A stretch of DNA of 42,214 nt, from NCBI GenBank assembly GCA_964429275.1, contig CAYSBJ010000002.1, positions 240,245-282,458 on the forward strand, read 5' to 3'. Under the pieces are notes generated by a model. That model had not been told where the DNA came from. It did not search any database and saw only the letters and a list, made by a program, of their open reading frames with translations. Numbering within the stretch: the stretch's first letter is position 1; every line of letters starts with the position of its first letter. Position numbers and translations under genes: made by a program. This stretch comes from an uncultured Pseudomonadota bacterium. Lineage in GTDB: Bacteria > Babelota > Babeliae > Babelales > JAUPTZ01. This document shows positions 1 to 42,214 of the stretch, piece after piece.

Positions 1-844
1 GAGCGGTAGGGTGCTTTTCTGCTGCAGCAAGTTGATAGTAGCGAAACGCCTCAGCCTTATTAGCCTTAAAGTGCACTCCTTGAAAATGCATAAGCCCCAA
101 GGCGCACAGCGCATCAGAGTGTCCCTTGGCTGCGGCGAGTGCATACCACCGCGCCGCCTCAGCATAGTTAAGTTCAAGGCCTTCGCCGTTGTAATAAATT
201 TGGCCAACAGAGGCCATTGCATCTACATGGCCTTGCAATGCCGCTTTGAGCATCCACTTTGCACCCTCAGTAATATCTTTACGCACGCCAAAACCTGCAT
301 AATAGAGTAACCCTAGATTATACTGAGCATGAGAATCATTGTTTTGCGCAGCAACTTTATACCAAGAGAAGGAGATTTCGGGGTCTTTTTTTACGCCTGC
401 ACCGCTACCATATATAGCGGCAAGAGCAATTTGGGCGGGGGCAAAGCCGCGATCTGCTGCCTTGCGAAAATAGGCAAGTGCTCGGAAAATATCTTTTTTA
501 GTTCCAGCCCCATTTTTGCACATTTCACCATAGAAACATTGGGCTTCAAAGTCGCCAGCATCCGCTGCCTTTAGCATCCATTCTGCGGCCAACTTGGCAT
601 CTTTCCAAGGAAAGTTTTCAGTGGCATACAAAACAGCTAGACCTTTTTGTGAAAAAACATCGCCGGCCGCTGCCTTACTTTGCAACCGCTCAAGCTCTTG
701 AAGAGTATATGTTGCCGGCGCTTCTTCGACTTTAACCTTATGGGCAAGCTTTACTTGAACTAATTCTTCCTGTGGCTTAGAGGGCAACGAAATAGTCTCT
801 TGCGAAGAAAAAATCCTTTTGAGGAAATTAGGAATTAAAGACAT
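1..844 (-). CDS. Sel1-like repeat (SLR) protein, 3' end runs off the window
   Basis: Not in the ORF track because there is no stop in the window. Manual translation from ATG 844: MSLIPNFLKRIF...KAADAGDFEAQCFYGEMCKNGAGTKKDIFRALAYFRKAADRGFAPAQIALAAIYGSGAGVKKDPEISFSWYKVAAQNNDSHAQYNLGLLYYAGFGVRKDITEGAKWMLKAALQGHVDAM..., about 6 Sel1 units. Confidence 0.92.
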   Translation of the reverse strand, partial: MSLIPNFLKRIFSSQETISLPSKPQEELVQVKLAHKVKVEEAPATYTLQELERLQSKAAAGDVFSQKGLAVLYATENFPWKDAKLAAEWMLKAADAGDFEAQCFYGEMCKNGAGTKKDIFRALAYFRKAADRGFAPAQIALAAIYGSGAGVKKDPEISFSWYKVAAQNNDSHAQYNLGLLYYAGFGVRKDITEGAKWMLKAALQGHVDAMASVGQIYYNGEGLELNYAEAARWYALAAAKGHSDALCALGLMHFQGVHFKANKAEAFRYYQLAAAEKHPTA

Positions 845-872
845 GGCGATTATCCTTCGTATACATAATTGA

Positions 873-1229
873 CTAAGAATGGTTGGGTTGAGGGGCTGGT
901 TCTCGCCAAGGTGCTATCGTAAGAACCTCTGCTATGTGTGACACTTGAGTCGTGACTGTTTTGGCCACCTTCCTGCCGGTATTAACAACATTTTGAATGC
1001 CACAACGGACTGCCGACTTGGCCGCAAGGGCGAACCATTTAATAGAACTTGTTTTGCTTTGCTCAACACCAGTGCCAAAAAAGTACATGTAGCCGAGCGT
1101 TGCCTGCGCCTTAGGGCTGCCTTTCTTGGCAGCATGCTGAATAAGGCTAATGGATATAGCAAAAGAAAGAAGGGTGGTGAGGGCTCCAAATAAAAGCCAC
1201 TTGAGGAGGGTATAAATATGCTTTTTCAT
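873..1229 (-). CDS. Small membrane-anchored protein with a single Sel1 repeat
   Basis: MKKHIY.. hydrophobic N-terminal helix, then AAKKGSPKAQATLGYMYFFGTGVEQSKTSSIKWFALAA (Sel1 consensus). ATG 1229 preferred over GTG 1277. Confidence 0.75.
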   Translation of the reverse strand: MKKHIYTLLKWLLFGALTTLLSFAISISLIQHAAKKGSPKAQATLGYMYFFGTGVEQSKTSSIKWFALAAKSAVRCGIQNVVNTGRKVAKTVTTQVSHIAEVLTIAPWREPAPQPNHS

Positions 1230-1353
1230 GCAAACAACTCTGCCTTCAGTAAAAACTATAAAAACCACGGGCTCCACAGTAAACTAAAATTTCAAATCGA
1301 GCAAGGGGTGGATAGGCAAAGAAGTACTTTAAGTTCCACTCACAAAAACCTAT

Positions 1354-1381
1354 TAATCCGATAATGACAATTATGTCAAAA
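1354..1381 (+). other. dif-like XerC/XerD recombination site
   Basis: TAATCCGATAA-TGACAA-TTATGTCAAAA has the 11-6-11 layout with ATAA/TTAT inner dyad. The right arm matches the E. coli XerD arm TTATGTTAAAT at 9/11. It is intergenic. Confidence 0.7.
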
Positions 1382-1382
1382 T

Positions 1383-1418
1383 AAAAAATCCACCGCACAA
1401 GAAACCTTATACGGTGGA
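1383..1418 (-). terminator. Rho-independent terminator
   Basis: Minus strand TCCACCGTATAAG-GTTT-CTTGTGCGGTGGA-TTTTTT: 13-bp stem whose G-U pairs only work on the minus strand, followed by a U-tract. Confidence 0.8.
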
Positions 1419-1444
1419 AGAAGGAGAGTAGTAATGAGGTGGTT

Positions 1445-1472
1445 ATGATAATATATTCTGAGAGAAAATCAA
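1445..1472 (-). promoter_or_regulatory. Putative sigma70 promoter driving a short transcript into the 1383-1418 terminator
   Basis: Minus strand TTGATT-16 nt-TATCAT. Confidence 0.4.
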
Positions 1473-1519
1473 GCGAAAAAAGAAAAGATGCGATAAATAA
1501 ACACTTTTTGCTTTACATG

Positions 1520-1700
1520 GTCGTCTCAATATTGCAATCCGACGTAGTTTTATGAGTTGTCGTGCAAGTTGAGCGCAAGTGCCCTACGGCTTGCCCTCCA
1601 TCCTCTGGATGCTCACAATTAAAGGGTCAAAGCTCATTCAGGACTGCGTACTCTCGCCCAATCTCCAGAGCGTGGGACGCTCATTCCAAAGCTGAGCAAA
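1520..1700 (-). ncRNA. Candidate structured ncRNA (6S-like irregular rod)
   Basis: ORF-poor intergenic segment with nested complementarity on the minus strand (ACGCAGT..ATGAG with CTCAT..ACTACGT, TGAGC with GCTCA, hairpins CATCC/GGATG and GAGGGCAAG/CTTGCGCTC) around an unpaired TTTGACCCTTTAATT. Confidence 0.3.
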
Positions 1701-1808
1701 AAACTTAAATTTTTCTATTTTGCCGTCGAGCAACATTTGAACGATTGAGGCTTTTTTATGGTCAAGAGCAAGGCTTTGGCTTCTTTTAATATCAAGCAAG
1801 GATTTCAC

Positions 1809-2885
1809 TTATGCTAGCCGCACAAGCTGCGCTCCTTGCGAAAAAGAAACCATATCAACCAAGGGACAGGTAATAACAACCCCACAACCAAGGCTTTGAA
1901 CCATACTAAGTACGGCTGTCATTACTTTTTTATCAAGGTCGGTTACAAAGTCATCGAGTATAAACACAATAGTGCGTGAGCGACTTCCTTGCTCCTGAAG
2001 TACTCGTATCATTGCGGCCCTGAGTAGCAATACAATGAGCTTTTGCTGACCACGGGAGGCGTACAGACGTGCATTTTTCTCCCCAAAGCCAATAACCACG
2101 TCATCAAGGTGACAGCCAAACAAAGTCCGACGTTGGTATTGCTCCTGAGAAAGCGTGCTTATTTGGTGCTCGGTCCAAAACTCAGTAAAAGTTTGGTGTG
2201 AACCCCCTTTTTGCTTATATGTAAGAGTTATCGGTGGCAACTCAAGGCCCAAATGTCTCGCTAAGTAGGTTACTTCTTTTTGAAGTAGCGCTAATCCGGC
2301 TTTTCGGCGACGTACAATTTCAGTTGAGTTATCCCATAATTGATGCGTCCACAATACAAAATGATCGTCATGACACTGGCCATTAAGTAACAATTGTGTT
2401 CGCTGGCTCACCATGTGCTTATTTAAGCGTAACAACTCTGCCATGCCCGGATCTTGCAAAACACACAACTGATTGATAAACGAACGGCGCTCTTCCGGTC
2501 CTTCTTGGATAATGCCCAGGTCATGCTCGCTCACTAACACCACTTTGTAGTAATCCATGATCTCTTTATACGTAGTGATGATCATATCATTGACCTTTAC
2601 GCGCTTAGCCCCATCCTCAAACCCAATTTGAATGGTATAGCTGTCTCCATCAGCAAGTTGGCCATGAAGACGCAAGAAAAAGGCAATTTCATCACCATGT
2701 CGCACAACGTCACTTGCGCGATGCGTACGGAAAGACTTGAGATAGCAGGCATAATACAGTGCTTCAGCAATACTTGATTTACCGGAACCATTTGGCCCTT
2801 CAATAATCAAAAACGGCTGATCGACGGCAAGATCAAGTTGATCAAAACAGCGAAAATTACGAAGTGTGAGATGCGTTATGCGCAC
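1809..2885 (-). CDS. recF: DNA replication/repair protein RecF
   Basis: LRNFR N-terminus, Walker A GPNGSGKS, SFRT, GPEERR, ASRGQQKL signature, LDD Walker B. Confidence 0.95.
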   Translation of the reverse strand: MRITHLTLRNFRCFDQLDLAVDQPFLIIEGPNGSGKSSIAEALYYACYLKSFRTHRASDVVRHGDEIAFFLRLHGQLADGDSYTIQIGFEDGAKRVKVNDMIITTYKEIMDYYKVVLVSEHDLGIIQEGPEERRSFINQLCVLQDPGMAELLRLNKHMVSQRTQLLLNGQCHDDHFVLWTHQLWDNSTEIVRRRKAGLALLQKEVTYLARHLGLELPPITLTYKQKGGSHQTFTEFWTEHQISTLSQEQYQRRTLFGCHLDDVVIGFGEKNARLYASRGQQKLIVLLLRAAMIRVLQEQGSRSRTIVFILDDFVTDLDKKVMTAVLSMVQSLGCGVVITCPLVDMVSFSQGAQLVRLA

Positions 2886-2897
2886 AATATCCCGCGC

Positions 2898-4034
2898 TTA
2901 CGCAGCGTTTACGGCGCTAACTGGCATTACCAAATAGGTAAAGGAGTACTCTTCATTAGCATCATCAAAAATGATAGGCCGCATGCTGTTTTTGATATGA
3001 AAATTAACCATGTCGCCAGACAGAGCCTGAAGACCATTTAGCAAATATGGTGAATAGAAGCGGCTTTCTACTGGCACGCTGTCAAACATACTCAGGGGCA
3101 ATGATTCTTTAAGTGAGCCAACTTCCTTATTACTCAATTTAACATCAAGCCCTTCGCGTGCAAACGTAAAAGTAGTTGAAAGGAATTGTCCGGCAAGCAA
3201 GCAGCCGGTGCGCTTGAGTGTGCGGCTGAAATCACCACGATGAACACGTGCAGGGATAAATCCTTGCTTGTCCAAGATTGGTGCATATTCAGGGAATGGG
3301 CTTGCGATTAATTTGGTAAAGAAATTAAAGTTCGGGCCAGAGAAGACCAACTGGCTGCCGCACATACCCAAAAATACTTGTTCGGTCCCGCCCACTTCGA
3401 TTATTTTTTTTAATTCCATGACAGCGCGCTTAGGAAGCAACCATTTATGTTTTTCCCCAAGAGTGTACTTGCTCGTTGTAATACGCGCCAAGGAGTGCCC
3501 ATCAGTGGCAACCATGCTGGTGCCCTTGTTGTCGATTTCTAAAAGTAGTCCATTCAATGCGGCATTTGAATTATTGGATGGCACCAGGAAAGATACTTTG
3601 TTCAGCAAGCCAACCAAGAATTGAGCATCGATATGCATAAGGTTCTCAATGCGTTCTGGGAAGGCAGGAAAATCTTGTGCTGACTTAATGTTAAGCGATA
3701 AATCAACACCACCGCAACGCAGGCTCAGTGCATTTCCCTCAAGGGTAAAAGTAATATCACCATCCATTTCTTTAACGATATCAAATATACGCTTTCCTGA
3801 AACAAGGAAGCTCATAGCGTCATTAACTGAGCTTTCAATTTCTGCAGTAGACTGAAGGCTGATTTCCATATCAGTTGCTTTGATTGTTAGCTCACGCGGC
3901 GTAATAGAAAAAAGAATTGATTCGGTGCTTTCAAGAGGTGTTCTTTTATTGCAGATCGGTTGCATAGAGCTGAGGAGTGAAAAAATTGTGGGCTGCGCAA
4001 TTACAAAAGAATTAGGCGCTAAAGTTAGTGACAT
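2898..4034 (-). CDS. dnaN: DNA polymerase III beta sliding clamp
   Basis: ATDMEI, DFPAFP, VATDGHSLA, FPEY and C-terminal YLVMPV. Start likely ATG 4034 (MSLTLAPNSF). Confidence 0.95.
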   Translation of the reverse strand: MSLTLAPNSFVIAQPTIFSLLSSMQPICNKRTPLESTESILFSITPRELTIKATDMEISLQSTAEIESSVNDAMSFLVSGKRIFDIVKEMDGDITFTLEGNALSLRCGGVDLSLNIKSAQDFPAFPERIENLMHIDAQFLVGLLNKVSFLVPSNNSNAALNGLLLEIDNKGTSMVATDGHSLARITTSKYTLGEKHKWLLPKRAVMELKKIIEVGGTEQVFLGMCGSQLVFSGPNFNFFTKLIASPFPEYAPILDKQGFIPARVHRGDFSRTLKRTGCLLAGQFLSTTFTFAREGLDVKLSNKEVGSLKESLPLSMFDSVPVESRFYSPYLLNGLQALSGDMVNFHIKNSMRPIIFDDANEEYSFTYLVMPVSAVNAA

Positions 4035-4113
4035 GGAAAACCTCTGCACAAAAGAATGAACTACAATGGGGTGCGAGTATAAGAAAATTACTGCCAACGG
4101 TCAAAGAGCTGAC

Positions 4114-4878
4114 TTAAGATTTCTTCAGCTTATCCATGTGCTCTTGTTTTGGTGCTTCTGCGAGCACTACCAGGTAAGGCTCAATTTTAGTTGCGAAATA
4201 GCGCGCAGCATTTTTGCCACAAAACAGGCATCCTGCTTCAGCGGCAAAAATGCTATATCCAAGTGTAAGTGGGAGCGCCGCAGCCCCCTCAAGTAATGGC
4301 AGTTCAATTCCAACTTCACTCGCGACTTTCTGTGGAAGACAACAACATAAAGCTGTTATATAAGAACAATAAAATACTTTATCACCAGAAGATAAGCGCG
4401 AAAACTTTTTTTTACAAAGGATGCATTTTTGCTCTATTGAGGGCTCTTCTGGGCCGACATTGCAAAGAAATATGCAGCACGAACAGGTACTCATTACCAT
4501 AGAATCATCAGTCAATGACTTTTTATAATGCACACCAAAATTGCACTTCCTTGGACAGCCTGCAAAACCTTTTTTAAGCGAATGTTTATTTACATACACC
4601 AAAGAAATCTTTTCGGCATTCAAAGTGTCATCATCAGGAATTTTTTCGGCATTCAAAATATCATCATCTTTTATTATGCCAATATAAGCGTTCTTTTTTC
4701 GGCACGCTTGTACGCATAAGATAGTTTCAGGAATAAGCCTTTGGCAACAGAAACAAACGCTAAATGCTAAGCAAACGTTGCCGCATGAAGAGCCGAGATC
4801 TCTCTCTGCTGCGTAGAGATGAATGCCACCTGCAAAAAAGAGCATTAAAGCAAACAAATAAAACCTATTAATTATCAT
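4114..4878 (-). CDS. Cys-rich exported hypothetical protein
   Basis: Signal-peptide-like MIINRFYLFALMLFFAGGIHLYA from ATG 4878; 21 Cys counted, including CFCC, CSCC, CCC and CxxC. Confidence 0.6.
   Translation of the reverse strand: MIINRFYLFALMLFFAGGIHLYAAERDLGSSCGNVCLAFSVCFCCQRLIPETILCVQACRKKNAYIGIIKDDDILNAEKIPDDDTLNAEKISLVYVNKHSLKKGFAGCPRKCNFGVHYKKSLTDDSMVMSTCSCCIFLCNVGPEEPSIEQKCILCKKKFSRLSSGDKVFYCSYITALCCCLPQKVASEVGIELPLLEGAAALPLTLGYSIFAAEAGCLFCGKNAARYFATKIEPYLVVLAEAPKQEHMDKLKKS
4604..4669 (-). repeat. Two-copy 33-nt tandem repeat (DDDILNAEKIP/DDDTLNAEKIS)
   Basis: Near-identical units 4604-4636 and 4637-4669, in frame within the Cys-rich CDS. Confidence 0.9.
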
Positions 4879-5206
4879 GTTTTTTCCTATTTCGAGGGTA
4901 CTTACAAAACATACCTGGCTTTGGTATGTAGTCTGGTTCTCCAAGAGCCTCTTCTTCGCTGCTTACTAAAACAGCATCATTCTTAATATCGTCTTTTGCC
5001 GCGCTACCGCAATCGCATTCACACGCGCAGAATCCCAAAGCAATAATACGCCGACATGTTTCTCTAGAGTGATTAAAACACCAAAGCTGCTCGCCAACCA
5101 GGGGCGCATCGGTCCTTGCGCAGCAATCTGCTCCTATAGAAGTCCGCATTTGTAGGGATAAAAACACGGTTAATGCTATAATCACTATGAGATTTTTAAG
5201 ATTCAT
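4868..5206 (-). CDS. Small Cys-rich exported hypothetical protein
   Basis: Signal peptide MNLKNLIVIIALTVFLSLQMRTSIGA; 9 Cys including CACECDC. Confidence 0.6.
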   Translation of the reverse strand: MNLKNLIVIIALTVFLSLQMRTSIGADCCARTDAPLVGEQLWCFNHSRETCRRIIALGFCACECDCGSAAKDDIKNDAVLVSSEEEALGEPDYIPKPGMFCKYPRNRKKHDN

Positions 5207-5218
5207 AAGTCAGCCCTT

Positions 5219-6145
5219 TTATGCTCGTGGGTGTTTGTGATCGTAGGCCTTGCGCACCATGCTCTTATCGAGGTGCGTGTAAATTTCGACGGTACTCATT
5301 TGTTCATGACCAAGCCACAACTGCAAGGAGCGTATGTCGGCCCCGGCCTGTAGCAAATGTGTTGCAAGTGAGTGGCGCAGTGTGTGCGGTGATACGTTTT
5401 TGCTGATGCCAGAAACAGCAAGAATGCCCTTGAGAATACACCAAAAAGCCTGGCGCGTAATTGCCGTTATTTTGCGGCCGCGCACAGTAGGAAAGATGAG
5501 GGTTTTTCCGTTGACGCCCAGGCCCGCATCGGCCAACAGGCCGGATAAAATAGTGCGTACGTAAATGCCAAGGGCTTCACAAATAGGCATCGGCAAAGGA
5601 ATTTCACGCTGCCGGCCCCCTTTGCCAAGAACGCTCACAAAGCCGGTATCAAAATGGATGTTCTCAATCCGCAATGTTACGAGCTCGGTGATGCGCAATC
5701 CAGTGGCATACAAAAGTTGTAGCATCATCAAATTGCGTCGACCGCGAAGTGTTTCATCCTGCATTGCAGCTTTGATAAGTGCTTGAATCTCATCATGCGT
5801 TAAATAGGTAGGCAGTGTTTTTTCAATTTTGGGAATAATAAGCACTTCAGCGGCGTTTATTGCCCCGTAACGCTCAGCCAAAAAAGCATATAGAACTTTA
5901 AAAGCAGATACTTTGCGCGCAATCGTGCGCGGCTGCGACTTTGTATTATGGAGTAATCGAATGTACGCCTTTAATTGCGCACCAGTTGCTTGCGGCAAGG
6001 TGATAGCATATTTCTGCATTAAGTGGTCTTGCAGTTGTCCTGCGTCGGTTAAATAAGCACTCACCGAATTGCGGGATAAACGCTTTTCGGTGAGCAAATA
6101 GGTTTGAAAAAAAGAAAGGTAATCAAGGTGGCCAGGTGTTGTCAT
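5219..6145 (-). CDS. xerD: Tyrosine recombinase XerD (XerC/D family)
   Basis: EKRLSRNSVSAY, LYATGLRITEL, GKGGRQR, SPHTLRHSLATHLL, LGH, TVEIYTH and C-terminal HPRA. Confidence 0.85.
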   Translation of the reverse strand: MTTPGHLDYLSFFQTYLLTEKRLSRNSVSAYLTDAGQLQDHLMQKYAITLPQATGAQLKAYIRLLHNTKSQPRTIARKVSAFKVLYAFLAERYGAINAAEVLIIPKIEKTLPTYLTHDEIQALIKAAMQDETLRGRRNLMMLQLLYATGLRITELVTLRIENIHFDTGFVSVLGKGGRQREIPLPMPICEALGIYVRTILSGLLADAGLGVNGKTLIFPTVRGRKITAITRQAFWCILKGILAVSGISKNVSPHTLRHSLATHLLQAGADIRSLQLWLGHEQMSTVEIYTHLDKSMVRKAYDHKHPRA

Positions 6146-6171
6146 GGATACCCACTATAAGTAAAAACGGA

Positions 6172-7620
6172 TCAATAACTCTTTGCCGCCAGTACTATAT
6201 GAGTTGCTGGCTTTTGGCAACAGAAGCACTGTGCCCCATCAGGTGCCACTTCGTCAAGTATACAGCGAATACTGCCCTTGTATGCTACCAGTGCCTCTTC
6301 GCATGATCGCTCAAAACACCAACCGGCTTTGACAAAGCCATTGTACTCTTCAATTGTTTTACCAAAGTCAGTCAGTGAACCACGAGCTGCATTAATTAAC
6401 TGTGCATCGCGGTAGGTCTTTGCACGTGCAAACAACAAGCTTGCCAGTGCCTTCAAGGCAACATGAACGGCACCAACCAATTCACCCGACATGACAACTG
6501 ACTTGCGATCTGCGCCTTCAGCAACAATGCGAGGGGCCAGCATAACGGAATGTTGCGCTACATCGCGCGGCCCCAGCTCCAAGCGAATTGGTACGCCTCG
6601 AAGTTCCCAGTGAAAGAACTTTGCACCAGGACGCTCATCACGAAGATCAATGTGCACGCGAACACCTGCCGTTTCAAGCGCCTGTTTGTGTGTGGTGGCA
6701 GCAGCAGTTACCACTGCTCTTTCTTCTTCGGTCTTAAAAATTGGTACGATAACCACTTGATATTGCGCAATAGCTGGTGGTAATACAAGGCCATTATCAT
6801 CGCCATGCACCATAACTGCTGCTCCAATCATGCGAGTAGTTGTTCCCCAGCTAGTACACCACGGCGATTTCATTTGGCCATCTTTATCTTGGAACTGGAC
6901 GCCGTAGGCCGCAGGAAAAGAATGAGCAAGCAAGTGGCTTGTTCCCATTTGAAGTGCTTTACCGTCTGGCATCATGCCTTCCATAGTAAAGGTTGCTTCG
7001 CCACCAGCAAATCGCTCTTTTGGTGTCTTTTCGCCCGAAAAAACAGGAATGCAAAGCTCTTCAGAAATGAATTTAATATACACGGCAAGCATTTCTTTGG
7101 CCTTTGCGAGCGCTTCTTCGCGAGTCGCGTGAGCAGTGTGGCCTTCTTGCCACAAGAATTCAGCAGTACGAATGAATGGCCGTGTGCGCATTTCCCAGCG
7201 CACGACATTTGCCCATTGATTTAATTGCATTGGCAGATCACGCCATGAAGTAATCCAGCGGGCCATCATATGGTAAATAATTGTTTCTGAAGTTGGGCGA
7301 ATAACGTATGGCTCTTCCAATTGCTTACCGCCGGCATGAGTCACCACTGCGAGTTCAGGAGAAAAGCCTTCAACGTGCTTTGCTTCTTTTTTAAGAAATG
7401 ATTCAGGTATTAGGAGTGGGAAATACGCATTTTCAATGCCTTTTTCTTTAAAGCGTGCGTCCATGATGCGCGTAATGTTTTCCCACAATGCATAGCCGTA
7501 TGGTCGCAGAACTACGCAGCCACGGGTTGGGCTTTCGTCAACGAGTTGAGATTGATAGATAACTTCATTGTACCAACCGAAAAAGTCTTGTGACTTTGAT
7601 GGCAACTTCTGGTTGCTCAT
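6172..7620 (-). CDS. proS: Proline--tRNA ligase, archaeal/eukaryote-like type (no INS editing domain)
   Basis: HVEGFSPE, RPTSET, NQWANVVRWE, FLWQEGHT, QMGTSH, SWGTTTR; C-terminal Cys-containing domain ending AKSY; 482 aa. Confidence 0.97.
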   Translation of the reverse strand: MSNQKLPSKSQDFFGWYNEVIYQSQLVDESPTRGCVVLRPYGYALWENITRIMDARFKEKGIENAYFPLLIPESFLKKEAKHVEGFSPELAVVTHAGGKQLEEPYVIRPTSETIIYHMMARWITSWRDLPMQLNQWANVVRWEMRTRPFIRTAEFLWQEGHTAHATREEALAKAKEMLAVYIKFISEELCIPVFSGEKTPKERFAGGEATFTMEGMMPDGKALQMGTSHLLAHSFPAAYGVQFQDKDGQMKSPWCTSWGTTTRMIGAAVMVHGDDNGLVLPPAIAQYQVVIVPIFKTEEERAVVTAAATTHKQALETAGVRVHIDLRDERPGAKFFHWELRGVPIRLELGPRDVAQHSVMLAPRIVAEGADRKSVVMSGELVGAVHVALKALASLLFARAKTYRDAQLINAARGSLTDFGKTIEEYNGFVKAGWCFERSCEEALVAYKGSIRCILDEVAPDGAQCFCCQKPATHIVLAAKSY

Positions 7621-7686
7621 GGCATCTCCTTATTCAAATTCAAAAATGAGCCGCAAGGATAGCAGATGTTGCACTAAGGCGCTACG

Positions 7687-9501
7687 TTAAACGCCGGGGA
7701 CCTTAATCAACGGAGGTTCGTCATGGTTACCTCCGCCGGAGACCACAGGGCGCGGTGGTACAGGCGAACCATTCGCATCTTTGATCGTCACCATGAGCGG
7801 CAGTGTCATAGTGCGTGTGGCGGGATCTTGAACTGGTGTGCCGACTGTAATAGACACCTCATTCCCCCTGTTGCCGGGGAGCGCAAGTGGCGGCAGCGGT
7901 AGCGGTAACGGCGTTTCTTGCGGAATAGTTGGCCTTGCGCGCGTCAGTTCTTGTGGCGCACGTGAAGTGGTGGCGGCCAGCACTGCCGTTGCCGCCTCAA
8001 TTGACGCGCTCGTAGTCTGAACAACAGGCTCGGCTGTCGATGCCGCCGAAATTGCTGTGGATCGTTTTTTTCTATGGCCGGCTAATAGTTGTACAAAATT
8101 GCTATCAAGCGCTTCTTGGAGATTTTTAGTGAGTCTGTTGCTTTCCGGTTTTGTCGGCTCTATAGGCGCCAAAACCGGCGCTGCAATAGGGAGCGTGTTG
8201 GGAGTCGTTGTTTCTGCTTCTGCTTCTACCGGCGCAGAGACGCTATCATTCTCAGGCACAACTTGTTTTTCGCTTTCGCGCGCTCCGGTAAAAAATTGGT
8301 ATGCCGTCGTCTTAAAGCCATCTTTTTTAATCGCATCCTGGGAGTATTCAGTAATAATCCAATCTCCTTTTTGCGCCGCCAGCTGAATAATGGCAAAAGC
8401 ATCATGAGTAAACTGCAAACCTTTTTGCATAACTAGGGTTGGCGCCGACATGAGAGTCCAGGTAGTAACCCCACCATCAGCCGGCAACTGTCGCAAACCT
8501 GTTGAAGACTGAAATGTCTGACGCTTCTTCTCAGATTGAAAAGCAACCTCAATAGTTATCTTGCTATTATGAGTTAGCCCCTCGGATATTTCGTGTTTAT
8601 CTAGAAGGCCATTTTGTTTTGCTTCTAAGAAGTGCGCATACGAATCCTCTTTAAGCTTACTGCTTACACTGCTCGCCAAATATGAGATTTTTATAAAATG
8701 ACCTGGATGATTTGGTACGGCCAAATACAGGCCCAGTGGTAAATGCATAAAAAAATTGTTTGTTGTTGCTATAAGCTGCTTAGACTCCTCTCCGCATTTG
8801 ATTTCATACTGCTCTTTTAAGCCAAAAGCCTCCCAATACTTATTGTCTTCGTGGTTGCCACGTAGATAAATGGCTGTATCTGCGTTCATCTCCATAAGAC
8901 GCAAAACAAGGCCAAGTGTTTCCATGCCATAGGGTGAGCGCGACATCGTCGACCCCATAAAGAGAATGTAGGTATCCGCTGCAATAATTTTGAGCGAGTC
9001 ATTAATAATATTGAGCTCCTTAAGTTTTTCCAGATCTCGTACAAGCGAGTGATAGGCACCATACAAATCACCAAAAATGACAAAGCGCGCTTTGGGCGCG
9101 GGGCTCATCTTATAGACAATGTCGCGCTCGACGCGATAACTTTTAAAGCGATTAAGCATCACATCAAGAAGTGAGCGAAAATATAATGAAGGCCAATCGA
9201 ATCGTGTTGGAAGATTGAGGCAACAGGCTATCGCACGCCACTTCCGCGTGAAATAGCCTGGTGTATTTGCACGATAAAAATAGTCGTAGTCAGGCCGCAC
9301 AAGATTGGTGTTTTCCATAGGAGGCAATTCCGGCATCGTCCGAGCGTACTCAGATGCTTCCTCAAGAGAGTTGAGACCGGTAATACAAATGGTTTCTGGC
9401 ACCAAGACAAGCAAGGTAAAAATAAATATGAAAGCAACCGCTGCTGCTATGTATACCTTGCGCGGTACAGCTAAAATCTTATTTACAATACTATTTTTCA
9501 T
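7687..9501 (-). CDS. Membrane-anchored PPP-family (calcineurin-like) phosphatase homolog with degenerate metal-binding motifs and a Pro/Thr/Ala-rich tail
   Basis: N-terminal TM helix. Motifs FGDLYG (cf. GDxHG), FMGSTMSRSPYGMETL (cf. LGDYVDRGxxSxE) and YLRGNHED (intact RGNHE). Confidence 0.8.
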   Translation of the reverse strand: MKNSIVNKILAVPRKVYIAAAVAFIFIFTLLVLVPETICITGLNSLEEASEYARTMPELPPMENTNLVRPDYDYFYRANTPGYFTRKWRAIACCLNLPTRFDWPSLYFRSLLDVMLNRFKSYRVERDIVYKMSPAPKARFVIFGDLYGAYHSLVRDLEKLKELNIINDSLKIIAADTYILFMGSTMSRSPYGMETLGLVLRLMEMNADTAIYLRGNHEDNKYWEAFGLKEQYEIKCGEESKQLIATTNNFFMHLPLGLYLAVPNHPGHFIKISYLASSVSSKLKEDSYAHFLEAKQNGLLDKHEISEGLTHNSKITIEVAFQSEKKRQTFQSSTGLRQLPADGGVTTWTLMSAPTLVMQKGLQFTHDAFAIIQLAAQKGDWIITEYSQDAIKKDGFKTTAYQFFTGARESEKQVVPENDSVSAPVEAEAETTTPNTLPIAAPVLAPIEPTKPESNRLTKNLQEALDSNFVQLLAGHRKKRSTAISAASTAEPVVQTTSASIEAATAVLAATTSRAPQELTRARPTIPQETPLPLPLPPLALPGNRGNEVSITVGTPVQDPATRTMTLPLMVTIKDANGSPVPPRPVVSGGGNHDEPPLIKVPGV

Positions 9502-9516
9502 CTACCCTCCGGACAG

Positions 9517-10590
9517 CTACCACAGTAATACATAGGCACTATACCCGACGAATACCGTCGAACTAAGGAGATATGCTATGTCATGCACGCGCTGCAACCA
9601 CATCATTGCAACTGCGGGGATTCCCTTGCCAGATTCTGTATAGAGACTAAGAAGCAATTGAAGCACAAATATTACCAGAAGAAGGAGCAAGTACAATACA
9701 TAGACAAGATCTGTTGTCGTTAAGTAACCGACAGACGGTATCATGCGATCGATAATAAAGCGGTAACTGAGAAGTGCCGTAAGCCCTGAGACGCTCATGC
9801 GCATGCGGCTGGCACTGTTAGAAAGACCCATAAGAAACGTTAGCATGCCAAAAAGCAATGCAATAAACATTGGTACAAAGATAATAATAATGTTGCGAAT
9901 GCTAGATTTTTCAAAGTTAATACTATAGGCAACCGCAGGGCGTAAAATGCGCTTGCTGTCATTGCGCGCGTCAAGAGAAAGTCTTAAGTAGCCCCAAGCG
10001 CTATCAAGATCTAGAATTTTCCAGTTACCGGTATACACATCAGGAGATATGCCAAAACAGCTGTTTTCTACGGTAAAATACATTTCGTTTGGGCCTACGC
10101 CATTATTTGTCATTACTAATGAAATACGATGGTCATCAAATGGATAGCGATAATAATTAAGATCGCTCTTAAACTCTATGCGCAAGTCGTACTTAATGAA
10201 CATAGTATGCCCGTTGATGCGAATATCTCCCGGGGTTTTTTCTAGTATTTTTGCGTTAATAAAGGAAAAGTCTTGAACGACATCGATCATGATTTCATCC
10301 GTTGGTAGCTCAAACCATACGACCGCTCCGATAAGAAAGCGGTCATTAGTGATATCGAAAACTTCAAAGTTTTTAATATACATGCCAGTTTTGACGACGC
10401 TGGCAAAATCACGAACTTCTTTGCGCATATTCATATCGATAAGTTGCAAATCAGGTTGGTGATCAGCAGGCCGGAATATAAAGAGCGCCATAATAAAAAA
10501 AGAAACAACAGCGCAAGAGGAAAGAACAAGACCTATTGCCTTAAACTTACCAGAGCCTATGCTATTCCAAAATCGTTGTGCTAGATACAT
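9517..10590 (-). CDS. Pentameric ligand-gated ion channel subunit (prokaryotic Pro-loop receptor, ELIC/GLIC-like)
   Basis: GMYIKNFEVFD..RF..VVW beta-sandwich start; DLNYYRYPFDDHRI Pro-loop; WKI; M1 IIIIFVPMFIALLFGMLTF; M2 SRMRMSVSGLTALLSYRF; M2-M3 loop IPSVGYLTTTD; M3 and M4; extra N-terminal hydrophobic anchor. Confidence 0.88.
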   Translation of the reverse strand: MYLAQRFWNSIGSGKFKAIGLVLSSCAVVSFFIMALFIFRPADHQPDLQLIDMNMRKEVRDFASVVKTGMYIKNFEVFDITNDRFLIGAVVWFELPTDEIMIDVVQDFSFINAKILEKTPGDIRINGHTMFIKYDLRIEFKSDLNYYRYPFDDHRISLVMTNNGVGPNEMYFTVENSCFGISPDVYTGNWKILDLDSAWGYLRLSLDARNDSKRILRPAVAYSINFEKSSIRNIIIIFVPMFIALLFGMLTFLMGLSNSASRMRMSVSGLTALLSYRFIIDRMIPSVGYLTTTDLVYVLYLLLLLVIFVLQLLLSLYTESGKGIPAVAMMWLQRVHDIAYLLSSTVFVGYSAYVLLW

Positions 10591-11925
10591 CTATTGCCCC
10601 TTTTCGCGGTATTCATCCCATTGCTCGTCATTTCCTTTATTTAGCCAGACGGACCAGGAAAGAGTTTGATTGCGATATTTTAAATGTAGCCCCTTGAATT
10701 CAAAGGCCGGTGCTTGCGCAATATGCTGTAAAAGCTGCCCAACTGTCACCGAAGATTGACACTGCTCTAGAAAATGAAGAAGTAATGAAGCTGTAATATA
10801 GCCCTCAAGTGATTCTGCTGAAAGTCCTTTGTTCGGTAGGTATTCTTGCATGTATTTTCGATATTCCTGCACTATTGGCAGTTGGCTTTTTCGAGGACTT
10901 GGCACAACAGAGGCCGTAATCATGCTCATGCCGCGTGACTCCTTCAATTGCTTAGTAATGCGTTCACAACAAGATAACCCAAGAAAAGAAGCATAATGAA
11001 GCTGTTGATTAATCGCTTCTCGCACAAAATTATAAGTTGGGCGACCATTCGCAAGGCATAAGACGACTTGAGGATCACTTTTTTTAATTGTTGCAACCGC
11101 GGGGCCTACCATTACCGTATTGGGTTGATAGGAGGCGCTCCCGCATACTTTCAAATTATATTTGCGCCGGAGTATATCGACTGTGGCATTTCGTGCTTCA
11201 ATGCCCCAAGCACTTTCTTCGTAAAAAACCGCTATTTTATCCTGCTTAAGAGTATTAATTGCATAATCAAGAAGCGCGCGAATTTCTTGGCGATATGGAG
11301 GTCGATACCATATTACTGGCATACCACTCGTGACACGAGCTCGCATTCCGACGAGCGGAAAAAGTACCGCTATAGCATTGCGTGCCAGAAGCGGAATATA
11401 AACCTTTTCAAAAACCATTTCGCCAAATGGTGAGAAAAAAATAGGTGTCTTACTCAAAAGATCGTAGAGGTGTGGCGTTGCGCGCAAAACGCGACCGCTA
11501 TCATCTCGCTGGTCCAGGGAAAGATGGTATTTTTTCCACGCACCACCTTTCGTTGTATTTACTCTATTAAGAAACAAGAATAGACCATCGCTCAGGGCAG
11601 TTCCTGGCAAGCCAAGTTCCCCAGTTTTTGGAATAGTAGATCCCAGTAGAATTTGGGCATTACACACAAGCGGTTTTTGCTGCACCGAATCAGATGGTAT
11701 CTTCATGGAAACGTTTTCTGGTAGTGGCTGCGGCGCCAAAAGTTCCGAGTCTCCCGTACCAGTAAATTCATTATTGATATTTTCAGTAACGATCTTTTTT
11801 GCCTGATGTATCGATCGCTTCCAATAATAAACAGTTGCTCCTATGAGAACTGCAAAAACTGCAATTACAACCGCTGCAGTAAAGAATGGGGGAAGGATAC
11901 TTTTCTTTGGTAGATTTTTTGCCAT
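10591..11925 (-). CDS. Membrane-anchored type 1 periplasmic binding (LivK/Venus-flytrap-like) protein
   Basis: LGSTIPKTGELGLPG, RDDSG, RPPYRQEI, KIAVFYEESAWG, SVVPSP, SLEGYITA are typical of branched-chain amino-acid-binding-like PBP1 folds. N-terminal TM helix; no ABC permease/ATPase nearby. Confidence 0.85.
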   Translation of the reverse strand: MAKNLPKKSILPPFFTAAVVIAVFAVLIGATVYYWKRSIHQAKKIVTENINNEFTGTGDSELLAPQPLPENVSMKIPSDSVQQKPLVCNAQILLGSTIPKTGELGLPGTALSDGLFLFLNRVNTTKGGAWKKYHLSLDQRDDSGRVLRATPHLYDLLSKTPIFFSPFGEMVFEKVYIPLLARNAIAVLFPLVGMRARVTSGMPVIWYRPPYRQEIRALLDYAINTLKQDKIAVFYEESAWGIEARNATVDILRRKYNLKVCGSASYQPNTVMVGPAVATIKKSDPQVVLCLANGRPTYNFVREAINQQLHYASFLGLSCCERITKQLKESRGMSMITASVVPSPRKSQLPIVQEYRKYMQEYLPNKGLSAESLEGYITASLLLHFLEQCQSSVTVGQLLQHIAQAPAFEFKGLHLKYRNQTLSWSVWLNKGNDEQWDEYREKGQ

Positions 11926-12050
11926 TCTTCTGTACTCGCAATGTGCTCTAGCTAATACTGTGTAATTTACAAAGTCTCGATTATACTATGTCCGTTACGG
12001 TATAAGATTGTACAATCAAAAGTAAATAATCAGCGAAAGGATACCTCTTT

Positions 12051-12632
12051 ATGGCGGCGCCACTTATTATTATTTCTGGGCCTTCCGGAGCAGGTAAAAC
12101 AACTACCACTGATCACCTCTTAGCCCACATGCCATCACTCTCGCGAGTTATCACGGTGACAACACGTCTTCCGCGCAGCGGCGAACACCATGGCGTCCAT
12201 TACTTTTTTGTATCACGCCAGACATTTCAAGAGTTGGCAGCGACGGCAGCATTTTTGGAAATAAATCAATTTGGTGAACATTTATATGGAACCCCGCGTA
12301 GCCTATTAACTTTTTTAACTCGCAACAACGCCCGGCTTGTGTTGCCAGATATAAATGGAGCCCGCGCTCTAAAGAAGCATGTGCCAACAGCCGTATGCAT
12401 TTGGATTGAAGCACCAGCTGAACTACTTGCACAGCGACTAATAGGGCGCAATAGTGAATCAACAAAGGATCAAGAAATGCGTTTGCTAATGGCACAAATT
12501 GAAATGCGAGAGGCTCGCGTAAGCGGTCTTTATGAGCACATTATTGATATGACAGACTTTGGTATCGCAGAAGAAAAAATTAGAAAAATAATTGATGCTG
12601 CTATGCGGCAGGAGCCGCTTCGTAAGGGTTAG
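12051..12632 (+). CDS. gmk: Guanylate kinase
   Basis: ISGPSGAGKTT, TTRLPRSGE..GVHYFFVS, FLE, YGTP. Confidence 0.93.
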   Translation: MAAPLIIISGPSGAGKTTTTDHLLAHMPSLSRVITVTTRLPRSGEHHGVHYFFVSRQTFQELAATAAFLEINQFGEHLYGTPRSLLTFLTRNNARLVLPDINGARALKKHVPTAVCIWIEAPAELLAQRLIGRNSESTKDQEMRLLMAQIEMREARVSGLYEHIIDMTDFGIAEEKIRKIIDAAMRQEPLRKG

Positions 12633-14172
12633 GCAAGTCATCATTGTCTATATCAACCACTGAATGATCAATTAATGGAGGCAACTTACCCATTTCACGT
12701 AAAACCTCATCAGACGTCTCTTTGGTTGCAACATTTTGCGAAAGGAAGTCGAGGCGCTCTTTAAGGCGCTCAATAAACGCTTCCAACTCTCGTCCAGGAG
12801 ACCCCTTCATTATATTCGCAATGTTTGCCGTACTTACCTCCATTTTATATCCCTTGCTTGCAAGGAGGCGATCTGCATAAAGGTCCAATATCATTTTGCG
12901 CTGGCGTGGCGCTGGAAGACCAATGCTAATTTGACGCGTAAATCGACTAAGTAATGCGTTGTCCATGCGACCGATGTGGTTGGTCGCCGCAATAACCATG
13001 AAGCGGGTGGATGGCTGTGCTATTTCATCAAGAAGGTGGTCAAGAAACCCGCGGTTTGCATTTTCTTTTTCTTTGCCACGCTGACCGGTCATGCCATCAA
13101 CTTCGTCGAGGAAAATAATAGTATTTCCTCGACGCCGGGCCCTTGCAAACATTTCTTTGAGTACCGCAATACGGTCACCTTCTGATTTTATCTGCATAAA
13201 GTCGGAGGCCATAAGACGAATGAATTCCATCGGTTTTCCATCGTCACCAATAGCTTGGTCGGCAATGTATTGTGCAATACTTGTTTTGGCAGTTCCCGGA
13301 GGTCCCCACAGAAGAACGCGTGGCAAGGTAAGTGGTTTCTTTGTTTTTTGTGTTACTTCTTGGCGACGATTGACGAGGAATATAAGCTCGTTAACTTGTT
13401 TGCGTGTTTCGGAAGGAAGAATAAGGTCATTTTCGCCCAGCAATCCTTCAGGTTTTTTACCAAACCAGCCAGATTTGCGCCGACGGACAGTATAAATAGA
13501 GGGTTTATCAAAGGCTTCACGGATCTTGTTACGCATCCATTCGGTGCCACCAAATTTATTAAAGATATACGCCATACCACTGACAATGATGGTGATCTTG
13601 GTTAAAAGGTCAATAATATCTTTATTTGCATAATACTTTGCCATGATAGGGTTGATTATTTTTTCAAACAAACCAAGCACCGCATTGCTCTTCCAGCCCG
13701 GATTTTCTATCTGATTTATTTGGGCGCGGGTGTACGGAAGATTATTCTCTATGTCTTCGCGGAGTGCCTTTTCGGTAAGGTCCCAGCTAGCCTGTCCAAC
13801 AAGGTTATCGATTTCTTCAGGCTCATAAAGAAGAGTCTTTCCATCTGCTTGCTTCAGTCCCTTGAGCATCTCAGCGCGGTTATGCGCAGACTGGCTAATG
13901 GTATATAAAAGCTTTTTTAAATGAGGATTTTCGAGCGTTGTTTTTGTCAGTTTTGCCTGCGGAATTCGGCTTTGGCTATAAAATCCCCGGTTCAATTTTC
14001 CGCGTCGTTGTTTTGACGCTCGACCTGGTTTGCCGGCTACAACATCCCTGACGAACTCTCCTCGTAGCGCAGGAACTCGAGCCTCCACGCTATCTGCGAC
14101 AGCGTCGGCTGCTGATAAGCCAGCACCCCACACAATAAAAAAAAAACCAAGCCATCGATTGATTAGGTACAT
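12601..14172 (-). CDS. Signal-peptide- and TM-bearing AAA+ ATPase (ATAD3-like architecture)
   Basis: Signal-like N-terminus from ATG 14172; TM ITIIVSGMAYIF; Walker A variant GPPGTAKT; Walker B IIFLDEVD; SRH AATNH..MDNALLSRF. Confidence 0.85.
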   Translation of the reverse strand: MYLINRWLGFFFIVWGAGLSAADAVADSVEARVPALRGEFVRDVVAGKPGRASKQRRGKLNRGFYSQSRIPQAKLTKTTLENPHLKKLLYTISQSAHNRAEMLKGLKQADGKTLLYEPEEIDNLVGQASWDLTEKALREDIENNLPYTRAQINQIENPGWKSNAVLGLFEKIINPIMAKYYANKDIIDLLTKITIIVSGMAYIFNKFGGTEWMRNKIREAFDKPSIYTVRRRKSGWFGKKPEGLLGENDLILPSETRKQVNELIFLVNRRQEVTQKTKKPLTLPRVLLWGPPGTAKTSIAQYIADQAIGDDGKPMEFIRLMASDFMQIKSEGDRIAVLKEMFARARRRGNTIIFLDEVDGMTGQRGKEKENANRGFLDHLLDEIAQPSTRFMVIAATNHIGRMDNALLSRFTRQISIGLPAPRQRKMILDLYADRLLASKGYKMEVSTANIANIMKGSPGRELEAFIERLKERLDFLSQNVATKETSDEVLREMGKLPPLIDHSVVDIDNDDLPNPYEAAPAA

Positions 14173-14258
14173 TGCATCCTTTTTTTCATATCCGAGTTGT
14201 AGTTTAACATGAGAGCAAGGCACCTGAACACAATCTGCCGAAGTTTTTTGAAAAAAGG

Positions 14259-15149
14259 TTAATTAGCTAGGCTTTGGCTACCGCCGCGAGTAAAAAGAGA
14301 GAGCCCCACTGATACTGCGCCAAGAGAGGCCCAATAGTGCCACGTTATGCTTTCTCCTAAGAAAGCTGCGCCGAGTATCGCACTAAATAGTGGGCATAAA
14401 AAGCCACACAGAGTCATAAAGGTCATCGAATAACGGGTCAACAGCCAGGAATACAAATTATAGCCAACTATTTGTGATAGGAATATAAGAAGAAGCAGCC
14501 AGGCCCAAAACTGTTGCCAATCACTCACCTGCTGCCAAGCGTGTGGCATTGCCACCATCATAGTGCCACCACACAATATTGCGCCAATTCCCATGGCCAT
14601 GCCGTTCACTACTACGAGATGATGTCCACGCGCCATAAGCGCCTTGACGACGAACCAGGCCGTTGCAGCCGAAGTAACCGCCAAACAGAGGACTAGTTCC
14701 GGCATCGAAACACATAATAGCTCCAGAGAATTTCCACTGTCATGGGTTAAAAATATGGGCGCCATGCCGATGGTACCAACAAAAATACCAAGCCACTGAA
14801 AGGCCGATAAGCGTTCTTTATATAAAAAATATGACAGCACTGCCGTTATAAAAGGAGTCATAGCATAAATAAGAGATGTTTTTGCGGAGCTTACATATTG
14901 TAAGGACCAAAACTCTAAAACAAAGGCAAGGTAAATATGTAAAATACCAGCCAAAAGGAATAACCAGCGATCGCCCCAGACTTTTTTCCACTCAACCTTT
15001 CTCAAATACTGCATGCAGCCAAGCAAAAGAAAGGCACCAACAAAGAAGCGCGTAGTTAAAAGAAAAAGATAGGGAGAATAGGATAACACCTCTTTTGCCA
15101 CGGTGAACGTGGAGGCCAAAATTAGGTACTCAAATGCAATAAGCAGCAT
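14259..15149 (-). CDS. DMT/EamA family transporter
   Basis: About 10 TM helices in two EamA halves (SLQYVSSAKTSLIYAMTPFITAVLSYFLYKERL; PLFSAILGAAFLGE). Confidence 0.9.
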   Translation of the reverse strand: MLLIAFEYLILASTFTVAKEVLSYSPYLFLLTTRFFVGAFLLLGCMQYLRKVEWKKVWGDRWLFLLAGILHIYLAFVLEFWSLQYVSSAKTSLIYAMTPFITAVLSYFLYKERLSAFQWLGIFVGTIGMAPIFLTHDSGNSLELLCVSMPELVLCLAVTSAATAWFVVKALMARGHHLVVVNGMAMGIGAILCGGTMMVAMPHAWQQVSDWQQFWAWLLLLIFLSQIVGYNLYSWLLTRYSMTFMTLCGFLCPLFSAILGAAFLGESITWHYWASLGAVSVGLSLFTRGGSQSLAN

Positions 15150-15164
15150 AACAGTAAATATTTC

Positions 15165-16013
15165 CTACTCTTTACCGGTGGTCTCATGATTAATAATGAG
15201 ATTTGGCTCGATAATTTTTATACGTTCAATGGAAATAGCTTTACCAGTCGCTACCTCGGCTTTAATCACAGCACCATGAAGGGCAAAGGGTCCATTTTCT
15301 TCTACTTCAAATTTTGACGGGAGCTGCGTGATCATTCGGCTAAGTACCGAATGAATGTTCATGCCAAGCATCGAATTTTGTGAGGCACAACAGCCAAGAT
15401 CAGTAATGTACCCAGTTCCCTTTGGTAATATTCGTTCGTCTGCTGTTTGCACATGGGTATGCGTTCCAACTTGGGCAGTAATTTTACCGTCAAGAAAAAA
15501 TCCCATGCCTTGCTTTTCAGAGGTAGTCTCAGCATGAAAATCAAGAAAGATAAGTTTTGTTTGGGTCTTAAGATAGGTCAAAAGGCTTTCCATTCCCTTG
15601 AATGGGCAAGCAAGTTGCTCATGCATAAAGACTCGCCCTTGAGCGTTAACGACTGCAAGGGTAATACCGGAAAGTGTCGTGAACAGAACGTAGCCTTTTC
15701 CTGGACACTCAGATGGAAAATTAAGCGGGCGCAAAAGGCGGTCACTTGCCGCAAAGGCCGCAGTGTACCCTTTTTGCCCAAAAATATGATTACCAGACGT
15801 AATAACATCGGCGCCAGACTTAAGAAGAAACTCTACGATTCCTGCAGTAATCCCGCGACCATTGCCGGCTGAGTTTTCCCCATTCACTACGACGCAATCA
15901 GGCGCATATTGGGCCTTAAGGCGCCCGATATGCGTAGAAAAGAGTGCGCGACCTGGCTTACCAACCAAATCCCCGATCATTAAAATCGTTATTGTTTGTT
16001 GTCCAGTACTCAT
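15165..16013 (-). CDS. ymdB: YmdB-family (TIGR00282) metallophosphoesterase
   Basis: IGDLVGKPGR, NGENSA, TSGNH, DFHAETTSEK, GTHTHVQTAD, YITDLG. Confidence 0.93.
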   Translation of the reverse strand: MSTGQQTITILMIGDLVGKPGRALFSTHIGRLKAQYAPDCVVVNGENSAGNGRGITAGIVEFLLKSGADVITSGNHIFGQKGYTAAFAASDRLLRPLNFPSECPGKGYVLFTTLSGITLAVVNAQGRVFMHEQLACPFKGMESLLTYLKTQTKLIFLDFHAETTSEKQGMGFFLDGKITAQVGTHTHVQTADERILPKGTGYITDLGCCASQNSMLGMNIHSVLSRMITQLPSKFEVEENGPFALHGAVIKAEVATGKAISIERIKIIEPNLIINHETTGKE

Positions 16014-16038
16014 GCCCCTTGTCCCTTCTGTTGCCCCG

Positions 16039-16299
16039 TTAACCTAATGATACCTCGCGTAGTTCCTGCAGGCACGCCTCTAAGGCGCGTTCTGTTTCGG
16101 TTTTTTCTTGTAGCAACGGCACTAGGCAACGCATTGCTACCATCGCGCATAGCTGCCCTTCAGACAAAGCCGGCTCTTTTCTTGTTATTTCTGCAGCAGC
16201 TTGGTCAAAGAGTATCGCTGCTTTTTGGAGTAAAACTTCATCAACCGAATTACTCGATACCGTATACTTTTTCCCAGCAATCGCAAGTACAACGCTCAT
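16039..16299 (-). CDS. zapA: Cell division protein ZapA-like
   Basis: 86 aa; V.L.IAGKKYTV beta start, L.KAA..D helix, AMVAM, C-terminal coiled coil; follows a ZapB-like gene. Confidence 0.65.
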   Translation of the reverse strand: MSVVLAIAGKKYTVSSNSVDEVLLQKAAILFDQAAAEITRKEPALSEGQLCAMVAMRCLVPLLQEKTETERALEACLQELREVSLG

Positions 16300-16309
16300 A
16301 AAATCACCG

Positions 16310-16636
16310 TTACTTCGCGGTTTCTGATGACTTCATCGATTCGATACTCGCCAGGAGCTCGTTGATTGATGAAGAAAGCTGGTCTCGCTCAGCGACCGCA
16401 TCAATCCCTTGGATTGCTTGCGTATACGCCTCGTCGAATTTTACAGAGATTGCCGCATTTTCTTTCGTCAATGCGGCAATCTGCTCAGTAAGTTCTGCGT
16501 TTGCCTGAGCCAGTTCAATCACTTTTGCACTTAACAGCTCAGTTTCTTGGGTCAGCCCCAATACGTTGGCTTTAAGTTCGGCATTATGCGCCAGGATTAC
16601 TTTTACTCGCTCGGCCAGTTCCTGTAGCTGCTTCAT
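16310..16636 (-). CDS. ZapB-like coiled-coil protein
   Basis: Heptad-rich 108 aa protein (LQELAERVKVIL..LK....L..E...L) directly upstream of zapA. Confidence 0.6.
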   Translation of the reverse strand: MKQLQELAERVKVILAHNAELKANVLGLTQETELLSAKVIELAQANAELTEQIAALTKENAAISVKFDEAYTQAIQGIDAVAERDQLSSSINELLASIESMKSSETAK

Positions 16637-16703
16637 ATTTCTTCCTTTTCATTGCATACACAATCGATACGCTAGGAATGGTAGTCAGCAACTCAGGAGT
16701 TCT

Positions 16704-17060
16704 TCAAGCGTTTGCTTTTTTTGCTCGTTCCGTCAATTGGGTAAAGATCGTTGGCTCATAGATAGCCAACTGGCTCAATACCTTGCGGTTCAAGGCAATA
16801 TTTGCTTTTTTTAAGCCAGAGACAAAGCGGCTATAGGACATGCCGTTTGCACGGCAACCAGCGTTGATACGCACGATAAACATGCCGCGGAAGTCACGCT
16901 TTCTATTTTTACGACCTATGAAAGCAAATTCAAGAGCTCGCAGCAAAGTTTCTTTTGCGCGACGGAACACGTTGGCACGTTGCCCCCAGTAGCCCTTTGT
17001 TTGCTTCAATAATTTTTTGTGACGTTTTCTGGTCATCACCCCACGTTTAATACGACTCAT
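16704..17060 (-). CDS. rplT: 50S ribosomal protein L20
   Basis: MSRIKRGV..RHKKLLKQTKGYWG, RKRDFR, SYSRF, LNRKVLSQLA. Confidence 0.98.
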   Translation of the reverse strand: MSRIKRGVMTRKRHKKLLKQTKGYWGQRANVFRRAKETLLRALEFAFIGRKNRKRDFRGMFIVRINAGCRANGMSYSRFVSGLKKANIALNRKVLSQLAIYEPTIFTQLTERAKKANA

Positions 17061-17090
17061 GGTATATCCCCTGTTCTCGTTCTGACTTGA

Positions 17091-17288
17091 TTAGTTTGGA
17101 AGAAGGCGACGCATTTTTTTCAAGTCACCACTAAAGAAGTAGGCTACTTTACGCAATCCCCGTTTTTGTTTGGTAGTTTTTGCCCAGGCATGGTGGCTAC
17201 GGTAGCCTTTAGATCTCTTGATATCCGTACCGCCGGCGACTTTTCTAAATCGCTTTTTAGCACCCGAGTGGGTCTTCATTTTTGGCAT
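17091..17288 (-). CDS. rpmI: 50S ribosomal protein L35
   Basis: [14 protein letters not shown]...KQKRGLR...LLP. Confidence 0.97.
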
Positions 17289-17306
17289 AGCAAATCCTTT
17301 AAACGC

Positions 17307-17888
17307 TTATTTACCTTTGAGATAGTAGATTTTGGACCACAGTATTCTACCACGTTGCTCTTTTTCTTCAAGTATCACCCCTAAAGAAAGTGCGGCAAGA
17401 TCGGCATCTATCCGGGCAAAGAGGGCCGTGCCGAGAGCGGTCATATTGATTAATTCTCGTCCGCGACGGAATTGAAGAGTGAATTTCACTCGTTTTCCGT
17501 CTTCTAAGAACTGGGCCGACTGCTTCAATTTTATCCGATAATCCTGCTCTTCGATATACGGACGCAGCTTTAATTCTTTGATCTGGATGACTTTTTGATG
17601 CTTTTTAGCCTTGACGTCCTGCTTCTTTTTTTCGTACAGAAACTTCCCAAAGTCCATAATTTTGGCGATGACATTCTCACCTTCGCCACTTACTTGCACC
17701 AAATCAAGACCTTCCTCTTCGGCCTTTTGGAGTGCAGCCGCACGGCTGATGACTCCTAGGTTTTCCCCTGTAGAGGTGATAACACGGAGTTGCAGGGCTT
17801 TAATAGACCCATTAACCATATGCTTATGCGACGCCTCGTTCTTCTTTTCTTGCGAACCGAACGGCCGTTTACCCTTCACTTGAACCAT
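17307..17888 (-). CDS. infC: Translation initiation factor IF-3
   Basis: [48 protein letters not shown]. Start uncertain; ATG 17888 overlaps the recA end by 20 nt. Confidence 0.95.
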
Positions 17889-18909
17889 TAACTTGTAACC
17901 TTTGCGTAACCATCTTATATACCCTATCAAATAGCTCTGGCTCTTGTAGGCGCTTACCAGTATTATCGCGACCCTGGGCCAATTTTTCCTCGCCGAGGAA
18001 GAACCAGGCTCCATTCTGAGTGACGATATTATGCTGTAATGCCATATCAAGCAAGTCGAACTCACGGCTAACGCCGAAGCCGAAAATCAGATCTACCTCC
18101 ACCTTTGTAAATGGTGGTGCAACTTTATTCTTGACCACCTTTACCACAATTCTGTTGCCATACGGCACATCATTCTTCTTTAACGTCGCAATTCTGCGAA
18201 CATCAAGGCGCACCGATGCGTAAAACTTTAAAGCATTACCACCGGTCGTCGTTTCGTTATTACCAAACGACATCCCCCCAATTTTTTGCCTGATCTGGTT
18301 AATAAAGATCAGGATTGCGTTTGTTCTATGAACTAACGCAGTTAGCTTTCGAAGTGCTTGGGACATCAGGCGAGCCTGAAGGCCCATATGTGAATCTCCC
18401 ATTTCCCCTTCAAGTTCCGCTTTTGGCACCAAGGCCGCAACGGAATCAATTACTATCATGTCAATTGCCCCGGAGCGCAACAGCATTTCAGTAATTTCAA
18501 GAGCCTGCTCACCATGATCTGGCTGCGAAATGATTAAATCATTTACGTTTACCCCTATGGACGCTGCGTATGAAGGATCAATAGCATGCTCAGCATCAAT
18601 GAAAGCACACGTGCCACCCATGCGCTGAGCCTGGGCAATAGCCTGAAGAGTAATGGTCGTCTTACCAGACGCTTCCGGCCCGAACACTTCAATAATCCGA
18701 CCTCGCGGCAAGCCACCACAGCCAAGAGCCTCATCAATTAAGAGTGATCCGGTAGAGACCACATCAATCTTCTGATGCTCCTTTTGCCCAAAAAGCATCA
18801 CGGAGCCTTTACCAAACGTTTTATCGATTTGAGCAAAGACAACTTCAAGAGCTTTTTTACGAGCCTCCCCGTCTTGAACGCTAGCTGTAGTCTTCTTTAT
18901 TTCTTGCAT
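17869..18909 (-). CDS. recA: Recombinase A
   Basis: [68 protein letters not shown]. Confidence 0.99.
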
Positions 18910-18946
18910 ATCATTCCTTAGTTGCAGTTAAACGTCATAGTTGCAG

Positions 18947-20917
18947 TTAGATTTCATACGGAATCGGGTCTTGTTGCCCTTGCGAAAGTTGTTTTTGGTT
19001 AAATTCTACATGGGCATTGCGCAACAAGGAGGAGACAAAAGCTTGCGATAACGCCGACGATTCTTCGTTTAGTTGCTCATCGGCAGGACTCGATTGGGCC
19101 ACAGATGCGTCAACATCTTTAGCACTTTCTTCGTCAATACCGCGTAGCGTCACTAAGTATGCATCGTTTCCGGCAAAATGCAAGACCACTTGTTGCGAAT
19201 TGGTCAAGGAAAAAGCTTTCTTTAAGAGACCTGGAGCCGCTTTGAAGTCACCCTTTTCGCCGCCGGCCACGCTTAAATAACCAGAGGTGGAATAGGAAGC
19301 ATCATATTCTTTACTTACTTCCTTGAGGGAAACACCATCACGAACACTCGCTGCCATAACAGCAGCTATTTCGCGCACGCGAGAAGCCGCCTTAGAAGAG
19401 ATAAGGTCTGCCTCTACCGCTTTTGCTACTTCCTTATACGGCTTAATATACGAGCCTTCTTTGCCCTTAAGCTGCACCAGTACATAGGAGTCATTATGGG
19501 TAAAGAAGCTATAGCTATCAACTGCATGCAAAGTAAAGCCATTCTTTACGATTTGGCCCTCAAGGGTGTGGGTATTTGCTTTTGATTCCTCTACGCCGGC
19601 AAGTTCCTTATGAGACTCGGCTGCGGTTGTAATTTCAGCAATGGCCTCTCGGCTATTTGCCGCATCTTTTTTGATTTTTTCCATATGTACGCGAGTCCAG
19701 TCGGCTGCTTTTTTAGCGAGCACTGTCTTTTCAATTTCGCCTCGAACGTCGGAAAGCGACTTCTGACCTGCAGGAATACGCTCAAGAAGCTGAATAATTT
19801 CAAAACCAGTATCAACCTTAGTCACCGGGGCTAACTCTTGCGCTTGCTTCAGCCGGAATGCTGCCTGTTCAAATGCTTTGTCGTAAGTCCCGCGAGAGAA
19901 AAAGTCACGAACGCCACCAACACGAGCTGTTTCTTTGTCCGCCGAATGCTCTTCCGCTAATTTTTCAAAAATCGACGGATCTTTCGTAATTTGCGCATGC
20001 AAGTCATCCGCAAGTTTGCGCGCACCGTCAGTGTCTGCAGAAATGAGGATGTGACGTACTTTTACGCGTGGCGCAACGCGATAAAGCGTGTTTTTATTTT
20101 TTTCATAAAAACTTTCGACCGCTTCATCAGTAACCGTTACTTTATGTTCGGCAACGCTTGGGGAAACAACCCAATATGCAAACGTTCTTTTTTCCGGAAC
20201 GCGATACTGCTCCTTGCTACTTTCATAAAATGATTCAAGTTCGGCATTGCTCGTTTCTTCACGAGATACATTTTTACGGACTTGAGACATTTCAACCTTG
20301 GCAAGATTAAAAGATTTTTTAATCAAATTTTCTTCTAAAGACTGGCGACGCTCTTTCCGTGACACATACGCCGCATCACCAACAAAACGATCAAACAAAT
20401 CACGCTGCATTTCTTCTTCTTTACGATCTTCAAAATCAACTACGTGCATGTGGCGCATTTGCATAAAGCGACGATATGCTTGCATATCGACGTTGCCAGA
20501 TGCATCAAGAAAATCAGCAGGTAATGTCTTAAGGATTTCTTTACTAACAACCTCTTCATGAAGGCTTACAGATAGTGGCTTCAATGTGCTAGCAATAATG
20601 GATTCATATATAAGGGCATCAATAGCCGCTTGGGTAGGGTCGGTAAGACCAAAAAGTTGCAAGTAAAAATCGGCAGGAATACCGCGAGACCGAGCCTCAC
20701 TGCGACGAATATTGATTTGCTCCTGAAAATCTCGAACGCGTGCATTAAACGTACGGTACGAAACAGACTCGCCATTTACACGCAAAACAGTTGCTACTTG
20801 ATTTGATCGACTGATCATGGTCAGCGACGATGCCGCAATTGATATCGCTATCGGCCACAAAACAATCTTCCATTTATTTAGGTTCTTACGAAAAAGATAA
20901 CTCACGACATCCTCCAA
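18947..20917 (-). CDS. ppiD: PpiD-like periplasmic chaperone (SurA N-domain + parvulin PPIase)
   Basis: N-terminal TM, VNGESVS, YRVPEKR, RVKVRHILI, FEKLAEEHSADKETARVGG, FEQAAF. Confidence 0.85.
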   Translation of the reverse strand: MEDVVSYLFRKNLNKWKIVLWPIAISIAASSLTMISRSNQVATVLRVNGESVSYRTFNARVRDFQEQINIRRSEARSRGIPADFYLQLFGLTDPTQAAIDALIYESIIASTLKPLSVSLHEEVVSKEILKTLPADFLDASGNVDMQAYRRFMQMRHMHVVDFEDRKEEEMQRDLFDRFVGDAAYVSRKERRQSLEENLIKKSFNLAKVEMSQVRKNVSREETSNAELESFYESSKEQYRVPEKRTFAYWVVSPSVAEHKVTVTDEAVESFYEKNKNTLYRVAPRVKVRHILISADTDGARKLADDLHAQITKDPSIFEKLAEEHSADKETARVGGVRDFFSRGTYDKAFEQAAFRLKQAQELAPVTKVDTGFEIIQLLERIPAGQKSLSDVRGEIEKTVLAKKAADWTRVHMEKIKKDAANSREAIAEITTAAESHKELAGVEESKANTHTLEGQIVKNGFTLHAVDSYSFFTHNDSYVLVQLKGKEGSYIKPYKEVAKAVEADLISSKAASRVREIAAVMAASVRDGVSLKEVSKEYDASYSTSGYLSVAGGEKGDFKAAPGLLKKAFSLTNSQQVVLHFAGNDAYLVTLRGIDEESAKDVDASVAQSSPADEQLNEESSALSQAFVSSLLRNAHVEFNQKQLSQGQQDPIPYEI

Positions 20918-20946
20918 TACAAATTCTTTTACAAAGATGAGGGAGC

Positions 20947-20975
20947 ATTCTAGAGGAGGGGGCTACTTTTTGCAA
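20947..20975 (-). promoter_or_regulatory. Sigma70 promoter upstream of the ppiD-recA-infC block
   Basis: Minus strand TTGCAA-17 nt-TAGAAT. Confidence 0.55.
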
Positions 20976-21212
20976 CCAATCTATAGCCCGACTTCAAATA
21001 GAAAAAAGCTCCGGTTGCCGTTTCACGCCGCTTACCGCCATCACGCAATAAGGACCTCTGCTCGTATCGCATAAAATAGCGCGTTTTTCGGTGGACCACA
21101 GCCACTACCGCACGTGTAAACAAACTCAAGTGCAATCACAACAGATCGAACCAAGCTTTCGTGCGCCCCAGGGTCTTTTAAAAAGAACTCAGCAAGATGC
21201 TATATTTTTCAC

Positions 21213-22133
21213 TTACGCAACATCAATTTCTTTAATCTCGCACCCGCCAACCTCTTCCAGCTGCCGCATAAAACTGCGCCAAAAGGTCCGCTGCCGCTTT
21301 GCATAGTTGCGTGTTTCTTGTTGAATATAGGCGATAACCGCCGGCAATTGATCGGCAGGCTCCCCCGCTTCAATCCAGGAGGCCAGTTCACGATAACCAA
21401 TAAAGCCTTTTGTTTCCACGAGGTGTCGCCATGCGGCGTCTCGCATCAACCCTCGCACCTCCAGAATCCAACCATCACGCTGAATCATTTGCTCAGCGCG
21501 CTGGTTAATGCGATCGTATAGGACCTCAGTGGTGGGAGATAGAAAAACAATGGAGGCAAAAAAGGGAGGTTTATATGTCGGCACGAGAAGTGATGGCTTG
21601 ACGCCATTTTCATACCAAAGAGCCAATGCGCGCATAACTCGATAGGTATCATGCATATGAACTTGAGCTGCACGAGTAGGATCAACTTCGTGCAAATGAT
21701 TCCACTGGTCGGCAATTGATAACAATCGCACCGATTCTGGAATTGAAGCACCTGCATTATCAGACCGGCCATGAGCCTTGTGTGGTGGAAAAAATAATGA
21801 TTTTATATAAAAAAGAGAACCGCCAACCAAAATGGGCACCTTGCCGCGAGCGGTGATGTCGGCAACAGTAGCCAAAATCCTCTCGCGATACTGCGCCACA
21901 TCGAAGTCTACTGGTTGGTCGCAAATATCGAAAAGGTGATGTTTTATCTCGTGAGTTGCCCAATCCAGCGGCTTTGCCGTGCCAATAGAGACGCGAGTGT
22001 ACATCTGTGCAGAGTCGGCATTAACAACCTCGCCGCAAAGCTGGCGTGCAAGATCGACTGCATAAGCAGATTTTCCGGACGCCGTTGGTCCGGCAACAAT
22101 ATAAACTTTAGAGGAGAGAATTGGTTGAGCCAT
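21213..22133 (-). CDS. miaA: tRNA dimethylallyltransferase
   Basis: GPTASGKS, NADSAQMY, IGTAKP, HHLFD, VGGSLFYIKSL, IGYRE, TRNYAKRQRTF. Start ATG 22133. Confidence 0.95.
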   Translation of the reverse strand: MAQPILSSKVYIVAGPTASGKSAYAVDLARQLCGEVVNADSAQMYTRVSIGTAKPLDWATHEIKHHLFDICDQPVDFDVAQYRERILATVADITARGKVPILVGGSLFYIKSLFFPPHKAHGRSDNAGASIPESVRLLSIADQWNHLHEVDPTRAAQVHMHDTYRVMRALALWYENGVKPSLLVPTYKPPFFASIVFLSPTTEVLYDRINQRAEQMIQRDGWILEVRGLMRDAAWRHLVETKGFIGYRELASWIEAGEPADQLPAVIAYIQQETRNYAKRQRTFWRSFMRQLEEVGGCEIKEIDVA

Positions 22134-22668
22134 GTTGCCCCGACGAGGCGTAACTAACAATGAACTGTTTAAATGGTGCGCGAACCAACTCAAGGGCCGC
22201 GGACCGATCAAGGTCTTTCACCACCATAATCTCCTGCGCTAACAGCTCTTCAGTTGTTTGTTGGAGAGACTTTTCGCCAAAAGAAAGTTCTTTGTGTTGC
22301 CCAATGTACATGAGCTCTTGATAAATCGCCAAGATACCGACGAAATCGCCGGCCTGGAGACGTGTTTGATAATCTTTTTGTCGCTTACTCCAGACCGTTG
22401 GGCTTACTTCAAGGTCTTCGAAGCGTTGTTGCAGAACCGCAGCAGAATAAGCAGTGAGCGCCTCATCGATAGATTGGGGCATATTGAGCGTTCGAACGCC
22501 CGTTTGGCCAGTGTTATTCACCGGAATCAACACCGTCATATCCTTGTACAAGAAAGAAAGTTTATAAAATTGCATTGGCGTACCGCCGACATTCTTTTCT
22601 ATGACATCTTCGATAACTGCCACACCGTGAGCAGGATAAACAACTCTCTCATTGACCTTAAAACGCAT
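22108..22668 (-). CDS. carD: CarD family transcriptional regulator
   Basis: MRFKVNERVVYPAHGVAVIE, LIPV, GVR, conserved W (VWSKR), LSFGEK. Confidence 0.92.
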   Translation of the reverse strand: MRFKVNERVVYPAHGVAVIEDVIEKNVGGTPMQFYKLSFLYKDMTVLIPVNNTGQTGVRTLNMPQSIDEALTAYSAAVLQQRFEDLEVSPTVWSKRQKDYQTRLQAGDFVGILAIYQELMYIGQHKELSFGEKSLQQTTEELLAQEIMVVKDLDRSAALELVRAPFKQFIVSYASSGQHGSTNSLL

Positions 22669-22925
22669 ACCAAAACTCCAAAACGCCAGCAACCTTCAAA
22701 TCGATCTGCGTTTAATATACACGCAAAGTGGCCAATCAGGCAAGAAGATTATAGGAAGCAAGAGGGCCCACTCTTAATGAGCAGGCCCTGAAGTAGATCC
22801 CCCGCCAACCCTTCGATTGGATACGAAGAGAATATCAGCTGCCAATAGCATATGAAAATATTTCTGGAAAAGAGATTAAAAATAGCGAATAATACTGAGT
22901 AAATTTATTTAACGATAAGAAGAGT

Positions 22926-24176
22926 ATGAACCCAACAACGCGAACAGCCAGCAAACTTTCTCGGCGTCACTTCATCATCGCCACGATATTCGAAGGAGGC
23001 AAATACCTGCATCAGGCAGCGCTGTACTTTATACTGCCAGCTGCTGAATATGGCCTTGTCGGCTCGGTGTTCTCTCTCGCCTACCTTTCAGCCAACCTTG
23101 CCTGCCTCGAAGGCAATAATGCACTGGTACCGCACACCAACGCTATCAGCACCAATGCAAACCGACGCCAATTTATCCTGCGACACCTCATCGGGCCACA
23201 ACTAATACAACATAGCCTTGCCGCCACAGCAACTGGCTGCACCATCTACCAACTTACACAACAGGAGCTCTTGGCCGGAGCCGGTTGCCTGATCGCCTTA
23301 ACCGAAGGACTGCGCATTGCATGCCGCCCACTTATTTACGCCATGGCAAATAGCCAGCACACCGCCAAAAACGAAGCCACTATTTCATTTGCCTATATCG
23401 GTATTTTATGGGCCATTACCGCACTAAATGAACACTATCTTACCAGCACCACAATAGTAGGCCTCTACGCAATCGCAAGCATTCTGGGGTTAAGCTACCT
23501 CATTACGACAGGACTCATAAAACTCAAAAAAATCCCGAAATCAAACGAAGCCGCAACCTTGCCCCAATGGAGGGATATCTGGAGACTGCAAGGATCGCTT
23601 CTCGCGCTCCAACTGCCACACAACCTTTTCTCCGCCAACTTCATTGTGCCATTCTTTGCCTACCGCAACGGGTTGGTAATGGCAGGGGCGATAAAGATAA
23701 CCAGCGAAGTAGCAGGTGCGGTACGATCAGTCATTAAAAGCAGCATCGGTTTCCCACTCAATGCATTGTTTAGCCAGATCGCAACGAATCAGGCCTCAAG
23801 CGGCGAAAGGCGGCAAGAAATATTTGCTACAATCCAATCAGTCGCCACACAAGCAAGTGCCATCTTAATAGTAACACTCAGCATTATTGGGGCAGCATTG
23901 GCAATACCATGGCCAATACACACAAAGGTGATATTTGGCGGATTCTGTCTTCTTATGGTTGCCGATTATCTATGCATGCCGTATGAACTCTTAAGTCTTC
24001 ATAGCAACACAGTAGGGCGTGCAGCACTCATTCGTGGTGCAGAAGTGATCGTAGACATTGTGGTGCTTATCATTTGCGCACAGTGGCCGCTTGGCGTCAT
24101 AACGGGGATTGGCATCGTCCGACTTATAACATGGCAGTTTCTCGCACGGGCTACGCGCCCGGTTCCTTTTTTTTGA
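22926..24176 (+). CDS. Polytopic membrane protein, possible Wzx/MOP-like flippase
   Basis: 416 aa with about 10-12 hydrophobic segments; LPAAEYGLVGSVFSL resembles the flippase N-terminal motif. Confidence 0.55.
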   Translation: MNPTTRTASKLSRRHFIIATIFEGGKYLHQAALYFILPAAEYGLVGSVFSLAYLSANLACLEGNNALVPHTNAISTNANRRQFILRHLIGPQLIQHSLAATATGCTIYQLTQQELLAGAGCLIALTEGLRIACRPLIYAMANSQHTAKNEATISFAYIGILWAITALNEHYLTSTTIVGLYAIASILGLSYLITTGLIKLKKIPKSNEAATLPQWRDIWRLQGSLLALQLPHNLFSANFIVPFFAYRNGLVMAGAIKITSEVAGAVRSVIKSSIGFPLNALFSQIATNQASSGERRQEIFATIQSVATQASAILIVTLSIIGAALAIPWPIHTKVIFGGFCLLMVADYLCMPYELLSLHSNTVGRAALIRGAEVIVDIVVLIICAQWPLGVITGIGIVRLITWQFLARATRPVPFF

Positions 24177-24628
24177 GGACTTGAAAAAAGAAAGCGCCCT
24201 CCCCCGATTTTCACACCGCTCTGCGCCAGGAAAATAGCCATACCCATAAAAGGCCTTATTGCGAGCCCATATGGGCGAAGCACTGGTTGCGTTCACCGGC
24301 ATAGCAACAAAAGAGGTAGTACGATAGCAAACCCCCTATAAGTATATGCGTATACTGGTAGCAACAGATGAGACACGCATAAGGTTCGTCCTACTGGTAC
24401 ACCACCCCTCTCCCCTTTTCTTTGTATATATGCATACACACACCTTAACAATGACACTGACACTGGTTATGACCACATGTGCCCCATAAACACCAACGCC
24501 CAATATAAAGGGAGCTTAGTATTAGGTATCAGTACGACCTCCTTGTGTCTTATCCTCACGTAAACCTCTATACCTTCACATATGGCTTCATCCATCCCCT
24601 CCACGCTCCTTCTATCCATTCACTCTCT

Positions 24629-24719
24629 ACTTAGCACCTAACACTCAATACCTAATACCTTATACTTTACCTATAACACCCAATACTTTATATTTTATAC
24701 CCTATGCCTTATATCTACT
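24629..24719 (+). repeat. Degenerate tandem heptamer array (13 units, consensus about ACYTWAT)
   Basis: acttagc acctaac actcaat acctaat accttat actttac ctataac acccaat actttat attttat accctat gccttat atctact. Confidence 0.75.
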
Positions 24720-24773
24720 TCCCCGACTATCCCTCTATCTCACTGCCTTACCCACCAACACTTTCTTTTCCTT

Positions 24774-24960
24774 TCTATGCCAGCCGGAAGCGAGAGGTCA
24801 TATCCCCACCGCACAGCGCATCCTGGTTTCTCTAAAGGCTATCTCGGCGTGGGGTATGGCCGGAGGCTGGAGGCATCCCGCGCGCGACGCGTCGGGGGCC
24901 GACAGCAACGGGCCTCACCCCTGTCAAAGCACACGCAAAATAAGTGGGGGCTGGCATAGA
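24774..24960. other. GC-rich structured non-coding element
   Basis: Perfect 12-bp closing inverted repeat TCTATGCCAGCC (24774-85) / GGCTGGCATAGA (24949-60); inner stem GGTCATATCCCCAC (24796-809) / GTGGGGTATGGCC (24849-61). Confidence 0.5.
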
Positions 24961-25038
24961 GCCCTATCATACGGTAAAATGCACCCAGATACACAGCTTG
25001 GATCATCACAAAAGTAGCCGTTATCAGACTGGGGGCTT

Positions 25039-25473
25039 ATGAAAAGTAAAAAACATCGCTTCAAAATAGGCAAAATGGTCCGCGACAAAATGCCCGATGT
25101 TCTGCGCGCGCTCGACATTCACCCGACAACATACGTACTAGGCCCGGATGCATACCTAGAGCATCTCAATAAAAAGCTTCTCGAAGAAGCAGTAGAGGTT
25201 GTATCGGCCGCCTCTGCAAAGGAAAAAGCTGAGGAGCTCGGCGACGTACTGGAGGTCTTATATGCTCTCGCAGCAAGCCTTGGGATGACCATGGAGGATA
25301 TTGAGCGAATTCGACAAGAAAAAACAGGCAAGCGCGGTGGTTTTACTAAAGGCATATTCTGCGAGTACGACGAACTACGCGAAGACAATTTATACTACAA
25401 CTTCTACCTCAGCAGGCGTGATCAATACCCTGAATTAGAAATACCAACAGAAGAACAAGAATCTCTTAAATAA
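25039..25473 (+). CDS. MazG-like all-alpha NTP pyrophosphohydrolase (COG4997-type), paralog 1
   Basis: KMVRDKMP, KKLLEEAVE, EELGDVLE, K...RGGF. Confidence 0.88.
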   Translation: MKSKKHRFKIGKMVRDKMPDVLRALDIHPTTYVLGPDAYLEHLNKKLLEEAVEVVSAASAKEKAEELGDVLEVLYALAASLGMTMEDIERIRQEKTGKRGGFTKGIFCEYDELREDNLYYNFYLSRRDQYPELEIPTEEQESLK

Positions 25474-25485
25474 AAGGAGCCTCCC

Positions 25486-25902
25486 ATGGCAAATAAACGT
25501 CGATTCAGTGCTGAAAAACTTCTGCGCGAAAAAGTTCCAGCTCTTATGCAGGAAAAAGGTATTTTCTTTAAAACTCGCCTCGTCAGTGGCGAAGAGCTCG
25601 CTCGACAATTAGAAGAAAAAATAGCAGAAGAAGTCCTGGAAACAATCGTTGCAACCGCAAAGGAAAAAAAGATCTCCGAATTGGCCGACACACTGGAAGC
25701 CATCGCATCTTTAGCTCATGCACTCGGCTCATCTATGCAAGAAGTCGAAACCGTGCGCCAAAAGAAGCGTGCTGAGCAAGGCGGCTATGAAAAAGGAATC
25801 TATGCAGAATACGCAGAAATGGATGAAAACAACGCCCATATTAAGCATTACCTCAACAATCCAGACCGCTATCCCGAAATGCCGGTTACACCAGAAAAAT
25901 AA
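25486..25902 (+). CDS. MazG-like NTP pyrophosphohydrolase, paralog 2
   Basis: KLLREKVP, KIAEEVLE, SELADTLE, QGGYEKGI, RYPE; RBS AAGGAG. Confidence 0.85.
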   Translation: MANKRRFSAEKLLREKVPALMQEKGIFFKTRLVSGEELARQLEEKIAEEVLETIVATAKEKKISELADTLEAIASLAHALGSSMQEVETVRQKKRAEQGGYEKGIYAEYAEMDENNAHIKHYLNNPDRYPEMPVTPEK

Positions 25903-25972
25903 CGCGGTGCGACCTAAATTGGAAAGACATATGGGACGCGTTATCGGCCATCAGTAAAATCGTAGGGACCCC

Positions 25973-26464
25973 ATGACACACATAACCGCTAAAGCGGCCC
26001 AAGCCATACAGACTGCACTCAATGAACATGGACTTAAGTGCACCGCTGTTGAAATGCCAGGCTCTACGCGTACTGCCCAAAAAGCTACAGAGGGAATTGG
26101 TTGCAAAGTCGCACAGATCGCAAAATCACTGATTTTCAAAACGCTTGGCAATAAGCCAGTATTCGTCCTGGCCTCAGGCCCAAACCGCGTAAGTGAAAAG
26201 GCCATTGAGGCCTAGATAGGAGAAAAAATAGCCAAGGCTGATGCCGATTTTGTCCGCTAAGTAAACGGCTTTGCTATTGGCGGCATTCCGCTGATAGGTC
26301 ATCGACAAAAAATTGATCACGTTTTCATTGACCAAAACCTGCTTAAATTTGAAAATGTATGGGCCGCAGCCGGCACCCCACAGAGCGTATTTAACATAGA
26401 AACAGAAGCACTCTGCGGAATCGTACCGGGTAAGATAATTGCCGTAACAGAAGAGAAAAAATAA
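25973..26464 (+). pseudogene. YbaK/EbsC-family aminoacyl-tRNA deacylase pseudogene
   Basis: Continuous frame STRTAQ..GC.VAQIAKSLIF..ASGPNRV..ADADFVR*VNGFAIGGIP..GH..VWAAAGTP, with in-frame stops TAG 26213 and TAA 26258; natural stop TAA 26462. Confidence 0.88.
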
Positions 26465-26475
26465 AGGAATTAATT

Positions 26476-26877
26476 ATGACATCACGACGTCGATTTAGCG
26501 CTGCAAAAATTGTTCGCAGCAGAACAGCAGAGCTCTTAGAAAAACGTAACGCAATAATTAAAACACGACACCTTGAAATGCCAGAATATATTCTGCATTT
26601 AGAAAAGAAGCTAATCGAGGAAGCCAATGAGGTTGTAGAAGCTGTCACCGCAGAAGAACGAATTTCAGAACTCGCCGACGCGTTAGAAGTCATAAATGCC
26701 CTTGCCACCACCACTGGCTCCTCTTTCGAAGAAATCGAACGCGTCAGACAAGAAAAGCTCATTGCGCGCGGCGGCTACGACCAGCGTATCTACTGCGAAT
26801 ATGTTGAAGTAAGCGCTGATAACGAACTCGCCCAGTATTATCAAGAACACCACTACCCAGAAATACCGGTTGAATAA
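26476..26877 (+). CDS. MazG-like NTP pyrophosphohydrolase, paralog 3
   Basis: KIVRSRTA, KKLIEEANE, SELADALE, RGGYDQRIYCEY, HYPE. Confidence 0.85.
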   Translation: MTSRRRFSAAKIVRSRTAELLEKRNAIIKTRHLEMPEYILHLEKKLIEEANEVVEAVTAEERISELADALEVINALATTTGSSFEEIERVRQEKLIARGGYDQRIYCEYVEVSADNELAQYYQEHHYPEIPVE

Positions 26878-26892
26878 CACAAGGAATACACA

Positions 26893-27294
26893 ATGACAGC
26901 GCGATCACGATTTAGCCATGAAAAACTTGTCCGCAGCAGAACCGCCGAGCGACTTGAGAAGCGCGGCGCACTAGTAAAAACGCGGCAACTTGAACTGCCA
27001 GAATACATAACAAACCTCGAAAAAAAACTCGTTGAGGAAGCCGAAGAAGTCATGAGCACCTCTACCCCAGAGCAGCGCATATCAGAACTCGCCGATGTAC
27101 TTGAAATTATAAACGCCCTCTCTGTAGCAACCGGCTTCTCACTCGAAGATGTTGAGCGCATTCGACAAAAAAAATTGGTTGAGCGCGGAGGCCTTGATCA
27201 ACGCATCTATTGCGAATACGTAGAGGTGGATACCGACAACGAATTGGCCAAGTACTATCGAGAAAACCATTACCCAGAAACACCGGTCAAATAA
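26893..27294 (+). CDS. MazG-like NTP pyrophosphohydrolase, paralog 4 (close duplicate of paralog 3)
   Basis: KLVRSRTA, KKLVEEAEE, SELADVLE, RGGLDQRIYCEY, HYPE; same 133-aa length as paralog 3. Confidence 0.85.
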   Translation: MTARSRFSHEKLVRSRTAERLEKRGALVKTRQLELPEYITNLEKKLVEEAEEVMSTSTPEQRISELADVLEIINALSVATGFSLEDVERIRQKKLVERGGLDQRIYCEYVEVDTDNELAKYYRENHYPETPVK

Positions 27295-27707
27295 CAGCTC
27301 CCACCCTACCCCGCCACGGCAAAGCGCAACACGGCGCCGCCCCACAGCTGAACAAAACTGTACCGTTATCGGACTGGCTGGTATATAAACTATGGGCAAT
27401 GAACTCGTTAAAGCTGTAAAATGACGGTCATTCAATATCAATTGAAAGGTCGCCTATGTACGGACTCCGCGTAGCCTTATTCTTGCCATGCCTCACCATG
27501 GGGACAGCGTGCCCCAAAACAATCGATGATATCGTCGGCGAAACCACGCAAATATGCACGAAAACGACGTATTTTGAGCGCCGGGCATGGCTGCTCCATT
27601 ACCATACCATTGGCACCACCATCATCAAAAGCAACTTCCCTCGCGGGATACAAGAAAACTTTATAGAAAAGCTTGCCGCAGCACTGGCAAAAGACACTCC
27701 TCAAAAT

Positions 27708-28265
27708 GAAGCCGACCACGGCTTAAAAGCCGTGGTATCTAGCCTGAATATGGATGTACTTATTGGTTTTTAATGTACTCCCGAATACGATCTTCACTTA
27801 GCTGGCCCACTGTCTCAGCAAAATAGCCATCTGACCAGAAGCTATCTCCCCAAAGAAACTCTTCCAGTTCAGGGTATTCTTCTCTAATTTTTTTGCTACT
27901 ACCACCTTTGAATAGCTGCACTGCTCTGCTCACAGAGACATCCTGCCTCAATTGCACCAACATGTGCACATGATCCAATTGAATATTTAACTCATGAATC
28001 GCCCAACGATTTACCTCTGCACACTCTTTGAAGAGCTCCTCTAGTCGCGCAGATAATGCTCCTTTCAGAAGCCTTTTCCTGTATTTTGGAATCCAAACTA
28101 AATGATACATAAGCCGATGTTTACAATGTGCTCCCGTCCAATACTTCATAGTTGCAGAATACGCTAAACACCATCGCTTAGCAAAATCTAAGATTTTGCT
28201 TGCGCTTTAAGGCTACGCTTTCATCCCCAGGTTTAAAAGCCTGGGGTATTCAGCGAAGGGTAAAT
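27708..28265. mobile_element. IS200/IS605-family element (tnpA only), 558 bp
   Basis: Subterminal hairpins ACCACGGCTTAAAAGCCGTGGT (about 27715-27736) and CCCCAGGTTTAAAAGCCTGGGG (about 28225-28246); AAAT at both junctions; internal palindrome 28180-28200. Confidence 0.88.
27760..28149 (-). CDS. tnpA: IS200-family Y1 HUH transposase
   Basis: YHLVWIPKYRK, DHVHML (HUH), KGGSS, FWSDGYF, YIKNQ catalytic Tyr. Confidence 0.96.
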   Translation of the reverse strand: MKYWTGAHCKHRLMYHLVWIPKYRKRLLKGALSARLEELFKECAEVNRWAIHELNIQLDHVHMLVQLRQDVSVSRAVQLFKGGSSKKIREEYPELEEFLWGDSFWSDGYFAETVGQLSEDRIREYIKNQ

Positions 28266-28724
28266 AAAAACTTTAGTAGAAAAAACCTTCATTACATGGC
28301 ACACTTAGCGGCGCAATACAGCCACGATGAGCTAGCGTACAGCGCACTTGGGCTCATTCCGTGGGGACACGTAGCGCTATTGCTTTGTATCGTGGCTGAC
28401 AAAGCACAACGTGAAACGCTCGCACAAGCAGCGAATGAAAGCGACTGGACGCTCGCAGAATTGTGGGACAAAATCAATGATGAATTCAATCATTCGCCAC
28501 GGCCACCGCGACCACGAAAACGGCCACAAAAGCTACAGTAAGTTGTCCAAATAGTTGAAGCAAAACATAATAACCTCTTAATAATTTGCGAAAAAAAGTT
28601 TTCTGCGTGTGCAAAATTTTTCACAACTCACACTGCCAGTAAAAATAGGCACTTTCGGCGGAATCAATAAAGTTTCTAGTGTGAAGATCTTAGCCAATCG
28701 GCGAAGATTTGTACGCAGTAAATC

Positions 28725-28752
28725 TTGACATATTGTCCTCCTTGGCTATAAT
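28725..28752 (+). promoter_or_regulatory. Sigma70 promoter of dnaK
   Basis: TTGACA-16 nt-TATAAT. Confidence 0.75.
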
Positions 28753-28798
28753 TTTAGACACATGACTATTGCATGTCTTAATCAGAAAGGTTTTTTGC

Positions 28799-30691
28799 AT
28801 GGCAAAAATTATCGGAATTGACTTAGGAACGACCAACTCCGTTGTCTCAGTAATGGAAGGCGGCGTTGCCAAAGTTATCTCAAACCAAGAAGGTGCAGCA
28901 ACCACCCCATCGGTTGTAGCCTATACCAAAGATGGCCAACGTCTTGTTGGTGCAGTTGCAAAGCGACAAGCGGTAACCAATCCAACAAATACTATTTTCT
29001 CGGTAAAGCGATTTATCGGTAAGCAATTCAGCACACTCGCCAAAGAAGACATTGAACGCATGCCATACAAATTGGTAGCGGGCGATGGCGGAGATGTAGC
29101 TGTTTCGATTGAGGGTAAAAAGCTAGTACCAGCTGAAATCTCTGCCGCAGTACTTCAAAAACTCAAAACAGCTGCCGAAGAGTATTTGGGCGAAAAGGTA
29201 ACCGCTGCGGTTATCACCGTTCCGGCCTATTTCAATGACGCGCAACGCCAAGCAACTAAAACTGCTGGCCAAATTGCAGGTCTTGATGTAAAGCGCATTA
29301 TTAACGAGCCAACCGCTGCAGCACTCGCATACGGCATGGATAAAAAGAACCATGAAACAGTTGCAGTATTTGACTTCGGTGGTGGTACATTTGACGTTTC
29401 GATCTTAGAAGTCGGTGATGGCGTTGTAGAGGTAAAAGCAACCAACGGTAACACCGAACTCGGTGGCGACAATATCGACGAAGTACTCATCAAGTACCTA
29501 GTTGACGAGTTCAACAAAGAAAACGGCACCAATTTGATGCAAGATAAAATGGCATTACAACGGCTCAAAGAAGCGGCAGAAAAAGCAAAAATTGAGCTTT
29601 CCTCCGCAACTGAAACCGAAATTAACTTGCCGTATATCACTGCTGACGCGAGCGGCCCAAAGCATTTGGTAACCAAAATTACCCGCACAAAGCTTGAAAA
29701 CCTATGTGCAGAAATCTTTAAAGGCCTGTTCGAGCCATGTAAAAAAGCTATTGCTGACGCTAAAGTCGACATAAAACAAATCGACGAAGTCATCTTGGTT
29801 GGTGGCTCTACTCGCATTCCAAAGGTTCAGCAAATGGTTAAAGAGTTCTTTGGTAAAGAGCCAAATCGCTCAGTAAACCCTGACGAAGTCGTATCCGTAG
29901 GCGCAGCAATTCAAGGCGGCGTATTGTCCGGCGACGTAACCGACGTGCTCCTTCTTGACGTTACCCCACTCTCTTTGGGTATCGAAGTTATGGGCGGTAT
30001 TGGCGCAAAGATCATTGAACGCAACACCACCATCCCAACCCAAAAGTCACAAGTATTCTCAACCGCTGAAGATAACCAAACAGCAGTAGACATACACGTG
30101 GTTCAAGGGGAACGCGAATTTGCTCGTGACAACAAGACTCTCGGCCGCTTCCGCCTCGAGGGTATTGCACCCGCACCGCGTGGCGTACCTCAAATTGAAG
30201 TAACATTCGATATCGATTCAAACGGTATCGTAAATGTTTCAGCAAAAGACAAAGGAACCGGCAAAGAACAAAAGATAACTATTACCGATTCAACCGGCAT
30301 CTCAAAAGAAGATGTTGAACGCATGGTGAACGAAGCAAAGCTCCATGCCGAAGAAGACAAGAAGCAAAAAGAAGTTGTAGAGCAACGCAACCAACTTGAT
30401 CAACTTATCATGCAGATCGAGAAAACGCTGAAAGAAAACAGCGAAAAGCTGCCGACAGAAGAAATTGCTAACGTTAATAGCGCTCTTGAAAAAGCAAAAG
30501 ATGCGCTCAAGACCCATGCAAACGATCTTGCTGAGCTTAAAAAAGCAAGCGACGAACTTCTTGCTGCATCTCATAAGGTTGCTGAGATACTCTATAAAGA
30601 CTCTCAACAATCCGGCGCTGCTAGTGGCCAAGGGGCGCAAGCTTCCGAAGGCGATTCAGAGCAGAATCCAATAGACACTGAAGCCGAGTAA
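28799..30691 (+). CDS. dnaK: Chaperone DnaK (Hsp70)
   Basis: [65 protein letters not shown]. Start ATG 28799. Confidence 0.99.
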
Positions 30692-30708
30692 CGGCTAACA
30701 GTCATAAC

Positions 30709-30748
30709 TTAGCAAAAGAGGCCGCTGAAAAGCGGCCTCTTTTGCTAA
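30709..30748 (+). terminator. Rho-independent terminator after dnaK (potentially bidirectional)
   Basis: Perfect 18-bp stem TTAGCAAAAGAGGCCGCT-GAAA-AGCGGCCTCTTTTGCTAA. Confidence 0.9.
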
Positions 30749-30862
30749 AAGCTCATGGTTTATCTTGAGAGCCTTGACCCCCTCGAAACAGACCAGATAC
30801 ACTGAAGATGCTTCGGAAAAGTACCGAACAGGTAACCAACACCTTATTATGGAGACTTGATT

Positions 30863-31039
30863 ATGAAAAAAGGACTATTGTTTGCGGTAGCTATGGGCGC
30901 GGTAATACTGTCTGGCTGCGGCCCGTTCTGCAGCAGCGAAACGAAAAAAGATGGCAAAGATGCTAAGACCGAAAAAAAGGTCGAAGCTACTAAAGAATCT
31001 AAGAAAGTTGAAACAAAAGAAATTTCAGCTGAACAGTAG
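30863..31039 (+). CDS. Small Lys/Glu-rich lipoprotein
   Basis: RBS GGAGA; MKKGLLFAVAMGAVILSGC lipobox. Confidence 0.75.
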   Translation: MKKGLLFAVAMGAVILSGCGPFCSSETKKDGKDAKTEKKVEATKESKKVETKEISAEQ

Positions 31040-31055
31040 ATTATCACCAACACTC

Positions 31056-31098
31056 GCAAAAAAGGGCAAGTACCTAAACAGCACTTGCCCTTTTTTGC
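31056..31098. terminator. Bidirectional terminator between convergent genes
   Basis: GCAAAAAAGGGCAAGT ... ACTTGCCCTTTTTTGC 16-bp inverted repeat. Confidence 0.85.
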
Positions 31099-31113
31099 TT
31101 TTAACCAGAAAGA

Positions 31114-33168
31114 CTATGCTTTCTCTTTTTCATTAACCGCACTAACCCATTTGATATAAGCATCACTCGTTGCAGGGCGCCCCAGAAAGTTTGCTAGTAA
31201 TTCGCGAGGATGCATGCTGCCCCCTGGCCTTAGAATCTTCTCTACAAATTCCTTACCTATCGCCTCGTCCAAAAGGCCATGCTCTTCTATGCGCGAAAAA
31301 ACATCAAAAGCAAAGGACCGCGAAAACGAATAGCCATAGTAACAAGGGCCGTATGCTGGCATGTGACCAAACGACGCATAAAATTTATTGTCTGTATCCC
31401 ACGCCATACCGCGCATATAGCGCAAGTACATTTCACGTAAAAGACCATCCAAATCAACAGGAGTTGGACTATCATGGATGGCGAGCGCAAACATCGAGTA
31501 ATAAATCTGGTTCATATCAAAATAACTACGCCCCGATTTTCGTGCAGCAACCATTTTTCGAATAAGCTCATCAGGCAGCGGCTCACCTGTTTTATAATGC
31601 CCGCTAACCAAACGCAACATATCAGGTCGCCACATCCATTCTTCCATAATCTGAGAAGGCAGCTCTATAAAATCAAGCATTACCCCCATACTACCACTTG
31701 TCTTGAAGTGACTGGTACAACTTAATGAGTTATGAATAGCATGCCCAAATTCATGAAAAAATGTCGTAACATCCGTATGCAAGAAAAGAGCTGGTGTATT
31801 ACCACGTGCCCTAGGAAAATTTGCAACAATCACACTCACCGATGGCACTTCATACAACATGCCATCCTCTTTGCTATGGCGGAGAACGCGCGGTATTATT
31901 TCATGGCAGCATGCATGCGAATATTTTTGAGGACGAGGATAGAGGTCCATGAGTATATGCGCTAGCACACGAGAACGGTCTTTAGTGTATACGGTAATTC
32001 CTTGCACTGATTCGTGCCAAGCGCCAGGAACTGTTGGATGATATTCAAAAGAAACGCCCATAAATTTTTCATAAATAGCGAAAATACCCTGAACCGCTCT
32101 ATCAACCGGAAAATACTGCGCTAATTCGCTATTATCGAGACTAGAGTTAATTTTCTCGTAAGTCGCCAGTGCATAAGGAACGTCCCACGGCTGCACTCTG
32201 CCGTCCCCAGACAGCTCCACATCCTTAGGCAAAGTAGACATTAAATTCTCAAAGTCACGGACTGCAGCCCCCTCTATTTTTTCAAAAAGGTATTCTAGAT
32301 AAGATCGCGCATTTTCAGGAGATTCAACCATATACCCAGCCAGCGCATAAGCTGCATAACTCTCATAGCCCAAAAGCTGTGCCAACTCGCGACGCAACGC
32401 CAGCATTTTTTGTAGATTTTCTTCATTCTCTGGATAGGCTCGAGAATCATGTGCTTTTTTAAATTCGCGACGCACCATCGGATTAGTGCAGTGCTGTAAA
32501 AGCGCGTTTAGCGTTGAACGCGTACAATACAAAACAACATGGCCTTGCGCATCCCGAGCTTGAGCTGCAAGAAATTCTGGCGACACACCGGTTAGCTCAT
32601 TTTCAGGAAACGTTAGCGTTGTTGTATCATTATTCAATGTTGCGTCAAACGCGTTGCAGTACTGTTGAAGCTCCTCTTCAATAGCCACAATACGCGCAAT
32701 CGTGGCGGCATCCCTATCATAGCCGCACCGCTTGAAGTCGGTCATAATTTTTTTAAAAAAATACTGCTGTTCGTCAGTCAAAACCTCATTGGCCATTCCG
32801 TGATCACGATACTCACAAAAAGCTTTATAAATTACTGCATCTTTACAAATTTTAATCGATTCCTGCTGGATAGCACGGTAGGGATCAGCGCGATGAGCAA
32901 CCTCAGTACTTACTTGCTTAAATACTGCCGCAGCCGAACTCATAACAAATACAAGGCCTTCCATTTCATCATACGCAGACACCGTGTTAGCATACGTACG
33001 CCTTTCAGGCGCAATCGCAAGAATTTCCGCTTTTATTGCCGCAATATCAACGAGTACTTCACCCACTATTTTCTCTGCATCAGCGACAGTAGTCGGAATA
33101 AAAGCCAAGGCATCAGACAATGATGATACCGACTTTCCACGTAGAATCTTTAAAAAGTTGCTTTGCAT
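31114..33168 (-). CDS. M3A family metallopeptidase (thimet oligopeptidase/oligopeptidase A-like)
   Basis: FFHEFGHAIH zinc motif, DFIELPSQIMEEW, HYKTGEPLP, FGH..YYGY, FLGRP. Confidence 0.93.
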   Translation of the reverse strand: MQSNFLKILRGKSVSSLSDALAFIPTTVADAEKIVGEVLVDIAAIKAEILAIAPERRTYANTVSAYDEMEGLVFVMSSAAAVFKQVSTEVAHRADPYRAIQQESIKICKDAVIYKAFCEYRDHGMANEVLTDEQQYFFKKIMTDFKRCGYDRDAATIARIVAIEEELQQYCNAFDATLNNDTTTLTFPENELTGVSPEFLAAQARDAQGHVVLYCTRSTLNALLQHCTNPMVRREFKKAHDSRAYPENEENLQKMLALRRELAQLLGYESYAAYALAGYMVESPENARSYLEYLFEKIEGAAVRDFENLMSTLPKDVELSGDGRVQPWDVPYALATYEKINSSLDNSELAQYFPVDRAVQGIFAIYEKFMGVSFEYHPTVPGAWHESVQGITVYTKDRSRVLAHILMDLYPRPQKYSHACCHEIIPRVLRHSKEDGMLYEVPSVSVIVANFPRARGNTPALFLHTDVTTFFHEFGHAIHNSLSCTSHFKTSGSMGVMLDFIELPSQIMEEWMWRPDMLRLVSGHYKTGEPLPDELIRKMVAARKSGRSYFDMNQIYYSMFALAIHDSPTPVDLDGLLREMYLRYMRGMAWDTDNKFYASFGHMPAYGPCYYGYSFSRSFAFDVFSRIEEHGLLDEAIGKEFVEKILRPGGSMHPRELLANFLGRPATSDAYIKWVSAVNEKEKA

Positions 33169-33252
33169 GAGGGACCTTCCAGGCTCTATTTTAGAAATAT
33201 ATTAGAGCAAGACAGAGTACACCCACACAATAAAAATGACTAGCCCCTCAGA

Positions 33253-34065
33253 CTAGGCTGCAGCAGCAGCCAGATCGCCACCAGCCGAGGCAACGCCCGA
33301 TCCCGTAGCTGTAGCAAGTGATCCAGCACTTGAACTTACGCCAGAGCTGGCCATTCCAGCACTTCCCGCAGCTATCCCATTAGCAGCGGCAACAGCAGCC
33401 GCAGCAGCACTTGCCTGTTGCTGTGTATCAACACTAGAATTTATCTCATCGGGAGAAAACCCAAGAGCCGCACCAAGACCAACCGCTGAACTTCTCGTCA
33501 ACTGATCATCTGCAGCTTGCTCGTTCGCTTGCGCAGCGGCCTGTGCTTGTGCAATTTGAGCACTCATCGCAGCAGCTGCTTGATTGTCGGCTGCCGCTTG
33601 CGCCTGCGCATCTTGAGCATCTTGAGCCTGTATTGCTGCCTCTGCTTGAGCATCTCCGCCATTTGGCATCCCAAAGCCTTGCTGACCGTCCATCATCCCT
33701 GGCTGCATACCCGGCTGCAGCATCATCCCTTGCTGCCCCTGCGGCTGGACTCCTTGGGCCCCCATTATGCCTTGTTGCATACCTTGTTGTAAGCCTTGCT
33801 GGCCAGCCATCATCCCTTGTTGAAGATTATTCGTCATATTTTGCTGCGCAACAGCCAACTGTCCAGCCATTTGACCCCCAGCCAATGCAAGCCTACCCAT
33901 TGCTTGCCCTCCCAGAAGGGAAGCATTCGTCATCGTATTAGTAAGGCTGGACATTGCCTCAAAAGGATTAAATGCACACACATAGTTTCCGCTCACTATC
34001 AGAGCCACAAAAAGGCTTCGCGCTATATTTTTTTTCATAGTAAATGTAACTCCCACTTTATTCAT
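33253..34065 (-). CDS. Secreted low-complexity Gln/Gly/Met/Ala-rich protein
   Basis: Signal peptide (MKKNIARSLFVALIVSGNYVCA; alternative start ATG 34038), QQGM/QPGM repeats, Ala-rich C-terminus; TAATG overlap with the upstream gene. Confidence 0.75.
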   Translation of the reverse strand: MNKVGVTFTMKKNIARSLFVALIVSGNYVCAFNPFEAMSSLTNTMTNASLLGGQAMGRLALAGGQMAGQLAVAQQNMTNNLQQGMMAGQQGLQQGMQQGIMGAQGVQPQGQQGMMLQPGMQPGMMDGQQGFGMPNGGDAQAEAAIQAQDAQDAQAQAAADNQAAAAMSAQIAQAQAAAQANEQAADDQLTRSSAVGLGAALGFSPDEINSSVDTQQQASAAAAAVAAANGIAAGSAGMASSGVSSSAGSLATATGSGVASAGGDLAAAAA

Positions 34066-36358
34066 TATCCACCACGACGTGCAATAACCGTCGCCGCAGT
34101 ACCCGTTGTTTGATCTACTACAGTCACTGTCTGCCCGCCAACACTACCACGCGTCGGTTCAACCTGTTGCGCCGCAACAACTGGTGCTCCAGAGACTGCA
34201 GCGTTGGTTGCTTGATACGCATTATTTGTGGCGATAGTACTAGCATTTGCAGAATTAACAATAGCCCCAGAAATAGCATTAATAGTAGCAGCACTGCCAT
34301 TCGCAAGACCTGTTGCCGCCCCAGAAATAGCATTAATAGTGCCGACACCAGATGTATTTAATACCACTGAACTCTGATACGTTTGATACGCGGTATAGAA
34401 ACTCATAAATAGCTTTGACTCTGCCGCACTAACCACGGACTGCACTAATGAGGTATACGCAGACGCAAAAACTTGTTTCGCCTGAGCAATTTGAGCAGTA
34501 TTAGTGCCAGTTGCATACAGCACAAAGTAATCTTTATCCAACCCTTGTACTAAGCGCGAAACGCTATCAGGCGTACCATCACCCACCCGGTTATTTTGCG
34601 CTTGCAAGTCAATTGATTTATCGGTTAAGTAATCCTTAAACTGGGCATTAGTCAACTTCTTAAACTTATCGGCACGCATCGCAGCAAGCAATGCCGTCTT
34701 AACGGACAATAATGAGTTCGCCAAGGTGATGAGCGCTGACTTTGCTAACGAGCACGGTTGGGCGCCAGCCGCCGCAAAAATTGGTTGTAACGTGCCGGAC
34801 AGAGATTCGGTCGAAAACCATGCAATATCAGCAGCAGTTGAATTCACAATAATCTTTGGAGCAAATGAAGCAGGAGTAATCGTTAAAATGTTACTTGTTG
34901 CCGCCGTCGCACCCCTTGTAGCCGCGTCCTCAACTGCAGCAGCAATAGCATTTCCCGTCGTAGCAACCTGGGTGGCTGCATTATCCACCGCTGCCCCTAA
35001 AGAATTAATGACCCCGTCAGATCTATTTACAACATTATTGATTTGATTGTCTTGGGTGTTCACGGCAGCATTAAGTGCATTCGCTTTTTCACTCGCTGCA
35101 TTTAACCCATTACTTGCCATCTGATTTGCGGCAGTTGTTTGCGTGTTGATGTTATTATTGAGAGTCCCAACTTGCGTATTTAGACTATTATTTAAAGCAT
35201 TCCCCTGCGTATTAATAACCCCAGACATTTGATTTGCTTGCGCATTCGCCGCATTCACCGCATTACTTGCCGTCTGATTTGCGGCAGTTGTTTGCGTGTT
35301 GATGTTATTATTGAGAGTCCCAACTTGNNNNNNNNNNNNNNNNNNNNNNNNNNNNNNNNNNNNNNNNNNNNNNNNNNNNNNNNNNNNNNNNNNNNNNNNN
35401 NNNNNNNNNNNNNNNNNNNNNNNNNNNCCGTCTGATTTGCGGCAGTTGTTTGCGTGTTGATGTTATTATTGAGAGTCCCAACCTGCGTATTTAGACTATT
35501 ATTTAAAGCATTCCCCTGCGTATTAATAACCCCAGACATTTGATTTGCTTGCGCATTCGCCACATTCACCGCATTACTTGCCGTCTGATTCGCAGCAATT
35601 GTTTGCGTTTTGATGTTATTATTGAGAGTCCCAACCTGCGTATTTAGACTATTATTTAAAGCATTCCCCTGCGTATTAATAACCCCAGACATTTGATTTG
35701 CTTGCGCATTCGCCACATTCACCGCATTATTTAGCGTAGAATTTAACGCCATAGTTTGAGCATTAGAATTTGCCATATAATTGGTAGCAGTGTTGTTAAC
35801 AAGCGCCTGCGCGTTAGTTGCTTGATTGTTTGCAGCCTTAATCGCATTATTTGCCGCAGTATTAGCCGCAGTTGCTTGCGCGTTCGCATCATTGATGGCA
35901 GTGTTTGCCGTTTGCTGCGCCGCTCCAATGCCGTAAATAGCAGTGTTGTTTAGCAACTGTCCATTATTATTGATAGAACCTGCAAGATTGTTGATACTTC
36001 CCGTTAGGGTATTAGTATTTGCAGCCAAACCACTCTGCAGCGTTGATGTCGCCCCTGCCGCACCCTGCTGCATTCCCTGAGCCAAAGCCTGCCCAGCTGC
36101 CTGAAACTGCTGGCTTAAAAAAGAACTCAGGCCCCCCAAACCACTACCACCTGTTGCGGTATTGGCAGCAGAGCCCATATTAGTAGCCGCAGATCCCACA
36201 GAAGATGCAGCCTGTTTTACTTGATTTGCCATAACAGCACCACCAATAGCCGCTTTAAAAAGACCATCAAAAATGCCCGCACCAAACAAAAATGGCCCCC
36301 AGGCACATAGAAAGATTGTTAGTGTGCTATATCGACACCACTGTACTTTATACAACAT
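34065..36358 (-). CDS. Large secreted Asn/Ala/Gln-rich repeat protein (one gene split by the N gap)
   Basis: ORFs 35255-36358 and 34065-35258 share the same 51-aa repeat on either side of the gap; signal-like N-terminus. Confidence 0.8.
35121..35730 (-). repeat. 153-nt (51-aa) tandem repeat, at least 4 copies
   Basis: Unit anchors CTGATT at 35121, 35274, 35432 and 35585 (spacing 153 on each side of the gap). Confidence 0.9.
35328..35427. other. Scaffold gap (100 N placeholder)
   Basis: Run of N within the 153-nt repeat; repeat phase implies a true length of 95+153k nt. Confidence 0.95.
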
Positions 36359-36592
36359 AAATAAAGCCTCGCTTCAGACTTTGGCCACACTATAAAATTC
36401 TTTACCACCGATAATTCAATGGTACGCTTTTCAGAAAGCCAAAAACAAGCATCAAGCTCTTTTAAGAATATAATAAGCTAGAGACGGCCACTCCCTATTC
36501 TGATATACTTCGCCACCCATTGACAGTCAACACAAAAATCTGACATATATTTACGACCTTCTAGCAAAATAATTTTTATAAACGGTAGCATT

Positions 36593-38014
36593 ATGCGGCA
36601 TATCCAGCCCCATGTCATATGGGAAGAATTTCTTAAAATAGCCAAAGAAGAGGCCGGCAGCCAGGTAGTAGAAACGTGGTTCAAAGCGGTTTCTTTGAGT
36701 GCCATCAATGTCGATCGACAAGAAGTAACCCTTATTATGCCCAACTCCTTTGTCAGCAATTGGATCCAGGAACACTACCATAACCTCCTAGTAACGCACC
36801 TCAAGCGGCTCCTGAACACCGCAAGCGTTATCATCATTTTTGCTGGCCCGCACACTGAAAAAAAATCAGACCCATCCTTAACTGATACCGGCGATTTAGC
36901 CCTATTACCACAAACTTTTAAGCCGGCAACTATTACCAAAATGGGTTCAGCGCAGCTGGTTCCACACGCTACCCCTGCCAGGCCGCGTGAGCAACAATTG
37001 CTCAACGAACATTACCGATTTGACACGTTTGTAGTTGGTCCCAGCAATTCCTTGGCCCATGGCGCATCATATGCCGTTAGCCAATCACTCGGGACCGTCT
37101 ACAATCCCCTCTTTATCTACGGCGGGACCGGACTTGGCAAAACACACCTTCTTCACGCCATCGGCAATGAAGCCAAAAAACAGCATCCAGACATTCGCGT
37201 TCGCTACGAGACATCAGACCAATTCATGCACGACTTTATTCGCTCCATTCGGTTTGATAAAGCTCACCAATTCCGTGAACGATACCTGAGCCTAGACTTA
37301 TTACTCATAGATGACATCCAGTTCTTTTCCAATAAAGAGCAGACTCAGGAGACATTTTTTCACATATTTAACGCCTTGTATGAACAAAAGAAGCAAATTG
37401 TACTTTCAAGCGATACCTTCCCCGAAGAGATCAAGGGTCTCCAAAGCCGCCTAACCTCTCGCATGGAATGGGGATTAGTTGCTGACATGCAAACTCCCGA
37501 CTTAGAGACCAAAGTCGCTATACTCACCAAAAAAGCCGAGCAACATAATATCACACTAGATGACGAGGTAAGCCATTTCATTGCTAGCCGCGTCCACACA
37601 AACATTCGACAACTTGAGGGGGCGCTCATTCGTGTTGATGCTTTTGCATCCCTCACTGGCCAGCCAATTTCTCTTTCTTTGGCAAAACGGGTCCTTCTTA
37701 ACTTCAACGAGCCGCGACCGCAAACAGTTGATTTACAAGATGTGGCGACACAGATTGCTAAAAAGTGCGGCATAAGCGTGGCCGACCTTAAGTCAAAAAA
37801 TCGTAACAAAGATGTATCAAACGCACGCCAAATAGCATGCTATATAATGAAAAAACTCACCAATCACTCACTTCAGGCAATTGGGCAATTCTTAAATGGT
37901 CGAGACCATTCAACCATTATTCACGCCATTAGCACCGTTGAAGAACGCCGAAAAACAGACCGCCTGTTTGCTGTAAAAATACAACGTCTAGAAGAAGAGA
38001 TTCTGAATCGCTAA
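36593..38014 (+). CDS. dnaA: Chromosomal replication initiator DnaA
   Basis: YRFDTFVVGPSN, YNPLFIYGGTGLGKTHLLHAIGN, LLIDDIQF, QETFFHIFN, RQLEGAL, GRDHSTIIHA. Confidence 0.98.
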   Translation: MRHIQPHVIWEEFLKIAKEEAGSQVVETWFKAVSLSAINVDRQEVTLIMPNSFVSNWIQEHYHNLLVTHLKRLLNTASVIIIFAGPHTEKKSDPSLTDTGDLALLPQTFKPATITKMGSAQLVPHATPARPREQQLLNEHYRFDTFVVGPSNSLAHGASYAVSQSLGTVYNPLFIYGGTGLGKTHLLHAIGNEAKKQHPDIRVRYETSDQFMHDFIRSIRFDKAHQFRERYLSLDLLLIDDIQFFSNKEQTQETFFHIFNALYEQKKQIVLSSDTFPEEIKGLQSRLTSRMEWGLVADMQTPDLETKVAILTKKAEQHNITLDDEVSHFIASRVHTNIRQLEGALIRVDAFASLTGQPISLSLAKRVLLNFNEPRPQTVDLQDVATQIAKKCGISVADLKSKNRNKDVSNARQIACYIMKKLTNHSLQAIGQFLNGRDHSTIIHAISTVEERRKTDRLFAVKIQRLEEEILNR

Positions 38015-38089
38015 ACAAAAATGTTCTGATTAGCGATATACTCATGCTATGGTAGCCCAATAATTAACCGCAACCCAAAAGGCTTACCT

Positions 38090-39010
38090 ATGCGCACTCA
38101 CTCAATTCTGAGCATACCCCTTATTCTTTTGTATATCACCGGCTGCGCCCTCACAAATCAAACGGTTAAAAAAGATATCGAATACCCGCTTACTGTAAAA
38201 ATAAGGAATATTACAAAACGACCACTCTACACTGCTTGCTTTAGCTATATGAAAAAAGGAGAATCTCCACGCTGGCACTGGCAAAAAAGCAGTGTACATG
38301 AATTACTCCCGGAAAAAGATGTCATTATTACCATCGATACTTTTAGATCAAAACGCACAGTACCTGAAATATTCGGGGTCCTGGGTGTCTTTACTGGGCA
38401 TCAAGAAGCAGAAAACTCCATTTACGAGATTCTGCCTGACACAAATAAAATAGATCTTGATCGCATCGACAAACTCCAAGACAAAACCATCATACTGGGC
38501 ATAGAAAAATATGGTGTTGTCGGAGATATTTTTGATTATAGCTTTGTCCCTGACTCTGGCCACAGCCCTGATGTCCCAGACCTTGATTTCGAAGTAGAAA
38601 ATCAAACAGGAAGGCCGCTCTACATTACCGCCTTCGTCTATGAGAAAAAGAATGATATGCCTATATGGAACTACGACAAATCTCCCATAATTCGCGTTGA
38701 GCCAGGTCAAACACACTCTATTAACGTTGACGGTGTTACGACTGCCTATGACCGAAAATACGCCCGCGGATTCCTCGCAATCTTTGATGAGTCTGAACGA
38801 AAAGAGGCCTACGATTCCACTTATCAGCTGCTAAAAGACCATCAAAAGATAAATATTGGCCTCCTCGCAGCGCTTGCCGGTAGAAAAGTGATTCTAAATG
38901 ATCAAAAATATGGCATACTAGGGGATGTCATAGACTTTGTAGTAAAAGATCCACGTAAAATATCGAATTCAAAAAGTGAAAACATCAAATTTCAACCACG
39001 ATACACTTAG
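38090..39010 (+). CDS. Hypothetical lipoprotein with two internally duplicated domains
   Basis: Lipobox ITGC; halves align (RNITKRPLY/ENQTGRPLY; WHWQKS/WNYDKS; KYGVVGDIFDY/KYGILGDVIDF). Confidence 0.75.
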   Translation: MRTHSILSIPLILLYITGCALTNQTVKKDIEYPLTVKIRNITKRPLYTACFSYMKKGESPRWHWQKSSVHELLPEKDVIITIDTFRSKRTVPEIFGVLGVFTGHQEAENSIYEILPDTNKIDLDRIDKLQDKTIILGIEKYGVVGDIFDYSFVPDSGHSPDVPDLDFEVENQTGRPLYITAFVYEKKNDMPIWNYDKSPIIRVEPGQTHSINVDGVTTAYDRKYARGFLAIFDESERKEAYDSTYQLLKDHQKINIGLLAALAGRKVILNDQKYGILGDVIDFVVKDPRKISNSKSENIKFQPRYT

Positions 39011-39890
39011 TACGTACCACACAACAGTACTCCTTGAAGAAGCAGTCGAACATCTTGCCCTTAAGCCTGGGGGGACTTATCTAGACGCAACCTTCGGCGG
39101 CGGCGGCCATACCCGCAAAATTCTTGAAACTGATCCAACCTGTCGGGTTATTGCCCTCGACTGGGACAAGGAAGCAATTCAACGAAATGCTCCCGCCCTT
39201 GAACAGGAATTCGGCGACCGCTTTATCGCAGAATGGGGGAATTTTGCCCATTGTTATAAATTGTTAAAGAAACACAATATCACCAAATTAGACGGCGTCC
39301 TTGCCGACTTTGGCACCTCGGCATTCCAGATTCGCCATGAAGACGGCTTTTCCTTTAATAAGGACACCCCGCTTGATATGCGCATGTCAAAAGGCCATCA
39401 TTATTTTAATGCAGCCTACATTGTTAACCGCTTCTCACAAGAACAAATAGCTGACATCATCTACAAATACGGAGAAGACCCGTTATCACGCAAAATTGCA
39501 GCAGCCATTGTAGCGGCACGAACTACCGGCACCAAATTTGAAACCACCAAGCAATTGGCCGATCTTGTCCAAAAATTGGTTCCAGTACGTGGCTACCAGC
39601 GAATTCACCCGGCAACCAAGACTTTTCAGGCTCTTCGTATTTTTGTAAACAAAGAGCTGGAGAACATTGAGCTTTTCCTGAAAAATGTACTTCCGCTGGT
39701 GAAACAAGAAGGAACCATTGTTTGCATCAGCTTCCACTCATTAGAAGACCGAATCGTAAAAGACTTTTTCCGGAATCACCCGATGGAACTGGAGACAATA
39801 ACCCGCAAGCCAATCACCCCGGGCGAGGAAGAGATTTCTCGCAACCGGGCCTCTCGCTCGGCAAAGCTGCGAGTGGCAAAAAAACGGTAG
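38976..39890 (+). CDS. rsmH: 16S rRNA m4C1402 methyltransferase
   Basis: HTTVLLEE, DATFGGGGH, PLDMRM, HPATKTFQALRIFVN.EL, ISFHSLEDRIVK, SRSAKLR. Confidence 0.96.
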   Translation: MKTSNFNHDTLSTYHTTVLLEEAVEHLALKPGGTYLDATFGGGGHTRKILETDPTCRVIALDWDKEAIQRNAPALEQEFGDRFIAEWGNFAHCYKLLKKHNITKLDGVLADFGTSAFQIRHEDGFSFNKDTPLDMRMSKGHHYFNAAYIVNRFSQEQIADIIYKYGEDPLSRKIAAAIVAARTTGTKFETTKQLADLVQKLVPVRGYQRIHPATKTFQALRIFVNKELENIELFLKNVLPLVKQEGTIVCISFHSLEDRIVKDFFRNHPMELETITRKPITPGEEEISRNRASRSAKLRVAKKR

Positions 39891-39926
39891 GTCTGGCAAA
39901 AATGACCGCGAAATGTCATCCTACTC

Positions 39927-39955
39927 TTGACAATGAAAGCCAGAATTCGTATCAT
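39927..39955 (+). promoter_or_regulatory. Sigma70 promoter upstream of the spoVG leader
   Basis: TTGACA-17 nt-TATCAT. Confidence 0.7.
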
Positions 39956-40161
39956 CCGGCTACACAACGTACAGCAGCTCCGTAAAACAGTTCTGCGTGT
40001 GGTGAGCTATATTCGGCACGACACCAAGACATGAATAACTCATACGATTTTTGACACCAGCTCTTGTGGTTAACCGGGTATACTGGAGCCGTGACGGTGC
40101 ATACGCACCTGAATGGTTATAACTTAGTTATAACAAGCAACAGTATTATCTTGGGATATCA

Positions 40162-40503
40162 ATGGAAATTACAGAGGTAAAGATCTACCCGGTTTCTCTT
40201 GGCGGACGACTACGAGCATACGTAAGTTTAACGTTCGATAACAGTTTTATTGTTCGCGAAGTTAAGCTTGTAGAAAGCGCTCTTGGATTGTTTGTCTCAA
40301 TGCCTTCTCGGCGGAAAAAAGACGGAACCTTTAAAGACATCGCGCATCCGCTTAACAACGAAATGCGCCAAATAATAGAACGTAAAGTTTTAGAAGCTTA
40401 CAACAATGCCCAGACTTCCGGATTTCCTGAACGAAATACTGAAGAAGTTGAAGATGTTGAGGTAGAAGATGAAACGAAAGTTGAAGAAAAAAAAATAGAG
40501 TAG
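40162..40503 (+). CDS. spoVG: SpoVG family nucleic-acid-binding protein
   Basis: MEITEVKI, LRAYVSLTFDNSFIV, GLFVSMPSRRKKDGTFKDIAHPLN; acidic tail. Confidence 0.95.
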   Translation: MEITEVKIYPVSLGGRLRAYVSLTFDNSFIVREVKLVESALGLFVSMPSRRKKDGTFKDIAHPLNNEMRQIIERKVLEAYNNAQTSGFPERNTEEVEDVEVEDETKVEEKKIE

Positions 40504-40528
40504 TATACTGCGCCGCATAAAAATTTGC

Positions 40529-40603
40529 TGGGGCGTCGCCAAGTGGTAAGGCAGCGGTTTTTGGAGCCGCCATTCGGAGGTTCGATCCCTTCCGCCCCAG
40601 CCA
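40529..40603 (+). tRNA. tRNA-Gln (anticodon TTG)
   Basis: TGGGGCG acceptor stem, D-loop AAGTGGTAAG, anticodon arm GCGGT-TTTTGGA-GCCGC, GGTTCGATCC T-arm, encoded CCA. Confidence 0.97.
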
Positions 40604-40610
40604 AAGATTG

Positions 40611-40646
40611 AAAGAGGTTTGACCGAAAGGTTAAGCCTCTTTTTTT
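40611..40646 (+). terminator. Rho-independent terminator after tRNA-Gln
   Basis: AAAGAGGTTTGACC-GAAA-GGTTAAGCCTCTTTTTTT. Confidence 0.85.
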
Positions 40647-40694
40647 ATGTACCCATTCCATTGCCCTTGACCAAAGATCGCAAAGATCGCAGCA

Positions 40695-42017
40695 CTAAAG
40701 CACGATCGAGGAGCCAGCAGCCCCTAATTTTAGAAATGCGTTCATAGCAGACTCCCGGATTGAAGCAATTTTCTGATCTAATTTTACACGATATTGGTCA
40801 CCGGCCGGAAGCCATGACTTTGCACACATAAGCTCGCGCACTCTACTCGTATCTTTAAATACCGCGGTAGAGAGCCCCACTAAGCTGGAAGCTGAGGGGA
40901 TCTCTGACACCGGCACGGCAAGATCGTTTGCCATCCTTCTTGCATCCGCAGCCTTTGCTACACGATATTCCTGAATAATTTCAGCTGCCACTGAGGCCAT
41001 TTCCTTATTCTGTGCAGCAAGAACCAGCAAGGTCTCTGGCATCGGAGGGGGAGTTCGCTTAACCCCAGCAATCCTAGGATCGTTAATCAAGATCCATAAG
41101 CTAAACTGGCTTTTCTTTTCAATTTCAAGCAAGTGAGATCGATACGAAGCTAATTCCTGTGGAGTGAGAAGCGCCTGCATTTTGGGAAATTGCTTCGTTG
41201 GCAATTCGCCCCCGAGCTTGGTCCAAAGAATAAATGCATTTTCTTCGCTGCGCAAATCTGCTGCCATACCAGGACTTCCTGCTTCTGCTGCGAGCAATTT
41301 AGCCTTAATAGCTTGTGCACGTTTTTCATTCAAAAGAGGCCCTTCCTGGCCGGCCCAAAGTGCTTGCGAGAACTTATCAGGATCTACTTGCTGACCATTC
41401 AATAATTGATCAATAAATGTTCGAGATGATTTCTCCCCTTGCACTGCCAATTGCTCAATCCTCTTTATCTCCAGATTATACGAGCGTCCATGACCATGCT
41501 TTTTTGCATCCGCCTCCAGTTCCGCCAGTGTCCAATTTCCTTTCGGATTTACCGACTCTCCTCTCAATTTTCGTATGTATTCAAAGGGTTCCAACCCGCT
41601 TGTAGTAATCTTGTAGCTCAAGCTATTGTGCACTAAATATCCAAGAACCGCAGCGCTAACACCTATTGCTGTCCCAGCCAACAAACAACGAAACGCTGCT
41701 CGCACTGCCGGATCGTCCATTCGTTTCGAAAATCCTGCAATAATGCCGCCGTGTTCGCTTGAGAGAATCTTCTTTGCCGCGGCACGCTTTTCTTCTGTTG
41801 AAAGGCCTTTATAGAACTTACTCAACGCACCTAACGTAAGAGCACCGGCAACTGCATACCCAACCTTCTTGGTAGTCAGAAAGTGGTCTCTGTCCAAGAC
41901 CGGTATTTCTTTAGATTGTGGCGTACCCTGTGCACCCGATTGCACAACATCGGTTGCTACCACGCTCGAGGCAAGCCCCAAAAGCCCAATGCACAGTAAT
42001 TGTATTTGCTTATTCAT
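40695..42017 (-). CDS. Exported/membrane hypothetical protein
   Basis: 440-aa ORF with a signal peptide and two Gly/Ala-rich hydrophobic segments; no family recognised. Confidence 0.7.
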   Translation of the reverse strand: MNKQIQLLCIGLLGLASSVVATDVVQSGAQGTPQSKEIPVLDRDHFLTTKKVGYAVAGALTLGALSKFYKGLSTEEKRAAAKKILSSEHGGIIAGFSKRMDDPAVRAAFRCLLAGTAIGVSAAVLGYLVHNSLSYKITTSGLEPFEYIRKLRGESVNPKGNWTLAELEADAKKHGHGRSYNLEIKRIEQLAVQGEKSSRTFIDQLLNGQQVDPDKFSQALWAGQEGPLLNEKRAQAIKAKLLAAEAGSPGMAADLRSEENAFILWTKLGGELPTKQFPKMQALLTPQELASYRSHLLEIEKKSQFSLWILINDPRIAGVKRTPPPMPETLLVLAAQNKEMASVAAEIIQEYRVAKAADARRMANDLAVPVSEIPSASSLVGLSTAVFKDTSRVRELMCAKSWLPAGDQYRVKLDQKIASIRESAMNAFLKLGAAGSSIVL

Positions 42018-42214
42018 CCCGTTTCCTCTTTATCTTTGAACTGACTCGCAAACCGGATCTTAAAAATCAATATTTTTAATCGTGTCAGCTATATAGTATG
42101 CTTATTTGTATACAGAAAAAAGAACGGATCGACTTTTCCCATCAAAAATCTAAGGCAAGCCTAAGCTTTCTTCCCTTTCTCCGGCAATACCGACTCATAT
42201 AATGAATGCAGCAA

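Follow-up and report, generated by a model that had tools for sequence, protein, structure and literature searches.

The locus

What do three tightly packed genes of a parasite-type bacterium do together when the middle one encodes a very divergent relative of the ligand-gated ion channels of nerve cells? The locus belongs to an uncultured member of the Dependentiae and lies, entirely on the minus strand, in a window of 42,214 nucleotides (the whole stretch of DNA analysed). Its genes and junctions are the following:

10591..11925, minus strand: gene 1, type-1 periplasmic binding protein (PBP) tethered to the membrane, Peripla_BP_6/HAAT family, 444 aa (open reading frame, Pfam)
10588..10593, minus strand: TAG-ATG junction of the PBP and channel genes, 0-nt gap (read from the sequence)
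9517..10590, minus strand: gene 2, divergent subunit of a pentameric ligand-gated ion channel (pLGIC, Pro-loop receptor), 357 aa (model, Foldseek, VIA, GLIC and NCBIfam matches)
9502..9516, minus strand: spacer between the channel and PPP genes, 15 nt, containing GGAGG (read from the sequence)
7687..9501, minus strand: gene 3, PPP-fold protein of 604 aa, anchored in the membrane, active site degenerate (open reading frame, Pfam, PP2A-C match, model)

The preliminary description of this DNA had reported three co-directional genes separated by 0 and 15 nt, and both coordinates and junctions are exact to the base. The stop codon of the PBP gene abuts the start codon of the channel gene (...CAA TAG ATG TAT...), while the next junction reads TGG TAG ctgtccggagggtag ATG and holds a GGAGG ribosome-binding site inside the spacer. 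The N-terminal membrane anchors attributed to all three proteins were also found, as one strongly hydrophobic segment in each (Kyte-Doolittle 2.6–2.9).

A divergent pLGIC subunit

The product of the middle gene, present as one copy in the genome, has no match in Pfam at E ≤ 1, and its match to the NCBIfam model LGIC_1 reaches an E value of 5.5e-11 but only 42 bits, where the cut-off is 500. GLIC chains are matched at E about 1e-8 over residues 126–322. The AF2 model (pLDDT 96.1, pTM 0.89) finds GABA-A, GLIC and GlyR structures in Foldseek at E about 1e-18 and probability 1.00, and VIA gives Z of 21.7–22.6 to GABA-A, GlyR and GLIC, with 277–287 residues aligned over residues 58–357 of the model. 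Together with the YPFD motif, these matches confirm that 9517–10590 encodes a pLGIC, as previously claimed, and one that Pfam misses. The same holds for most of its family, since only 2/89 and 1/89 members are recognized by the Pfam pLGIC models at E ≤ 0.01. The subunit is organized as follows:

10480..10551, minus strand: TM0, extra N-terminal helix before the extracellular domain, residues 14–37 (model, hydropathy 2.62)
9907..10401, minus strand: extracellular beta-sandwich domain, residues 64–228 (model strands; aligns to pLGIC extracellular domains)
10135..10146, minus strand: Pro-loop YPFD, residues 149–152, followed by D153 and H154 (sequence)
9523..9897, minus strand: four-helix transmembrane domain, M1 232–253, M2 259–283, M3 292–320, M4 326–356 (model)

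The Pro-loop is almost invariant in the family alignment (P150 and F/Y149 in 89/89 sequences, H154 in 87/89), and the M3-M4 loop is very short. The pore, for which the M2 register was taken from the GLIC alignment and the columns counted over the 89 family sequences, is atypical. Position 9' holds Thr (T in 51/89, S in 14/89) in place of the usual hydrophobic gate residue, and the family columns show no conserved acidic residue at -1'/-2'; therefore, conduction and selectivity cannot be assumed. Throughout the family, small or polar residues are predicted to line the pore (2' S/T/G, 6' G/A/S/T, 9' T/S, 13' A/G/S), and 16' is Phe in 77 of the 89 sequences, a residue likewise conserved in ELIC.

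The binding protein

The first gene encodes the only Peripla_BP_6 protein of the genome, which matches PF13458 over residues 94–408 (E 3.7e-22, 79.9 bits, cut-off 31.7) and PDB entry 3lop (E 2.6e-19). It begins with a membrane anchor:

11824..11898, minus strand: PBP signal-anchor helix, about residues 10–34, followed by a linker of ~55 aa (hydropathy)

The hydropathy of this anchor peaks at 2.61 over residues 10–28, and the translation shows no Cys after the hydrophobic stretch. An amino-acid-like ligand had been proposed for this protein; however, the HAAT/Peripla_BP_6 family is broad and the nearest solved relatives carry generic names (substrate-, ligand- or Leu/Ile/Val-binding proteins), so that these matches assign no ligand and do not support the proposal.

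The earlier statement that ABC transporter genes for this PBP are lacking holds for the whole genome (98% complete), where no matching permease pair of the LivH/LivM type was found. The genome contains only two BPD_transp_2 permease genes, both outside the window and each pairing one permease with one ATPase. One of them adjoins a binding protein of PF04392, which has 39 matches in the genome. Next to the permease–ATPase pair L014 lies no gene for a binding protein, so this pair might conceivably use the PBP.

A PPP fold with a decayed active site

The third protein scores above the Pfam cut-off for Metallophos (E 1.8e-5, 25.7 bits, cut-off 21.5) and matches the PP2A catalytic subunit at E 7e-5. 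Its AF2 model (pLDDT 88.5, pTM 0.89) gives VIA Z of 21–22.8 to RDGC, PP5 and PP1, with 245–269 residues aligned at an rmsd of about 3 Å, and the alignment covers PP1 residues 7–300, that is, a complete PP1/PP5-type fold. The protein comprises:

9400..9456, minus strand: PPP signal-anchor helix, residues 16–34 (hydropathy 2.91)
8275..9384, minus strand: PPP (PP1/PP2A/PP5-type) catalytic-domain fold, residues 40 to about 409 (AF2, VIA)
9058..9072, minus strand: motif I, GDLYG (canonical GDxHG), His replaced by Tyr (PP2A alignment)
8935..8955, minus strand: motif II, GSTMSRS (canonical GDxVDRG), both Asp replaced by Ser, Arg kept (PP2A alignment, family census)
8848..8859, minus strand: motif III, GNHE, intact (PP2A alignment)
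7690..8241, minus strand: C-terminal tail, 184 aa, residues 421–604, rich in Pro, Ala and Thr (composition)

Four of the seven canonical catalytic residues are retained, among them the motif-I Asp, and three are lost; with a fold Z of 21–23, the previous designation as a PPP-fold pseudophosphatase is thus sustained, and the protein is predicted from its motifs to be non-catalytic here. The decay extends to the family, in which the motif-I His is present in 12/90 PPP domains and the complete set of seven residues in 0/88 channel-linked domains. Two unlinked paralogues, P0208 and P0209, keep all seven, and a few relatives (P0117 and two L053 domains) keep six. At a later 'HGG'-like position, where His is found in many relatives, the window protein has Tyr. 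Conservation of the retained residues among the 90 domains, namely R188 (77), motif-III N216 (60/90), H217 (78/90) and E218 (88/90), and the invariant-like H151 (83), exceeds the needs of a pure scaffold, which is a point against a scaffold-type explanation. The tail (P 27, A 23 and T 22 of 184 residues) is probably disordered and variable in length, with a pLDDT <50 for the last modelled residues and orthologues ranging from 449 to 679 aa.

Gene order and fusions in relatives

The channel family is present in 114/201 sampled genomes of the phylum. Among 41 relative genomes, channel and PBP follow a common phyletic pattern, occurring in 23 and 22 of them, respectively, within the same families. 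These 41 relatives hold 34 channel genes, 31 of which have a PBP and/or PPP match on the same strand within 1.5 kb (11 with PBP upstream and PPP downstream, 9 with PBP upstream only, 8 with PPP and PBP downstream, 2 with both and 1 with PPP only). In a set of 49 loci from named assemblies, the order PBP>channel>PPP is found in 36, and a channel next to PPP-PBP(n) fusion proteins in 6. Since 36/49 related loci share it, the arrangement is far beyond chance. The conservation expected for the trio was therefore observed in most loci, but not for its third member throughout, as the PPP gene is missing beside the 9/34 channel genes whose sole partner is a PBP upstream (two or more of these genes lie at contig ends); at locus L059, no PPP gene lies within 5 kb downstream. 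Lone channel genes account for 3/34 and 3/49 in the two sets.

Natural fusions join the same parts. Among the best 150 representatives are 11 proteins of 971–1112 aa in which the channel forms the N-terminal part and Peripla_BP_6 the C-terminal one, with a PPP domain between them in 10/11. Several genomes have PPP and PBP contiguous in a single frame (G028:C1 is one case), and in several relatives a PPP protein comes with an array of as many as four PBP domains. The split receptor complex previously suggested for these genes is backed by the conserved gene order and by both kinds of fusion. In addition, a gene of about 720–810 aa follows the PPP gene in 20/43 loci surveyed for flanks, all 20 with the order PBP>channel>PPP, and its product shows weak, sub-threshold similarity to AlgE-type outer-membrane barrels.

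A probable receptor-channel and its alternatives

Both partner anchors obey the positive-inside rule in the N-in/C-out orientation, judging by the Lys and Arg residues summed over 19 orthologues on their N and C sides (79 vs 17 for PPP, 80 vs 39 for PBP). In the triple fusions, hydropathy reveals no further strongly hydrophobic helix after M4, which, given the established pLGIC topology, places the fused PPP-PBP portion on the same side as the extracellular domain.

Because relatives keep the trio together or fuse it into one chain, the most likely reading, to which we give somewhat better than even chances, is that the three genes encode parts of one inner-membrane, periplasm-facing receptor-channel in which the PBP would do the sensing and the dead phosphatase would serve as an adaptor or as another sensor. 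The 357-aa protein would form a homopentameric pLGIC-type channel. The PBP, whose own signal-anchor keeps it at the membrane, would capture a small solute and, once closed, would dock on the outer domain of the channel and bias gating. The membrane-anchored PPP-fold protein would act as a non-enzyme, either as a structural adaptor keeping the PBP at the channel or as a second regulatory subunit, possibly binding an anion or phosphate. The three proteins would assemble physically in the periplasm, gating would depend on the ligand, and the output would be a flux of ions. Co-transcription of the genes and the sensing of host entry earlier envisaged for the module would be further conjectures; no RNA data set containing the locus was found.

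We regard as rather unlikely a role in binding-protein-dependent uptake, where the PBP would pass its solute to a wide, polar pLGIC-type pore acting not in signalling but as a passive route of permeation for a bacterium that depends on its host. Dependentiae draw on the metabolites of their hosts, the predicted pore lining is small or polar family-wide, arrays of up to four PBP domains would be expected for broad substrate capture, and the AlgE-like neighbour of 20/43 loci, weak as its similarity is, would give the solute access. However, the Phe at 16' would constrict such a pore, passive flux has no need of a high-affinity binding protein, nothing found here points to a substrate, and we know of no pLGIC that serves as a nutrient importer. 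If adjacency were instead incidental, the PBP would be an ordinary ABC-importer binding protein with its transporter elsewhere, in agreement with the public annotation of relatives as 'branched-chain amino acid transport system substrate-binding protein' and with the unaccompanied pair L014. The lack of a LivH/LivM-type pair in a genome 98% complete, the fusions of PBP to channel and to PPP, the common phyletic pattern of PBP and channel, and the membrane tether of the PBP leave this explanation with hardly any credibility.

The other two alternatives concern the partners of the channel. A working, or partly working, periplasmic phosphoesterase might free the true ligand from a phosphorylated precursor beside the PBP and the channel; GNHE, the motif-II Arg and the motif-I Asp are retained, a few relatives hold six of the seven residues, and the Metallophos score exceeds the cut-off. 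We consider this improbable, as Tyr replaces the motif-I His, Ser replaces both motif-II Asp, Tyr occupies the 'HGG'-like position, and no channel-linked domain has the full set. Still less probable is a cytoplasmic location of the PPP and PBP parts, which would then work on the channel from its inner face, as an intracellular regulatory domain does. PBP-fold sensors are known in the cytoplasm (AmiC and the LacI family, for example), the 30–40 residues after M4 in the triple fusions are Lys/Arg-rich, which is unusual for a translocated segment, and the window PBP, taken by itself, counts against the periplasmic reading, with nearly equal Lys and Arg numbers after and before its anchor (3 vs 4). 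Conversely, the fusions have no extra hydrophobic helix past M4, whose C-terminus is extracellular in all solved pLGICs known to us, and the charge bias summed over orthologues favours N-in/C-out for both partners.

Comparison with known systems

Our literature search found no paper on a PPP partner for a PBP-pLGIC system, while the pairing of PBP and pLGIC was already predicted in 2005. Tasneem, Iyer, Jakobsson & Aravind 2005 (PMC549065) predicted prokaryotic 'ART-LGICs' to which PBP-I domains are fused or whose operons include PBP-II/Cache proteins. As presented there, ART-LGICs resemble the present locus in combining a bacterial pLGIC with a sensor of periplasmic binding-protein fold, in a linkage inferred from fusions and operons, and in the predicted chemoreceptor role for small solutes. 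However, their PBP-I domain is on the channel N-terminus, or their PBP-II is operonic, whereas here the PBP-I is separate and membrane-tethered, fusions in relatives are C-terminal, after M4, the channel family escapes the Pfam pLGIC models, and a PPP-fold component is added (the word 'phosphatase' appears 0 times in PMC549065).

The channel shares its subunit fold, Pro-loop and short M3-M4 loop with GLIC, ELIC, sTeLIC and DeCLIC, and differs from solved pLGIC chains in its low identity (12–17%), the extra TM0 helix and the Thr at 9'. GLIC, ELIC and sTeLIC are solved stand-alone prokaryotic pLGICs. DeCLIC, in contrast, has an N-terminal periplasmic domain, and it shows that gating can be modulated by such an accessory domain (PMC12664993, PMC9897478). 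Unlike the calcium-binding lobes of DeCLIC, the accessory parts here are separate subunits of PBP-I and PPP fold.

As to the proposed mode of action, sensing of a ligand by a Venus-flytrap protein and its relay to a membrane partner would work as in MBP-Tar, LuxP-LuxQ, TorT-TorS and the iGluR/NMDA clamshells, where closure is relayed to a membrane protein. Those receptors have a kinase, a chemoreceptor or a tetrameric P-loop channel as their output module, whereas here it would be a pentameric Cys-loop-type channel; to our knowledge, none of those receptors has a phosphatase-fold subunit. Finally, the PPP protein has the whole catalytic-domain fold, GNHE and the motif-II Arg in common with PP1, PP2A, PP5, PPZ1, RDGC/PPEF and calcineurin A. 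In contrast to these eukaryote-type PPPs, it is membrane-anchored, predicted to be periplasm-facing and non-catalytic, has the motif-I His and both motif-II Asp replaced, and has a channel and a PBP as its linked or fused partners.

Gene organisation of the locus

The three genes studied here lie side by side in a genome of 1.21 Mb (G000; 8 contigs, 97.95% complete), which the names of its close relatives assign to Candidatus Dependentiae / Babeliales (TM6). The window corresponds to C2:240245-282458 of this genome. [quoted passage not shown] The genes are:

10591-11925, minus strand: Gene 1, periplasmic binding protein (PBP), 444 aa
9517-10590, minus strand: Gene 2, pLGIC-like channel, 357 aa
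7687-9501, minus strand: Gene 3, PPP-fold protein (PP1/PP2A/PP5-type phosphatase family), 604 aa

The stop codon of the PBP gene abuts the start codon of the channel gene (CAA-TAG-ATG at 10593-10588), and a 15-nt spacer with GGAGG inside it separates the channel stop from the PPP start. Near its N-terminus, each of the three proteins has a single stretch of strong hydrophobicity (Kyte-Doolittle 2.6-2.9). A preliminary description, made from the sequence alone, had reported three co-directional ORFs with gaps of 0 and 15 nt and N-terminal anchors, and all of this, coordinates included, proved exact when the ORFs and their junctions were read.

A scan of positions 7400-12300 gave 10 promoter-like and 5 terminator-like sites, compared to 9.0 and 5.3 expected from shuffled sequences. 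No RNA element is placed in the module, because the Rfam scan of the window returned one tRNA only. Among the listed sequencing runs, none carrying the locus is an RNA run; 14 rows, all DNA metagenomes, cover the stretch in whole or in part, two of them with half of its words or more.

The channel subunit

The channel protein has no Pfam match at E<=1, and the NCBIfam model LGIC_1 recognises it with an E-value of 5.5e-11 but only 42.4 bits, where the curated cut-off is 500. A phmmer search of PDB sequences matches its residues 126-322 to GLIC (E ~1e-8). The AF2 model draws on 89 family members, reaches a pLDDT of 96.1 and a pTM of 0.89, and contains the following elements:

residues 14-37: N-terminal helix
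residues 64-228: extracellular beta-sandwich
residues 232-253, 259-283, 292-320 and 326-356: membrane helices M1-M4, with a very short M3-M4 loop

Foldseek searches with this model retrieve GABA-A, GLIC and glycine receptors (E ~1e-18, probability 1.00), and VIA-align superposes 277-287 residues over model positions 58-357 with Z 21.7-22.6, a region that takes in the extracellular domain as well as M1-M4. The product of 9517-10590 thus models as a pLGIC subunit, as had been proposed from the sequence. The structural side of that proposal held, whereas the expected Pfam family PF02931 did not match, nor did PF02932. The [FY]-P-x-D Pro-loop at the Cys-loop position is present as YPFD (residues 149-152), and its surroundings are strongly conserved: all 89 aligned family sequences have P150 and F/Y149, and 87 have H154. 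At E<=0.01, PF02931 touches only two of the 89 members and PF02932 one; since the Pfam models for pLGICs miss nearly all of them, the family is labelled 'hypothetical protein'.

The M2 register was taken from the alignment with GLIC, in which F14' and N15' (named in PDB titles) align to Y276 and R277. Position 9', usually a Leu or Ile forming the hydrophobic gate of pLGICs (a typical feature, not a strictly defining one), is T271 in the window protein, with Thr in 51 and Ser in 14 of the 89 sequences. Position 16' is F278, kept in 77 of the 89, and 6' and 13' are small residues. A charged selectivity ring at -1'/-2' is likewise typical of pLGICs without being strictly defining, and a Glu at -1' marks cation channels; none of the four most common residues at these positions of the 89-sequence alignment is acidic. 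Judged from its sequence, the pore is atypical, because of the Thr at 9' and the absence of a common acidic residue at -1'/-2', and its selectivity is unreadable.

Some related proteins carry additional segments N-terminal to the channel. Six of them (P0054, P0056, P0063, P0080, P0088 and P0133, 541-604 aa) hold extensions of ~220 residues with about 6-7 hydrophobic helices and without Pfam match, and two others (P0095 and P0164, 446-448 aa) hold shorter ones of ~110-120 residues with 3-4 helices. Extended forms encoded in two related genomes (G031:C56:35468-36403 and G011:C1:6576-7439) are followed by genes for PPP-PBP fusion proteins.

The PPP-fold protein

The product of Gene 3 narrowly passes the Pfam Metallophos model (25.7 bits, cut-off 21.5), and PP2A catalytic subunits match it at E ~1e-4. 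With the AF2 model of residues 40-430 (pLDDT 88.5, pTM 0.89), Foldseek finds PP5, PPZ1, PP2A, PP1 and calcineurin (E ~1e-11), in agreement with the PPP fold first suspected from the sequence. According to this model, the protein contains a whole eukaryote-type PPP catalytic domain, since VIA-align covers residues 7-300 of PP1 (Z 21-22.8, 245-269 residues aligned, rmsd ~3 A).

In canonical PPP enzymes, the metal-binding and catalytic residues are carried by the motifs GDxHG, GDxVDRG and GNHE, which read GDLYG, GSTMSRS and GNHE in the window protein. Seven residues were scored (D and H of motif I; D, D and R of motif II; N and H of motif III), four of which remain in the window protein. Among 90 PPP domains surveyed, the full set occurs only in P0208 and P0209, two proteins that align with just a third of the query and have no known link to a channel; it is found in none of the remaining 88 domains, which are channel-linked. 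These counts agree with the preliminary description of the protein as a putative pseudophosphatase. Several positions, retained in the window protein, are strongly conserved among the 90 domains: R188 in 77, H217 in 78, E218 in 88, and the family-specific H151 in 83.

Behind the catalytic fold comes a tail (residues 421-604) in which Pro, Ala and Thr abound; it differs in length from one orthologue to another. The N-terminal anchor clearly fits the positive-inside rule, with 79 Lys and Arg residues on its N side compared to 17 on its C side, summed over 19 orthologues. The PPP orthologue of a relative from the same genus (G003:C15:86304-88082) holds one in-frame TGA within the match, which could represent a sequencing error, a truncated tail or gene decay.

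The binding protein

The product of Gene 1 passes the Pfam model PF13458 (Peripla_BP_6), the assignment anticipated for it, over residues 94-408 (E 3.7e-22, 79.9 bits, cut-off 31.7). When solved structures are searched by sequence or by profile, HAAT-family binding proteins are the only matches, the nearest being 3lop (E 2.6e-19), 4kv7 and 4m88. The domain is preceded by a signal-anchor (approximately residues 10-34) and a linker of ~55 residues, and the translated N-terminus is devoid of a lipobox Cys. Over 19 orthologues, the 15 residues next to the anchor contain 80 Lys and Arg in total on its N side, compared to 39 on its C side; in the window protein the two sides hardly differ (4 and 3). 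The orthologue charges favour a predicted export of the PBP domain.

This is the single Peripla_BP_6 gene in the genome. The preliminary description had pointed to the lack of a partner ABC transporter, a remark that extends to the whole 97.95%-complete genome, where no LivH/LivM-type permease pair for this PBP, of the kind that works with LivG/LivF ATPases, was found. Only two BPD_transp_2 permease genes are present, each lone and with one ATPase; one of them adjoins a PF04392 binding-protein gene, and the other permease-ATPase pair has no binding-protein gene next to it. The 1.2-Mb genome also holds 39 matches to the PF04392 binding-protein family, compared to two matching permease genes.

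Conservation and fusion of the three genes

Across 41 related genomes, the channel query finds matches in 23 and the PBP query in 22, in the same families; the PPP query matches 30, the surplus consisting of short matches to paralogues. The 34 channel genes in these genomes were scored for same-strand PBP and PPP matches within 1.5 kb. The layout of the window, with the PBP upstream and the PPP downstream, is found for 11 of them. A further nine have only the upstream PBP (at least two of these at a contig end), eight have PPP and PBP both downstream, two show both arrangements, one has the PPP only, and three have neither. The downstream PPP and PBP often share a single contiguous reading frame (724-1901 aa), in which as many as four PBP domains occur.

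In named assemblies, 49 loci were collected with patterns from the closer relatives of the window (a 12-row alignment), a set therefore biased to its subfamily, and local HMMs find the order PBP, channel, PPP in 36 of them. Four loci of the same clade are incomplete, three being cut by contig or locus ends (L031, L041, L044) and one (L059) having no PPP within 5 kb; six consist of a channel with PPP-PBP(n) fusion proteins, that is, PPP fused to one or more PBP domains, and three of a channel alone. The conservation of the trio proposed earlier thus stands as regards gene order (36 of 49 loci, 11 of 34 genes), but not for the PPP partner at the nine of 34 genes with a PBP only. In a quick IQ-TREE phylogeny of the 49 channels, midpoint-rooted for drawing only, a branch with SH-aLRT 100 separates the 40 rows with an upstream PBP from the rest, and the three-gene layout accordingly marks one coherent channel subfamily in this tree.

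An exhaustive search of 1.84 billion representative sequences with the channel yielded 1039 matches at E<=0.001, 238 of them at E<=1e-30. The best 150 of the 1039 include 11 proteins of 971-1112 aa that begin with the channel and end with Peripla_BP_6, ten of them with a PPP domain in between; one 767-aa protein is made of channel and PBP only. Because of these Rosetta-stone fusions and the shared phyletic pattern, the three gene products very likely work together as a functional unit.

Of the 201 Dependentiae genomes sampled, 114 match the channel profile, often with two or three copies per genome; the genome of the window holds one. The matches comprise 99 of the 177 genomes of high quality and 74 of 120 genera. 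Some module-bearing contigs (L022, L024, L025, L027 and others) are titled 'uncultured Pseudomonadota', and one (L041 among the entries) 'Sulfurovum sp.'. These labels are probably wrong, since the channels nest among Babeliales sequences in the tree.

Topology and proposed mechanism

In the triple fusions, where channel, PPP and PBP form a single chain, no further strongly hydrophobic helix is found behind M4. As the C-terminus of pLGICs is established to be outside, the PPP and PBP parts of these chains are predicted to lie on the side of the extracellular domain. This fusion topology, together with the charge bias of the PBP and PPP anchors, supports a periplasmic assembly. A cytoplasmic location of both partners would be in line with the 30-40 residues past M4 in the triple fusions, whose many Lys and Arg residues are uncommon in an exported segment. 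However, the lack of a helix past M4 and the summed charge bias of the anchors speak against it, and such a location is considered very improbable.

The linker past M4 (residues ~335-380 of P0051, P0058, P0070, P0098, P0121 and P0145) opens with ...YYLL(Y/F)xW-K/R, resembling the end of the PBP anchor in the window (..VYYW-KRS.., 11800-11830); the window channel ends in ..VLLW. This pattern may be a shared interfacial motif or the trace of a gene split or join.

On balance, the module is read as a periplasmic receptor-channel, which we rate slightly above an even chance. The tethered PBP would sense a small solute, and its closed form would act on the outer domain of the channel. The PPP-fold protein, in every case held close to the membrane through its own anchor or through M4, would serve as a non-catalytic adaptor or a second sensor, and the output would be a flux of ions.

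Other explanations have to be weighed against the receptor-channel. The module might instead be an uptake pore fed by its binding protein, which is possible although rather unlikely. A PPP-fold protein that is still a residually active phosphoesterase and makes the ligand itself is quite improbable. That the adjacency of the genes is incidental, with the PBP serving an ABC importer, could be argued from the one permease-ATPase pair without an adjoining binding-protein gene, but the fusions argue against it, and an incidental adjacency is scarcely credible. A role of the PBP as part of an ABC importer was rejected, as there is no LivHM-type pair and the fusions count against its use by the lone permease-ATPase pair.

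An extended form of the receptor-channel, decidedly speculative, would take two inputs. In an assembly of approximately 5:5:5, the former active site of a PPP ring, composed of the conserved Arg, Asn and His plus the added His, would sense a phosphorylated or anionic host metabolite, the PBP would sense a second solute, and the pore would open only on the two together. If true, an obligate intracellular parasite would possess an electrical 'I am inside a host' signal, and the module would represent the first pLGIC with a pseudoenzyme subunit, as well as the first PPP-fold protein found to act as a ligand sensor outside the cytoplasm.

Relation to known systems

Fast synaptic transmission has pentameric ligand-gated channels as its receptors, and the bacterial members of this group are the main structural models, with natural roles that are largely unknown. 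The channels related to Gene 2 add a large unrecognised branch, with approximately 1,000 representative sequences at E<=0.001, that Pfam misses. A detachable Venus-flytrap sensor and a predicted dead phosphatase, available separately or in a single chain, would provide a ready-made system for gating a pLGIC by an external sensor. The module would also offer an uncommon example of a PPP fold of eukaryote type put to use as a pseudoenzyme in the periplasm, and it is relevant to the way in which bacteria with reduced genomes that depend on a host sense or exploit their environment.

Bacterial pLGICs with N-terminal PBP-I fusions, and others with operonic PBP-II or Cache proteins, were predicted by Tasneem et al. 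2005 (PMC549065). Unlike these PBP-I-fused ART-LGICs, the window encodes its PBP in a separate gene, and in the fusions related to the locus the PBP is C-terminal to M4. The word phosphatase is absent from that article. In DeCLIC, an accessory periplasmic domain modulates gating (PMC12664993, PMC9897478). Jaiteh et al. 2016 (PMC4795631) do not mention PBPs, phosphatases, C-terminal or additional domains, or TM6. Literature searches, with subscription journals and supplements outside their coverage, found nothing on Dependentiae/Babeliales channels or PBPs, nor anything tying a pLGIC to a metallophosphoesterase. The unprecedented element of the module is the pseudo-phosphatase subunit.

Neighbouring genes

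The PPP gene of the window is followed by that of prolyl-tRNA synthetase (proS). When the flanks of 43 loci were surveyed, 20 proved to have a homologous ORF of ~720-810 aa directly 3' of the PPP gene (L029:7882-10050, L024:7820-10021, L040:8012-10240 and 17 more), with weak similarity, below cut-off, to Alginate_exp, an outer-membrane barrel. Three paralogues of this ORF are found on another contig of the window's genome (G000:C1:111388-116113 and 234974-236755).

Elsewhere in the window, a guanylate kinase gene (12051-12632, plus strand) is convergent with the gene of a 540-aa AAA+ ATPase (12601-14223, minus strand), their 3' ends overlapping by 32 nt; the ATPase domain comprises residues 303-435, behind a long N-terminal region. 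A 112-aa ORF at 4868-5206 (minus strand) has a hydrophobic, signal-like N-terminal segment and many cysteines, without Pfam match. Finally, a run of small ORFs of 80-144 aa occupies 25039-27294 (plus strand), a stretch with strong A-over-T skew, and resembles a small paralogue cluster, since three of them (25039-25473, 26476-26877 and 26893-27294, plus strand) have weak MazG/PRA-PH-like matches.
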